NCBI GenBank assembly: GCA_035433005.1
Contig: DAORUD010000001.1
Location: 1 to 61,118 of the forward strand
From: Arenimonas sp.
GTDB taxonomy: Bacteria > Pseudomonadota > Gammaproteobacteria > Xanthomonadales > Xanthomonadaceae
Direction of reading: 5' to 3'
DNA: 61,118 nt
In this document: positions 1 through 61,118 of the stretch, in pieces
Layout of the letters: each line of letters opens with the position of its first letter
Numbering within the stretch: position 1 is the first letter of the stretch
Program-made: the position numbers and the translations under genes
Notes under the pieces: generated by a model
The model's input: only the letters and a program-made list of their open reading frames with translations
Told to the model about the DNA's origin: nothing
Database searches by the model: none

Positions 1-1
1 C

Positions 2-595
2 ATGAGCGTCGACAGCGCCTTGATTGTTCGCAAGACCGCCCTGCCCACGGCGCAGCAGTTGACCGCCGACATTGCGGAAACCGGCGTCACCCTGGCCTTC
101 CCGGCGGGCTTTGCCTTGGACCGGAACATCGGCGGCTGGGTGCCCGTGACCGTCGACGGTCAGGAAAGCGGATTCCATTACGCCGTTCAGTCGGTGGCCG
201 AACTCGACCCGGCCGAGCTGCCGGACGGTGCGGCCGAGGCGGGCGACACGCTGCTGGCGTTCGGAGCGCAAGGCACCTTGTCCGCTCAAACGGTCACGCT
301 GATCCACGAGGTCATGGGGCGCCGCTATCGGGCCTGGCTCCTGATTGAAGATGAACTGCTGCCACCGGACGACAGCTGGGGGCCCGGTGCGCCGCTTGAC
401 GACATCCACGTTGATCGACGTGGCTCGCCCGCGAAACTGGCCAGCGATGTGGAGGCCTATGTCGCGCAGCACTATCCGCCCCTGCCGCCCGCCCGCCACC
501 ACGCCGCGGCAAAGGACATGCTGAAGCAGCTGGTCGTTCCCATCCTGATTTTTGCGGCGCTCGGCGGCTTTTACCTCTGGTCCCAGCTCAAGTAG
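2..595 (+). CDS. hypothetical protein with C-terminal transmembrane helix
   Basis: 197-aa ORF with natural composition and hydrophobic C-terminus (LVVPILIFAALGGFYLW). Start is at the window edge, so the true start cannot be confirmed. Confidence 0.7.
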   Translation: MSVDSALIVRKTALPTAQQLTADIAETGVTLAFPAGFALDRNIGGWVPVTVDGQESGFHYAVQSVAELDPAELPDGAAEAGDTLLAFGAQGTLSAQTVTLIHEVMGRRYRAWLLIEDELLPPDDSWGPGAPLDDIHVDRRGSPAKLASDVEAYVAQHYPPLPPARHHAAAKDMLKQLVVPILIFAALGGFYLWSQLK

Positions 596-998
596 CGCTC
601 TGGCGGCGCGGGCGCACCTGCGCGGTCGCACCCGCCAGCAGCCGGCGGAACGTCGGGCATTCCAGGTGGCTGGGCGCCGGGCACACGGCGGCGTGCTGCA
701 GGCCGTCGCGCAGGGCGGTGAGCCGGGCGATGCTGCGGTCTATCTCGGCGGCCTTGGCGGCCAGCCGGCGGCGGTCAATGCGCGGCTTGCCCGAGGGCGC
801 GAACATGCCGCCGATCTCGTCCAGCGAAAACCCGGCCACGCGCCCCAGCGAAATCAGCGCCAGCCGCTCCAGCACGTCGGCGTCGTACTGGCGGCGCAGG
901 CCGTGCCGGCCGGTCGCGGCCACCAGGCCTTTCTCTTCGTAGAAGCGCAGCGTTGACGCCGGCACGCCAGAGCGTTTCACCACGTCGGCGATATCCAT
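588..998 (-). CDS. MerR-family transcriptional regulator
   Basis: N-terminal MerR HTH (IADVVKRSGVPASTLRFYEEKGL), coiled coil, C-terminal C-X7-C (CPAPSHLEC). Confidence 0.92.
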   Translation of the reverse strand: MDIADVVKRSGVPASTLRFYEEKGLVAATGRHGLRRQYDADVLERLALISLGRVAGFSLDEIGGMFAPSGKPRIDRRRLAAKAAEIDRSIARLTALRDGLQHAAVCPAPSHLECPTFRRLLAGATAQVRPRRQSAT

Positions 999-1010
999 GG
1001 CGCGGACCCC

Positions 1011-1041
1011 TTGACCTCAAGTTGACTTGAAGTGGCATCGT
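1011..1041 (+). promoter_or_regulatory. MerR-type sigma70 promoter with SoxR-box-like operator in a 19-bp spacer
   Basis: -35 TTGACC (1011-1016), dyad CCTCAAGTTGACTTGAAG (1015-1032), -10 CATCGT (1036-1041). The 19-bp spacer is diagnostic of MerR promoters. Confidence 0.85.
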
Positions 1042-1080
1042 GGCGCCCATGCCCTCGGTTCGCAAGTGAAAGGAAACACC

Positions 1081-1572
1081 ATGGACGCCTGGACCAACAC
1101 CGCCCTGGTCGGCATCGCCGCCACCGCCCTGACGGACCTGTGGTCGCTGGCACGCCGCGCGCTGTTCGGCCTGCCGCTGCCCGACTTCGGGCTGGTGGGC
1201 CGCTGGCTGGCGCACATGCCGCGCGGCCGCTTCGTGCATGCGTCCATTGCGGCGGCCGCGCCGGTGGCCGGCGAACGCATCCTGGGCTGGGTGGCCCATT
1301 ACCTGATCGGCGCAGCGTTCGCGGCGCTGATGCCGCTGCTGTTTGGCGCGGCCTGGCTGCGCAACCCCACGCTGGCGCCGGCCCTGGCCGTGGGCATCGG
1401 CACCGTGGCGGCGCCGTTCCTGCTGATGCAGCCGGGCATGGGCGCGGGCCTTGCCGCACGCCGCAGCCCGCGGCCGAACTTCGCGCGGCTGCAGAGCCTG
1501 GCCACGCACGCGGTGTTCGGGCTGGGGCTGTATGCCGCGGCCTGGGCCACAGCGTTCACGGCCGGCGGCTGA
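1081..1572 (+). CDS. DUF2938-like membrane protein
   Basis: ATG after AAGGAAA RBS; GIAATALTDLW, VGRWLAH, APFLLMQPGMGAG motifs; divergent from MerR gene. Confidence 0.8.
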   Translation: MDAWTNTALVGIAATALTDLWSLARRALFGLPLPDFGLVGRWLAHMPRGRFVHASIAAAAPVAGERILGWVAHYLIGAAFAALMPLLFGAAWLRNPTLAPALAVGIGTVAAPFLLMQPGMGAGLAARRSPRPNFARLQSLATHAVFGLGLYAAAWATAFTAGG

Positions 1573-1648
1573 TGCCGCGCACGTCCGCCCTGCCACACTT
1601 CCCGCCATCCGATGCCTGGAGCCATTCCGTGAAAATCCCCGCGCGCTG

Positions 1649-2155
1649 TCAGCCGCCCGCCGGCATGAACGGCACGCGCGCCGCCTGTTCGAAGCGCACG
1701 ATGGCGCGCAGCTTGTATTCCACCTGCAGGTAGCGCGCGGCCTTGAGCATGGGCACGGCGCGCTTGAGCTTGCGGTGCACGCGCTTGAGCGCGTCGGCCT
1801 CGGCCACTTCAATCGCCACCGCTTCGGCGGCCAGGCTGGCGGCGTCGTCTTCGGTCACCTGGCCGGCATTCCACGCGCGCGCATAGGCCATCACGTTGTC
1901 CAGGCGGCGGCGGTTGAAGTCGGCCAAGTCCTCCTGGTACGCGTCGTAGATCGGCCAGAAGGCCTTGGCTTCGTCCGCGGTCAGCGCCAGCTGTTCGTCA
2001 ATGAAGGTGCGCTTGCCGGCGCCGACGTAAGCCTGGGCCAGCTGCAGCTGCGCGGTGATCTCGGCATCGCTGGGGCCCGTGGCGCCCGCGGACTGGGCAT
2101 GGGCGGGGCCGGCCAGCAGGCCCAGCAGCACGACGGCGGTCAGGATCGGTTTCAT
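1649..2155 (-). CDS. secreted helical protein (Spy/CpxP LTxxQ-like motif)
   Basis: Start moved to MKPILTAVVLLGLLAGPAHA (signal peptide, GAGG RBS); LALTADEAKAFWPIYDAY motif. Confidence 0.7.
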   Translation of the reverse strand: MKPILTAVVLLGLLAGPAHAQSAGATGPSDAEITAQLQLAQAYVGAGKRTFIDEQLALTADEAKAFWPIYDAYQEDLADFNRRRLDNVMAYARAWNAGQVTEDDAASLAAEAVAIEVAEADALKRVHRKLKRAVPMLKAARYLQVEYKLRAIVRFEQAARVPFMPAGG

Positions 2156-2189
2156 GGTGTTCCTCTTGGATGATGGATGTGGCCCGGGC

Positions 2190-3326
2190 TTATCGGGCCC
2201 AGGGATTGCCGATCTGGATGTAGGTGGCCAGGCCGTCGGGGCCCTGGGCCACGTCAATGCCGAAGGTCAGGCCGAAATATTTCCGGGCCTTGAAGCGCAC
2301 GCCCACGCCGCCCGCGGCCACCGACGCCGAGGCCTGCGTGCCGCGATAGTCGGCCTGCGCGTGGCCGGCGCCGGCGAAGGCGATCAGGTCCCAGCGTTCG
2401 CCCACGGGCCAGCGGTGCTCAAGCTCCATGGACACCACGCTTTCGCCGGCGTAGCGCATGGCCGGCACGCCGCGCAGGCCCACGAACGGGCGCAGGTAGA
2501 AAGGCTGGTCGCCGCGGCTGGCGTCGAGCACGGCGCGAACGCCCAGCACGCCCTCGCCCAGGCCGCGGCCGTAGCGATGCCAGCGCAGGCCCAGCGCCTG
2601 GGCATTGAAGCTGCCGCCCAGCCATGTCGCGTACACGGTGCCGGTGGCCTTCCACTGCATGCCGGTGGTGGGCGAGTACACGTCGTCGCGGGTGTCGTTG
2701 GCGTAGGACAGCGCGAAGCCGTTGGCGCGGCTCTGCACGCCCGACCCGCTGAGCTCCGCCGGCAGGCCGCGGTCGAACGACAGGTCCGCGTCGCTGGCGA
2801 ACAGGCGCAGCCCCAGCGTGGCCGCGCCGTCACCGACGCTGCGGTCGGCCTGCAGGCTCAGCCCCACCACGTCCAGCCCGAAGCCCACGTCGAGTTCGCC
2901 GCCGGGCGCGAGGCCGTCGTAGTGCAGCCGCAGCTGGGCATCGGCCGCCACGGCCGTGGTCCACCAGCGGCCGCCGTCCCAGGCGCGCAGGTCGAACGCG
3001 GCCATGCCGCGCGATCCGCCGTCGGTCCACAGCGCGCCAAAGCCCATCGCTTCGGTCTTGGCCGGGCCGTCGTTGTAGGCGGGCCCTTCGCGCATCCACA
3101 CCGGGCCGGCGAACACGCCGTTGCCCACGGCGGGTTCGGTGATCGGGTAGGGAACGATCAGCAGGGTGCGTTTGCCGTCGGCGGGTGCGGCGCTTTCAGC
3201 TTCTGCAGCGCTGTCCTGCGCGGCGGCATGGCCCGCGGCCGCAAGCCACAGCAGGCACGCCAGCCCGTGGCGCCTGGCAGCGTGCGACGTGGCCTTTCGT
3301 GGCGGGCGAGGCGCGATGGTTGGCAC
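2190..3326 (-). CDS. Omp85/BamA-TamA-like outer-membrane beta-barrel protein (no evident POTRA domains)
   Basis: DTRDDVYSPTTG, LRGVPAMRY and GGVGVRF motifs, C-terminal IQIGNPW. GTG start at 3326 chosen from AGGA RBS and promoter position; start uncertain. Confidence 0.75.
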   Translation of the reverse strand: MPTIAPRPPRKATSHAARRHGLACLLWLAAAGHAAAQDSAAEAESAAPADGKRTLLIVPYPITEPAVGNGVFAGPVWMREGPAYNDGPAKTEAMGFGALWTDGGSRGMAAFDLRAWDGGRWWTTAVAADAQLRLHYDGLAPGGELDVGFGLDVVGLSLQADRSVGDGAATLGLRLFASDADLSFDRGLPAELSGSGVQSRANGFALSYANDTRDDVYSPTTGMQWKATGTVYATWLGGSFNAQALGLRWHRYGRGLGEGVLGVRAVLDASRGDQPFYLRPFVGLRGVPAMRYAGESVVSMELEHRWPVGERWDLIAFAGAGHAQADYRGTQASASVAAGGVGVRFKARKYFGLTFGIDVAQGPDGLATYIQIGNPWAR

Positions 3327-3384
3327 GGGCCGGAATCCTGCGTGGCCAAAGGCCCGGCGATGCACCGGGCGTGGCGAGGCGTGC

Positions 3385-3429
3385 AGTGTTGGCGGGCCCG
3401 GCCTGGCGCTCAATTGGGCCTTGGTCGCA
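3385..3429 (-). promoter_or_regulatory. cluster box A with putative -10
   Basis: ATTGGGCCTTGGTCGCA (3413-3429, + strand); -10-like AACACT on - strand at 3385-3390, 22 nt away. Confidence 0.55.
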
Positions 3430-3447
3430 TCGGCCGCCGCCGCGGCG

Positions 3448-5676
3448 TTATGACCTCGGCGGTGTTGCCGCGTCCGCCGCCGGCAGGCGGAAATGCACGG
3501 TGGCGCCGGGGCCGTCGTTGTTCCCGGCCCACAGCTTGCCGTGGTGGCTTTCGATGATGGTCATGCACACCGCCAGGCCCAGGCCCATGCCGTCGGCCTT
3601 GGTGCTGACGAAGGGCTGGAAGATCGTTTCCAGGTCGCCCTGCACGATGCCGCGGCCGTAGTCGCGCACCGACACCTCCACGCTGCGGTCGGGCAGGCCG
3701 CGCGTGCGGATCACCAGCGCACGCCCCTTGGCGACGTCCTTCATCGCGTCGCAGCCGTTGGTGATCAGGTTCAGCAGCACCTGCTGCAGCTGGATGCGGT
3801 CGCCCCACACCACCGGCAGGCGGGGGTCGAGCTCCAGCACGGTTTCGGTGTTCTTGTTCAGCAGGTCGCTGCGGATGATGCGCAGCACGTCGGCCACCAC
3901 TTCGTTCATGTCCAGCTCGCGGTGGTCGGCGGCTTCCTTGCGCAGCATGGCGCGCAGCCGGCGGATCACTTCGCCGGCGCGCTTGTCGCTTTCCACGATG
4001 TTGACCAGGCTTTCCGACACTTCGCCCAGGTTGGGCGGGTCCATGGCCATGAAGCGCAGCGCGGCCTGCGCGTTGCTCAGGATGGCGGTGAGCGGCTGGT
4101 TGAGCTCATGCGCCAGCGAACCCGACAGCTCCGCCAGCAGCGCCACGCGCGACAGATGCGCCAGTTCGTCGCGGTGCCGGGCCGCCTCGGACTCCAGCCG
4201 CCGCCGCTCGCTGATGTCGGCGATGGAGGCCAGCACGAACTGCCCGGAACCCACGCGGATCGGATTGAGCGCCACTTCTATCGGCACGTCGGTGCCGTCC
4301 TTGCGGCGGCCCCGCAGGTCCAGGCCCGAACCCATCAGCCGCGCACTCGGGTCGTCCAGGTAGGCCGGGATATGCCCGCGGTGCCTGGCGCGGAAGCGCT
4401 CGGGCACCAGGTCGTCCACCGACAGGGACAGCAGTTCGCTGCGCGAATAGCCGAACACCACCTCGGCCTGGCGGTTGGCCAGCGTTATCGCACCGTCGCG
4501 CCGCGTCATCAGCATGGCGGTGGGCGAAGCCTCCACGGCCAGCTGGAACCGCTCTTCCTGCTGCACCCGTTCGGTGACGTCGGCGATGATGCCGTGCAGC
4601 TTCGTCGGCGCGCCGTCCGGCCCGGCCTCGGCCTGTCCGCGCACCGAAAGATGGCGCAGCGAACCGTCACCGGCGCGCAGGCGGAACCCGACCCGGAACT
4701 CGCCGCCCTGCTCGCGCGCCGCCGCCATGGCGGTGCGCAGCCCGGCGCGGTCCTCGCGCTGTATCCGCCGCAGCAGCGTGGCCATGCGGAACGGCTGCCC
4801 CGGCGAAAACCCCAGCAGGCCCAGGCCCAGGTCGGTCACCCATTGCTTGCCGGTGGCGGCGTCCCAGCCCCACAGGCCCAGTTCGCCGGCGCGGGCGGCC
4901 ACTTCGGCCTTGATCTCGCTTTCGCGCAGCTGTTCGCGGGTGTGGCTCAGGGTGCGGGACAGGTCGGCCGAGCGCAGGATCTCGGCGCCCAGTTCGTTGC
5001 TCATCACGAACACCACCAGCAGGAAGCCGGGCACCAGCGCGTCGGGCGCGTGGATGAAGCCCAGCACCACGGCCACCCGCCAGCTGTTGACCAGCAGGGT
5101 GAAGCCGGCGATGCCGCCGCACACGCGCAGGGCAGGCCAGCGTTCCGCCTGCGGGCGCAAGCGCCATTCGCGCAGCATGGTGTCCACCAGGTAGGCCACG
5201 AACACCACGATGCCCAGCTGGCCGACGATCATCCACGGGTTCACCACGCCGACCGGGACGGCGGTCTCGACGCCACCAAAGATCAGCGCCACTTCCAGGC
5301 GCGTCACTTCGGTGAAGTTGATGTTGTCGCCGGTGGTGAAGTTGATCACCAGCGAGACCAGGCGCATGCCGCAGGCCGCCGCGCACAGCCAGGCCCGGCT
5401 GGACGAAAAGCGCAGGTGCACGAACAGCGCCAGCGACACGAACATCACCGTGCCGGCCACGTGCGCCCAGCGCAGCAGCTCGGCGTACTCGTGCGGGTCG
5501 CGCACGTACATCATCATGCGTTCCATCGCCGAGATGGTGGCCACCGACAGGCAGGCCAGGGCGAACACCAGGTGCACGCGGTCCTGGGGGCGGCGAATCC
5601 ACGCCAGCGCATGCACCAGGCCCAGCATGAGGCAGGCGCCGCCCATCACCGGCCACGCGATGTCTATCCAGTTCAT
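3448..5676 (-). CDS. FixL-like membrane sensor histidine kinase with PAS domains
   Basis: Multi-TM N-terminus, two PAS regions, H-box LAHELNQPL, N-box QVLLNLITNG, G boxes DYGRG and GMGLGL. Confidence 0.93.
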   Translation of the reverse strand: MNWIDIAWPVMGGACLMLGLVHALAWIRRPQDRVHLVFALACLSVATISAMERMMMYVRDPHEYAELLRWAHVAGTVMFVSLALFVHLRFSSSRAWLCAAACGMRLVSLVINFTTGDNINFTEVTRLEVALIFGGVETAVPVGVVNPWMIVGQLGIVVFVAYLVDTMLREWRLRPQAERWPALRVCGGIAGFTLLVNSWRVAVVLGFIHAPDALVPGFLLVVFVMSNELGAEILRSADLSRTLSHTREQLRESEIKAEVAARAGELGLWGWDAATGKQWVTDLGLGLLGFSPGQPFRMATLLRRIQREDRAGLRTAMAAAREQGGEFRVGFRLRAGDGSLRHLSVRGQAEAGPDGAPTKLHGIIADVTERVQQEERFQLAVEASPTAMLMTRRDGAITLANRQAEVVFGYSRSELLSLSVDDLVPERFRARHRGHIPAYLDDPSARLMGSGLDLRGRRKDGTDVPIEVALNPIRVGSGQFVLASIADISERRRLESEAARHRDELAHLSRVALLAELSGSLAHELNQPLTAILSNAQAALRFMAMDPPNLGEVSESLVNIVESDKRAGEVIRRLRAMLRKEAADHRELDMNEVVADVLRIIRSDLLNKNTETVLELDPRLPVVWGDRIQLQQVLLNLITNGCDAMKDVAKGRALVIRTRGLPDRSVEVSVRDYGRGIVQGDLETIFQPFVSTKADGMGLGLAVCMTIIESHHGKLWAGNNDGPGATVHFRLPAADAATPPRS

Positions 5677-5732
5677 GCCTGCGGTCCCTGCCCGGTGGCA
5701 ACCACGCCGAGTCTATACGACGGGTGCGCGGG

Positions 5733-6743
5733 TCATGGGGCGCCGCCCAGGCGCGGGCGCCAGGCGATTTCCCAGCGCCACTCCGAGCTGATGCCGGTCT
5801 CGATGTTCACGTCGCTCCAGACGTAGCGCCAGGCCAGGGCCAGCCGGACGTGGTCGGTGATCGGGTGTTCCAGCCGGAAGTCGAGGTTGGCGTAGCGGCC
5901 GTCGTCGAGGGAATCGAGCAGCTGCAGTTCGCCCGTGTAGGTGATGCTGCCGAGCAGCGGGCCCTTGGCGCGGGCGTACAGGCCGTAGGCCGTGCCGTCG
6001 TAGTGCTGCGCGCCGCGGTCCAGCCACAGGTAGCCCACGGCCGGGCCGATGCGCAGGTAGCGTTCGGGCGCTTCGAACAGGCGCCAGCCGTAGGCCACGC
6101 TGAGCGTGCGGGTGCGGTCGTAGCCTTCGTCTATGAGGTCGGACGAACCGATCACCCGGCCGGACACGAAGCGGTCCGACGGCAGCCAGCGGTCGTAGCT
6201 CAGGCTGGCCGAGGCATCGTCGTCCTTGAGCCGGCCCTCGGTGCGGGTGTAGCCGTAGGACAGGTTGCCGTTGAGTTCGCCGTGGTCGGAAGCGCGCACG
6301 AAGCGCAGGGTGGCGTCCACTTCGTCCTCGCGCTGTTCCAGGCTGCCGCGGTCGGCGCCCAGCTTCAGGCCCACGTCCACGCGCCACGGGCTGGCCGGTT
6401 CGGCCGCAGGTGCGGGTGCGGCCGCAGGTGCGGGTGCGGCCGGCGTGGCCGACGCGGCCGCCGGAGCGGACGGCGTGACCGCCGCGGGATCCGGGGCGTC
6501 GTCGTCGCGCACCGTGGCGGTGGCCTGCGCCACGCGGATGCGGCCGAAGGCGTCGCTGTCGAACACGATGTAGCCGTCGCGCGTTTCCACCCAGCGGCCC
6601 CGGAGGGTGTCGCCGTTGGCCGCCACCAGCGTGGCCGCCGGCGCCAGCGCCGCCACGCCCAGCCACAGCACGGCCGCGCCGGCCGCCCGAAGCCACCGGG
6701 GCACGCGCTTGCCTGGCGCGCGGTTCGGCACGGGCCTGCTCAT
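5733..6743 (-). CDS. DUF481-like outer-membrane beta-barrel protein
   Basis: Start MSRPVPN overlaps the stop of the upstream regulator; signal peptide, NGDTLRG N-domain, Pro/Ala linker, amphipathic beta-strands. Confidence 0.72.
   Translation of the reverse strand: MSRPVPNRAPGKRVPRWLRAAGAAVLWLGVAALAPAATLVAANGDTLRGRWVETRDGYIVFDSDAFGRIRVAQATATVRDDDAPDPAAVTPSAPAAASATPAAPAPAAAPAPAAEPASPWRVDVGLKLGADRGSLEQREDEVDATLRFVRASDHGELNGNLSYGYTRTEGRLKDDDASASLSYDRWLPSDRFVSGRVIGSSDLIDEGYDRTRTLSVAYGWRLFEAPERYLRIGPAVGYLWLDRGAQHYDGTAYGLYARAKGPLLGSITYTGELQLLDSLDDGRYANLDFRLEHPITDHVRLALAWRYVWSDVNIETGISSEWRWEIAWRPRLGGAP
6401..6442. repeat. 18-bp tandem repeat (2.3 copies) encoding a Pro/Ala linker
   Basis: CGGCCGCAGGTGCGGGTG at 6401-6418 and 6419-6436, plus a partial copy. 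Confidence 0.85.
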
Positions 6744-7129
6744 CGTCCCTGCGCGGTGCCGGTCACCCAGCTGATGGCGTCCAGCAGCGCCTGGTCGTCC
6801 ACCGGCTTGCGCAGGAAAAGCTTGGCGCCCAGGTCGCGGGCCCACAGTCGCGTCTCGTCGTCTTCGCGCGCGGAAATGGTGATCACCGGCAGCTGGATGC
6901 CGCGCTGGTTGAGCTCTTCCTGGATCTGCAGCCCGGTCAGCTGCGGCAGGCTGATGTCCAGCAGGATGCACGCCAGCGGCTGGTCGCGCACGCCGGCCAG
7001 GAACTCGTGCGCCGAACCGAAGGGGCGCGCGTCCAGCCCCGCCGAACGGATCAGGCGCGCGAACCCGTTACGGACGGCGTCGTCGTCGTCCACGATGTAC
7101 ACGACAAGCGGTACGGCCTTCCTCGTCAT
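6740..7129 (-). CDS. single-domain response regulator (FixJ-type receiver)
   Basis: YIVDDD, LLDISLP, LRKPVD receiver motifs; no output domain. Confidence 0.9.
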   Translation of the reverse strand: MTRKAVPLVVYIVDDDDAVRNGFARLIRSAGLDARPFGSAHEFLAGVRDQPLACILLDISLPQLTGLQIQEELNQRGIQLPVITISAREDDETRLWARDLGAKLFLRKPVDDQALLDAISWVTGTAQGR

Positions 7130-7218
7130 CCCTTGTCCCCGGAACCTGCGTGCCCTGGTGTCGCGCCCGCCGTGGGCGGGCCGCGCGGCACGCACTGAAT
7201 GCGTTTCCCCTGGCCACC

Positions 7219-7263
7219 AATCTAGGGCGGGCGAACGCGGCGCGGTATGGGACCTTGAGCCTA
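7219..7263 (-). promoter_or_regulatory. cluster box B with putative -10
   Basis: ATGGGACCTTGAGCCTA (7247-7263); -10-like TAGATT on - strand at 7219-7224, 22 nt away. Confidence 0.65.
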
Positions 7264-7285
7264 CGGCGGCGGCCGCGGCGGGACT

Positions 7286-7933
7286 TCAGCGCGGGTGGGA
7301 CCGGGAGCGGTCGGCGGCCGCGAGCTGTTCGCACAGGTGCACCAGTTCGGCCACCGAGCGCACCTTCATCTTGGCCATCACCCGGCCGCGGTGGACCTTC
7401 ACCGTTTTCTCGGCGATGCCCAGGTCGCCGGCGATCTGCTTGTTGAGGCGCCCGCGCACCACGTGTTCCATCACTTCGCGCTCGCGCACCGACAGCGCCG
7501 CCTGCCGGCTGCGGATGTCGTCGCTGGCCTTGCGGGCGCCCGCCGCCGTGCGGCTGGCCTGCAGCGCCTGGCGCACGACGGCCAGCAGGTCGTCGGCGTC
7601 CACGGGTTTTTCAAGGAAGTCCTGGGCGCCCTGCTTCATGGCGCGCACGCCGGTGGCGATGTTCGAGCGGCCGGTGAGGTAGATCACGGGCATCAGCAGC
7701 CCGCGCTCGATCAGCAGGTCGTGCAGCTCGGGCCCGGACAGGCCCGGCATGTGGACGTCCAGCACCAGGCATCCCGTGCGGTCTTCCGGCGACTGGTCCA
7801 GGAAGTCCTGGGCCGAACCGAAGGTTTCCACCGCCAGGCCCTCGGAGCGCAGCAGGCGCGCCAGCGAATCGCGGACGTCGGCCTCGTCGTCCACGATGAA
7901 GACGATGTCGCCGGTACCACCGGTTGCCGCCAT
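7286..7933 (-). CDS. FixJ-family response regulator (REC + LuxR HTH)
   Basis: FIVDDE, VLDVHMPG, FLEKP and LSVREREVM...NKQIAGDLGIAEKTVKVHR. Alternative start at 7984. Confidence 0.93.
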   Translation of the reverse strand: MAATGGTGDIVFIVDDEADVRDSLARLLRSEGLAVETFGSAQDFLDQSPEDRTGCLVLDVHMPGLSGPELHDLLIERGLLMPVIYLTGRSNIATGVRAMKQGAQDFLEKPVDADDLLAVVRQALQASRTAAGARKASDDIRSRQAALSVREREVMEHVVRGRLNKQIAGDLGIAEKTVKVHRGRVMAKMKVRSVAELVHLCEQLAAADRSRSHPR

Positions 7934-8008
7934 GGCGCGGTGCTCCCTGGGAATGGCCTGGATGACTGTATGCCAGCGCGACATGGCCGAAGCAACTGCC
8001 GCCGCGGG

Positions 8009-9202
8009 CTACAGCAGCAGCGACACGACGCGGTCCAGCAGCTCGTCGGCCGACACCATGGTCAGGGCCAGCGGCGCCACCGGCGCCAGGAAGGCGACGG
8101 CCAGCTTCGCCACCAGCCGCAGGCCGACCGGGAAGACGCGCATGTTCGACAGGCTCTGGTAGCTGTTGCCCAGGTCCGCCAGGGACTGGAAGTCGGCGTC
8201 ACCCAAGGGGCTGGGCGACCCGCCGCGCCCGAGCCACTTGCGCTGGAAATCGGCGGCATAGTCCATGGCCAGCGCGCCGTAGGCCGACAGCCCCAGGCGC
8301 TTGGCATCCGCCAGCGCGGGCACGAACGGCAGCAGCGGCGCCAGCACGAAGCACAGGCTCACCACCGTTGCCGCGGCCAGGTCGAGCTTGAAGTGCAACA
8401 GCTGCGCATCCGAGTACAGGATCTGCCCGGCAATCCAGCCCGAGGCCATCGTGCCCTGGGCCACCAGCAGCGGCACGAACGCCAGCGTCATCTGCGACAG
8501 GAAGCCCAGGCCGCCGGCCTGGTCCGGGTGCAGCGGCTGCAGCGCCAGCGGCAGCCGGGACAGGCGCCACAGCAGCACCGCCCACAGCAGCAGCCGGTAG
8601 TACCAGCGCAGTATCAGGAACTGGAACAGGGGCACGCTGACCCACTGCATCCACAGGCCGGGCAGGCGCAGCTGCAGCTGGCCGTTCTCGACCACGCCGT
8701 ACCAGGTGTCAATCTCCAGCGCCGACACCTGCCGCCAGATGGCGCCGATGCCCACCACGTACACGAAGGCCAGCAGCAGCGCTTCCACCCGCGAAGAAGC
8801 CACCGCGCGCCGCATCGCGGCCAGGATGCGCCGGAAGGCTTCGTCCTGCGCGGGCTCCACCAGGCCGCGCTCGACGAACTTGCCGACGGCCACGGTCATG
8901 CGCCGGTGAACCAGCACTTCGGCGGCCAGCATCAGCGGCAGCGCCACCAGGTAGCGCAGCGCAGTGTCCACGTCCTTGAGGAAAGGCACTTGGGCACCTT
9001 CCCAGGCGCGGCCATCCATCAGCGACAGCACCAGCAGCGGCAGCCACAGCAAAGCCATTGCCAGCGCCACGCGCCGGCCCAGGCGGCCCAGCGCGGCGTC
9101 CGAACAGTGCAACCGGCACAGCAGCCGCTGCAGTGGCCCATCGGCCACCAGCGACAGGGGTCCCGCGGCGTCCATGCGTGCCTGGCGGCTGGCGTCCGTC
9201 AT
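8009..9202 (-). CDS. polytopic membrane protein of unknown function
   Basis: 397 aa, several TM segments, HPDQAGGLGFL motif, co-oriented in operon. Confidence 0.8.
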   Translation of the reverse strand: MTDASRQARMDAAGPLSLVADGPLQRLLCRLHCSDAALGRLGRRVALAMALLWLPLLVLSLMDGRAWEGAQVPFLKDVDTALRYLVALPLMLAAEVLVHRRMTVAVGKFVERGLVEPAQDEAFRRILAAMRRAVASSRVEALLLAFVYVVGIGAIWRQVSALEIDTWYGVVENGQLQLRLPGLWMQWVSVPLFQFLILRWYYRLLLWAVLLWRLSRLPLALQPLHPDQAGGLGFLSQMTLAFVPLLVAQGTMASGWIAGQILYSDAQLLHFKLDLAAATVVSLCFVLAPLLPFVPALADAKRLGLSAYGALAMDYAADFQRKWLGRGGSPSPLGDADFQSLADLGNSYQSLSNMRVFPVGLRLVAKLAVAFLAPVAPLALTMVSADELLDRVVSLLL

Positions 9203-9208
9203 GCCGCG

Positions 9209-9784
9209 TCAGTTCAGCGACTTGTCGGGGTAGTACTTGCTGCCTTTGACGGTGATCTCGGCCGCCAGCCCCGAAGACGTCACCTGGTACAGCCACACGC
9301 CCGGCGACACCGACACCGCGCCATCGAAGGCCTTGCCGTCGCCGCCGTGGGTCAGGGCCAGGGTGGACTGGCCGCTGGGCTCCCAGCCCTGGTTGATGAA
9401 GGCGCGGAACGCCTCCTGCGTGGCGAACACGAACACCAGGTCGTACTTCTTGATGCCCGCACCCACGCCGGCCTGCACTTCGACGAAGCGCATGAAGGTT
9501 TGCGACGGCGGCGAGTGCAGCACCGCCAGGCCACGGCCGCGGCCGGTGCCGGCCACGCCGATCTTGATGCCCAGGCTGCGGAACGTGGCGTAGCCGGCGG
9601 CACCGGCGATGTCCTGGCGGGCGCTGGGCTTGGCCCGGTAGAGGTTGGCCAGCACCTGTTCGGACTGGGCGCGGATTTTTTCCCGCTGCTGGTCGGGCGT
9701 GTCGGCCAGCACGAGGCCGGACAGGCACAGCAGCGTCAGCATCAGGAGGCCTCGGGCAATGGCGCCGGCAGCTTGCATCTTCAT
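9209..9784 (-). CDS. YSC84/SYLF-like lipid-binding secreted protein
   Basis: Signal peptide; GTGRGRG, QAGVGAG..YDLVFVF and GLAAEITVKGSKYY motifs. Confidence 0.8.
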   Translation of the reverse strand: MKMQAAGAIARGLLMLTLLCLSGLVLADTPDQQREKIRAQSEQVLANLYRAKPSARQDIAGAAGYATFRSLGIKIGVAGTGRGRGLAVLHSPPSQTFMRFVEVQAGVGAGIKKYDLVFVFATQEAFRAFINQGWEPSGQSTLALTHGGDGKAFDGAVSVSPGVWLYQVTSSGLAAEITVKGSKYYPDKSLN

Positions 9785-9844
9785 TCCTTGCAGGGTGGGT
9801 CCGCAGCCCGTGTGGTCACGGATTGGGCGGGAGTGGCGACCGGC

Positions 9845-10540
9845 TTACTGGGCCGGGACGACCTTGGCCTGGTCGAGCAGGCCGCGCAGCTGCCTGGCCC
9901 AGTCGGATGCCGCACGGCGGGCTTCGGCGCGGTTCTCGGTGTAGCTGATCCAATGCATGCCGCGGGTTTCGCGCGCCTCGGTGCGGTCGAAGATGCGCAT
10001 GGCGGTTTCGCCGCTGGACGAATCGCGCAGCTCGGCTACCAGGCTCATTTCGCCCGCCGACACGGCATAGGTGCGCTCGGCCGGGTTCGTTTCCAGCTTC
10101 GGCGCCTGGATGTAGAGGTTGACGATGCGGGCATCGAGCTCCAGCACGTCGTCACCCGGCTGGTCCACCAGCTGGTAGCCGCCGGCGGCCAGTTCCACCA
10201 CCATCTGTTCGCGCACCAGTGCGGCCAGCTCGTCGCGGATGCGCTGCGCGTCCTCGGGCCGGACCCTGGCGCGGGTGGAGCCCGCCGACGTGCGGCCCCA
10301 GTCGCGGCGGAACGACACCGACACCGGCGCCAGCCGGATCTTCGGGTACTGGCCCACCGACGTGCCCGGCCGCGCATACACCGCGTCGAGCCCCTTCACA
10401 GTGACGCGCGCCAGCCCGTCGTCGCTCCACTGCCTGGCCGCGTCGCGCTTGGACACGGGGACGTCCTGGGCCGGCAGCGAAGGTGCGGCGGCCAGTGCAG
10501 CGACGGTCAGGAGGCTCAGGACAAGGGTCGGGATGCGCAT
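9845..10540 (-). CDS. DUF3313-like periplasmic protein
   Basis: Signal peptide MRIPTLVLSLL; GEMSLVAELRDSSSGETAMRIFDR motif. Confidence 0.75.
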   Translation of the reverse strand: MRIPTLVLSLLTVAALAAAPSLPAQDVPVSKRDAARQWSDDGLARVTVKGLDAVYARPGTSVGQYPKIRLAPVSVSFRRDWGRTSAGSTRARVRPEDAQRIRDELAALVREQMVVELAAGGYQLVDQPGDDVLELDARIVNLYIQAPKLETNPAERTYAVSAGEMSLVAELRDSSSGETAMRIFDRTEARETRGMHWISYTENRAEARRAASDWARQLRGLLDQAKVVPAQ

Positions 10541-10600
10541 GGGAAGCCTCGTGTTGGTTCGTTGTCGGCCCGGAAGGCGCGACGGGCGGCGGTGGCGTTG

Positions 10601-10645
10601 ATGGTGCGAAGCCACCCGCGCGGTCGCCATTGGACCTTGGCCTTA
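10601..10645 (-). promoter_or_regulatory. cluster box C with putative -10
   Basis: ATTGGACCTTGGCCTTA (10629-10645, overlapping the cytochrome stop codon); -10-like CACCAT at 10601-10606, 22 nt away. Confidence 0.65.
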
Positions 10646-12937
10646 CCGGGACGGGTCGGCACTCGCCGATGCGGCGGCGGCCAGGGCGCGATAGCCGTCC
10701 AGCGTGCTGCGCAGCGCGGGGTCGCCGGGGGCGCGCACCAGGGCGGCCTCCAGCGCGGCGATGGCTTCGCGCGGGCGACCGCTGTCGTGCAGGGCCACCG
10801 CATGCACGAAGGCGTAGTGGGGATTGTCGGGCGCCGCCGCCATGGCGCGCCGGAGCAGGGGCAGCGCCGCGTCGAGCTTTCCTTCGCGCACGCGCAGCAG
10901 GCCCTGCGCATGCAGCAGTGCGGCGTCGCCGGGGGCATGGGCCAGGCCGGCCTCGAGCTCGGCCTCCACTTCGGCATCGCGCCCGGTTTCCTGCAGCAGG
11001 TCGGCCAGGCTGACGTAGGCGGGCGCGAAGCCGGGCTGCAGTGCAATGGCCGCGCGCATTTCCTTCTCGGCGTCCGCGGCGCGGCCCTGGCGCGCCAGGA
11101 ACGCGCCCAGCTCCAGCCGGGACTCGGCGCGGTCGGCATTGGCGCGGCGCGACTGTTCGAACTCGGCGAACGCGGTGGCCAGGCGGCTGCGCGCGGAGGC
11201 ATCCAGTGACGCCGGGTCGGTGCCCGCCAGCACATGCGCCGCCTGCAGCCGCACTATCCGCGACGGGTCGGCGGTCATCGGCAGCGCCAGCGTGCGCTGC
11301 ACCGCCGGAGGCGCCGCGTGCAGCGCTTCCACGGCCGCGCCGCGCACCATGGCGTCGGCGTCGGCCAGCGCCGGCGGCAGTGCGGCCGCGGTGTCGCGGT
11401 CGAGATAGGCGCGCAGGTGCGAGAGCGCGGTGGCGCGGGTGATGGCGGGCAGGGCCATGTCGCCGGCGACGGCCACCAGCGCCGCACCGGCGCCGGGTTC
11501 GCCGACCGATGCCGAATGGAATGCCGGCGCCACCTTGGACATCGGTGAGGAATAGGCGCCGTGCACGGAGCGGATCTCTGCCTCGGCCCAGTCGGCGTCG
11601 CGGTCGGTGTGGCAGCCGGTGCAGGCGTCGGGCGCGCCCACCGCCGCGCTGGCCGCGGGCTGGGGCACGCGCATGAAGTGGTCGCGCCGCAGGTCAATGC
11701 CCATGTAGGCGCGCTCGGGCATGTGGCAGTCCACGCAGGCCGAGCCGGCGCTGGCCGGCGAATGCATCGTGTGTTCCGGGCGCGCGTACTGCGACGGGGC
11801 GTGGCACTGCCCGCACACGGCGTCGCCGGGGGCACGCAGTTCCCCGGAGTGCGGTTCGTGGCAGTCGCTGCAGGTCACGCCCGCGGCGTGCATGCGGCTC
11901 TGCATGAACGAACCGACTTCGTACACTTCCTCGCGCTGCTGGCCGTCGGCGAAGTACAGGCCACCGTCGAGGCGGGCGATTTCGTGGGTCTGCAGCAGGC
12001 TGCCGTCATGGTCCATGCCCTCGGCGTGCGGGCTGCGGCGCGAGTGGCACTGTGCGCAGGCCGTCAGTTCGCGCTGGCTGGTGCGCGCGGGGCTGCGTGC
12101 GGGCAATCCGGTCTGGGCATCGGTCTGCCAGGTCTGGCCCTTGCGCTCGTCCAGCAGCACGCGCAGGCCGCGGGTCGGGTCGGCCTTCCTGGCGGGCGCG
12201 TCGGCGCGCGTCCAGGCCACGTGCCCGCTGCCGGGGCCATGGCAGGCCTCGCAGCCCACGTCGAACTCCGACCAGGTGGTGTTGAACTGGTCGGTGGCGG
12301 CGTCGTAGTTACGGTCCAGATTCGTGGTGTGGCAGTCGGCGCACATCCAGTTCCAGTTCTGGTACGGCCCGGTCCAGTGCAGGGCATCGCCGGCGCCGAT
12401 GTCCTCTTCCGGATAAAGCGAGTACCAGCGCTGCCCGCCGGCGTCGCGTTCGCGCGTGTCCCAGGCGAAGGGCAGGGCCTGGATGCGGCCGTCGGGCAAG
12501 GCCACCAGGTATTGCTGCAGCGGCTCCAGGCCGATGACGTAGCGGACTTCGAACACGCCGTCCTTGCCGTCGGCGCCTTCGGCCTGCACGAAGTAGCGCC
12601 CGTCCTGCTGCCGGAACACCGCCTCGCGCCCGCTGTAGGCCAGGCGCGCGCCGTTGAAGTCACCCAGCACCGTGCCGGCGGCGGCATGCTGCATGGCGCG
12701 CGCGTGGTGCGATCCGCGCCACGCCTTGGCCTCGCCCTGGTGGCAGCCGGCGCACGCATCGGAGCCGACGAAGCCCGCGGGGTCCGCCGCCACCGCCGGG
12801 GTGCCGGCCGGCGGTGCGGGCGCGGGTTCGACGCCCGGCGCCCGGCGCGCCTGCAGGTGCCAGGCCAGCGCGCCGGCCAGCACGATGGCCGACAGGCACG
12901 CGGCCATGAGCCACCCGCCGAAGCGCCGGCGATTCAT
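10643..12937 (-). CDS. multiheme c-type cytochrome (8 CXXCH) fused to HEAT/TPR repeats
   Basis: CAGCH, CADCH, CEACH, CAQCH, CSDCH, CGQCH, CVDCH, CTGCH; N-terminal signal/anchor; C-terminal HEAT-like and TPR repeats. Confidence 0.92.
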   Translation of the reverse strand: MNRRRFGGWLMAACLSAIVLAGALAWHLQARRAPGVEPAPAPPAGTPAVAADPAGFVGSDACAGCHQGEAKAWRGSHHARAMQHAAAGTVLGDFNGARLAYSGREAVFRQQDGRYFVQAEGADGKDGVFEVRYVIGLEPLQQYLVALPDGRIQALPFAWDTRERDAGGQRWYSLYPEEDIGAGDALHWTGPYQNWNWMCADCHTTNLDRNYDAATDQFNTTWSEFDVGCEACHGPGSGHVAWTRADAPARKADPTRGLRVLLDERKGQTWQTDAQTGLPARSPARTSQRELTACAQCHSRRSPHAEGMDHDGSLLQTHEIARLDGGLYFADGQQREEVYEVGSFMQSRMHAAGVTCSDCHEPHSGELRAPGDAVCGQCHAPSQYARPEHTMHSPASAGSACVDCHMPERAYMGIDLRRDHFMRVPQPAASAAVGAPDACTGCHTDRDADWAEAEIRSVHGAYSSPMSKVAPAFHSASVGEPGAGAALVAVAGDMALPAITRATALSHLRAYLDRDTAAALPPALADADAMVRGAAVEALHAAPPAVQRTLALPMTADPSRIVRLQAAHVLAGTDPASLDASARSRLATAFAEFEQSRRANADRAESRLELGAFLARQGRAADAEKEMRAAIALQPGFAPAYVSLADLLQETGRDAEVEAELEAGLAHAPGDAALLHAQGLLRVREGKLDAALPLLRRAMAAAPDNPHYAFVHAVALHDSGRPREAIAALEAALVRAPGDPALRSTLDGYRALAAAASASADPSR

Positions 12938-12974
12938 CCGGCGGCGCCGGGGCGCGGCGTCGGACGCGCCTGCG

Positions 12975-13715
12975 TCACAGGCCGAACGCGAACGCCACGA
13001 CCGGGCCGCTCATGGTCACGTCGAGCGAACGGTCGGAGCCGCCCAGCTCCAGGTCCATGTGCCGGTAGCCGAACATCAGCGAACCCTTCGACATGCGGTA
13101 GCCGGCCATCATGCTGGCGTTCCAGGTGCCGTCGGTCTGGCCGAACGAGCCGTCCACGCGCGAGATGAGCGTCCACTTGTCGGACAGGCGGGCGGTGTAG
13201 CGCGCGCCCAGCAGCGCATCGGTGAAGGTTTCCTCGAAGCCGATGTTGGCCGTCGGCAGCAGCGCGGCGGTCGGATCCAGCTCCACGTCCAGGTCCACCT
13301 TGGCGTAGCGCACGCCGAACAGCAGGTCCAGGCCTTCGTAGCGCTCGGGCTCGACGTTCCAGACGCCGCCCGCTTCCAGCAGCGTGGTCTGCATCGAGGC
13401 GTCGCTGTCGAACAGCGTCCGCGAACCCGAGTCCGACAGCGACAGGTAGGTGGCGTCGCCGAACACGCCGAAGCGGTCGCCCTGGCCTTCGACGTGCATC
13501 TGGAAGGCCATGTCTATCTTGCTGACGATGTCGCTGAAGTAGGTTTCGCTGCTGAACGGGGCCACTTCCTCGTTGAGGTCGGTCTTGATGGACGAACCCC
13601 ACAGGTACGGGGCGACGGTCCAGTCCCAGGCCTCTTCGGCGCGGGCATCGGCGGCAGGCAGCAGCGAGAGCATGGCCACGGGAAGCAGGGCGGCCAGCAG
13701 TTTCTTGGCATTCAT
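12975..13715 (-). CDS. outer-membrane beta-barrel protein
   Basis: Signal peptide, WTVAPYLWG start, alternating beta-strands, C-terminal SGPVVAFAF. Confidence 0.8.
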   Translation of the reverse strand: MNAKKLLAALLPVAMLSLLPAADARAEEAWDWTVAPYLWGSSIKTDLNEEVAPFSSETYFSDIVSKIDMAFQMHVEGQGDRFGVFGDATYLSLSDSGSRTLFDSDASMQTTLLEAGGVWNVEPERYEGLDLLFGVRYAKVDLDVELDPTAALLPTANIGFEETFTDALLGARYTARLSDKWTLISRVDGSFGQTDGTWNASMMAGYRMSKGSLMFGYRHMDLELGGSDRSLDVTMSGPVVAFAFGL

Positions 13716-13752
13716 GGCTTGGAACCTCGTATCGGGGTGCGCGGGTGGCGCA

Positions 13753-14250
13753 TCAGGGATTGACGACGACGTAGACCACGTCGTTGCTGTACCAGCTGCG
13801 CCGGTAGTAGACGGTGCCGCACAGGTAGTAGGTTTCGTTGGCGCGGTAGACCACGGTGCAGCCGGGCGGCAGCGCGTAGTAGTACGAACCCACCACGGCG
13901 GCCGTGGTGACCGCCACCGTGCCGATCACGACGCCGGCGGCCACCGGATAGCGATAGTTCGGGCCCCAGTGGTTGTAGTCGTTGTCGATGTTGACGTCGC
14001 GGTCGATGTCCACGTTGACGTCGTTGCCGATGTTCACGTCGTTGCCGACGTTGATGTCACCGCGGCTTTTGGCGGCGCCGCTGCCGCGACGGGCGTCGAA
14101 GTTGGACGCGCTGACGGACGGCTTGGCCATGCGCGAGCCGCCCGGGCCCGCCTGCGCCGCCGGGGCGGCCAGCAGCAGCGAAACAGCCAGGGTGGCGGCC
14201 GCGCCAGCGGCCAGGCGCAGCAGCGGGGTCTTGCGGGACAGGGCGATCAT
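13753..14250 (-). CDS. secreted protein with N/D/V/I repeats and Tyr/Cys C-terminal domain
   Basis: Signal peptide; GDINVGNDVNIGNDVNVDIDRDVNIDND; LPPGC..YYLCGTVYYR..YVVVNP. Confidence 0.8.
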   Translation of the reverse strand: MIALSRKTPLLRLAAGAAATLAVSLLLAAPAAQAGPGGSRMAKPSVSASNFDARRGSGAAKSRGDINVGNDVNIGNDVNVDIDRDVNIDNDYNHWGPNYRYPVAAGVVIGTVAVTTAAVVGSYYYALPPGCTVVYRANETYYLCGTVYYRRSWYSNDVVYVVVNP

Positions 14251-15044
14251 CGGGCGTCTCCAGCGGCGTCGTAATCGAGGGGAATCGGTGCATCGAACGG
14301 CAGCGCGACGGCGCCCGCGGGCGGCACGAAGCGGAAGCTGGCGGCGTCGAGCTTGGGCGAGGTGTTCCAGTCCAGCACCGCTTCGAACTGCGGCTGGCCG
14401 TACTCGTGGCGCGTGGTCAGCAGGATCTTGCGCGGCAGCGGGCGGCTGCCCTTCTCGATCCAGATCTGCCAGTCCACGTCGCCCTGCCGGAACGCCAGCT
14501 GCTGGCAGGCCACGCCGTCCACCGTGGCGTCGCCCACCAGCACGCCGCCGCGCACGCGGTCGAGCAGCGTGCCGGAGAAGGCCTGGTGCAGTACGTCAAT
14601 CAGCGGCAGTTCGATGCCGGCCGCCAGCACGTTGCCCAGCAGCTGCTGCAGGGTGGCGGGCGCCTTCACCTGCACGTAGGCCTGGTCTTGCGCCGACAGC
14701 ATGGACAGCTGCTTGCCGTCGTACACGAAGGTGCGCGCGCCGAGGTCACCGGCCACGTCCACGCGCAGGCCGTCGGGGCGGCGGACCACCATGGAGATGG
14801 TTTCGTTGTTCTGCAGCTTGAAGCCCTCGTCCACGATCTGGTCGCGGCTGGCGGTGGCCACCAGGGAGAAGGCGCTCAGGCCGCCGAGGTACTGCGCCAT
14901 GTGGTCCATGGCCGCGCGTGCGTCGGCCTCGATGGCGGGATTGACGCGCGCGGTGGCCTCCTGGCCTGCGGCGCTGGCTGGCGCCGGAAGCGCGAGAGCC
15001 GCCGCGACCAGCAGCGTGGACACCGGACCTGCAAGAATCTTCAT
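14247..15044 (-). CDS. DUF2092-family periplasmic protein (LolA-like fold)
   Basis: VRRPDGLR, FVYDGKQL, VDWQIWIEKG..PLPRKI and FRFVPP motifs. Confidence 0.85.
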   Translation of the reverse strand: MKILAGPVSTLLVAAALALPAPASAAGQEATARVNPAIEADARAAMDHMAQYLGGLSAFSLVATASRDQIVDEGFKLQNNETISMVVRRPDGLRVDVAGDLGARTFVYDGKQLSMLSAQDQAYVQVKAPATLQQLLGNVLAAGIELPLIDVLHQAFSGTLLDRVRGGVLVGDATVDGVACQQLAFRQGDVDWQIWIEKGSRPLPRKILLTTRHEYGQPQFEAVLDWNTSPKLDAASFRFVPPAGAVALPFDAPIPLDYDAAGDAR

Positions 15045-15111
15045 CGCAACGCTCCTGTTTCAATGGCGGTTGAGGCGTGGGGCCGGCCTGGACGCGCCTG
15101 GCCCAGCGGTG

Positions 15112-15156
15112 AGGCTAGGCGTCGGCCGCGGCCCGCGAAATGGGACCTTGTTCCTA
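15112..15156 (-). promoter_or_regulatory. cluster box D with putative -10
   Basis: ATGGGACCTTGTTCCTA (15140-15156); -10-like TAGCCT at 15112-15117, 22 nt away. Confidence 0.65.
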
Positions 15157-15239
15157 CCGGCCGGGCCAAAAAAGAAGGCGGCCAGGGGATGGCCGCCTCG
15201 ACTACGCATCCGTCGAACTACCCGGGGGAACGCTTTGAC

Positions 15240-16682
15240 TCAGGGAATCGCCTCCAGCGCACCGGCTTCCTCTTCCGGCAGCGACACCGAACCGAACAGC
15301 ACCGGCCACAGCGCGCCGAACACTTCCTGCAGGAACTTGGACGGCGCCGCGGTGCGGGCCTCGGTTTCGATGATCTGCCGCAGCTCGGCCACCTTGGCCG
15401 GGTTGGCGTCGGCGAGGTTGTTCTTCTCGTACGGGTCGGCGGCCAGGTCGAACAGTTCGGTGCGCGAGGGCAGCGCCACGTTCCACACCAGCTTCCACTG
15501 GCCCTTGGCGACGGCCGCCTGCTGCGGCTCGATGGAATAGATGGTGGTTTCGCGCGGCGACGGCTTGCGGCCGGCGACCGTGTCCCACATGTCCAGGCCG
15601 TCGATCGGCTTGCCGCCTTCCACCTTGCCGCCGGCCACGCCGATCAGCGTCGGGAAGATGTCCACCACGTGCATCGGCTGGTCCACCACCGTGCCGGCCG
15701 GCAGGTGGCCGCGCCAGTTGGCCAGCGCGATCACGCGGGTGCCGCCTTCGTACAGGGTGCCCTTGCCGTCGCGCCACGGGCCGTTGCTGGCGGGCAGCGT
15801 GAGCTTGGAGACGTCGCTTTCACCCGCGAAGCGCGACGAACGCACGCCGCCGTTGTCGCTGTGGTAGACGATCAGGGTGTCTTCGTCCATGCCGCGCGCC
15901 TTCAGCGCCGCCACCACGCGGCCCACCTGGTCGTCCAGCGCCGTGATCATGGCGGCGTAGGTGCGGCGGGTCGGGTCGGCGATGCCGCTGTTGCGGTCTT
16001 CGTACGACTTGGGGGCCTGGAACGGCGAGTGCGGCGCGGTGAAGGCCAGGTACATGAACATCGGCTGGGACTTGTCGTGGCCGGCAATCAGGCGCACGGC
16101 GTCGTCACCCAGCAGGTCGGTGGCGTAGCCCTCTTCCTTCACCGGCTCGTTGTTGCGGAACCAGTCCAGCGCGCCGTGGGCGGAGTGGGTGAAGTAGTCG
16201 ATCTCGCCCAGCACCGCGCCGTAGTGGTAGTCGAAGCCACGCTGCATCGGCCAGAACTTCCGGTCGGCGTGGCCCAGGTGCCACTTGCCGACCATCAGCG
16301 TGCGGTAGCCGGCTGCCTTGAGCGCCTGCGGCAGCAGGTACTCGTCGGTGTCCACGCCGTACTTGCCGGCCGACGGGATCACCGCCGACTGCATGCCGGT
16401 GCGGAACGGGTAGCGGCCGGTCATCAGCGCCGCGCGGGTCTGCGTGCACAGCGGCTGCGCCCGGAACTGTTCCAGGCGGACGCCGCCGCGGGCCAGGGCG
16501 TCGATGTTGGGGGTCTTGATGTCCGAACCGTGGTAGCCCACGTCGGCCCAGCCCTGGTCGTCGGCGACGATGTAGACGATGTTGGGCTGCTTGGCCTTGG
16601 CCGACGCCGCCATCGGCACCAGGGCCGCGGACGCGAGCACCAGCATTGCGAAGAATTTCGTAGTGCGTGGAAGCAGTTTCAT
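15240..16682 (-). CDS. secreted arylsulfatase (S1 family, arylsulfatase B-like)
   Basis: PNIVYIVADDQG, CTQTRAALMTGR, GKWHLG, SDNGG and GKGTLYEGG motifs; signal peptide from MKLLPR. Confidence 0.93.
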   Translation of the reverse strand: MKLLPRTTKFFAMLVLASAALVPMAASAKAKQPNIVYIVADDQGWADVGYHGSDIKTPNIDALARGGVRLEQFRAQPLCTQTRAALMTGRYPFRTGMQSAVIPSAGKYGVDTDEYLLPQALKAAGYRTLMVGKWHLGHADRKFWPMQRGFDYHYGAVLGEIDYFTHSAHGALDWFRNNEPVKEEGYATDLLGDDAVRLIAGHDKSQPMFMYLAFTAPHSPFQAPKSYEDRNSGIADPTRRTYAAMITALDDQVGRVVAALKARGMDEDTLIVYHSDNGGVRSSRFAGESDVSKLTLPASNGPWRDGKGTLYEGGTRVIALANWRGHLPAGTVVDQPMHVVDIFPTLIGVAGGKVEGGKPIDGLDMWDTVAGRKPSPRETTIYSIEPQQAAVAKGQWKLVWNVALPSRTELFDLAADPYEKNNLADANPAKVAELRQIIETEARTAAPSKFLQEVFGALWPVLFGSVSLPEEEAGALEAIP

Positions 16683-16867
16683 GGCACACCCCTTTGTATC
16701 GAAGTCCTTCCGCCGGCGGCGCCGGTGGACCCTGCTGCGCATGCGGCGCCCGGGACGGACGAGCACACGTCGCCATTGGGACAAAGAATGGCCCTGTCTT
16801 CGATACAGCCTAGGAGCTATTGATTTCGCCCTGTCGCGGTGCTATGCGGTGACCGGCCGCGCCGGTG

Positions 16868-17986
16868 TCAGCCCACGAACCGCCGCAGGGGCGTGTGCCG
16901 CACCAGCAGCTGGTAGCTGAGCAGGCAAACCGCCAGCGTGGCGCCGCTGGCCAGCGCGAACTTCAGCGGCCACGCCATGTCGCTGTCCATCAGGGCGAAC
17001 TGCAGCGCAAACAGCAGCGGCAGATGCCACAGGTAGGTCCAGTACGCGCTTTGCGCGAGGTAGCGCATCGGCGCGCTGGCGCGGTTGAGCAGGCGCTGCC
17101 CGGCCACCAGGCACAGCACGGTGAGCCACACGCTGAGCAAGGCCTCCAGCGCGGCCACCGGCCACGAAGCGGTGGGCTGCGTGGCGCCTGGCAGCTCCAC
17201 CGACAGCCGCCAGAGGAACAGCGCGTAAAGCACCGCGCCGCCCGCCACCAGCCACGGCACGCACGGGCGCACGCGCTCGAGCCAGCCCGGTGCAGCGTGC
17301 AGCTGCGTGCCCAGCGCATAGAACGCGCCGTAGAACAGCAGCGCCCAGAACTGCGGCAGCAGGCCTTCGGGCGCCGGGTGCGGCGCGCTCACCGACGCCA
17401 GCGCCGGCACCAGCAGCACCGGCAGCCCCAGCAGCAGCCACGCCGGATGGCGCGTCAGCACGCCGCGCAGCGCGCGGCCCAGGTCCAGCGTGCGCGCCAC
17501 CCACTGCAGCACGGCCAGCAGCAGCAGGTAGTACAGGAACCACAGGTGGGACGTGCCCAGCGGCGCCTGCGGCGGGTCGTCCATCCGCATCCATGCGTCC
17601 ACCATTGCCAGGAACGCGGAGGGGTGCCGGACGTTCTCGACGGCCCACACCACCGCCGCCGACAGCGACAGCCACACCAGCGGCCACGCCACCAGGAACG
17701 GCAGCGCGATGCGCCGCACCCGCTGCCGCGCGAACGCCGCGCCGCCGCGCCGCTCGATCACCCACGCGGCGAAGAACCCCGCCACCACGAAGAACAGCGG
17801 CATCCGGAACAGATGCAGTCCCCACGCCACCACGTCCACCCACGCGCTGTTCTGGCGGTCGGCCGTGGGGAAGAAACCCTGCATCAGCGGGCTGAACGCC
17901 AGCGCCGCGTGGAAGAACACGCCGGCCAGCATGGCCAGCGCGCGCAGGTGGTCCATGTAGTGCAGCCGCTCCTGCGTTGCGTTCAC
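16868..17986 (-). CDS. acyltransferase family 3 membrane protein (MdoC/OpgC-like)
   Basis: RLHYMDHLRA, FRMPLFF..AGFF, HLWFLYYL and AYWTYLWH motifs. Confidence 0.88.
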   Translation of the reverse strand: MNATQERLHYMDHLRALAMLAGVFFHAALAFSPLMQGFFPTADRQNSAWVDVVAWGLHLFRMPLFFVVAGFFAAWVIERRGGAAFARQRVRRIALPFLVAWPLVWLSLSAAVVWAVENVRHPSAFLAMVDAWMRMDDPPQAPLGTSHLWFLYYLLLLAVLQWVARTLDLGRALRGVLTRHPAWLLLGLPVLLVPALASVSAPHPAPEGLLPQFWALLFYGAFYALGTQLHAAPGWLERVRPCVPWLVAGGAVLYALFLWRLSVELPGATQPTASWPVAALEALLSVWLTVLCLVAGQRLLNRASAPMRYLAQSAYWTYLWHLPLLFALQFALMDSDMAWPLKFALASGATLAVCLLSYQLLVRHTPLRRFVG

Positions 17987-17996
17987 AACGATGGCC

Positions 17997-18674
17997 TCAG
18001 TAGAACGCCGGCTTGCGGCCGTGCACCCAGGCGGTGACGGCGATCACCAGCACCGACAGCGCCGACAGCGTGGCCAGGATGGCCACTGCGGTGGGCGTCC
18101 ACACCAGCGCGTCCACGCCGATGCGCCTGCTGATTTCCGGCACCTGCGACAGGCCCATGATGTAGGGATTGATCAGCACCATCGAACCGATCATGGCGAA
18201 CGTGGCCCAGCCTTCGGACTCCACCGACATCGCCACCGCCAGCGAAACGGAATAGGCGAACAGGATGTAGGCGAAGATCAGCAGCGAATACACGAACAGC
18301 CCGTCGGGCAGCGGCGTCAGCAGCACCACCGCCAGCGTGCCGCCCAGCAGCAGCACGAAGGGCACGCCGAAGGTCAGCGTGTTGCCCACCAGCTTGGACA
18401 CGGTGAAGTCCAGCGGCGACACCGGCAGGCTCATCGCGAAGGCCAGCGTCTGGTCCTTGCGCTCCACCACCAGCGAGGTGGAGATGGAGAAGCACGCCGA
18501 GGAAATCATCACGATCAGCAGCGTCAGCGAGCCGATGTAGAAGGCCCAGGGCTTGGCCAGCCCCAGGAAGCACAGCGCGACGATGCCGGCCAGCACGTAG
18601 ATGGCCAGCTGCTTCTGGAACAGCTGCCAGTCCTTGGCCACCAGCAGGCGGATTACGGGAGTGTTGAGGGTCAT
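17997..18674 (-). CDS. ABC-2 type transporter permease
   Basis: About six TM segments, ERKDQTL..SLPVS motif; start overlaps the ATPase stop. Confidence 0.85.
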   Translation of the reverse strand: MTLNTPVIRLLVAKDWQLFQKQLAIYVLAGIVALCFLGLAKPWAFYIGSLTLLIVMISSACFSISTSLVVERKDQTLAFAMSLPVSPLDFTVSKLVGNTLTFGVPFVLLLGGTLAVVLLTPLPDGLFVYSLLIFAYILFAYSVSLAVAMSVESEGWATFAMIGSMVLINPYIMGLSQVPEISRRIGVDALVWTPTAVAILATLSALSVLVIAVTAWVHGRKPAFY

Positions 18675-19555
18675 GCCACGGCTCCGGAGCGGACGGCGGT
18701 TACGAAGATGTCTTCCAGCGCCATCGGGTCGGCGCGCTGTACCTGCAGGCCTTGGGCAGCCAGGCGCGCGGGCAGGCCGTCGTCCCAGATGCGTGCCTTG
18801 ATTTCCACCAGGCTGCCGTTGGCGCGGGCCATGGCGATTTCCGGCCACGCGTCCAGGCCTGCGGGCAGTGCGCCCTGGCAGACGATGCGGCGCCAGCGGT
18901 CGACGAAGCTGTGCTTGTCGTCGGACGCCACCAGGCGGCCCTGGTGCAGGAAGGTGATGTTGTCGGCCAGCTGTTCGACGTCGTGGGTGTTGTGCGACGA
19001 GAACAGCACGCTGCGGCGCTCGTCGCGCAGCACGTCGGCCAGGGCTTCGAGCACTTCGATGCGGGCCACCGGGTCCAGGCCGGTGGTGGGTTCGTCCAGC
19101 AGCAGCAGGCGCGGGCGGCGGGCCAGGCACAGCAGCAGCAGGGCCTTCACGCGCTGGCCGTGCGAGTAGCCGCCCACGGGCTGTTCGGCGCGCAGTTCGA
19201 AGCGCTTGGTCAGGTCGGCCGCGTAGCCTTCGTCCCAGCCGGGGTAGATGCGGCGGATCAGGTCCATGTGCCAGTGCAGGGTCTGGCCGCGGTACAGGCG
19301 CATGTCTTCCGAAGCGAAGCCGATGTCGCGCTTGGCGGCCACCTGGGCCGCAGGCAGGCGGTGGCCCAGCACGGTCACTTCGCCGGCGTCGGCCGAGGCC
19401 AGGCCGGTGAGCAGGCGCAGCAGGGTGGTCTTGCCGGCGCCGTTCACGCCCACCAGGCCCATCACCTGGCCTTCGGGCAGATCCAGCGTGATGTCCTGCA
19501 GGGCGAAGTGCGGGTAGCGCTTGGCGATGCCGGACAGGGAAAAGGCGAGGCTCAT
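18671..19555 (-). CDS. ABC transporter ATP-binding protein
   Basis: Walker A GVNGAGKTT, signature YSHGQ, Walker B LLLLDEPT, SSH switch. Confidence 0.93.
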   Translation of the reverse strand: MSLAFSLSGIAKRYPHFALQDITLDLPEGQVMGLVGVNGAGKTTLLRLLTGLASADAGEVTVLGHRLPAAQVAAKRDIGFASEDMRLYRGQTLHWHMDLIRRIYPGWDEGYAADLTKRFELRAEQPVGGYSHGQRVKALLLLCLARRPRLLLLDEPTTGLDPVARIEVLEALADVLRDERRSVLFSSHNTHDVEQLADNITFLHQGRLVASDDKHSFVDRWRRIVCQGALPAGLDAWPEIAMARANGSLVEIKARIWDDGLPARLAAQGLQVQRADPMALEDIFVTAVRSGAVA

Positions 19556-19992
19556 GGCGTGTTTCCTTGCGGGGTGGCGGGGCCGGTGTGGCCGGCCGCG
19601 TCGGTTGGGGTGGGGTCGGCGGCCTGGTCGAGCAGCCGGTGCAGGTCGCTGCGGGGCAGGCCGAGGCGGGCGGCGCAGGCCAGCAGGGCGGCGAGCTGGC
19701 GGTGCAGCTCTTCGTGCATGAGCGCGGTGGGCAGGTCGCCGCGCTCGGCCACCACCGAGCCCTTGCCCTGGCGGGTGGCGATGACGCCGGCGCGCTCGAG
19801 CTCTTCGTAGGCGCGGCGCACGGTGATCACGCTGACCCGGCTGGCCGCGGCCAGCTCGCGGATGGACGGCAGCGACTGCCCGGCCGTCCAGTCGCCGCCC
19901 ATCACCTTGGCGGTGACCTGGTCGACGATCTGCTGGTACATCGGCCGCGGATCGCTGGCGGACAGGAAGAGTTCGGGGTTCACGGGCGCCAC
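19552..19992 (-). CDS. GntR-family (YtrA-like) regulator
   Basis: PMYQQI..LPSIRELA..SVITVRRAYEELE..GKGSVV; short C-terminus; precedes ABC genes. Confidence 0.92.
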   Translation of the reverse strand: MAPVNPELFLSASDPRPMYQQIVDQVTAKVMGGDWTAGQSLPSIRELAAASRVSVITVRRAYEELERAGVIATRQGKGSVVAERGDLPTALMHEELHRQLAALLACAARLGLPRSDLHRLLDQAADPTPTDAAGHTGPATPQGNTP

Positions 19993-20023
19993 TGTGCTGC
20001 CGGAGTATGCACAGTATGCACAG
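19992..20023 (-). promoter_or_regulatory. putative YtrA-type autoregulatory operator overlapping -10
   Basis: Inverted repeat CTGTGC-N11-GCACAG (19992-20014); direct repeat AGTATGCAC x2 (20004-20021) giving CATACT -10-like hexamers next to the GTG start. Confidence 0.55.
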
Positions 20024-20045
20024 CCAGCCGGGAGCGCGCAACGGT

Positions 20046-20184
20046 AACGGGGTCAGATCAACTTCCCGGGGCAGTAACGGGGCAAGAACGGGGTCAGATC
20101 AACTTCCCGGGAGAGCGACGCACCGAAGCGCCAGGACCGGTCTCCCGGGAAGTTGATCTGACCCCGTTCTTGCCCCGTTACTGC
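20046..20184. repeat. REP/MITE-like palindromic element P1
   Basis: 44-bp perfect inverted repeat (20071-20114 / 20141-20184); extra 25-bp direct copy AACGGGGTCAGATCAACTTCCCGGG at 20046-20070. Confidence 0.9.
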
Positions 20185-21212
20185 GGCTCTTCGTCGGGGA
20201 CGGGGATCAGCAGGGTGAACACCGTATGCCCCGGCCGCGAGCGGTAGCTCAGCGAGCCGCGGTGTTCGCGCGCCACCTGCTGCGCCAGCGGCAGCCCCAG
20301 GCCGCTGCCTTCGGCGCGCCCACTCACCAGCGGCAGGAAGATGCGTTCGGCCAGGTCGTCGGGCACGCCGCGGCCGTCGTCGGCGATTTCGACGCGCACC
20401 ACGAGTTTGTGCGCGGCGTCGCCGATCAGCAGGTGGTGTTCGGCGCGCGTGCGCAGCTGCACCTGCGAGGCGCCCGATTCCAGGGCGTTGCGCACCAGGT
20501 TCCAGAGCGCCTGCACCAGGCGGTCGGCGTCGCCGGGGAACTCGGGCAGGGACGGGTCGAAGTCGCGCACGATCCTGATGGCCCAGCCCGCCTCCACTTC
20601 GGCCAGCCGGCGCACGCGCTCGAGCACGGCGTGGATGTTGGTGGGGTGGAAGGCGTGCGGCGGCGCGGGGTTGAGCAGGCGCTCGACCAGGGCGGCCAGG
20701 CGGTCCACTTCGGCATCAATCAGGCCCACCAGTTCGCGCGCGTCGTCGGTGTCCACGCGGCGGCCCAACAGCTGGGCGGCGCCCTTCATGCCGGCCAGCG
20801 GATTGCGGATCTCGTGCGCCAGGCCCTTGAGCGCGGCGGACAGCGCGGCCGGAAGCAGGGTGGCCGGGTCTTCGCCGGGGAATTCGTCGGCGGGGTGTAC
20901 TTCGATGCGCACGCCGCCGTCGTCGGTGCGCGCCAGCCACAGTTCGGCGAAGCGCTCGGTGCCGCCGGGGAAGGCCAGGCGCGCGCGGCGCACGCGCACC
21001 GCTTCGCCGGTGTCGGGCAGGCGCGGCAGCAGTTCGGCCAGGCGGCTGCCTTCGCCGTCGAGTTCGGCCAGGGCCAGCCCGACCAGCCGCCGCACGCTCA
21101 CGCCCAGCCAGCTGGCGAAGGCGGGGTTGCAGCCCAGCAGCCGGCCTGCCGCATCGGCCCAGGCGATGGGCGTGGCGAGGGCATCGGCCAGAGGGGCGTC
21201 GGGCGGGCTCAT
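20178..21212 (-). CDS. ntrB: nitrogen regulation sensor kinase NtrB
   Basis: PAS domain, GLAHEIRNPL, RDFDPSLP, IFLPLVSGRAEGSGLGL; downstream of glnA. Confidence 0.92.
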   Translation of the reverse strand: MSPPDAPLADALATPIAWADAAGRLLGCNPAFASWLGVSVRRLVGLALAELDGEGSRLAELLPRLPDTGEAVRVRRARLAFPGGTERFAELWLARTDDGGVRIEVHPADEFPGEDPATLLPAALSAALKGLAHEIRNPLAGMKGAAQLLGRRVDTDDARELVGLIDAEVDRLAALVERLLNPAPPHAFHPTNIHAVLERVRRLAEVEAGWAIRIVRDFDPSLPEFPGDADRLVQALWNLVRNALESGASQVQLRTRAEHHLLIGDAAHKLVVRVEIADDGRGVPDDLAERIFLPLVSGRAEGSGLGLPLAQQVAREHRGSLSYRSRPGHTVFTLLIPVPDEEPQ

Positions 21213-21229
21213 CGCACCATCATAGTGCG
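21213..21229. promoter_or_regulatory. NtrC binding site abutting the ntrB start
   Basis: CGCACCATCATAGTGCG matches GCAC-N7-GTGC. Confidence 0.75.
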
Positions 21230-21261
21230 CTGCCCCACCCCCGGAACATCGCGCAAAACAA

Positions 21262-21330
21262 GAACGGGGTCAGGTTCACTTCTTTTCACTAACCATTTGT
21301 TAGTGAAAAGAAGTGAACCTGACCCCGTTC
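21262..21330. repeat. REP/MITE-like palindromic element P2 (may also act as glnA terminator)
   Basis: 32-bp perfect arms GAACGGGGTCAGGTTCACTTCTTTTCACTAAC, 5-nt loop, AT-rich core. Confidence 0.9.
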
Positions 21331-21340
21331 CTTGCCGCGA

Positions 21341-22750
21341 TTACAGGCCGTAGTAGAGCTGGTATTCGAGCGGGTGGGTGGCGGCGCGGAACTTGGTCAC
21401 TTCCTGCATCTTCAGGGCGATGTAGCCGTCGATGAAGTCGTCGGTCATCACGCCGCCGGCCTTGAGGAACTCGCGGTCGGCGTCCAGCGCGGCCAGGGCC
21501 TGGTCCAGCGAGTGGCAGACGGTGGGGATGTTCTTCTCTTCTTCCGGCGGCAGGTCGTAGAGGTCCTTGTCGCTGGGCGCGCCCGGGTCAATCTTGTTCT
21601 TGATGCCGTCCAGGCCGGCCATCATCAGCGCGGTGAAGATGAGGTAGCCGGAGTTCATCGGGTCCGGGAAGCGGATCTCGATGCGGCGCGCCTTCGGGTT
21701 GGCCACGTACGGAATGCGGCAAGAGGCCGAGCGGTTGCGGGCCGAGTAGGCCAGCATCACCGGCGCTTCGAAGCCCGGCACCAGGCGCTTGTACGAGTTG
21801 GTGGTGGAGTTGGAGAAGGCGTTGATGGCGCGCGCGTGCTTGAAGATGCCGCCGATGTACCACAGCGCCATCTGGCTCAGGCCGCCGTAGCCGTCGCCGG
21901 TGAACAGGTTGGTGCCGCCCTTGGCCAGCGACTGGTGCACGTGCATGCCGCTGCCGTTGTCGCCGACCATCGGCTTGGCCATGAAGGTGGCGGTCTTGCC
22001 GTTGCGGTGGGCGACGTTGCGGATGATGTACTTCATCATCATCAGTTCGTCGGCCTTCTTCACCAGCGAGTTGAACTTGGTGCCGATCTCGCACTGGCCG
22101 GCGTTGGCCACTTCGTGGTGGTGCACTTCCACTTCCTGGCCGGCGGCCATCAGCAGCTTGCACATCTCGGCGCGGATGTCGTGCAGCGAGTCGGTGGGCG
22201 CGACCGGGAAGTAGCCGCCCTTCACGCCCGGGCGGTAGCCGCTGTTGCCGCCTTCGTACTTCTTCTTGCTGTTCCAGGCCGCTTCCTCGGAATCGATCTC
22301 GAAGAAGGTGTGGCCCATGTCGTTGCCGAAGCGCACCGAGTCGAAGATGAAGAACTCGGGCTCCGGACCGAAGTAGGCCTGGTCGGCGATGCCGCTGGCC
22401 TTGAGGTAGGCCTCGGCGCGCTTGGCGATGCCGCGCGGGTCGCGCGAGTAGCCCTGCATGGTGGCCGGGTCGAGCACGTCGCAGACCAGGATCAGGGTCG
22501 GGTCGGCGGTGAACGGGTCCATGACCGCGGTGTCCGGATCCGGCAGCAGCACCATGTCGGATTCGTTGATGCCCTTCCAGCCCGAGATGGACGAGCCGTC
22601 GAACATCTTGCCGTCCTCGAACAGCGCCGGCTCGATGATCGACACCGGGAAGGTGACGTGGTGGTGCACGCCGCTCATGTCGGCGAAGCGCAGGTCGACG
22701 AACTCGACCTCGTGGTCCTTGATCAGCTTTTCGATGTGGGCGTACGACAT
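21341..22750 (-). CDS. glnA: glutamine synthetase type I
   Basis: [39 protein letters not shown], adenylylation site KDLYDLP; 469 aa from MSYAHIE. Confidence 0.98.
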
Positions 22751-22788
22751 GCGGGCGACTCCGGCGGGGTGTGGGATGCCTTGGTATG

Positions 22789-22805
22789 AGCAAGCCGCGT
22801 GCCAA
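22789..22805 (-). promoter_or_regulatory. sigma54 promoter of glnA
   Basis: TTGGCACGCGGCTTGCT = TGGCAC-N5-TTGC. Confidence 0.9.
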
Positions 22806-22819
22806 GCCGGACCCTGGCC

Positions 22820-22832
22820 CAAGTGATTGATT
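22820..22832 (-). promoter_or_regulatory. IHF binding site
   Basis: AATCAATCACTTG matches WATCAANNNNTTR; lies between enhancer and sigma54 promoter. Confidence 0.75.
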
Positions 22833-22865
22833 TCAATAACCCGGCCTGGCGACGCGAGCGCAATG

Positions 22866-22914
22866 CGCACCATGATGTGGCAGCGATAAGGACAACCTGC
22901 ACCGTGTTGGTGCG
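22866..22914. promoter_or_regulatory. tandem NtrC enhancer sites
   Basis: CGCACCATGATGTGGCA (22866-22882) and TGCACCGTGTTGGTGCG (22898-22914), 32 bp apart. Confidence 0.8.
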
Positions 22915-22974
22915 CTTCGTGCCCCGCCACCGCTCGCGATATGCTTCGGCCACTGCCCCGACCCGTAAACGCCC

Positions 22975-23769
22975 TTGAACGACCTGCTCGCCTCCCTGCT
23001 GCTCGGCATGCTCGAGGGGCTCACCGAATTCCTGCCCATCTCCAGCACCGGCCACCTGCTGATTGCCCAGCACTGGCTGGGCGCGCGCTCGGACCTGTTC
23101 AACATCGTCATCCAGGCCGGCGCCATCCTGGCCATCACCCTGGTCTACCGGCAGCGCCTCTGGACGCTGGCCACGGGGCTGGGGCAGGTGGAACACCGCA
23201 CCTACGCGCTCAAGATCGCGGCCGCGTTCGCGGTGACCGCGGTGGTGGGCCTGCCGGTGCGCCTGCTGGGCTGGGAGCTGCCGGAAACGGTGACGCCCGT
23301 GGCCTGGGCCCTGATCGTCGGCGGCGTGTGGATGCTGGCGGCCGAGCGCCATGCCGACGGCCGGCCCGCGTCGAGCGAGATCACCTGGACCATCGTGGTG
23401 GCCGTGGGCCTGGCCCAGGTGGTGGCGGGCGTGTTCCCCGGCACGTCGCGGTCGGCGGCGGCGATCTTCATCGCCATGCTGCTGGGCCTGACGCGCAAGC
23501 CGGCGGCCGCCGAGTTCGTGTTCCTGGTCGGCATTCCCACCATGTTCGCGGCCAGCGGATATGCGCTGCTGGAAACCTTCCTGGACGGCGGCGCCGGCGG
23601 CGAAGACTGGGCCGGCCTGGCCGTGGCCTTCACCGCGGCCACCGCCACCGGCTTCCTGACGGTGCGCTGGCTGCTGGGCTATATCGCCACGCACCGCTTC
23701 GCGCCCTTCGCCTGGTACCGCATCGGCCTGGGCGTGGCGCTGCTGCTCGGCCTGCCGGCCGGCAGCTGA
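22975..23769 (+). CDS. uppP: undecaprenyl-diphosphate phosphatase
   Basis: [15 protein letters not shown] and PGTSRS motifs; TTG start. Confidence 0.95.
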
Positions 23770-23775
23770 TCCGCC

Positions 23776-25800
23776 TCAGCTGAGCGGGTAGCCCAGGCGC
23801 ACGGCCACCGGGGCCAGGCGCGCGAAGGCTTCGCTGAAGGGCCCGGCGTACTTGCGCCAGTGGCCGGCCGGGAACTGCGAGGCGTTGCCCTGCAGCGCGG
23901 CCAGCGGCTCGGAGAGGCCCAGCAGCTTCTCGATGGCTTCGCCGGCCTCGGCCGCATCAACGTCCAGGCGGGCCAGCACGACCTTGTCCGGATGCGCGTC
24001 GCGGTGGTCGGCCAGGGCTTCGAAGCTGGCGGCCAGCCAGTCGGCGGCCATGGTGGCTTCGGGCGCCACCACGTACTGCTGCACGCTGCCGTGCACCATC
24101 CAGTTCAGCAGCGCGTCGCGCGGGTCGGTCAGCAGCACCAGCACGCGTGCGCCGCGCAGCGAGGCCAGGGTGTAGGCGTCCAGGTGCGGCATCACGTCCA
24201 CCACCTGCGACGGCTCGGCGCCGGCGTCGCGCATGCCCTGGGTCCAGGTGGCGGCGGTGCCGGCCTCGGGATCGCCCGGCGGCCAGCGCACCAGGCCGAA
24301 GCCGTCGCCCGGCTGCACCGCCGACAGGCGGTCCACCCGCAGGCGCGAGCCCAGCGCGGTCAGCAGCGAACCCAGCACGGCCTCGGCGCGCACGCCCACC
24401 GGTGCCCAGAGCAGCGTGCCTTCGATCTCGCCTTCGCCGGCGAACTGCGCCGGCACCTGCTGCGGCGGCGGCAGCTGGTTGCCCGGCAGCGCGATGACGC
24501 GGCGCCAGCGCTCGGCGGCCTCGTCGAAGCGGCCCAGCGCGTCCAGGGCCATGCCGGCCCAGCCGTTGAGGGCGCGCTGCACGTCGGCGTTGCCGGCGGC
24601 GGTGCCGGCCAGCATCTTGTCGGCCTGCGCCAGCGCGACTTCGGGCGTGCCGTCAATGTGGGCCTGGATCTTGATCATGCCGCTGAGGTACAGCAGCGGG
24701 TTGATGGCCAGCGCGCGGTCGGCCCAGGCTTCGGCCTGCGCCATGTCGCCCTGGGCCAGGTGGTAGTTGGCGATCATTTCCATGCAGGCGGCGCTGGCGG
24801 GGTTGGCCGCGTGCCAGCGGTCGAGCAGGTCCTTGGCGTCTTCCTGCAGGCGGCCGGAAATGTTCAGGCGGATCATCCACAGGTCGTCGTTGCCGGGCGA
24901 CAGGGCGAGCGCGGCCTCGGTGCGCGCCAGGGCTTCGTCCAGCAGGCCGTTCTCGGCCAGGATCAGCACCGCGAAGCCCAGCGTCACCGCATGGCCAGGG
25001 CTGCGGTCGAGGATGTGGCGGTAGTCGTCGAGGGCCTGCAGCGCGCGGCCGGTGGCGGCCAGCAGTTCGCCGCGCACGCCGCGCACGGTCAGGTCGTCGG
25101 GGTTGCGCTGGATCATTTCGTCCAGGGCTTCGATGGCGCCGTCCACGTTGCCCTGCCTGCGGCGGGCCTGCACCAGCGAGCGCAGGGTGGCCAGCGAACG
25201 CGTGGGGTCCAGGCGCAGCGCGTTGCTGAGCGCCTGTTCGGCGAACGGCCACATCTGCCGCGACAGGTAGGCCTTGCCCAGGGCCACCTGGGCTTCGTGC
25301 AGGTTCGGGTCGGATTCGGCGGCCACGGTGAAGCAGCGCAGCGCCAGGTCGGCATCGCCGCGCACCTGGGCCAGGTAGCCCTGGGCGATGATGACCTGCG
25401 GGTGGTTGGGGTTCACGCGCTGGGCCAGGCGCAGGTTGCGGTCGGCTTCGTCCAGGTCGCGCCGGGCCATGGCCAGGTGCACCAGGGTGACGTAGGCGCC
25501 CAGCTGGTTGGGGTCGAGCTGCAGCGACTGCCTGAGGCCGGCTTCGGCGGCGTCGGAGTTGCCTTCGGCCAGGTCGAGCGAGGCCAGGCTGAAGTGCAGC
25601 GCCGACTGGTCGGGCGCCAGCGCCAGGGCGCGCTCCAGCGCGGTGCGGGCGCCGGCCAGGTCGCCGCTGTGGCGCAGGCAGATGCCGTAAAGGTGCTGGG
25701 CGGCGGAGTTGTCGGGTTCGGCGGCGACCAGGTCGCGGGCGGTCCGGAGGGCGGTGGCGTAATCGCCACGGCGCATGGCCTCGGTGATGTTGGCGAGCAT
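23776..25800 (-). CDS. TPR-repeat protein with degenerate sulfotransferase-like C-terminus
   Basis: Many TPR units; DPRDALLNW and GHWRKY..LGY tail. Confidence 0.8.
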   Translation of the reverse strand: MLANITEAMRRGDYATALRTARDLVAAEPDNSAAQHLYGICLRHSGDLAGARTALERALALAPDQSALHFSLASLDLAEGNSDAAEAGLRQSLQLDPNQLGAYVTLVHLAMARRDLDEADRNLRLAQRVNPNHPQVIIAQGYLAQVRGDADLALRCFTVAAESDPNLHEAQVALGKAYLSRQMWPFAEQALSNALRLDPTRSLATLRSLVQARRRQGNVDGAIEALDEMIQRNPDDLTVRGVRGELLAATGRALQALDDYRHILDRSPGHAVTLGFAVLILAENGLLDEALARTEAALALSPGNDDLWMIRLNISGRLQEDAKDLLDRWHAANPASAACMEMIANYHLAQGDMAQAEAWADRALAINPLLYLSGMIKIQAHIDGTPEVALAQADKMLAGTAAGNADVQRALNGWAGMALDALGRFDEAAERWRRVIALPGNQLPPPQQVPAQFAGEGEIEGTLLWAPVGVRAEAVLGSLLTALGSRLRVDRLSAVQPGDGFGLVRWPPGDPEAGTAATWTQGMRDAGAEPSQVVDVMPHLDAYTLASLRGARVLVLLTDPRDALLNWMVHGSVQQYVVAPEATMAADWLAASFEALADHRDAHPDKVVLARLDVDAAEAGEAIEKLLGLSEPLAALQGNASQFPAGHWRKYAGPFSEAFARLAPVAVRLGYPLS

Positions 25801-25812
25801 GGGAATCTTCGG

Positions 25813-26829
25813 CTAAACGGAAGCCCCGATTGTAGCGCGAGCGGCGCCGTCGGCCGCGGCCACCAGCCGGGCCGTGACCCAGCGCTCGGCGTAGCCGCGC
25901 AGGTGGATGCCCTCCAGGAAGCCGCAGTGGCCGCCGAAACGGGCGATTTCCAGGTGCGAATGGGCCGGCAGCCGCAGCACGGGGAAACCGGCCACCGGGA
26001 TGACCGGGTCGTCGGCCGCGGCCAGCACGCTCACCGGCACCTGCAGCCCGGCCAGGCGGTCGCCGGCGACCGCATACCCGTCGAAGTAGTCCTCGACGTC
26101 GGCCTTGGTGGTGTGGCGCTCCACCAGCCAGCGGGTGAGGCCACGCATGTCCTGGGCCAGCACCGCGTCGTCGAAATCATGCCGGTGCGGGAACAGCGCG
26201 CGCTTGCGCAGCAGCGAGCTGCGCCACTTCTTCATGAAGTACCAGTGGTAGAACGGCGGCCCGGACTCCAGCGTGCGCATGACCGCCGACGGGTCGATGG
26301 CCGGGCACACCGCCGCCGCGTGCACCAGCGGGATGCCCGCCGCGGGCGCGGCCAGCGCCAGCCGCAGCGCGAAGTTGCCGCCCAGCGAATAGCCCGCCGC
26401 CACCATCGGCCGCGACGGGAAGCGCCGCGACACCTCCACCGCGGCCTGCACCACTTCGGACAGCCGGCACGAGTGGAACAGGCCTTCGTTGAGGTGGTGG
26501 GTGTCGCCGTGGTCGCGGAAGTTGAGCCGGAACACTTCGAAACCGCTGGCCAGCAGGTGCGCGGCCGTGTGGCGCATGTAGCTCGACTCGGTGCTGCCCT
26601 CCCAGCCGTGCAGCAGCAGGGCCAGGCCGCGGCTGTCCTGGCCGGGCACCCGGCTGTGGAAGCCCTGCAGGCGCACGCCGTCCTCGACTTCGATGATGTG
26701 TTCGGTGGTGCGGGCGCCGACGCGCTGCAGCGCGCGCTGGCCGGCGGCGCGGCGCAGCGGCATCGAACTGAGCACCGACTGCAGGTGCGGGTTGCGCAGC
26801 CAGCGCGGCGGCCGGTACTCACCCACCAT
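25813..26829 (-). CDS. YheT-family alpha/beta hydrolase
   Basis: NPHLQS, LHGWEGS, GYSLGG nucleophile, DDPVI, GGHCGF. Confidence 0.9.
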   Translation of the reverse strand: MVGEYRPPRWLRNPHLQSVLSSMPLRRAAGQRALQRVGARTTEHIIEVEDGVRLQGFHSRVPGQDSRGLALLLHGWEGSTESSYMRHTAAHLLASGFEVFRLNFRDHGDTHHLNEGLFHSCRLSEVVQAAVEVSRRFPSRPMVAAGYSLGGNFALRLALAAPAAGIPLVHAAAVCPAIDPSAVMRTLESGPPFYHWYFMKKWRSSLLRKRALFPHRHDFDDAVLAQDMRGLTRWLVERHTTKADVEDYFDGYAVAGDRLAGLQVPVSVLAAADDPVIPVAGFPVLRLPAHSHLEIARFGGHCGFLEGIHLRGYAERWVTARLVAAADGAARATIGASV

Positions 26830-26832
26830 GGC

Positions 26833-27624
26833 TCAGCCCGCCATGGCCGCCACGATGCGATCGCGGCAGGTTTCGGCCATTCGCCGGCGGCCGTCCTCGC
26901 TGGACGCCACCGGCTCGAGGAAATGCACCTCGGCCACGCGGCCGGGCTCGCCCAGCAGGCGCAGGAAGTTCTGCAGGAAATTTTCCCGCTCGCCGAAGGC
27001 CACGGTGGTTTGCGCGTCGCCGCGCAGGCCGTACTTCAGCGCCACCGGCTGCGCCGGTACGCCCGCCAGCACCGCGGGCTGGAAGATGCGCGCGTGGAAG
27101 GTGCCGATGGCGTCGCCGCGGGTGGTGCGGCCTTCGGGGAACACGCCCACGGCCAGGCCCTGTTCCAGGCGCTGCACCATCTGGTGCATCACGCCATGCA
27201 GCGAGTCGTTGCTGCCGCGGTGGTGGTAGATGGTGCCGCCTCGGCTGGCCACCCACCCCACCAGCGGCCAGCGCGAGATCTCGGCCTTGGCCACGAAGCC
27301 CATCATGCGCTGGCTGTGCACCAGCACGATGTCTATCCAGCTGACGTGGTTGGCCACGAACAGCGCCGCGCCCGGCAGCGGCGTGCCGTAGCGGCGCACG
27401 CGCATGCCGAAGATGGCCATCATCGTGCCCGACCACCAGCGGATCATCCGGTGGTCGAGCCGTTCGCCGCGCATTTCAAGGCGCGCCGAGAGCGGGTTGA
27501 TCATCAGCAGGGTCAGCGGCAGCCCCAGCACGATATGCAGGGCCAGCAGCGGCGAACGCCAGAGGTAGCGCAGCGGGCGCCGCCAATCGCGCGGCAGGCC
27601 GGCCGATTCAGTGTGAGCAGACAT
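26833..27624 (-). CDS. lysophospholipid acyltransferase (PlsC family)
   Basis: ANHVSWID and VFPEGRT motifs. Confidence 0.9.
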   Translation of the reverse strand: MSAHTESAGLPRDWRRPLRYLWRSPLLALHIVLGLPLTLLMINPLSARLEMRGERLDHRMIRWWSGTMMAIFGMRVRRYGTPLPGAALFVANHVSWIDIVLVHSQRMMGFVAKAEISRWPLVGWVASRGGTIYHHRGSNDSLHGVMHQMVQRLEQGLAVGVFPEGRTTRGDAIGTFHARIFQPAVLAGVPAQPVALKYGLRGDAQTTVAFGERENFLQNFLRLLGEPGRVAEVHFLEPVASSEDGRRRMAETCRDRIVAAMAG

Positions 27625-27683
27625 TGCAGGCATTGTGCCGCAGCCGGGCCGAGTAAACACCCGACGCGGGGGTATCGTCGGGA

Positions 27684-28112
27684 TCAGCGCCCGACCACGG
27701 CCGCCGTCATGCGCGAAAGGCAGGCCAGGCGGCCCTGTTCGTCTTCGATGCGGATTTCCCAGACCTGGGTGGCGCGGCCCAGGTGCACGGGCCGCGCGGT
27801 GCCGGTGACCACGCCCTGCCTGACGGCGCGCAGGTGGTTGGCATTGATCTCGATGCCGGCCGCCTGCTGGCCCGCTTCGGGGTCCAGGCACAGCCAGCCG
27901 GCCAGGCTGGCCAGGGTTTCGGCGAACAGCACCGACGAACCGCCGTGCAGCAGCCCGAACGGCTGCCGGGTACGCGCATCCACCGGCAGCGTGCCGCGCA
28001 GGAAGTCGGGACCCACTTCGGTGATGGTGATGCCCAGGCTTTCGCCGGCGGTGCCGGCGAGCAGCCGGGTGAGCGACTCCGGCGACGGACGGTGCCGGAA
28101 CGGGTCGCCCAC
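27684..28112 (-). CDS. hotdog-fold thioesterase (PaaI/MenI-like)
   Basis: QPFGLLHGGSSV..ETLAS and GIEINANHL. Confidence 0.9.
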   Translation of the reverse strand: MGDPFRHRPSPESLTRLLAGTAGESLGITITEVGPDFLRGTLPVDARTRQPFGLLHGGSSVLFAETLASLAGWLCLDPEAGQQAAGIEINANHLRAVRQGVVTGTARPVHLGRATQVWEIRIEDEQGRLACLSRMTAAVVGR

Positions 28113-28119
28113 GTCGGTA

Positions 28120-28731
28120 TCAGCGGACGCGCAGCGGACCGGGACGGTAGGCGCTGGTGTAGCCGCGGCGGGCGTAGCCGGAGCTGTCGCCGTAGCCGGT
28201 GCCGCCGGACTGGCGGTTGCGGCGGTGGTGCATGCGGTCCACCAGTTCGTCGCGGCGGGCTTCGAGCCAGTCGGCGCGGCCCAGGGTGGCCGGGTCCAGG
28301 CCGCGGCGGTCGGCGCCGGTCTGGCGGAAATCGCAGAACTCGTCGTAGGCCTCGATTTCGTACTTGAGTTCCTTCACGCACATCTCGATGGCGATGGCGT
28401 CGTCGAAGTAGCCCAGCACCGGCACGTTGTCCGGGATCACGTCCTTGGGGTCGGCGAAGTACACCAGGGCCGACAGCACGCGCTGGCGGTCTTCTTCGGG
28501 CAGGTGCCAGCCTTCGTCGGTGGCCATCGCGATCAGGGCGTCCAGTCGGTCCAGGCGCTCGGCGATGAAGTCGGGCACTTCGACCTTGCCGGCCTCGACC
28601 AGCAGCGCGGACGCGGCGGCGATGATTTCATCGGCGGACTTGCTGCCGGCCGTGGCGCGGGCGGCTTCCAGGGCCTGGGTGAAGTGGGCGAGGTCGCGGT
28701 CGGAGAGTTCGAAGCTGATGGCGAGAGGCAT
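28120..28731 (-). CDS. YkvA/DUF1232 family protein
   Basis: ALVYFADPKDVIPDNVPVLGYFDD; start MPLAISFEL. Confidence 0.85.
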   Translation of the reverse strand: MPLAISFELSDRDLAHFTQALEAARATAGSKSADEIIAAASALLVEAGKVEVPDFIAERLDRLDALIAMATDEGWHLPEEDRQRVLSALVYFADPKDVIPDNVPVLGYFDDAIAIEMCVKELKYEIEAYDEFCDFRQTGADRRGLDPATLGRADWLEARRDELVDRMHHRRNRQSGGTGYGDSSGYARRGYTSAYRPGPLRVR

Positions 28732-28828
28732 GCGGGTGGCCCGGCAGTGGTTTGTAAAGACGGCCAGCCTAGGCCGGGGCCGGTTCCCCGTCAATCGAAC
28801 GCCCCGGGCCACGACCCTGGCCGCGCGC

Positions 28829-30670
28829 TCAGAGGATAGGCACCAGGCCGGCGCCGAAGGCCGTGAGGATGCGGGTGTAGACGGTCTTGAGCGGCAGGTC
28901 CACCTCGGGGAAGGCGCCCACGTCCTGGTAACACGCATGGAAGCCCGGCTGGCCGGGCCCGACCGGGTTGCAGCCGGGCTTGAGCTCATAGCTGGTGGCA
29001 TACGGGAAGGGCCACAGGTCGAAGATGGGCAGCTTTTCCGACAGCTTGCCCAGGCTGTAGTTGAGCCCCGACAGCACCGGCGGCTTTTCCTGGGCCGCGA
29101 TAAGCCAGGCGTTGCCGGGCTGCATGTCCAGCCGGATGCTGGCCGACAGCGCCGCGGCGAATTCGGCGTCGTGCACCACCACCATGGACTCGGTGTTGTA
29201 GTCGTCCGAGCGCGGGTCGAAGTTGTGGCTGCCGACCACGCCGATGCGGTCGTCCACCACCAGCGACTTGGCGTGCAGGCCGATGCGCACGCCGGCGCGC
29301 TTGAGCGGCACCGGGCCGCTGGCCGAGCCGCGCGAACCGGAGCCGAACATGGGCAGCGTGGCCGCGCGCACTTCGCCCAGCGCGCCGGTGGCGGCGACGT
29401 TGATGGGCGAACTTTCCGGGTACGGTTTGTATTCGTGGATGCGGAAGCCCAGCTCGCGCAGGTACAGGCGCTTGTACTTGTGGCTCATCGCGTACACCGG
29501 GAAGGCGTCGGTGGCGGCCAGCGAATTGGTGGACACCAGGATGGCCGGTCGGTCGGGCCGGGCGCGCAGTTCGCGGAACAGCCGGCGCGCCGGCCGCGAC
29601 AGCACCAGGTAGGGCGTTTGCAGCACCAGCTCGCTGCGGGTGCCCGCCACCAGGTCGCGCATGGCCAGCGACGCGTCTTCCTCGGGCGGCTGCTGGCCGG
29701 CGTGCTTCTCGGGCAGGTCGCCGTAGAAATCCACGCGGCCCACCGCCTGCACCAGCGGGCGGAAGCGCTCGTACACCGCATTGCCGTCGCCCGCCTCGGC
29801 GCGCATGGCCTGCACGCGCAGCGAACGCTCGGCGCCGGGCGCCAGCAGCTTGTTCTGCGGCACGCCGTTGGCGCGCAGCAGGCGCGCGGCCACGTCGCGC
29901 AGGCGCTCGGCCGGCACGGTGCGCTCGTAGGTCCAGAAGGCCTGGAAGTTGGCGGCCATCGCCTTGGCCACCGGGCCCGCCACCAGCACGTCGCGGTCGC
30001 GGTAGTTGTAGCCCCCGGCCCAGTCGAAGTAGCGGTCCTGGATGTTGCGGCCGCCCATGATGCCGGCCTGGCCGTCCACCAGCAGCAGCTTGGTGTGCAT
30101 GCGCTGGTTGAAGCGGGTGAAGCAGCACAGGATGCCCGCGGCGTACTGCAGGGCCTGGGTCCTGGCTTCGTCGAAGGTGGGGTTGTACAGCCGCAGCTCG
30201 AAGTTGCGGTGCTGGCCCGCCAGCGTGGCCTGCAGGTTGGGGTCGGGCAGGCCGTACAGCTGGTCCAGCAGCACGCGCACGTGCACGCCGCGGCGCGCCG
30301 CGGCCAGCAGTTCGTCCAGCACCAGCAGGCCGCTGTCGTCGGCGTCGAAGATGAAGGACTGCAGGTCGATGCTCTTGCGCGCCGCGCGGATCAGGTGCAC
30401 GCGGGCCAGCAGCGCGTCCTGGCCGCGGTCGAGCAGCACCACGCTGTGCCGCGGCGCGCCCGGCGCCGAATCGGCGTGGGCCTGGTAGCCCAGGGCCAGC
30501 AGCGGCGAGGCCACGGCGCAGTCCACGTCCGCCTGGCAGCCCACCACGTCGCTCTGCCCGGCGTGCGCAAGTTCCACCGCGGCCTGCTGTTCGCGCTTGC
30601 TCAGCGACGAACAGCCGGCCAGGGCCAGCAGCGCGGCGGCGGCAAGGGCGAGTCGCATCGGGGACGTCAT
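28829..30670 (-). CDS. phospholipase D / ClsC-like lipoprotein
   Basis: Two HKD motifs (HTKLLLVD, HAKSLVVD); lipobox LAGC; exact start uncertain. Confidence 0.9.
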   Translation of the reverse strand: MTSPMRLALAAAALLALAGCSSLSKREQQAAVELAHAGQSDVVGCQADVDCAVASPLLALGYQAHADSAPGAPRHSVVLLDRGQDALLARVHLIRAARKSIDLQSFIFDADDSGLLVLDELLAAARRGVHVRVLLDQLYGLPDPNLQATLAGQHRNFELRLYNPTFDEARTQALQYAAGILCCFTRFNQRMHTKLLLVDGQAGIMGGRNIQDRYFDWAGGYNYRDRDVLVAGPVAKAMAANFQAFWTYERTVPAERLRDVAARLLRANGVPQNKLLAPGAERSLRVQAMRAEAGDGNAVYERFRPLVQAVGRVDFYGDLPEKHAGQQPPEEDASLAMRDLVAGTRSELVLQTPYLVLSRPARRLFRELRARPDRPAILVSTNSLAATDAFPVYAMSHKYKRLYLRELGFRIHEYKPYPESSPINVAATGALGEVRAATLPMFGSGSRGSASGPVPLKRAGVRIGLHAKSLVVDDRIGVVGSHNFDPRSDDYNTESMVVVHDAEFAAALSASIRLDMQPGNAWLIAAQEKPPVLSGLNYSLGKLSEKLPIFDLWPFPYATSYELKPGCNPVGPGQPGFHACYQDVGAFPEVDLPLKTVYTRILTAFGAGLVPIL

Positions 30671-30845
30671 GGGGACAGCTTCAGCCATCGGCGGGGGTTG
30701 GGGAAGGGTATGCCATGCGCGGCCGCGAGACTGAACCCGGCCCGCATGGCCGTCCGCGCCGCACGGCCCCGATACAAACCCTGCACGCCCCCCACGCCTT
30801 GGCGCCCCCGCGCCCGGAGTCCCCCACGTCCCTGGAGTTCCACCC

Positions 30846-31649
30846 ATGACACTGCGCTCAACGCTCGGCTGCCTCACCGTGGCCGTCCTCACCACCACGT
30901 TTGCCAGCGGCTGCATCATCGACAGGCGGCCCCTGCAGGGCTGGGCCGAGGTCACGCCCACCCTGGCCTGCCCCGGCGACACGGTGACGGTGGCCTACGA
31001 CTTCCTGCTCGATGAAACCTGCCGCAACGAGGAACAGTGCGCCGGCCTGCACCCCACGGTGGTGGTGTCCGCCGACAACGGCGCGTTCGCCACGCGCACG
31101 GTGACGGCCTACCAGCACAGCTTCGGCTTCACCCCCGAGGCGGACACCACCCGCGTCCACCTGGACATCGACCGCGGCTCGGTGCGCGTGCCCACCACCC
31201 GCGTGGACCCGGAAGGCCGGCCGATCGACGTGGTGAGGGAGAACCTGGACGACCTGTCCCGCGTGGTCACCGTGGTGCGCGGCAACCGCGAAACCGAACT
31301 GGTGCACGACGGCATGTGCGCCGGCGGCATGCCGGTGAACTCGCCCGAAGCGCTGCCCGGCGACGACACCAGCTCGCCCAACCTGCGCCTGGTGTCGCTG
31401 TGCAATCGCAACGGCGTCTCGGTGGTGGTCACCATCAACGGCAGCGAGCCGGGCGCCACCCACACCCAGGCCCTGGCGCCGGGCGAATGCCTGGACCCCA
31501 ACGCGCCGGGCGTGCCGTCGGGCATCGACCGCGGCGGCACGGTGGAGGTGCGCCCGATGTTCCCCGTCGGCGGCACCCTCTGCTCGGCCACCGGACCGAG
31601 CAGCCCGCCGCCGACCCTGCGCACCGTGGCCGTGATGGCCTGCCGCTGA
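30846..31649 (+). CDS. cysteine-rich lipoprotein of unknown function
   Basis: GGAG RBS, lipobox ASGC, 8 further Cys, beta-rich. Confidence 0.8.
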   Translation: MTLRSTLGCLTVAVLTTTFASGCIIDRRPLQGWAEVTPTLACPGDTVTVAYDFLLDETCRNEEQCAGLHPTVVVSADNGAFATRTVTAYQHSFGFTPEADTTRVHLDIDRGSVRVPTTRVDPEGRPIDVVRENLDDLSRVVTVVRGNRETELVHDGMCAGGMPVNSPEALPGDDTSSPNLRLVSLCNRNGVSVVVTINGSEPGATHTQALAPGECLDPNAPGVPSGIDRGGTVEVRPMFPVGGTLCSATGPSSPPPTLRTVAVMACR

Positions 31650-31677
31650 AATTCCCCACTCTTCCAGGACCCAGACC

Positions 31678-32313
31678 ATGAATCGCGCGAACCTGCTTTG
31701 CCTCGCCCTGGCGCTGTCGCTCGGCGTTGCCACCCCCCTGGCCGCAACGGCCGCCACCAGCGCCAGCGAACAGCTGCTGCTGATAGACAAGACCACCGGC
31801 AGCGGCGCGCTCAGCGTGCTGGTCACCACCTACGGCCCCGCGTCGCCCAAGACCGGCAAGCGCGACGGCGGCAAGCGCGTGCCGGCCACGCTGCTGTTCG
31901 AACGCCCCGACCGCTTCAAGCTGGTGCTCGACCCGGGCGGCAAGAACGAGCGCCGCATCGCCGGCGACGGCGACACCGTGCGCTGGTTCGACCTGGCCAC
32001 CGGCCTGCAGGGCAAGGCCAAGGCCAGCGACGTCACCGACCCCACCGTGCTGGCTCTGCTGGGCACCGTGGCCGAGCTGGGCACCTACGCTTCGTACAAG
32101 GACATTGCGCTGGGCAAGGGCAGCCCGGTCAGCGGCGCGCGCCTGGTGCCGGCGAGCTTCGGCGCGCAGGCGGTGTCGGTGAACGCCTGGCTGCACGCGG
32201 GCCAGCCGGCCGGGTTCGCGCTGGACATGGCCGACGGCGGCCGCGTGTTCGTGGCGGTGCTGGCGTTCAAGGCCAACGTGGCGCTGAAGCCTTCGGACTT
32301 CGAGATCTACTGA
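31678..32313 (+). CDS. secreted LolA-like protein
   Basis: Signal peptide; FERPDRFKL, IAGDGDTVRWFD and C-terminal LKPSDF resemble LolA motifs. Confidence 0.65.
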   Translation: MNRANLLCLALALSLGVATPLAATAATSASEQLLLIDKTTGSGALSVLVTTYGPASPKTGKRDGGKRVPATLLFERPDRFKLVLDPGGKNERRIAGDGDTVRWFDLATGLQGKAKASDVTDPTVLALLGTVAELGTYASYKDIALGKGSPVSGARLVPASFGAQAVSVNAWLHAGQPAGFALDMADGGRVFVAVLAFKANVALKPSDFEIY

Positions 32314-32325
32314 GCCGCCATCGCC

Positions 32326-32895
32326 TCAGGGGGCGGCGGCCTTGCGCAGCCGCACCCGGAAATCAAACACCACTTCGTCGCGCAGCCACATGCGCTGGCT
32401 GTTCATGCCGAAGCTGCGGCGGCTCACCCGGCCCAGCACGCGGATGTCGCAGCCGTGGCCGGGCCGCCTGCAGGCGCTGGGCGCCAGGGTGAAGGCCACG
32501 TTGCGGCTGCGGCCGCGCAGGTCCAGCTGGCCCTGCAGCGGACCGCCGCCCAGCAGCAGCGCGCGCTCGAAGGGTTCGGAGGTGAAGCGGATCTCGGGGT
32601 GGCGTTCGACGTCCAGGAAACTCTTCGAGCGCGTGCTGCGCAGCATCCAGCCGGGGCCGTCGAGGTCCAGGTCGCGTGCATCCACCCGCACGCGCACGCG
32701 CCAGCGGCCGTCGGGTTCGGGCTCGAGTTCGCCTTCGATGCGTTCGAACCGTCCGGGCACGTCGCCCGACAGGCGCAGCTTGACGCCGAAGCTGGCGGAC
32801 GAACGCGCCGGGTCGAAACTTTCGCGGGTCGGGGCGGCCATGGCCATGCCCACCAGTCCGGCCAGGCTGAGGGCGCCAAGCCAGGACCGGATCAT
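32326..32895 (-). CDS. YceI-family protein
   Basis: FDPARSSASF, FLDVERHPEIRF, GQLDLRG, VSRRSFGM. Confidence 0.85.
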   Translation of the reverse strand: MIRSWLGALSLAGLVGMAMAAPTRESFDPARSSASFGVKLRLSGDVPGRFERIEGELEPEPDGRWRVRVRVDARDLDLDGPGWMLRSTRSKSFLDVERHPEIRFTSEPFERALLLGGGPLQGQLDLRGRSRNVAFTLAPSACRRPGHGCDIRVLGRVSRRSFGMNSQRMWLRDEVVFDFRVRLRKAAAP

Positions 32896-32899
32896 TCCC

Positions 32900-33376
32900 T
32901 CACGGCCACCAGAACGCCGCCAGCTGGGCGATGCCCGGCTCCAGCGCCGCGTCGGCGGGCAGGGACAGCACGGCGATGCCGCCGGCCGGCATGCCGCGGA
33001 AATCGCCCGACTGGCCGGAGCTGAGCAGCGCCGCCAGCTGTTCGAAGCCCGGGTTGTGGCCCACCAGCAGCAGGCGGCTGGCGTCGCGGTTGTCGTCCAC
33101 CACCTGCATCAGGCGGCCGGGGGTGGCGTCGTAGATGCGCGGCTCCTGCCGCGTTTCGATGAAGCCCAGGGCGGCCAGGGCCTGTTCGGTGGTTTCGCGG
33201 GTGCGGCGCGCCGTCGAACAGACCACGCGGTCGGGGGTGTAGCCGTGTTCCTTCAGCCAGCGGCCGGCGGCTTCGGCCTCGGCCTGGCCCTGCAGCGACA
33301 GCGGGCGGTCGAAGTCTTCCTGGCCCGGGGCGGGCGGTTCGGCGTGGGCGTGGCGGAGCAGGATCAGTTCGCGCAT
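32900..33376 (-). CDS. sixA: SixA-family phosphohistidine phosphatase
   Basis: LLRHAHA, DRPLS, STARRTRET, LVGHNPG. Confidence 0.88.
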   Translation of the reverse strand: MRELILLRHAHAEPPAPGQEDFDRPLSLQGQAEAEAAGRWLKEHGYTPDRVVCSTARRTRETTEQALAALGFIETRQEPRIYDATPGRLMQVVDDNRDASRLLLVGHNPGFEQLAALLSSGQSGDFRGMPAGGIAVLSLPADAALEPGIAQLAAFWWP

Positions 33377-33409
33377 GGCAATCCTTGGCGGCGGGAAGGG
33401 GCTTGCGGG

Positions 33410-34042
33410 TCAGAGCGATTTCTTGAGCCAGCGCAGCAGCGGCGCCCAATCTTCCTGGTGGCTGCGGATTTGTTCGGAGTGGTAGTCGAACAGGCTCTTG
33501 CCCAGCGCGGCCATCAGCACGTAGGCCTGGGTGTCGCGCAGTTCGGCCACCACGGGGTAGGGCCAGGACTTGAGCTGGGCCACGGCCTGCTGTGAGGCGC
33601 TGGTCCAGGGCTTGAGGCGGTTGGCGACGATGCCCACGGGCAGCTTGCCTTTCTTCACCCGCGGGTGGGCCACCAGCGTGTTGAGGAAGGGCACGGTGGC
33701 CTCGAGGTCGATGGCCGAGGGCAGCACGGGCACGATGACGGCGTCGGCGATGTCCAGGAAGGCCACGAGGTCTTCGCCCATCGCGCCGGCGGGCGCGTCC
33801 ACCACCATGCGCTGGATGCCGTCGGGCAGGGACTTGTCCCAGCCCCGGCGGGTGCCGTCCAGCGGCAGCACGGCGGTGTCCATGTGGGCGCGCTTCTCGC
33901 ACCAGTGGGTGGACGACTTCTGCCGGTCGGCGTCGAGCAGGGCGGTGGCCTTGCCCTCCACCGCGAAGTGGGCGGCAAGGTTGGTGGACACCGTGGACTT
34001 GCCGGCGCCCCCCTTGGAACTGGCGACCAGGATCGTGCGCAT
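33410..34042 (-). CDS. ParA-family ATPase (orphan)
   Basis: Deviant Walker A KGGAGKST, LDADRQ, VVDAPA. Confidence 0.9.
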   Translation of the reverse strand: MRTILVASSKGGAGKSTVSTNLAAHFAVEGKATALLDADRQKSSTHWCEKRAHMDTAVLPLDGTRRGWDKSLPDGIQRMVVDAPAGAMGEDLVAFLDIADAVIVPVLPSAIDLEATVPFLNTLVAHPRVKKGKLPVGIVANRLKPWTSASQQAVAQLKSWPYPVVAELRDTQAYVLMAALGKSLFDYHSEQIRSHQEDWAPLLRWLKKSL

Positions 34043-34208
34043 GGCGTACCTCCGCGACGAGTGAGACCTCACTCTAACCCGGCTTGCGCGGCCTGCGGAA
34101 GGCGACCGAGCAGAAACTCTAATGCGGTGTGTGACCGTGGGGTTGACCCCGTTCCCGGTGCTTTCGCGCACGGTTGTGCGGGTCCCACATCCCACCTGCG
34201 GAGGGCGC

Positions 34209-40078
<5,870 letters not shown>

Positions 40079-40186
40079 GCCGCGGTTCGCGCCGCACCGG
40101 CGGTGGTCGCGGGCGGCCGCACGGACCGATGGCTGGAGAGCGGCGCCGCTGCCCGGCCCGTGGCCGGGCAGCGGCGCGACCGGGAC

Positions 40187-40774
40187 TCAGTCCGAGGTCG
40201 GATTGTTGCCGAACACGCAGCTTTCGCCGTCGTTGCCCACCACGTAGGGCGACGGGCAGCTGGCCGTGGTTTCGGTAAGGTAGGGCGGCACGTCGTAGTC
40301 GCCGATGCTGTTGGCGCCGATGTAGGGCTCCCAGCCGGTGCCGAACACGTAGTCGGTGCCCATCGTGAAGAAGTTGCCCTGGGCGCCGCCGGTCAGCAGG
40401 AAGCCCTGGTGCAGGAACGACCAGCCCAGGCCGAACTCGCCCTGCCAGTCGTCCTGGCCATCAATGGCCTTGACGCGCATTTCGCCGAACTTCAGGCCGT
40501 CCTTGATCGGGAAGGTGAAGTCCACGCCGGCGCCGTCCACGTCGCCGTCCGAATGCACGTTGACGTCGCGGTAGCCGATGACCAGCTCGGCCTGCGAGTT
40601 CGTGCCGAACTGCCAGTTGATGCCGGCGAAGAACTCATCGTCGCTCACCTTGTCCTGGCCGATCACGACCGTGGTGAAGGTGGGCGTGGGCGGCGGACCG
40701 CCCTTGCCGGCGAGCGCCGGGCCGGCGGCCAGGCCGAGCAGTGCGATGCCGGCGATACGGATCATTGGTTTCAT
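40187..40774 (-). CDS. secreted beta-strand-rich protein with Cys-pair tail
   Basis: Signal peptide MKPMIRIAGIALLGLAAGPALA; aromatic amphipathic strands; tail SCPSPYVVGNDGESC. Confidence 0.75.
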   Translation of the reverse strand: MKPMIRIAGIALLGLAAGPALAGKGGPPPTPTFTTVVIGQDKVSDDEFFAGINWQFGTNSQAELVIGYRDVNVHSDGDVDGAGVDFTFPIKDGLKFGEMRVKAIDGQDDWQGEFGLGWSFLHQGFLLTGGAQGNFFTMGTDYVFGTGWEPYIGANSIGDYDVPPYLTETTASCPSPYVVGNDGESCVFGNNPTSD

Positions 40775-40788
40775 GCGATTCCCCATGT

Positions 40789-42453
40789 CTAAGGTTTTGC
40801 CAGGCGATCCGCTGCGCGGATGGCCAGGGCCTGGATGGTGAGGGAAGGCGCCTCGCCACCGCCGGAGCTCGGGAACACGCTGGCGTCGCAGATAAGCAGG
40901 TTCTGCCACCCGTGCGCCTTGAGATCAGCGTCCACCACCGACGTTGCCGGGTCGCTGCCCATGCGGCAGGTACCGAAGACGTGGGCGGCGGAATAGAAAT
41001 CGTACGTCCCGTATTCTTCCACCAGGGTTTCCACCCCGGCTGCCTGCATTAATTGACGGCAAGAGCGGGCCATGGCGGCCAGCCGGCGCAGGGTCATGGG
41101 GTCGTTGTGGCTGTGGATGCGGGCCAGGGGCAGGCCGTTCGAGTCGCGCTCGGCCGGGTCCAGGTCCACGAAGGAGCCGTCGTTGGGCAGGAATTCGCCG
41201 GTGGCGCTGACCGCCACCGCGCGGCCGAACTGTTCGCGCACCCGGGCCTTGTGGGCGCGGCCCCAGCCGGGAATCGCGCGGCGAGCGTAGGACACCGGTC
41301 CGGCCAGGTCGGTTTCGTGGATGGCGGTGCTGAGCTTGTAGCCGCCCACCACGCCTTCGACGGCGTCGGGCCGGTTGAACTGCCAGCAGATGGCGTCGGC
41401 GGGCAGGCCGCCGAAGCTCGCCAGGTCCCGCGGCGCGAGGCCGACGCTGGTCCAGCCCGACGACTCCATCAGGTTGCGGCCCAGCTGGCCTGACTCGTGG
41501 GCGATGCGCTGCTTCGGGTGGGCGGCGTTGTGGGCCAGCAGCAGGCGCGGGGTTTCGATGGCGCCGCCGGCCAGCACCAGCTGCGGCGTTTCCACCCGCA
41601 CGCGCCGGCCGTCGGGGCCGACGTAGTCCACGGCGGCGATGCGCCGGCCGTCGCCCACCACCAGCGCCACCACGGTGCACGACGGCCGGATGTCGCAGCG
41701 GCCGCTGGCGCGCGCCTTGGCCGCGAAGGTGACGTCGGCCGAACCCTTGTCGCCGCGCGGGCAGCCGCGGTTGCAGCCGCCGCAGTAGTTGCAGGGCAGG
41801 CGGCCGTCGTAGGGCAGCGACAGCGCGGCGCGCGGGCTCACTTCCCAGGACCAGCCCAGGCCGCCGGCGCCCTCGCCCAGGAACCGCGATGCGCGGCAGA
41901 GCCGGTGCGGCGGCAGCGGGTAGGGCGCGCTGCGCCAGCGGTCGCCGGGTTCGGCGGGCCCGGCAACGCCGATCAGGTTCTCGGCCTCGATGTAGAACGG
42001 CTCCAGCGCCGCGTAGTCGAGCGGCCAGTCGGCGCCGGCGCCGTGCCGGGACCGCAGCTGCATCGAATGCGGATTCATGCGGTGCGCTTCGCCGGTGTAG
42101 TGCAGGGTGCTGCCGCCGATGCCGCGAACGTGGTGGTAGCCCTCGCCCGAGGCGATGCGGCGATCGCCGCGGTTGAAGCGGCCGTGGATGCGGTTCCAGG
42201 AGCGCAGGTCGTCGTACGCGGCCTCGAGCGGCTGCATGGGCGCGAAGGTGTAGCGGCCGCGGCTGCCGGGTTTTTCCGGGAAGCGCGACAGCTCCCAGTC
42301 GGGCTGGTCCAGGCGGTAGTCGGTGGCGGGGTCGAAGGCCGGGCCGGCGTCCAGCAGCAGCACGCGCCGGCCGTGGCTGGCCAGGCGCCAGGCCGCGGCG
42401 CTGCCGCCCGCGCCGGCGCCCACCACCACCACGTCGAAGGCCGGCGCGCTCAT
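40789..42453 (-). CDS. GMC-family FAD oxidoreductase
   Basis: VVVVGAGAGG, GIGGSTLHY, CNYCGGCNRGC, HVFGTCRMG. Confidence 0.92.
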   Translation of the reverse strand: MSAPAFDVVVVGAGAGGSAAAWRLASHGRRVLLLDAGPAFDPATDYRLDQPDWELSRFPEKPGSRGRYTFAPMQPLEAAYDDLRSWNRIHGRFNRGDRRIASGEGYHHVRGIGGSTLHYTGEAHRMNPHSMQLRSRHGAGADWPLDYAALEPFYIEAENLIGVAGPAEPGDRWRSAPYPLPPHRLCRASRFLGEGAGGLGWSWEVSPRAALSLPYDGRLPCNYCGGCNRGCPRGDKGSADVTFAAKARASGRCDIRPSCTVVALVVGDGRRIAAVDYVGPDGRRVRVETPQLVLAGGAIETPRLLLAHNAAHPKQRIAHESGQLGRNLMESSGWTSVGLAPRDLASFGGLPADAICWQFNRPDAVEGVVGGYKLSTAIHETDLAGPVSYARRAIPGWGRAHKARVREQFGRAVAVSATGEFLPNDGSFVDLDPAERDSNGLPLARIHSHNDPMTLRRLAAMARSCRQLMQAAGVETLVEEYGTYDFYSAAHVFGTCRMGSDPATSVVDADLKAHGWQNLLICDASVFPSSGGGEAPSLTIQALAIRAADRLAKP

Positions 42454-42956
42454 TCGATGCTCATGAAATAACCGGCCGGCTGCGGCGGACGATCCACCGC
42501 CATGCCCTTGAGCGCCGCGGGCTGGGAGTAGTAGTAGCCCATGGCCAGGTCGCGCACCAGGTCGAAGAAGCGCCGCTGCGGCGCTTCCCACGGCAGCTGC
42601 GACATGGCCTCCAGGATGCCGTTGCGCAGGCTTTCGTCGGCCTCGGCGAAGCGGCCGCCGGCGGCCTGGTCGAGCCACGCGGCGCTGAATCCGATCAGCC
42701 GCTGCAGCGGGGCGCTCCGGGCGGCTTCGGCGAGGATGCGCGCGGGCACGCCCAGGGCCGAGGCGCTGGGGCTGAGGTCATCGGCGGGAATCAGGGTGTC
42801 GCAGAAGGCGGCGAAGGTGGTGGAAGGGTCGGGCGCCACCGGGGCGGCGTCGGCCATCGCGGCCACGTCGCCGCCCCAGGCGATGGTGCCCGCCAGCGCG
42901 GCGCTGATGAGGGACAGCGCCTCGCGTCGGGTGAACGTGTGGGATCGTCTGGCCAT
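42450..42956 (-). CDS. gluconate 2-dehydrogenase subunit 3-like Tat protein
   Basis: TRREAL Tat motif; DTLIPADD..PSA and FFDLVRDLAMGYYYS. Confidence 0.82.
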   Translation of the reverse strand: MARRSHTFTRREALSLISAALAGTIAWGGDVAAMADAAPVAPDPSTTFAAFCDTLIPADDLSPSASALGVPARILAEAARSAPLQRLIGFSAAWLDQAAGGRFAEADESLRNGILEAMSQLPWEAPQRRFFDLVRDLAMGYYYSQPAALKGMAVDRPPQPAGYFMSIE

Positions 42957-43062
42957 GTCCGGATGCTAACGCAGGAAAGCGAGCGGCCGGGCCGGAACCT
43001 GCCTCGGGACTTTGCGCGCGAGGCGCTCCGGTATCATTCGCCTTCCCCGGGAAGGATGACCC

Positions 43063-44550
43063 ATGAGCGAGCTGCAGGACCTGACGTCGCTGATCCGCGC
43101 CAACACGGCGCTGATCGTGATCGAGACGCCGGACGAGGGCCGGGTGGTGGACCTGTTCATGCACGTGCTGATGCACGTGTGGCGGCCGCTGTTCCGATGG
43201 TCCATCACCGAAGGCCTGCGCCGCGTGGACCTGCACGGCGAGGACCAGCCGCTGTCGCCGCCCGACGCCACCACCACCCTGCGCACCATCCGCACGATGG
43301 ACCAGCGCGGCATCCACCTGCTGCTCGATTTCCACCCCTACCTGGGCTACGCCACCACCCAGCGCATGGTGCGCGAGCTGATCGACCGCCGCGACTGCAA
43401 GGAACACACGCTGGTGCTGGTGGGCGCCAAGATCGAGCTGCCCGAGGACCTCGAACACCTGGCCGTGCGCTTCTCGCTGCGCTTGCCCGACGAGAAGGTG
43501 CTGCTCAAGCTGGTGCAGGACGAGGCCGCGCTGTACATGCGCGAACACGGCGGCAAGCGCGTGGAAGTGGATCAGGACGCGCTGAAGATGATCGTGCGCA
43601 ACCTGCGCGGCGTGTCGATGATGGAGGCGCGGCGCCTGGCGCGTCACCTGATCTTCCGAGACGGCGTGATCAGCGCCAACGACCTGCCCGAGCTGGCCAA
43701 GCTGAAGTTCGAGCTGCTCAACAAGAGCGGCCACCTGCATTTCGAATACGACACGGCGCGCTTCGCCGACGTCGCCGGCCTCACGCGGCTCAAGGCCTGG
43801 GTGAACCAGCGCCGTGCCGCCTACGCCAACGAAGCGCTGCCGGTGGGCCTGGATCCGCCCAAGGGCATCCTGCTGCTGGGCGTGCAGGGCTGCGGCAAGT
43901 CACTGGCGGCCAAGGCGGTGGCGGGCGGCTTCGGCGTGCCGCTGGTGCGGCTGGACTTCGGCACGCTGTACAACAAGTTCCACGGCGAGACCGAGAAGAA
44001 CCTGCGCGACGCGCTGTCGTCGGCCGAACAGATCGCGCCGTGCGTGCTGTGGATTGACGAACTGGAAAAAGGCCTGGCCGCCTCGGGCAGCAGCGAGGAC
44101 GGCGGCGTATCGCGCCGCGTGCTGGGCTACTTCCTGACCTGGATGGCCGAGCGCAAGTCGCGCGTCTTCCTGGTGGCCACCGCCAACGCGGTGCACGACC
44201 TGCCGCCGGAGCTGCTGCGCAAGGGCCGCTTCGACGAGATCTTCTTCGTGGACCTGCCCAACCACGCTGCGCGCGCCGAGATTTTCCGCCTGCACCTGGC
44301 CAAGCGCGAAGTGGACTGGGAGGGTTTCTCGCTGTCGTCGCTGGCCGATGCCGCCGACGGCTTCTCCGGCGCCGAGATCGAACAGGCCGTGGTCAGCGCG
44401 CTGTACTCCGCGCATGCCGCCCAGGCCGTCGTGGACGAAGCGCGCGTGGTCGAGGAAATCCGCGCCACCCGCCCGCTGAGCGTGCTGATGGCCGAACAGG
44501 TCAACGGCCTGCGCGAGTGGGCCCGCACCCGCACCGTCCCGGCCGACTGA
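43063..44550 (+). CDS. AAA+ ATPase (Ycf46-like)
   Basis: Walker A GVQGCGKS, Walker B LWIDE, LRKGRFDEIFFVDLP, C-terminal LREWAR. Confidence 0.9.
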   Translation: MSELQDLTSLIRANTALIVIETPDEGRVVDLFMHVLMHVWRPLFRWSITEGLRRVDLHGEDQPLSPPDATTTLRTIRTMDQRGIHLLLDFHPYLGYATTQRMVRELIDRRDCKEHTLVLVGAKIELPEDLEHLAVRFSLRLPDEKVLLKLVQDEAALYMREHGGKRVEVDQDALKMIVRNLRGVSMMEARRLARHLIFRDGVISANDLPELAKLKFELLNKSGHLHFEYDTARFADVAGLTRLKAWVNQRRAAYANEALPVGLDPPKGILLLGVQGCGKSLAAKAVAGGFGVPLVRLDFGTLYNKFHGETEKNLRDALSSAEQIAPCVLWIDELEKGLAASGSSEDGGVSRRVLGYFLTWMAERKSRVFLVATANAVHDLPPELLRKGRFDEIFFVDLPNHAARAEIFRLHLAKREVDWEGFSLSSLADAADGFSGAEIEQAVVSALYSAHAAQAVVDEARVVEEIRATRPLSVLMAEQVNGLREWARTRTVPAD

Positions 44551-44559
44551 AAACCGGGG

Positions 44560-45039
44560 TCAGAACCAGCGGCGGACGCGGGTGCAGTAGTCGAGGTAGG
44601 GCTGGCCGAAGCGCTGGGCGAGGTAGCGTTCCTCGCGGGCGATCACGTAGTAGCGGATCACGATGATCACCGGCACCAGCAGCAGCAGCGGCCACAGCGC
44701 GTTGAACGCCAGCGCCACGGTGGCGTAGGCCAGGGCCATGCCCAGGTACATGGGGTTGCGGGTGTGGCGGTAGAGGCTGTCTTCCACCAGCGCGCTGTCT
44801 TCGCGCCAGGGGCGCGGGTCGTTCTTTCGGCGCCGGAAGCTGCGCAGCGAACTGGCCAGCAGCCACACCGCCACCAGGCCCAGCGCGAAGGCGTGCAGAT
44901 GCAGCCAGGTTTCACGCGAGGCGTCCACGATCGGCATCGCGAACCACCACCGGTCCAGCGCGAAGCCTGCGGCAAGACCGGCGAGGTAGACCACGGGGGG
45001 CGGGACGCGAACGCCCGGACCCTTTTCTTCCTGTGTCAT
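44560..45039 (-). CDS. isoprenylcysteine carboxyl methyltransferase family protein
   Basis: YRHTRNPMYLG, REERYL..FG..Y..VRRWF. Confidence 0.88.
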   Translation of the reverse strand: MTQEEKGPGVRVPPPVVYLAGLAAGFALDRWWFAMPIVDASRETWLHLHAFALGLVAVWLLASSLRSFRRRKNDPRPWREDSALVEDSLYRHTRNPMYLGMALAYATVALAFNALWPLLLLVPVIIVIRYYVIAREERYLAQRFGQPYLDYCTRVRRWF

Positions 45040-45043
45040 GGCA

Positions 45044-45958
45044 TCAACTCCAGCGCTGCAGCAGCCACGCCCACGCCGGCAGCGTGACCAGCGACAGCAG
45101 GATGCCATAACCCACCATCGCCGCCGCCAGGCCCGGCGCCAGGCGGTGGGAAATGGCCAGCGCCGCGGCGGTGATCATCGGCGGCATCGCCGATTCCAGC
45201 ACCACGGTGTCGTGCTGCACGGCGGTCAGGCCCAGCAGCGGCGCAATGCCCAGCGCGATCAGCGGCATCACAGCCAGCTTCAGCGCCAGGCCCGCGGCCA
45301 GCGGCTTGAGTTCGTCGCGCGGCAGCTTCAGCTGCAGGCTCAGGCCGATGGCCAGCACCACCAGCGGCAGCAGCGCGTCGGCCAGCCGCTGCAGGCCGCC
45401 AGCGATCCACGCGGGGGGCGCCTCGGGCATCAGCGTCAGCCCGAACACCAGTGCGAGGAAGGGCGGGAACGTGGCGATGCGGCGGGCAATGAGCGCGGGC
45501 GTGGGCCTGGCATCGCCGCCGTAGCGCGCCAGCACGTACAGCCCGAACGTGGACAGGATAAGGAAAGCACCGAACTGGTCGTAGATGACCGCATGCGGCA
45601 GCGCGTCCTCGCCCAGCAGCGCGCGCACCAGCGGGTAGCCCAGGAAACTGGTGTTGCCCAGCGCCACGCACAGCAGCAGCACGGCGTGTTCGTCGGCGCG
45701 CAGCTTCAGCGCGCGCGTGGCCAGCGACACCAGCGCCACCGTGGCCGCCAGCAGGAGCCACGGCACCGCCGCCACCGCCAGCACCTCTCGGCCCAGCTCC
45801 AGCCGCGGCGCGTAGATCAGCACCGACGCCGGCAGGCACACGTACAGCACCACCTTGTTCAACACCTCGGCGGCGTTGTCGGGGAACACGCGCAGGTGCT
45901 GGAACGCCAGCCCCAGGGCCAGCATCGCCAGGATCAGGGCGAAGGCGTCGAACGCCAT
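45044..45958 (-). CDS. AEC-family transporter
   Basis: About 10 TM segments; GNTSFLGYP and ESAMP motifs. Confidence 0.88.
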   Translation of the reverse strand: MAFDAFALILAMLALGLAFQHLRVFPDNAAEVLNKVVLYVCLPASVLIYAPRLELGREVLAVAAVPWLLLAATVALVSLATRALKLRADEHAVLLLCVALGNTSFLGYPLVRALLGEDALPHAVIYDQFGAFLILSTFGLYVLARYGGDARPTPALIARRIATFPPFLALVFGLTLMPEAPPAWIAGGLQRLADALLPLVVLAIGLSLQLKLPRDELKPLAAGLALKLAVMPLIALGIAPLLGLTAVQHDTVVLESAMPPMITAAALAISHRLAPGLAAAMVGYGILLSLVTLPAWAWLLQRWS

Positions 45959-45967
45959 CCGCGGGCC

Positions 45968-46645
45968 TCAGCCCAGCGGCACGTCGAGCGGCTGGGCGCC
46001 GTCGAGCATGAAGCGCGCATTGAAGGCCACGGTGATGCGCTCGCCCTCGCCCTCGAACGGCAGCACTTCGTGCAGCAGCCACGACGGGAAGATCACCAGC
46101 TGTCCCGGCTCGAGCCGCAGCGAACGCGGGCTCATCGCATAGGGCGGCTTCATGTTGGCCAGCGCCATGTCCAGGTACATCGTGGCCGAGGCCTGCGGGT
46201 TGATGAAGGTGAGCCGGCCGCTGTCGCTGGCCGGGTCGTCGCCGTCGTGCTTGACGCAGTACACGCCCGACCACGAGTGCATGGCGTGGTTGTGGGCGCC
46301 GAAAAACCCGCCGCGGCGGGTGATGTGGAACCACGACTGGTGCTGGATGTGCAGCTTCATCAGCATGGCCCGGTCGTAGCCGTTGAGCTCGCCGATGGCG
46401 CGGTACAGGTTGGCCCAGCAGAAATCGCGCAGCTTCGCGCAGGCCGGCTGCGGCCAGTCGAACAGGCGGAAGTTGCTTTCGAACAGCTGCTTGTTGCGCG
46501 AGACGATGGGCTCGGGGTTGCGGTACTTGTCGCCCTCGGCCTCGCGGGCCAGGAACAGGTCGCGCAGCTGGCGGTTCAGTTCGGCGTGGTCGTCGAGCTT
46601 GGCGTACACCAGCGGGACGGAAAAGGCGGGGGTGATCTGGAACAT
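45968..46645 (-). CDS. putative 2OG-Fe(II) oxygenase (TIGR02466-like)
   Basis: HNH..WSGVY, FPSWLLHEV, RITVAFN. Confidence 0.82.
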   Translation of the reverse strand: MFQITPAFSVPLVYAKLDDHAELNRQLRDLFLAREAEGDKYRNPEPIVSRNKQLFESNFRLFDWPQPACAKLRDFCWANLYRAIGELNGYDRAMLMKLHIQHQSWFHITRRGGFFGAHNHAMHSWSGVYCVKHDGDDPASDSGRLTFINPQASATMYLDMALANMKPPYAMSPRSLRLEPGQLVIFPSWLLHEVLPFEGEGERITVAFNARFMLDGAQPLDVPLG

Positions 46646-46750
46646 GGCGGGGCCAACACGGGCGGAGTGGATGCTGCCTGCATCAGACCGTCAAACCCCC
46701 GGGGGCGTCAATGCCGCGCGCCCGGCGGGGGCGCGCGGCAGCGGCCAGGC

Positions 46751-48580
46751 TCAGGCCGCGGCGGCTTCGGCCTTCTGGCGGGCGATCCACTCGCGGATCT
46801 TCACCTGCAGCACGCCCATCGGCAGCGCGCCGTCAATCAGCACCTGGCGGTGGAAGGCGCGCACGTCGAACCTGTCCCCCAGCTCGGCCTCGGCTTCGGT
46901 GCGCAGCTCGCGGATCACGCGCTGGCCCACCTTGTACGACAGCGCCTGGCCGGGGATGACGATGTAGCGCTCCACTTCGGCCACCACGTCCGACTCGGCC
47001 ATGGACGAGTTGGCCATCATGTAGTCAATGGCCTGCTGGCGGCTCCAGCCCAGGTGGTGCAGGCCGGTGTCCACCACCAGGCGCATGGCGCGCAGCTGTT
47101 CGTCGCTCAGGCGGCCGTACCACTGGTAGGGGTCGGTGAACACGCCCAGCTCCTTGCCCAGCGACTCGGCGTACAGCGCCCAGCCCTCGGCGAACGCCGT
47201 GTAGCCGCCGAAGCGGCGGAAGGCCGGCAGCGACTCCACTTCCTGCTGGATCGAGATCTGGAAGTGGTGGCCCGGCGAGGCCTCGTGGATGGACAGCGTC
47301 TCGACCAGGAAGTTGGGCTGGGCCTTGAGGTTGTAGGTGTTGAGGTAGAACACGCCCGGCCGCGAGCCGTCCGGCGTGGGCGCCTGGTAGGACGCGCCGG
47401 CGTCGCTCTGCGCGCGGAAGGCTTCCACTTCGCGCACTTCGTAGTCGGCCTTGGGGAACACGTCGAAGAGTTTGGGCAGCAGCGGGTTGATCTTCTTCTG
47501 CACGTCGCGGTAGGCCTGCAGCGCTTCTTCGGGCGTCTTGAAGTAGAACTGGTCGTCGGTCTTGAGGTGCTCGAAGAAGGCGGGCAGGTCGCCCTGGAAG
47601 CCGACCTGTTCGCGCACCGCGTTCATCTCGCCCAGGATGCGCGCCACTTCGTCCAGGCCGTACTGGTGGATGGCTTCGGGGCTGAGGTCGGTGGTGGTCT
47701 GCTCGCGCACCTTGAGCGCATACCAGGCGCGGCCGTCGGGCAGCTCGCTCATGCCGACCGTTTCGCGCGCGGCGGGCAGGTATTCGTCGCGCAGGAAGTC
47801 GCGCATCTTGGTGTAGCCCGGCACCACTACGTCGGTGATGGCGGCGCGGTACGCGGCCGTGAGGCGCTCACGCTCGGCCGGCGGGAAATCGGCCGGCATG
47901 TCGGTGATCGGGCCCCAGAACACGCTGTCCTCGGGCTTGGCGACGATGTGCGCGGCGAACTGCGGCACGATCTTCTCCACCACCGGGCGCGGCTGGGTGA
48001 CGCCGGCGGCCATGCCCGCGCGCAGGTTGGCAATGACGCCGTCGTTGATGACCGGGAAGCGGGCGATGCGGGCCAGGAAATCGTCGTAGTGCTTGACCTC
48101 GCGGAACGGCTGGATGCCCTTGCCCGAGCCCAGCTGGGCGAAGAAGCTGCCGTGGTTGCCGAACTGGCTGACCGCCAGCATCCAGCCGGGGAAGCGGTTG
48201 GCTTCGAGCGAGAGTTCGCGGTCGCTGATGAACACGTCGCGGCTCAGTCGGTGCTGGCCGGTGAGCGCGTCGCGGTCCAGGGCCTGCACGCGGGCGAGGA
48301 AATCACGCTCGCGCGCTTCGCTTTCGGCGCGGAAGGCTTCGGAGGTGAAGTCGGGCAGCTGGTCGTTGTAGCGCAGGTCGCCCAGCGCGGTGGCGAAGAT
48401 CGGGTTGGCCTTGAGTTCGGCTTCGTGCCACTGCTCGAGCAGGGCGTCGAGTTCGGCCGCCACGGCCGCGGGGTCGGCGGCGGCGGCCACCGGTGCGGGA
48501 GCGACGGGGGCCGGGGCGGGCTCGCGGCTGCAGGCCGAGACGGCCAGCAGGCAGGGCAACATCAGTACCAGGACGCGCAT
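46751..48580 (-). CDS. DUF885-family lipoprotein
   Basis: Lipobox VSAC; HEASPGHHFQ, EGWALYAE, RLVVDTGLH, PGQALSYKVG. Confidence 0.92.
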   Translation of the reverse strand: MRVLVLMLPCLLAVSACSREPAPAPVAPAPVAAAADPAAVAAELDALLEQWHEAELKANPIFATALGDLRYNDQLPDFTSEAFRAESEARERDFLARVQALDRDALTGQHRLSRDVFISDRELSLEANRFPGWMLAVSQFGNHGSFFAQLGSGKGIQPFREVKHYDDFLARIARFPVINDGVIANLRAGMAAGVTQPRPVVEKIVPQFAAHIVAKPEDSVFWGPITDMPADFPPAERERLTAAYRAAITDVVVPGYTKMRDFLRDEYLPAARETVGMSELPDGRAWYALKVREQTTTDLSPEAIHQYGLDEVARILGEMNAVREQVGFQGDLPAFFEHLKTDDQFYFKTPEEALQAYRDVQKKINPLLPKLFDVFPKADYEVREVEAFRAQSDAGASYQAPTPDGSRPGVFYLNTYNLKAQPNFLVETLSIHEASPGHHFQISIQQEVESLPAFRRFGGYTAFAEGWALYAESLGKELGVFTDPYQWYGRLSDEQLRAMRLVVDTGLHHLGWSRQQAIDYMMANSSMAESDVVAEVERYIVIPGQALSYKVGQRVIRELRTEAEAELGDRFDVRAFHRQVLIDGALPMGVLQVKIREWIARQKAEAAAA

Positions 48581-48649
48581 CACGGTTCCTTCGCTTTCGG
48601 CAGGGAGGCTTTGCGCTATCTTCGCGCAGTCCACGCCCGGAGCCTACCG

Positions 48650-50359
<1,710 letters not shown>

Positions 50360-50368
50360 AGAAGAAAT

Positions 50369-50419
50369 CGTACCAGGTACATTTTCAGTCTCATTGAGAC
50401 TGAAAATGTACCTGGTACG
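50369..50419. repeat. REP/MITE-like palindromic element P3
   Basis: 25-bp perfect arms CGTACCAGGTACATTTTCAGTCTCA around a single T; AT-rich; between convergent genes. Confidence 0.9.
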
Positions 50420-53261
50420 TCATCTCTACGTGGAGGCGGAGGCGCTCGGCGGCGGTTTCGACGTCGGCGCAGTGCGGAAGCAGCTGCGACCAGTCGCCGG
50501 ATTTCGCGGCGGCCTCCACTTCGGCCGCGGCCTCGCCCAGCTGCTGGGCGCCCACCAGGCGCGCCGCGCCCTTGATCTTGTGCGCCTGGCGCGCCACCTG
50601 CGCCAGGTCGCCGGCGGCACGGGCCGACTGCAGGCCCTGCAGGTCGGCCGCCGTGGCGGCCAGGAAATCGTCCATCAGCGCGCGGCATTCGCGCGGGTCG
50701 CCGCCGGTGAGCGTGTCGAGCACCGACGCGTCCAGCGCCAGCGGCTCGGTGCGCACCTGCGGCAGCGGCGCGCTGGCCACCATGTCGCCCGCCAGCGGCA
50801 CCGTGTGCGGCAGCCAGCGGCGCAGGCAGGCCACCAGTTCGGGAATGCTGACCGGCTTGGACAGGTAGTCGTCCATGCCCGCGGCCAGGCAGCGCTCGGC
50901 TTCGCCCTTCAGCGCGGCGGCGGTGAGCGCGATCACCGGCGTGCGCGCCTGGCCGCTGCGCGCTTCCTCGGTGCGCAGCGCGCGCGCCATTTCATAGCCG
51001 TCCATCTCGGGCATGTGCACGTCCGACAGCACCAGGGCATAGCGTCCGGTGCGCCACGCCTCGAGCCCCTTCACGCCGTCTTCGGCCGATTCGCTGGCGT
51101 AGCCGGCCAGCGCCAGCTGCCGCGCCACCACCAGCCGGTTGGTCGGATGGTCGTCCACGATCAGCACCAGGCTGCGTTCGGCCAGCGCCTGCGCCACCGA
51201 CGGCAGCGGCCGCGCCAGGAAGCCCTGGCCGGGCTCGGCGGGTGATTCGGGCTCGAGGTTTTCCACCTCGCCGCGCGGCACCACCAGGGTCAGCCGCAGC
51301 GTGGTGCCGGCGCCCGGCGTGCTGTCCATTTCCACGGTGCCGCCCATCAGTTCGGCCAGCCGGCGCGAAATCACCAGGCCCAGCCCGGTACCGCCGAAGC
51401 GCCGGGTGGTGCTGCCCTCGGCCTGCTGGAAGGGCTGGAACAGCCGCGCTTGCTGTTCGGGCGTGACGCCGATGCCGGTGTCGGTGATGCGGAAGCACAC
51501 GCGGTCGCCGTCGCCGTCGCGGCCGCGCCACTCCAGCGCCGCCTCCACCATGCCCGCCTCGGTGAACTTGATGGCGTTGGACAGGAAGTTGCCCAGCACC
51601 TGCCGCAGCCGCAGGCCGTCGGCCACGTGCGCGGGGCCGATGCGGTCGTCCACGCTGCAGGTCAGCACCAGGCCCTTGCTGGACGCCGAGCCGGTGAAGT
51701 TGGCCACCGTGGACTGCAGCAGCCGGGGCAGCGAGATGGTGCTGGGCGACAGCTCCAGCCGCCCGGCCTCCACCTTCGAGAAATCCAGGATGTCGCCGAT
51801 GATCTGCAGCAGCGACCGCGCCGACTGCTGGATCACCTGCACGGTGCGGCGCTGGTCGTCGTCGAGCTGGCTGTGCGACAGCACTTCGAGCATGCCGGTG
51901 ACGCCGATCATGGGCGTGCGTATTTCGTGGCTCATCGCGGCCACGAAGCTGGACTTGGCCTCGCTGGCCTCGCGGGCGCGCGTTTCGCTCTTGCGCAGGC
52001 GCTGCTCCAGCTGCTTGATCTGGGTGAGGTCGGTGCCCACCGCCAGGTAGCCCACCGTCTTGCCGCTGCCGTCGCGCATGGCCGACGTGGCCAGCAGCAC
52101 CGGCACCTGGCTGCCGTCCTTGCGCACGAAGTTCCACTCCAGCGGCGGCGAACCCTGCTCGATCAGCACCGGGATAAGGCGCGCGTCGGCCGGCACGCGC
52201 TCGTCGCGGGCCGCGGTAAGGTCGGCGGCCAGCCGCTCCACCTCGTCCTGCACCATCAGGCGCTCCATGCTGCGCTTGCCGATCATGTCCTCGGCGCGGT
52301 AGCCGGTAAGCCGTTCGGCGTGCGGGTTGAAGCTGGTGAAGCGGCCGTCGAGGTCAATGGACATGATGGCCACCCGCGCCGCCGCGAACAGCGAGCGCTG
52401 GAACACCTCGCGCTCGTGCAGCGCCTCGCGCACCTGTTCGTTCCGGTACAGCTGCTGGTTGAGCTCGGCCTCGAACTTGCGCACGTCGTCGCGCATCACC
52501 AGGAACGCGTCCAGCACTTCGCCCAGTTCGCCGCTGGGCCGGAACCGCGGCACCGCCTGGTAGTCGTGCCGGCGCATCTGCTGCGCCAGCGAGGTCAGGC
52601 CCTCGACGCCCTTGTAGATGTTGCGCACCAGCTTCTGCCCCACCAGGCCCACCACCACCAGGGTCACCAGGCTGAGCAGCGTGCGAATCCAGGCCGCGCG
52701 CTGCGCACGCTGCTCCTGCTCGCGGACCTGGGCTTCGGCCTCGATCATCTCGAGGTCGCTCAGGTGCTTCATGCGGATGGTCACCGGATCGATGGCCGGG
52801 TACAGCTCGGTGTCGGCGAACCGGGCCAGGGCGACGATGTCGCGCTGCGCCAGCACGCCGCGCAGCGTCTGCGCGGCGGTGTCGGCGCGGATGCGGGCGC
52901 GCGCTATCTGCTCGTACAGCGTGCGCTGCTGCCGCGTCTTGGGCATGGCCTCGAGCGCCGACCAGTGCTCGCGGATGCGCAGGCGCGCGTTGTCCACCAC
53001 CTGTTCGCCCTCCTCCCAGGCAATCAGTCCGTTGCGGACCCGGAAGGTGGTGTCCACGATGTCCAGGCCATAGGCGTCCGACACCGCCTTGATGCGGCGC
53101 AGGCCGGCGAGGGATTCGTCCTTGAGCTGCACCAGGGCCTGCTGGCTGCGCTGGCGCTCGTACTCGTCCAGCGCCAGCACCGCCGCCCCGGTGAACATCA
53201 GCAGGCCGAACAGGCCCAGCAGCTGCAGCCGGATGCCGAACTTGGGCCCGGGGCGCGGCAT
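50391..53261 (-). CDS. hybrid sensor kinase (periplasmic sensor-HAMP-PAS-HisKA-HATPase-REC-Hpt)
   Basis: MSHEIRTPM, GGTGLGL, LIVDDHP, SDVHMP, AHKIKGAA. Confidence 0.93.
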   Translation of the reverse strand: MPRPGPKFGIRLQLLGLFGLLMFTGAAVLALDEYERQRSQQALVQLKDESLAGLRRIKAVSDAYGLDIVDTTFRVRNGLIAWEEGEQVVDNARLRIREHWSALEAMPKTRQQRTLYEQIARARIRADTAAQTLRGVLAQRDIVALARFADTELYPAIDPVTIRMKHLSDLEMIEAEAQVREQEQRAQRAAWIRTLLSLVTLVVVGLVGQKLVRNIYKGVEGLTSLAQQMRRHDYQAVPRFRPSGELGEVLDAFLVMRDDVRKFEAELNQQLYRNEQVREALHEREVFQRSLFAAARVAIMSIDLDGRFTSFNPHAERLTGYRAEDMIGKRSMERLMVQDEVERLAADLTAARDERVPADARLIPVLIEQGSPPLEWNFVRKDGSQVPVLLATSAMRDGSGKTVGYLAVGTDLTQIKQLEQRLRKSETRAREASEAKSSFVAAMSHEIRTPMIGVTGMLEVLSHSQLDDDQRRTVQVIQQSARSLLQIIGDILDFSKVEAGRLELSPSTISLPRLLQSTVANFTGSASSKGLVLTCSVDDRIGPAHVADGLRLRQVLGNFLSNAIKFTEAGMVEAALEWRGRDGDGDRVCFRITDTGIGVTPEQQARLFQPFQQAEGSTTRRFGGTGLGLVISRRLAELMGGTVEMDSTPGAGTTLRLTLVVPRGEVENLEPESPAEPGQGFLARPLPSVAQALAERSLVLIVDDHPTNRLVVARQLALAGYASESAEDGVKGLEAWRTGRYALVLSDVHMPEMDGYEMARALRTEEARSGQARTPVIALTAAALKGEAERCLAAGMDDYLSKPVSIPELVACLRRWLPHTVPLAGDMVASAPLPQVRTEPLALDASVLDTLTGGDPRECRALMDDFLAATAADLQGLQSARAAGDLAQVARQAHKIKGAARLVGAQQLGEAAAEVEAAAKSGDWSQLLPHCADVETAAERLRLHVEMTYQVHFQSQ

Positions 53262-53268
53262 GGCCGGC

Positions 53269-54474
53269 CTAGTGGTGGGTCTGGCGCCAGCGCAGGATCG
53301 CGTCGGGTAGCTGTTCGCCCGGCACCGCCGGCGAGATCAGATAGCCCTGGGCGTAGTCGCAGCCCAGGCCCGCCAGCAGCTGCCACTCCTCCACCGTTTC
53401 CACGCCCTCGGCCACCACCCGCAGCTCGAGCTTGCGGGCCAGGTCGAGGCTGGTTTCGATCATGGCGCGCTTGCGCGGCTGGGTGGGCGCGCCGCTGACG
53501 AAGCCGCGGTCGATCTTCAGCGCCGAGAACGGGATTTGCGACAGCTGCGACAGCGACGAATAGCCGGTGCCGAAATCGTCCACGCTCAGGCCGAAGCCCT
53601 TCAGGCGCAGGCGCGCCAGCATGCCCAGGCCGCGCGCGGTGTCGCTCATCACCGAGCTTTCGGTGATTTCCAGCACCACCTGTTCGGGCGACAGGCCGTG
53701 TTCGCGCAGCACCGCCTCGTAGCGGTCGGCCACTTCGGGGCCGGTGAGGTTTTGCGCCGACACGTTGACCGAGATCTTCAGGTCCAGGCCGCGCGCCTGC
53801 CAGCGCTTCCACCACGCGCAGGACTCCACCAGCATCAGGTTGGTGAGTTCGTCTATCAGGCCGCCGGCCTCCATCATCGGCACGAACACCGCCGGCGGCA
53901 CCATGCGCCCGTCGGGCAGGCGCCAGCGGGCCAGCGCCTCGACGCCGACGATCTTGCCGTTGCCGAACTCGGCCTGCGGCTGGAACCAGGGGTGGACTTC
54001 GCCGCGGGCCAGCGCGTCGCGCGCCTGGTCGAGGGTGACGTCAACGTCCAGCACCGCCGCGCCCGCACCCACTTCGGTTTCGTACACCGACAGCACCGTG
54101 GTGAGCTTGCCCGGCGTGAGCGGCTTTTCGACGCAGCCCAGCACGCGCAGGCCCGACGCCTTGGCCATCACCTGCACGGTGTGCAGCAGCGCCGGCTCCA
54201 TCGCGCTGACCACGGCGATGGAGTGGGCCAGCCGCTCCTGGGCGACGATGCCGATGAACTCGATGCCGTCCATGCCGGGCATGTCCAGGTCCACCAGCAC
54301 CACGTCGGGCGGCTCGGGCATGGCGCGCAGCAGGTCCAGCGCCTGGAAGCCGTCGGAGGCCTCGTGCAGCTTGGTCAGTCCGAGGTCGGAAAGCAGCCGA
54401 AGGCCCAGGCGGCGCTGGAAGCCGTGGTCTTCGACCAGAAGGATGCAAAGCCCCGCCAAACCCATGCCCGCCAT
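53269..54474 (-). CDS. REC-EAL c-di-GMP phosphodiesterase response regulator
   Basis: LLVEDH, DLDMP; EALARW, LEITES, DDFGTGYSS, AEGVE, QGY. Confidence 0.93.
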   Translation of the reverse strand: MAGMGLAGLCILLVEDHGFQRRLGLRLLSDLGLTKLHEASDGFQALDLLRAMPEPPDVVLVDLDMPGMDGIEFIGIVAQERLAHSIAVVSAMEPALLHTVQVMAKASGLRVLGCVEKPLTPGKLTTVLSVYETEVGAGAAVLDVDVTLDQARDALARGEVHPWFQPQAEFGNGKIVGVEALARWRLPDGRMVPPAVFVPMMEAGGLIDELTNLMLVESCAWWKRWQARGLDLKISVNVSAQNLTGPEVADRYEAVLREHGLSPEQVVLEITESSVMSDTARGLGMLARLRLKGFGLSVDDFGTGYSSLSQLSQIPFSALKIDRGFVSGAPTQPRKRAMIETSLDLARKLELRVVAEGVETVEEWQLLAGLGCDYAQGYLISPAVPGEQLPDAILRWRQTHH

Positions 54475-54808
54475 CCCGGTTGTGTTCGCGCTTCGAGTCT
54501 AACCCGCGTTTCGTTCAGCTTGGAAGTTGCCCCGCGGTGCAGCGGCGGGCTCTCCGGACAACGTCGCGACCGCGGTGATCCGGCCGCGCCGGGGGCGCCC
54601 CGGCGCCGACCCGCGTGAAGACCGCCGGGTCGAAACTGTGCTGCAGCGCACATTGCTATCGCCGCGAACCATACGCTAGCGTCCGGCCTGCGGTGGCACG
54701 GGGGACGCACGGCATGCCGGGGCGTCGCCACTGCAGATCAGGTTCGTCGCTTCATGTCGGACGCCGGCGCGGGTCCATGGCGTACACCAAATCCAAGGGG
54801 AGAGAACG

Positions 54809-55897
54809 ATGAAGACTCGACACCGCAGCAATGCGGGCCGGTGGCTGCCGGCTGTGGCACTGTTGGCGATGGCCGGCCCGGCCGTGGCGAACACGCTCAA
54901 CCAGAACGTTTCGTGGACCATCGACCGGTCCGGCACCACCACCAAGTACCGCGTGGTGGCCTACGGCGATTCCATCTACGCCGGCTACAACGGCTCGGTC
55001 AGCAACGCCGCCAAGTACTCCGCGCCCACCGTGGACGCCGAATACCTGGCCGCGCGCTGGGGCGCCGACATCGAGAGCATCCGCCGCACCAAGTCCGGCG
55101 CCGTGGCCAAGGACGTGTACGACAACAAGATCGTCGCCGAACGGTCCTACATGCAGGCCGCCTCCACCCGCGTGGTCACCTTCGAGATGTGCGGCAACGA
55201 CGGCCTGCAGGCCCGCACCGCCTTCAAGGGCCAGACCGGCACCTGCAACTACGCCGTGCTCGACAACGCCGTGAACTCCTGCCGCACCTACGTGGCCGCG
55301 GGCATGGACTTCATCAACGCCAACGCGCACCCGAACACCCGGCTCAAGGTGATCGCCAACCTGTACTACCCCGGCTACAACGCCGACAACGTGCAGAGCT
55401 CGTGCCGCGACGCCACCACGGGCCAGACGGTGAACCTGCGCGACCGCTTCCTGCCGGCGATTGCCAGGATGAACTGGAGCATGTGCAACTCGGCCCGCCT
55501 CAAGGGCTTCCAGTGCGCCGACAGCTTCGCCCAGTACATGGGCGCGGACTACGACAGCAACGGCGACGGCCAGGTGGACTCGGACGCGCTGCGCTACGTG
55601 GCCGGTGAAACTGAAGCCGCCTACCTCGCCCGCATCACCGGCGCGCTGCGCCCGACCCTGCGCGATGCCAACACGCACTTCGCCACGGCCTCGAGCAGCT
55701 TCGACTACATCCAGTCCGACGACGTCCACCCGACCTACACCGGCGGCACCGTGTCGGCCGGCCTGTGGGGTGGCACCACCGGCACCGGCGCCGCGCGCTA
55801 CACCAGCTTCACCGGCGGCAAGAGCCCGATCTGGAACAGCTTCGGCCACGAGCGCATGGGCTGGTCGCTGTCGGTCTACAACCCGGCGGCTCCGTAA
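54809..55897 (+). CDS. secreted SGNH/GDSL hydrolase
   Basis: Sec signal; block I YGDSI, block II SGA, block III CGND, block V DDVHP; Ca-loop-like DSNGDGQVD. Confidence 0.85.
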   Translation: MKTRHRSNAGRWLPAVALLAMAGPAVANTLNQNVSWTIDRSGTTTKYRVVAYGDSIYAGYNGSVSNAAKYSAPTVDAEYLAARWGADIESIRRTKSGAVAKDVYDNKIVAERSYMQAASTRVVTFEMCGNDGLQARTAFKGQTGTCNYAVLDNAVNSCRTYVAAGMDFINANAHPNTRLKVIANLYYPGYNADNVQSSCRDATTGQTVNLRDRFLPAIARMNWSMCNSARLKGFQCADSFAQYMGADYDSNGDGQVDSDALRYVAGETEAAYLARITGALRPTLRDANTHFATASSSFDYIQSDDVHPTYTGGTVSAGLWGGTTGTGAARYTSFTGGKSPIWNSFGHERMGWSLSVYNPAAP

Positions 55898-55924
55898 ACC
55901 TGCGTCGGCACGAAGGACTCCAAC

Positions 55925-56590
55925 GTGGTTGAACAAAGTCCCCCGCCCCCTGCGCCGTCCGGTCCGGACGGCGACGGTGTGCGGGTGATTTCCAAGGCGC
56001 GGACCCCGCACGGGTCCGCGCTTTCCTGGGCGCTGGCCCTGGTGCTGGTGCTGGGCGCCGTGGTGGCATGGCGCCTGCTGGCGCCCGCCGCTCCCGATCG
56101 CCGGGACCTCCAGGCCTCCGTACCCACGCCCGCTGCGCCGCAGGACGCCCGCGCCCCGGCGCGCCGCGCGACCGCGACCGCCAGCGCGCCGCACGAACCC
56201 GCCGAGGCCCTGCCCAACGGCGACCCCAACGACCTGGCCAACTACTTCCGGCCCGGCGACCCCGAACCCACCGGCGCCGAACTGATCGGCGCCCTGAACG
56301 ACGTCGGCATCCGCACCGGCATCGGCGCCTTCAATCCGCCGGGCACCAGCCCGCCGCTGGAGGGCCTGGCCGTGCCGGAGGACTACGAACTTCCCGAAGG
56401 TTATGTGCGCCACTACCAGTCCACCGACGAGGGCGTGGCGATTGAACCGATCCTGATGTTCGCGCCCGACTTCACCCTGCTCGACGCCAGCGGCCGACCC
56501 GTCGCCCTGCCCGGCAACCGCGTGGTGCCGCCCGGGATGGCGCCGCCGGGGCTGCCGATCCGGCGCGTCCGGATACCGCCGCCGACCTGA
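55925..56590 (+). CDS. membrane-anchored Pro-rich protein of unknown function
   Basis: AAGGA RBS + GTG; one N-terminal TM, Pro/Ala linker, compact C-terminal domain. Confidence 0.78.
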   Translation: MVEQSPPPPAPSGPDGDGVRVISKARTPHGSALSWALALVLVLGAVVAWRLLAPAAPDRRDLQASVPTPAAPQDARAPARRATATASAPHEPAEALPNGDPNDLANYFRPGDPEPTGAELIGALNDVGIRTGIGAFNPPGTSPPLEGLAVPEDYELPEGYVRHYQSTDEGVAIEPILMFAPDFTLLDASGRPVALPGNRVVPPGMAPPGLPIRRVRIPPPT

Positions 56591-56620
56591 CCGCGCTTTA
56601 CGGAGTTTGCTTACTTGACC

Positions 56621-59074
56621 ATGGATCGGTTGCCGCTTTCCCGCTGGCGCCTGTTGGCCGGCGTCCTTGCCACGGCCCTGTTGATTGGCGTGTACGCGCG
56701 CGGCGGCGCCGCGTGGGGCCTGGGCGCCGTGATGCTGGTGCCCTGGCTGCTGGCGCTGGACGCCACGCGCACGCGGGCCGGCACGCTGGCCAGCGCGCTG
56801 CTGATGTGCGCGGCGATGGTGGCGGCCACGTTCTACTGGTTCGGCGCGGCCATCGGCGGCTTCACCGGCATGGGCGCCGTGCCGGGCGTGGCCGTGCTGC
56901 TGGTGCTGGCGCCCGTGATGCAGCCGCAGGTGCTGGCGTTCGCGCTGGTGCGGCACCTGGCCGGCCGCCGGCACGGCGCGGTGATGCGCGCGCTGGCGGG
57001 CGCCAGCGCCTGGGTGGCCTGCGAGTGGGCCCTGCCCAAGCTGCTGGGCGACACGCTGGGCCACGGGCTGTTTCCGTCGGCGCTGATGCGCCAGGCCGCC
57101 GACCTGGGCGGCGCGGCGGGCCTGACCTTCCTGCTGATACTGGTGAACGAAGGCATCGCGCAGGCCGTGGCCCGACGCAGGCGCGGTGTGCGCGCCACGC
57201 TGGCACCGCTGGCCGGGGCCGCGGCCATCGTGCTGGCGCTGGCCGGCTACGGCATGGCGCGCCTGGCCGCGCTGCATGCGCCCCCCGCGCCGGCGCCGGC
57301 GCTGCGCGTGGCGATGGTGCAAGCCAGCATCACCGACTACGAAGGCCTGCGCCAGCAGATAGGCGCCTACGGCGTGGTGCGAAAAGTGCTCGACACGCAC
57401 TACGCGCTTTCGCAGTCGGCCGTGCGCGACCACGGCGCCGACGTGCTGCTGTGGTCGGAAACCGTGTACCCCACCACCTTCGGCCAGGCCCGCAGCGAAG
57501 ACGGCGCCGCGCTCGACGCCGAGATCCAGGGCTTCGTCGAGGCCATGGGCGTGCCGCTGGTGTTCGGCACCTACGACATCGACGGCGCGGGGGAATACAA
57601 CGCCGCCGCCTTCGTCGAACCGCGCGCGGGGCTGATTGGCTTCTATCGCAAGACCCATCCTTTCCCGTTCACCGAACACGTGCCGGCCTGGCTGGATGGC
57701 CCGACGCTGCGCCGCCTGCTGCCGTGGACCGGCGGCTGGCAGCCCGGCTCCGGCGCGCGCGTGCTGCCGCTGCGCACCGCCGACGGCCGCGAGGTGAACG
57801 TGCTGCCGCTGATTTGCCTGGACGACGTGCACACGGGGCTGGCCATCGACGGCGCGCGGCTGGGCGCGCAGGCCATCGTCGGCATGTCGAACGATTCGTG
57901 GTTCACCGACTATCCCGCCGGCGCGCGGCTGCACCTGGCGGTGGCGGCGTTCCGCAGCATCGAGACGCGGCTGCCGCAGGTGCGCGTCACCACCAATGGC
58001 CTGAGCGCGGTGATAGATGACACCGGCGAAGTGCTGGCCAGCACCGGCATGGGCGACCAGGCCGTGCTGACCGCCGAGCTGTCGGCGCGCGATCCCGCGC
58101 CCACGCTGATGGTGCGCTGGGGCGACTGGGTGGGGCGCGCGGGCGCGGGGTTCCTGCTGGGGCTGGTGGCGCTGGCCGCCTGGCGTGCACTGCGGCATCG
58201 CCCGGTGGCGAACGCCTCGGGCCCGTTCGTCGCCAAGGCGGCGCTGCTGGGCCGGGGCGCGCGATGGGCCGCCGGCCTGCTTCGCCTGGTTTCAGCGGCG
58301 GGGCTGGCCTGGCTCGCGCTGGACATGCTGCTGCGCGTCGGCCTGCAGGTGCAGTCGCTGGCGCAGCTCAAGCTGTTTGCCTTCGCGGTGGTGTTGCCCG
58401 CCGTGGCCGCCTGGGCCATCACGCGCGCGGCCGCGGCCACGCTGCGCATCGAAGGCGATGCGCTGGTGCTGGACCAGCGCCACCAGCGCACCGAGATCCC
58501 GCTGGCGTCCATCGCGGCAGTGCAGCCCTGGCGCCTGCCGCTGCCGCATGCGGGCGTGGACCTGCGGCTGGCGTCAGGGCAGGCATGGCCTCGCGGGTTG
58601 GTGGGCGTTGACGCGATGGCGCTTCAGCGGGCGCTGGGCAGCGCCGGCTCGCCCGCTTCCATCCACGGCGGCATGGCCGGGCGCCTGGCGCGCTGGGCAC
58701 AGCTGCGCGCGGCCACGGTGCATCCGCGGCTGGACTCTGCGCTGGTGAAGTTCGCGCTGTTCCCGATGCTGCCCGCGGCGATCGCGTTCCGGCTGCACCA
58801 GGTGATCGCCTTCGGCGGTCCGCTGGGCGAGTACTACACGTATGGCCTCAAGGCCTGGCTGACCGGTGCGGCCATCTGGTGGGCGTCGTGGTCGATCGGG
58901 CTGATGCTGTTTGCCGCGGCGCTGCGCCTGGCCATCGAAGCCACCACGCTGATGGCATTCGCCCTGTCGGCCGCGCGGGCGCTGGCCGTGCGCGATGCGC
59001 TGGAGTGGCTGGGCCGTGCGGCGTTCTACCTTGGTGTGCCGGCCTGGCTGGCGCTGCGGCTGCTCTCGGGTTGA
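56621..59074 (+). CDS. apolipoprotein N-acyltransferase-like protein with long C-terminal membrane/bPH-like extension
   Basis: TM N-terminus; nitrilase triad WSET / YRKT / ICLDD; SNDSWF, RSIETR, GLSAVID; about 290 extra aa. Confidence 0.85.
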   Translation: MDRLPLSRWRLLAGVLATALLIGVYARGGAAWGLGAVMLVPWLLALDATRTRAGTLASALLMCAAMVAATFYWFGAAIGGFTGMGAVPGVAVLLVLAPVMQPQVLAFALVRHLAGRRHGAVMRALAGASAWVACEWALPKLLGDTLGHGLFPSALMRQAADLGGAAGLTFLLILVNEGIAQAVARRRRGVRATLAPLAGAAAIVLALAGYGMARLAALHAPPAPAPALRVAMVQASITDYEGLRQQIGAYGVVRKVLDTHYALSQSAVRDHGADVLLWSETVYPTTFGQARSEDGAALDAEIQGFVEAMGVPLVFGTYDIDGAGEYNAAAFVEPRAGLIGFYRKTHPFPFTEHVPAWLDGPTLRRLLPWTGGWQPGSGARVLPLRTADGREVNVLPLICLDDVHTGLAIDGARLGAQAIVGMSNDSWFTDYPAGARLHLAVAAFRSIETRLPQVRVTTNGLSAVIDDTGEVLASTGMGDQAVLTAELSARDPAPTLMVRWGDWVGRAGAGFLLGLVALAAWRALRHRPVANASGPFVAKAALLGRGARWAAGLLRLVSAAGLAWLALDMLLRVGLQVQSLAQLKLFAFAVVLPAVAAWAITRAAAATLRIEGDALVLDQRHQRTEIPLASIAAVQPWRLPLPHAGVDLRLASGQAWPRGLVGVDAMALQRALGSAGSPASIHGGMAGRLARWAQLRAATVHPRLDSALVKFALFPMLPAAIAFRLHQVIAFGGPLGEYYTYGLKAWLTGAAIWWASWSIGLMLFAAALRLAIEATTLMAFALSAARALAVRDALEWLGRAAFYLGVPAWLALRLLSG

Positions 59075-59097
59075 TGCCCCAAATCCGAGCACGTGCT

Positions 59098-60027
59098 TCA
59101 GCGGCGCAGGGTGGCCATGGCTTTGCGGGCGAGGTACATCAGGCTGCCGGTGAGGCCGCGCTCGTGGGCGCGGGCCAGGGTCATCAGGCGGGCGATTTCG
59201 TCATACTGGATGGCGATGCGGCCGTCCTTGTCGGCGATCACCCCGCGAAGTGCCGCCATGTCCGCCTCGGTGAGCACGTGGCCGGCATGCAGGTGCGCCG
59301 GCAGCCCGCGCGTGACGTACACGGTGGAGTGGGCCGCCGCCTCGGCCTCGTCGTGCGCGGCCGGCGTGTAGAAATAGAACGCCAGCGAGCGGCGGCTGGT
59401 GCCGGCATGCTCCGGCGGCAGCGTGATGCGGTCGAAGCCGTGCCAGCTGTGTTCGTTGGTTTCAAACACGACGCAGCGATTGAACAGCGGCGCGAACACG
59501 TGCGCCGGCGCGGGGTCCTGCGCCGGGTCGCCATACAGGCCCAGCGCGCCGCCCCATTCCAGCTTCCAGCCCGGGTTGAGGTAGATGATCAGGTTGAGAC
59601 GGCGGTGCCAGCGTTCGATCGGATGGAAGTTGAAGTCGATGTGCGGGTCGAGCGAGGCGCCATCGCGATTGTCATGCGTGCCGCCCCCGACGTAGCCGGG
59701 GTCATAGAGCAAGCCGGGGATGCCGGTGACTTCGCTGAGCCATGCCAGGAATTCCGGGCTGCGGACCATCCCATCCAACTGCGCGTACTGGCTGCCCAGG
59801 GCCCGGATGCGTTCAACCGTGGACTTGTCGCCGGGCCGGCCGTGTTCGGCCAGCGCGTTGCCGCGCTCGAAGGTCGGGAACTGCTGCAGCAGCGCCTGCG
59901 CGAAGGTCTCTTCCAGAAAACCATCAATGGCCACATGCCGGAACGGGCGCGCGACCGCGAACGCCTGCGCCAGCCCTTCCCGGCGGGCCAGCACCGAACC
60001 TGCGATCAGGCCGCTCATGTTCTGCAT
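59098..60027 (-). CDS. 2OG-Fe(II) oxygenase with C-terminal coiled coil
   Basis: PHIDFN (HxD), NLIIYLN..WGGAL, SWHG, RRSLA; start at 60027 or 60018. Confidence 0.85.
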   Translation of the reverse strand: MQNMSGLIAGSVLARREGLAQAFAVARPFRHVAIDGFLEETFAQALLQQFPTFERGNALAEHGRPGDKSTVERIRALGSQYAQLDGMVRSPEFLAWLSEVTGIPGLLYDPGYVGGGTHDNRDGASLDPHIDFNFHPIERWHRRLNLIIYLNPGWKLEWGGALGLYGDPAQDPAPAHVFAPLFNRCVVFETNEHSWHGFDRITLPPEHAGTSRRSLAFYFYTPAAHDEAEAAAHSTVYVTRGLPAHLHAGHVLTEADMAALRGVIADKDGRIAIQYDEIARLMTLARAHERGLTGSLMYLARKAMATLRR

Positions 60028-60262
60028 TCGATGGAATCCGTTGGTCGGCAGTGATGGAGGGGCCACGCCGCGAAAGGTTATCAGATGGGTTGCAAGCGCC
60101 CGCGGCCTGGTACGACCGGCCCAAGGCGACACGGCATGCCCTGATGGTCCAGGGCAAACCGGCCCTTCTTGCCGCCCAGCTGCCATACCTGGACGCGATG
60201 GCCAACACGCTTGAGGCCATACTTCGGGACTGACCGCCCCCGCCTGAAGAGTGACCTCGCGC

Positions 60263-60592
60263 ATGCCCACGATCGATGGCCCGCTGGAAATCGTCGTTCG
60301 CCTGAACCCCGATACCGGCGAGGTGAGCACCACCTTCGAATCACGCGAGTGCTCGTTCCTGACGCCGGGCGAACTGTGGTGGGAGCGCGGCGCGCACCAT
60401 TACGTGGTCTACCAGCCCGAAGACTTCCATGACCCGCGCCTCAAGCAGCGGCGGGACACGGGCAACATGCTTTCGCCCCGGGATCCTCACGCCAGGCTGG
60501 TGCACGTGGGCGCCGTGGCCGGGCCGGGACCGGTTCCTCCCGGCTGGATCGAGCTGTCCCGCCGCGCCCTGGGTCTGGCCGGACCGGCTTGA
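60263..60592 (+). CDS. hypothetical protein
   Basis: 109-aa ORF with protein-like composition filling an intergenic gap. Confidence 0.55.
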   Translation: MPTIDGPLEIVVRLNPDTGEVSTTFESRECSFLTPGELWWERGAHHYVVYQPEDFHDPRLKQRRDTGNMLSPRDPHARLVHVGAVAGPGPVPPGWIELSRRALGLAGPA

Positions 60593-60642
60593 GGTCGCCG
60601 GGGCCAGGCCCGGGGGCGTGAAGCCGGCCCGCGCGGGGCCGC

Positions 60643-60651
60643 TGCTATAAT
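60643..60651 (+). promoter_or_regulatory. extended -10 promoter element
   Basis: TGCTATAAT 34 nt upstream of ATG 60686. Confidence 0.6.
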
Positions 60652-60685
60652 TCCGAGTCTTTGCTCCAGCCCCGGAAGCCCCGCC

Positions 60686-61118
60686 ATGTCCGTGCCAACC
60701 CTGCCCGTTCCCCCGACCCTCGACCGCGACTACGACCTGCAGTCGAAGTACACCCGCGAAGAGGGCCGCATCTACCTCTCCGGCGTGCAGGCCCTGGTGC
60801 GCCTGCCGCTGATGCAGCAGATGCGCGACCGGGCCGCCGGCGCCAATACCGCCGGCTTCATCTCGGGCTACCGCGGTTCGCCGCTGGGCGGCTTCGACCT
60901 GGAGCTGTGGAAGGCGCGCAAGCACCTGTCCGCGTCGGGCATCGAGTTCACGCCGGGCCTGAACGAAGACCTCGGCGCGACGATGGTGTGGGGCAGCCAG
61001 CAGACCAACCTGTTCCCGGGCGCCAAGTACGACGGCGTGTTTTCCATGTGGTACGGCAAGGGCCCGGGCGTGGACCGCTGCGGCGACGTGTTCAAGCACG
61101 GCAACGCCGCCGGCACCT
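60686..61118 (+). CDS. indolepyruvate ferredoxin oxidoreductase family protein (partial, runs off window)
   Basis: Absent from the ORF track (no stop). Translates to MSVPT..IYLSGVQALVRLPLMQ..FISGYRGSPLGG..LNEDLGAT..WYGKGPGVDR. Confidence 0.9.
   Translation, partial: MSVPTLPVPPTLDRDYDLQSKYTREEGRIYLSGVQALVRLPLMQQMRDRAAGANTAGFISGYRGSPLGGFDLELWKARKHLSASGIEFTPGLNEDLGATMVWGSQQTNLFPGAKYDGVFSMWYGKGPGVDRCGDVFKHGNAAGT

Follow-up and report, generated by a model that had tools for sequence, protein, structure and literature searches.

A conserved four-part cassette combining an exported SGNH esterase, a tethered protein, a re-tooled Lnt and a membrane module

Bacterial lipoproteins receive their third fatty acid from the enzyme Lnt, known both as a drug target and as a lipoprotein-only enzyme. 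In the window, which is the whole 61,118 nt stretch of Arenimonas DNA analyzed here, a gene for an Lnt homolog stands last in a run of three ORFs on the forward strand (54809–55897, 55925–56590, and 56621–59074), and the intergenic gaps of 27 and 30 nt agree with the operon-like trio described in the initial annotation. The locus raises the question of whether these genes constitute a specialized acyl-transfer module, as was proposed at that time, and of what the acyl acceptor would be. The genes belong to a conserved, previously undescribed cassette, which consists of four parts rather than of the three genes then counted: an exported esterase, a membrane-tethered protein, a re-tooled Lnt, and a new membrane module.

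The Exported Esterase and the Tethered Protein

The first gene (54809..55897, +) encodes an exported SGNH/GDSL esterase of 362 aa, as indicated by a PF00657 match over the cut-off, motifs, and fold matches. Cleavage by signal peptidase I is predicted after A27, and the mature protein would start at 54890. The SGNH residues are S55 (GDS), G97, N130 (GND), and D304/H307; six Cys are present (128, 146, 158, 199, 226, and 236), and a DxDxNxDGxxD EF-hand-like loop occupies residues 247–257 (55547–55579). Among 123 full-length homologs, GDS and CGND are retained in all, DxxH in 117, and the Ca-type loop in 115, and every homolog has 6 or 7 Cys; blocks I (GDS), II (G), III (GxND), and V (DxxH) are found in 123, 123, 123, and 117 sequences, respectively. 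These features sustain the earlier description of a Cys-rich SGNH enzyme with a calcium loop as to family, Cys content, and loop motif, and this motif suggests that the loop may bind calcium.

The claim that neither upstream protein has a lipobox holds at the cleavage site: a lipobox-like string occurs in 1 of 123 esterase signal regions, where it lies within the hydrophobic stretch, and a lipobox-type string in 1 of 117 homologs of the second protein. The esterase homologs share a segment of 20 residues before the catalytic core, in which T29, Q32, N33, S35, W36, and T37 are kept in at least 97% of the 123 sequences; the cleavage motif ahead of it reads A-x-[AGS], and the first residue after the cut varies (S/N/T).

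Searches with a predicted esterase model (pLDDT 60.7) suggest kinship with secreted lipolytic enzymes. The best Foldseek matches of this model (pLDDT 61) are Streptomyces phospholipase A1 (4HYQ) and lipase (5MAL), with E about 2e-6; in VIA-align, the best Z is 13.7 (7e16, rmsd 3.4, 187 aligned), 5MAL and 1ESC have 12.3, and lipases, acetylesterases, and acyltransferases all fall within 3 Z units among the fold neighbors. No PDB sequence matched the esterase below E 0.01. The Streptomyces SGNH enzymes (4HYQ, S. rimosus lipase 5MAL, and S. scabies esterase 1ESC) are likewise exported, Cys-rich, and of the SGNH fold, but identity is about 20%, and the cassette esterase adds the EF-hand-like loop, the N-terminal segment, and the cassette context.

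ORF2 (55925..56590, +; GTG start) encodes a 221-aa single-TM protein with a predicted periplasmic domain, as judged from homolog alignment and a model. One hydrophobic segment (residues ~28–58) is followed by a Pro/Ala linker, confirming the single-TM, Pro-rich layout noted before, and then by a conserved 125-aa C-terminal domain with an invariant RHxQ; a short N-terminal DG[VI] motif is found in 91 of 117 homologs. The Lnt gene follows ORF2 directly in each of the 86 loci that have all four parts at near full length, and in split loci ORF2 stays beside Lnt, not beside the esterase.

The likeness of ORF2 to a lipase foldase is one of topology. Lif proteins (Pseudomonas/Burkholderia LipB/LipH) have a single N-terminal TM, a Pro/Ala linker, and a periplasmic domain, and are encoded directly behind a secreted lipolytic gene, as ORF2 is in the fused order. 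However, Lif is larger than 125 aa and helical, whereas the ORF2 domain has 125 aa, is mostly strands in the model (pLDDT 79.9; one helix, three strands), and keeps company with Lnt in split loci. Neither ORF2 itself (E up to 0.1) nor 41 members of its domain family (E up to 1) matched any Pfam family, including Lipase_chap, which argues against membership in the lipase-specific foldase family. Fold searches with the ORF2 model gave no match to anything; ORF2 may still belong to some family.

The Lnt Paralogue and the Fourth Module

The Lnt core comprises residues 1–520 of the 817-aa ORF3 (56621..58180, +) and contains LNT_N and nitrilase domains. ORF3 scores 196.6 bits against TIGR00546 (cut-off 132.9), and PF20154 and PF00795 (CN_hydrolase) both match over the cut-off. 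The initial annotation of an 817-aa Lnt homolog with an intact E-K-C triad and a ~290-aa extension is upheld by these matches and by alignment to E. coli Lnt (PDB 5N6H, 5VRG, 5XHQ, 6NWR; phmmer E 5e-11 against 5VRG): E280 (57458), K344 (57650), and C399 (57815) align to E267, K335, and C387, and the second Glu, E352, corresponds to E343. The two enzymes also share the order of N-terminal membrane and nitrilase domains and an SNDxWF motif, and the triad motifs are present in 127 of 127 cassette Lnt copies.

The cassette enzyme differs from E. coli Lnt in that W237, the GFPW motif, and Y388-E389 are replaced and an invariant residue set of its own is found. By alignment, ORF3 has Q245, L400, and D401 at W237, Y388, and E389; canonical C[YF]E and G[FY]P[WL] each occur in 2 of 127 cassette copies, and 6 of 126 carry a Trp close to where W237 would lie. 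W237 is needed only for transfer to the lipoprotein (PMC6971011). Judged from these residues, donor chemistry appears intact and the acceptor side changed. The changed residues are nevertheless compatible with ordinary lipoprotein substrates, because mycobacterial Lnt still acylates lipoproteins although two of the seven residues that the E. coli enzyme requires are missing from it (PMC3850990). The passages surveyed in the literature describe no member of the Lnt family with a non-lipoprotein substrate.

PMC3850990 also describes actinobacterial second Lnt copies (Streptomyces scabies Lnt2, M. bovis BCG_2279c), a precedent for accessory paralogues that are unable to replace the main enzyme, and an Lnt-Ppm1 fusion, in which Lnt is joined to another domain, although a different one. 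BCG_2279c has Ser for the catalytic Cys, whereas cassette Lnt keeps Cys in all 127 copies, and no esterase or ORF2 is described there beside the actinobacterial copies.

The fourth module, fused to Lnt in ORF3 (58181..59074, +), consists of a TM pair, a PH-like stretch (about 58442–58615), and three further TMs, as suggested by alignment and sub-threshold structure matches. A conserved HQxxxxGGxxGEYY loop lies at 58787–58837. Of the earlier label "bPH-like," the text quoted for it is indeed present, at ORF3 residues 608–633; its structural support is sub-threshold, residues 534–684 aligning to the bPH_10, bPH_4, and bPH_6 cluster models in the Atlas with TM 0.38–0.52 by target, all under the bar. 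Neither 14 members of the module nor the ORF3 extension matched a Pfam family. In other lineages the module is a stand-alone gene of 270–300 aa, and in Myxococcota-type loci the ~290-aa extension is a separate gene that still adjoins the other three.

Linkage, Distribution, and the Upstream Box

The four parts occur together in three gene orders. Conservation across taxa, which the initial annotation had put forward as a check, was found: the trio is complete in all 80 genome loci with room (ORF2 in 77/77, Lnt in 61/61). Esterase and cassette Lnt occur in the same 18 of 151 near-complete Lysobacterales genomes. This patchy distribution is not that of a housekeeping enzyme, and a separate canonical lnt is present in 5 of 5 Burkholderiales carriers, as well as in genome G012. 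Linkage and distribution support a specialized, conserved module, and the cassette is very probably an accessory acyl-transfer system and not the housekeeping Lnt. In a quick tree that included only two canonical rows, cassette copies are set apart from these by a long, fully supported branch.

The earlier proposal was to be abandoned if this were the only lnt of its genome. In the source genome (87% complete), the cassette copy is indeed the only lnt over the cut-off, but the test does not apply to Lysobacterales: 120 of 151 near-complete genomes of the order lack Lnt (search at E 1e-20), so a sole copy here does not refute the module. X. campestris B100 has been published as lacking Lnt (PMC10368991).

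A sigma-70-type promoter is predicted upstream of the esterase gene (54653..54682, +; −35 TTGCTA at 54653–54658, −10 TAGCGT at 54677–54682), and its spacing is conserved in most aligned upstream regions. A predicted PhaR-type operator (54638..54654, +; core TGYTGCRNYGC at 54639–54649) abuts the −35. The core is found in 62 of 77 cassette promoters (1% of shuffles), at 37–38, 49–52, 57–60, 71, or 77 nt before the −10, and also before 29 of 30 Lysobacterales phasin genes; with an independent matrix built from the phasin sites, 66 of 73 cassette promoters pass. The operator matches the PhaR consensus, which is given in PMC6201568 and PMC12542648, at 11 of 12 positions of the former. The site of the source genome is weak (7.7 bits, rank 62 of 59,939 candidates). 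PhaR, whose gene is present in this genome, may bind the operator, and in Lysobacterales the cassette is likely under the control of this carbon-storage regulator. Against such control, no PhaR-type box precedes phaR or the PF05597 phasin of the source genome, in which neither a PF09361 phasin nor a PHA synthase was found. The box is rare outside the order (1/6 Burkholderiales, 0/16 split loci).

Candidate Acceptors and Significance

A fatty acid is likely transferred by the cassette to something other than a lipoprotein, possibly to its own esterase. No fifth conserved gene was found, the commonest further neighbor family occurring in 23 of 160 loci, which indicates that the acceptor is either a dedicated one encoded inside the cassette or ubiquitous. 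The esterase behaves as a product, not a subunit: in the fused order its gene comes first after the promoter, in split orders it is transcribed separately from Lnt or the fourth module, at locus L115 it is present in duplicate next to a single set of the other three parts, and in G167 it carries a PKD-like domain (E 1.4e-5, just under the cut-off). The leading proposal, tentative and given less than an even chance, is that the membrane trio N-acylates the exported esterase and is a dedicated maturation line for it. C399 of the Lnt paralogue would take up a fatty acid from membrane phospholipid, as happens in Lnt, and the chain would pass to the free N-terminus left on the esterase by signal peptidase I, giving a lipid-anchored esterase with no need for a lipobox, Lgt, or LspA. 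ORF2 may keep the esterase close to the transferase at the inner membrane, with the fourth module possibly serving as a membrane partner for docking or release; once lipidated, the esterase may act on lipid esters located on the cell surface or outside it. Its expression in Lysobacterales, like that of the whole cassette, may track the carbon-storage state through PhaR.

The shared 18 genomes, the universal donor residues, the replaced acceptor-side residues, and the conserved mature N-terminal segment all favor the esterase as acceptor. Against it, that segment may be merely structural (the poor model shows mature residues 7–10 as a strand, and G167 has two more residues between the predicted cut and the motif); at least three loci (L136, L155, and L164) have the fourth module with no other cassette gene in the vicinity; L177 has esterase and fourth module, with Lnt and ORF2 absent within 12.6 kb; and the box is largely confined to Lysobacterales. 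More doubtful is the wider claim of a lipobox-independent lipoprotein route in Gram-negatives, by which a re-tooled Lnt and two new membrane partners would acylate, from phospholipid, the Ser/Asn/Thr N-terminus of one dedicated exported enzyme under carbon-storage-regulator control, in an order otherwise without Lnt.

N-acylation of the esterase has a close rival, itself doubtful, in an acyl relay or editing pair: Lnt would take a phospholipid fatty acid, ORF2 or the fourth-module loop would carry it, and the SGNH enzyme would either complete the transfer to a ubiquitous envelope molecule (a lipid, LPS, peptidoglycan, or a lipoprotein anchor, for example) or trim an ester from one. The four-part linkage speaks for such a pair as well, the invariant polar residues of RHxQ and the HQ...GE loop have a functional look, conservation is highest in the esterase (mean identity 76% vs. 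58–59%), as for a fixed small substrate, and peptidoglycan O-acetyl enzymes appear among the model's fold neighbors (VIA-align Z 9.2–10.4). The logic would be that of relays of a membrane acyltransferase plus an SGNH enzyme (PatA/PatB, AlgI/AlgJ/AlgX, DltB/DltX/DltD, and OatA), and such systems likewise encode these together with a small anchored partner; however, theirs is an MBOAT/AT3 protein with a cytoplasmic donor, whereas here the nitrilase-fold Lnt would use a phospholipid on the periplasmic side. The Lnt-type membrane enzyme and the lack of linked polymer-synthesis genes place the cassette outside the MBOAT/AT3-SGNH O-acylation relays. No polysaccharide or lipid-synthesis gene is linked to it in the neighbor families of 160 loci, the separate transcription, duplication, and PKD fusion of the esterase also speak against a relay, and the best esterase fold matches, though from a model of pLDDT 61, are secreted lipolytic enzymes.

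These matches, headed by the Streptomyces phospholipase A1, would suit a phospholipase or lipase that is secreted to attack prey or to scavenge nutrients, akin to the lipolytic effector offered as an alternative in the initial annotation, with ORF2, laid out like a tethered chaperone, as its periplasmic inhibitor or chaperone and with Lnt and the fourth module repairing or protecting the producer membrane. Carriers include Lysobacter, Tahibacter, Myxococcus fulvus, and Hyalangium, and of the strong PhaR-type boxes of the source genome, one stands before a DUF1302 gene (rank 2) and another before the gene of a secreted S8 protease (rank 10). This is unlikely, however: non-predatory Arenimonas, Massilia, and Rubrivivax are also carriers, plasmid and phage collections contain no homologue, the high conservation would be unlike that of an arms-race weapon, and an Lnt-type transacylase yields one lyso-lipid per lipid acylated (PMC8689077), making it a poor repair enzyme. 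A conditional but ordinary lipoprotein N-acyltransferase, making triacyl lipoproteins (or lyso-forms, the esterase removing an O-acyl chain) in an otherwise diacyl lineage, is quite unlikely. ORF3 passes TIGR00546, the active mycobacterial Lnt shows that fewer essential residues can suffice (PMC3850990), and in the source genome, which has no other Lnt, lolD comes after a single lolC/E-family gene, an arrangement of the LolDF kind, with which diacyl lipoproteins are tolerated (PMC11784454); yet canonical lnt is kept in addition to the cassette in Burkholderiales and G012, the branch in the quick tree is long, and strict linkage to three other genes would be unnecessary. Highly improbable is a role in handling polyhydroxybutyrate or its oligomers outside the cytoplasm, by depolymerization or hydroxybutyrate-unit transfer, which would account for the operator shared with phasin genes. 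phaR is present in 13 of 13 carriers among 41 relatives, though also in 30 of the 41 overall; no PHA synthase was found in the source genome, just one of the 24 other genomes examined from the genus has it, Myxococcota-type loci and most of those from Burkholderiales lack the box, and PhaR regulons reach far beyond PHB (PMC6201568, PMC12542648).

The pipeline label "apolipoprotein N-acyltransferase" hides both the cassette paralogue and the absence of Lnt from most Lysobacterales. The cassette is found in the culturable, tractable Lysobacter enzymogenes, L. antibioticus, and Myxococcus fulvus, and the PhaR-type box suggests how its expression might be switched on. That the Lnt paralogue is widespread, has three fixed partners, and combines apparently intact chemistry with a changed acceptor site points to another use of the Lnt fold beside the known one, which would be either a new secreted-protein lipidation or a new envelope acylation relay.

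Components and Organization of the Cassette

The three ORFs of the cassette lie on the + strand of contig C1 of assembly G000 (2.6 Mb, 87% complete), and their lengths and gaps of 27 and 30 nt were read correctly in the initial annotation. ORF1 (54809–55897), proposed there to be a Cys-rich SGNH enzyme, encodes a signal-peptide-bearing GDSL/SGNH protein in which S55-D304-H307, G97, N130, 6 cysteines and an EF-hand-like loop (a sequence motif; Ca binding is putative) are present; as had been stated, the predicted cleavage site has no lipobox. Cleavage behind A-x-[AGS] is predicted to leave S, N or T at the mature N-terminus, and near-invariant T, Q, N, S, W and T lie between it and the catalytic core. 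In a structural model of mediocre confidence (pLDDT 60.7), the nearest folds appear to be SGNH enzymes, Streptomyces phospholipase A1 and lipase first (best Z 13.7). The esterase is the most conserved part of the cassette (mean identity 76% vs. 59% and 58%). Between the window and the related locus L034, synonymous and non-synonymous changes number 50:18 in the esterase, 20:14 in the ORF2 domain and 86:87 in the Lnt core, and synonymous changes are the fewer in the ORF3 extension (68:97).

ORF2 (55925–56590) has one hydrophobic segment, in agreement with the single TM assigned to it, and a DG[VI] motif precedes the TM in 91 of 117 homologues. Neither the protein nor its domain, modeled as one helix plus strands (pLDDT 79.9), matches a Pfam family, and searches with the model gave 0 Foldseek matches at E 0.001 and a best Z of 3.0, which does not imply a new fold. 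Of the suggested arrangement like a lipase foldase, the layout holds and foldase sequence is lacking.

ORF3 (56621–59074) is the Lnt homolog with the E-K-C triad that had been recognized (TIGR00546, 196.6 bits vs. a cut-off of 132.9), and E280, K344, C399 and E352 are in place in the alignment to E. coli Lnt. Residues 520–817, the fourth module, have 0 family matches in Pfam or NCBIfam. The module contains two paired TMs, a conserved HQ...GE loop and the stretch called bPH-like, whose PH-like character has structural support below threshold in the Atlas. Prediction of a complex of Lnt core, mature esterase and ORF2 domain gave ORF2 a median score of 0.71, against 0.00 for unrelated partners and 0.73 for a control with Lnt replaced, so the prediction speaks neither for nor against such a complex. 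Similarity among the distance matrices of the three proteins (Spearman 0.79–0.86) was rejected as contact evidence, as it reflects shared descent, and homology between ORF2 and the fourth module was also considered and rejected.

A hybrid PAS histidine kinase gene and a PvrR-like receiver–EAL gene (50391–54474, − strand) diverge from the cassette and have the upstream region in common with it; the EAL gene is linked to the cassette in just 14 of 160 loci. A 2OG-Fe(II) oxygenase gene (59098–60030, − strand; PF13640) converges on the cassette, and a second oxygenase-like gene, identified by eye, lies 8 kb upstream (45968–46645, − strand). No fifth conserved family adjoins the cassette, the commonest next family occurring in 23 of 160 loci, in a list of neighbors that includes shadow frames and was drawn from ORFs pre-filtered by GC3. 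Contigs from three RNA libraries overlap the cassette (X4, each of the three genes, by short stretches that are 99%-like; X7, a single 986-nt piece across the esterase; X12, the flanks as well); as contigs they tell nothing of transcription, strand or level.

Esterase relatives are encoded in 540 of the 576 candidate stretches drawn from the species-genome collection. In the best 80 of these 540, ORF2 is present in 77/77 loci with at least 800 nt downstream and Lnt in 61/61 with at least 3.9 kb, and the closest loci are from Arenimonas or Lysobacteraceae. Among 151 near-complete genomes sampled evenly from the order, 18 have the esterase and the identical 18 have a cassette-type Lnt, comprising 16 long forms, one at a contig end (G167) and one with a broken frame (G083); in the last (L218:5645–8211), Lnt is split into two frames and the esterase and ORF2 are whole. 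The esterase occurs in 4 of 401 genomes of the phylum and forms 2,905 clusters among 7,998 candidates scored in the protein database; no homologues were found in plasmid and phage collections. Loci L219 and L221 had 0 ORFs past the GC filter.

The extension matches stand-alone Atlas proteins of 271–287 aa, most frequent in Myxococcota, one of them named Anaeromyxobacter. A metagenome scan with such proteins yielded 409 relatives (80 kept), in whose loci the stand-alone module gene adjoins esterase, ORF2 and a 500–550-aa Lnt. All four parts are near full length in 86 of 160 loci. The fused order of the window is found in 72 of these 86; in 11, Lnt–ORF2 on one strand is followed by the module and a converging esterase, and in 3 the module converges on esterase–Lnt–ORF2. 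ORF2 directly precedes Lnt in all 86. Esterases of the split loci group with Myxococcus fulvus, other Myxococcus, Hyalangium and Candidatus Limnocylindrales, taxon names being available for 3 of the 9 that were looked up. The module occurs with none of the other three parts in L136 (3534–4409), L155 (4363–5229) and L164 (2127–2999), the genes flanking it in L155 being those of L124 minus esterase, Lnt and ORF2; in L177, neither Lnt nor ORF2 is present within 12.6 kb. One locus (L115:6709–9129) has a tandem pair of esterase genes next to single copies of ORF2, Lnt and the fourth module. The diverged cassette of G167 (L217:4473–8578) encodes an esterase of 609 aa that bears a PKD-like domain and a long tail, with the fourth module on the esterase strand and Lnt converging; that assembly has no ORF2 match, its contig ending inside Lnt.

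Relation to Housekeeping Lnt

ORF3 is the sole lnt over the cut-off in G000 (87% complete), which is half of what the initial annotation had named as speaking against a specialized enzyme. No lnt exceeds the cut-off in 26 of 41 relatives, and the even draw of 151 near-complete genomes includes 120 without any Lnt at E 1e-20. Such absence is published for one Xanthomonas strain, X. campestris B100 (PMC10368991), and a review states that almost all Gracilicutes make Lnt (PMC11784454). G000 has just one lolC/E-family gene, with lolD behind it (C64:1638–3582), a layout described as going with tolerance of lnt loss (PMC8689077; PMC11784454). The proposal of a specialized, non-housekeeping Lnt is upheld by the Burkholderiales carriers, 5/5 of which have a separate, higher-scoring lnt; G012 has both canonical lnt and cassette Lnt.

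The triad motifs on the donor side are intact in 127/127 cassette Lnt copies. The acceptor side is altered: C[YF]E is present in 2/127 copies, as is G[FY]P[WL], and a Trp near the W237 position in 6/126, W237 being required solely for the second step, transfer to lipoprotein (PMC6971011). Since mycobacterial Lnt is described as functional with just five of seven essential residues (PMC3850990), these changes should not be over-read. In a quick tree of 41 rows, from which 7 of 9 intended canonical rows are absent, 39 cassette rows stand apart from two canonical rows, and fused forms are separated from split forms (support 83 and 74). The 151-genome survey also gave a 515-aa Lnt in G075 and 13 weaker Lnt-like genes. 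A second, weaker Lnt-like family of ~480–510 aa (LNT_N + CN_hydrolase), below the lnt cut-off, is represented by L220:4704–6230 (G151) and in 12 further genomes; the L220 gene adjoins a TetR-like gene (by eye) and no esterase.

The Cassette Promoter and the PhaR-Type Box

Cassette upstream regions have in common a predicted −35/−10 pair and a box, which in the window (54638–54654) stands 167 nt from the EAL gene start. The pattern TGYTGCRNYGC occurs in 62 of 77 cassette promoters (vs. 1% of shuffles), 37–38, 49–52, 57–60, 71 or 77 nt ahead of the −10. Because it was derived from those very regions, an independent test was made on phasin genes (30 loci of 39 PF09361 matches): it precedes 29/30 in the order, against 0/30 downstream controls and 2.4% of shuffles. 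The same number, 29/30 Lysobacterales phasin genes (L230–L259), are preceded by 1–2 copies of a 17-bp palindrome, consensus ATGTTGCRNYGCAACAT, which, judged from sequence, is likely to be the PhaR operator of Lysobacterales; the box also fits published PhaR sites (PMC6201568; PMC12542648). A phasin-only matrix passes 66/73 Lysobacterales-type cassette promoters, 1/6 Burkholderiales and 0/16 split loci. The regulator gene phaR is found in G000, in 13/13 carriers among 41 relatives and in 30/41 overall.

The window's own box is weak (rank 62 of 59,939 in G000), and no box precedes phaR or the PF05597 phasin gene of G000, a control that concerns the wrong phasin class and still counts against PhaR. 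Among the boxes stronger than the window's are one upstream of a DUF1302 gene and one upstream of a secreted S8 protease gene, but many top matches lie inside ORFs; strong boxes at G000 C29:10392, C91:2152, C56:11980 and C65:3233 are near glnE (by eye), DUF1302, the S8 protease and a hydrolase-like gene. Clp was considered as the regulator, the box fitting ATGC-N6-GCAT (PMC6182147) at 6/8 positions; TGC-N6-GCA occurs in only 43/77 cassette promoters (vs. 15.5% of shuffles), the Clp motif is also given as TGTGA-N6-TCACA (10.64898/2026.02.02.703240), and PhaR was preferred after the phasin result. Rfam has no riboswitch or known RNA upstream of the cassette. A predicted G-rich hairpin, with no Rfam match, lies just past the predicted transcription start (54690–54735) and recurs in many homologous leaders of ~120–130 nt.

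Possible Acceptors of the Lnt Paralogue

The linkage of the parts, the two contrasting sides of Lnt, the export of an esterase without lipobox and the box are observed; what follows on the acceptor is what we infer. As the cassette is closed, the acceptor would be either its own product or a ubiquitous envelope molecule. The favored reading, held tentatively, is that the Lnt paralogue acylates the N-terminus of the esterase itself. Each cassette part would then get a role, and the conserved N-terminal segment, the esterase's separate transcription and duplication, and its PKD-like variant all agree with this reading. Almost equally probable is that the cassette works on an envelope molecule, as an acyl relay or an editing pair; MBOAT–SGNH systems are the comparison for this reading.

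The remaining readings are less probable. A secreted lipase with protection is unlikely, and a conditional but otherwise ordinary Lnt slightly more so. PHB chemistry is very improbable: neither a PF09361 phasin nor a PHA synthase was found in G000, and among 24 other genomes of the genus the synthase occurs in 1 and phaR in 20. In G000 (loci C33:5630–5950 and C35:13206–18558), a patatin, a PF05597 phasin and a PRK07201 SDR form a cluster. With phaR kept and the synthase mostly absent, the signal read by PhaR may here be a different storage lipid. The box and phaR evidence, taken with the rarity of the synthase, makes it likely that in this order the cassette is tied to carbon-storage control rather than having PHB as its substrate.

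A literature search in a collection with few subscription journals found no paper on the four-part cassette. The cassette is a real, conserved and undescribed variant use of Lnt.
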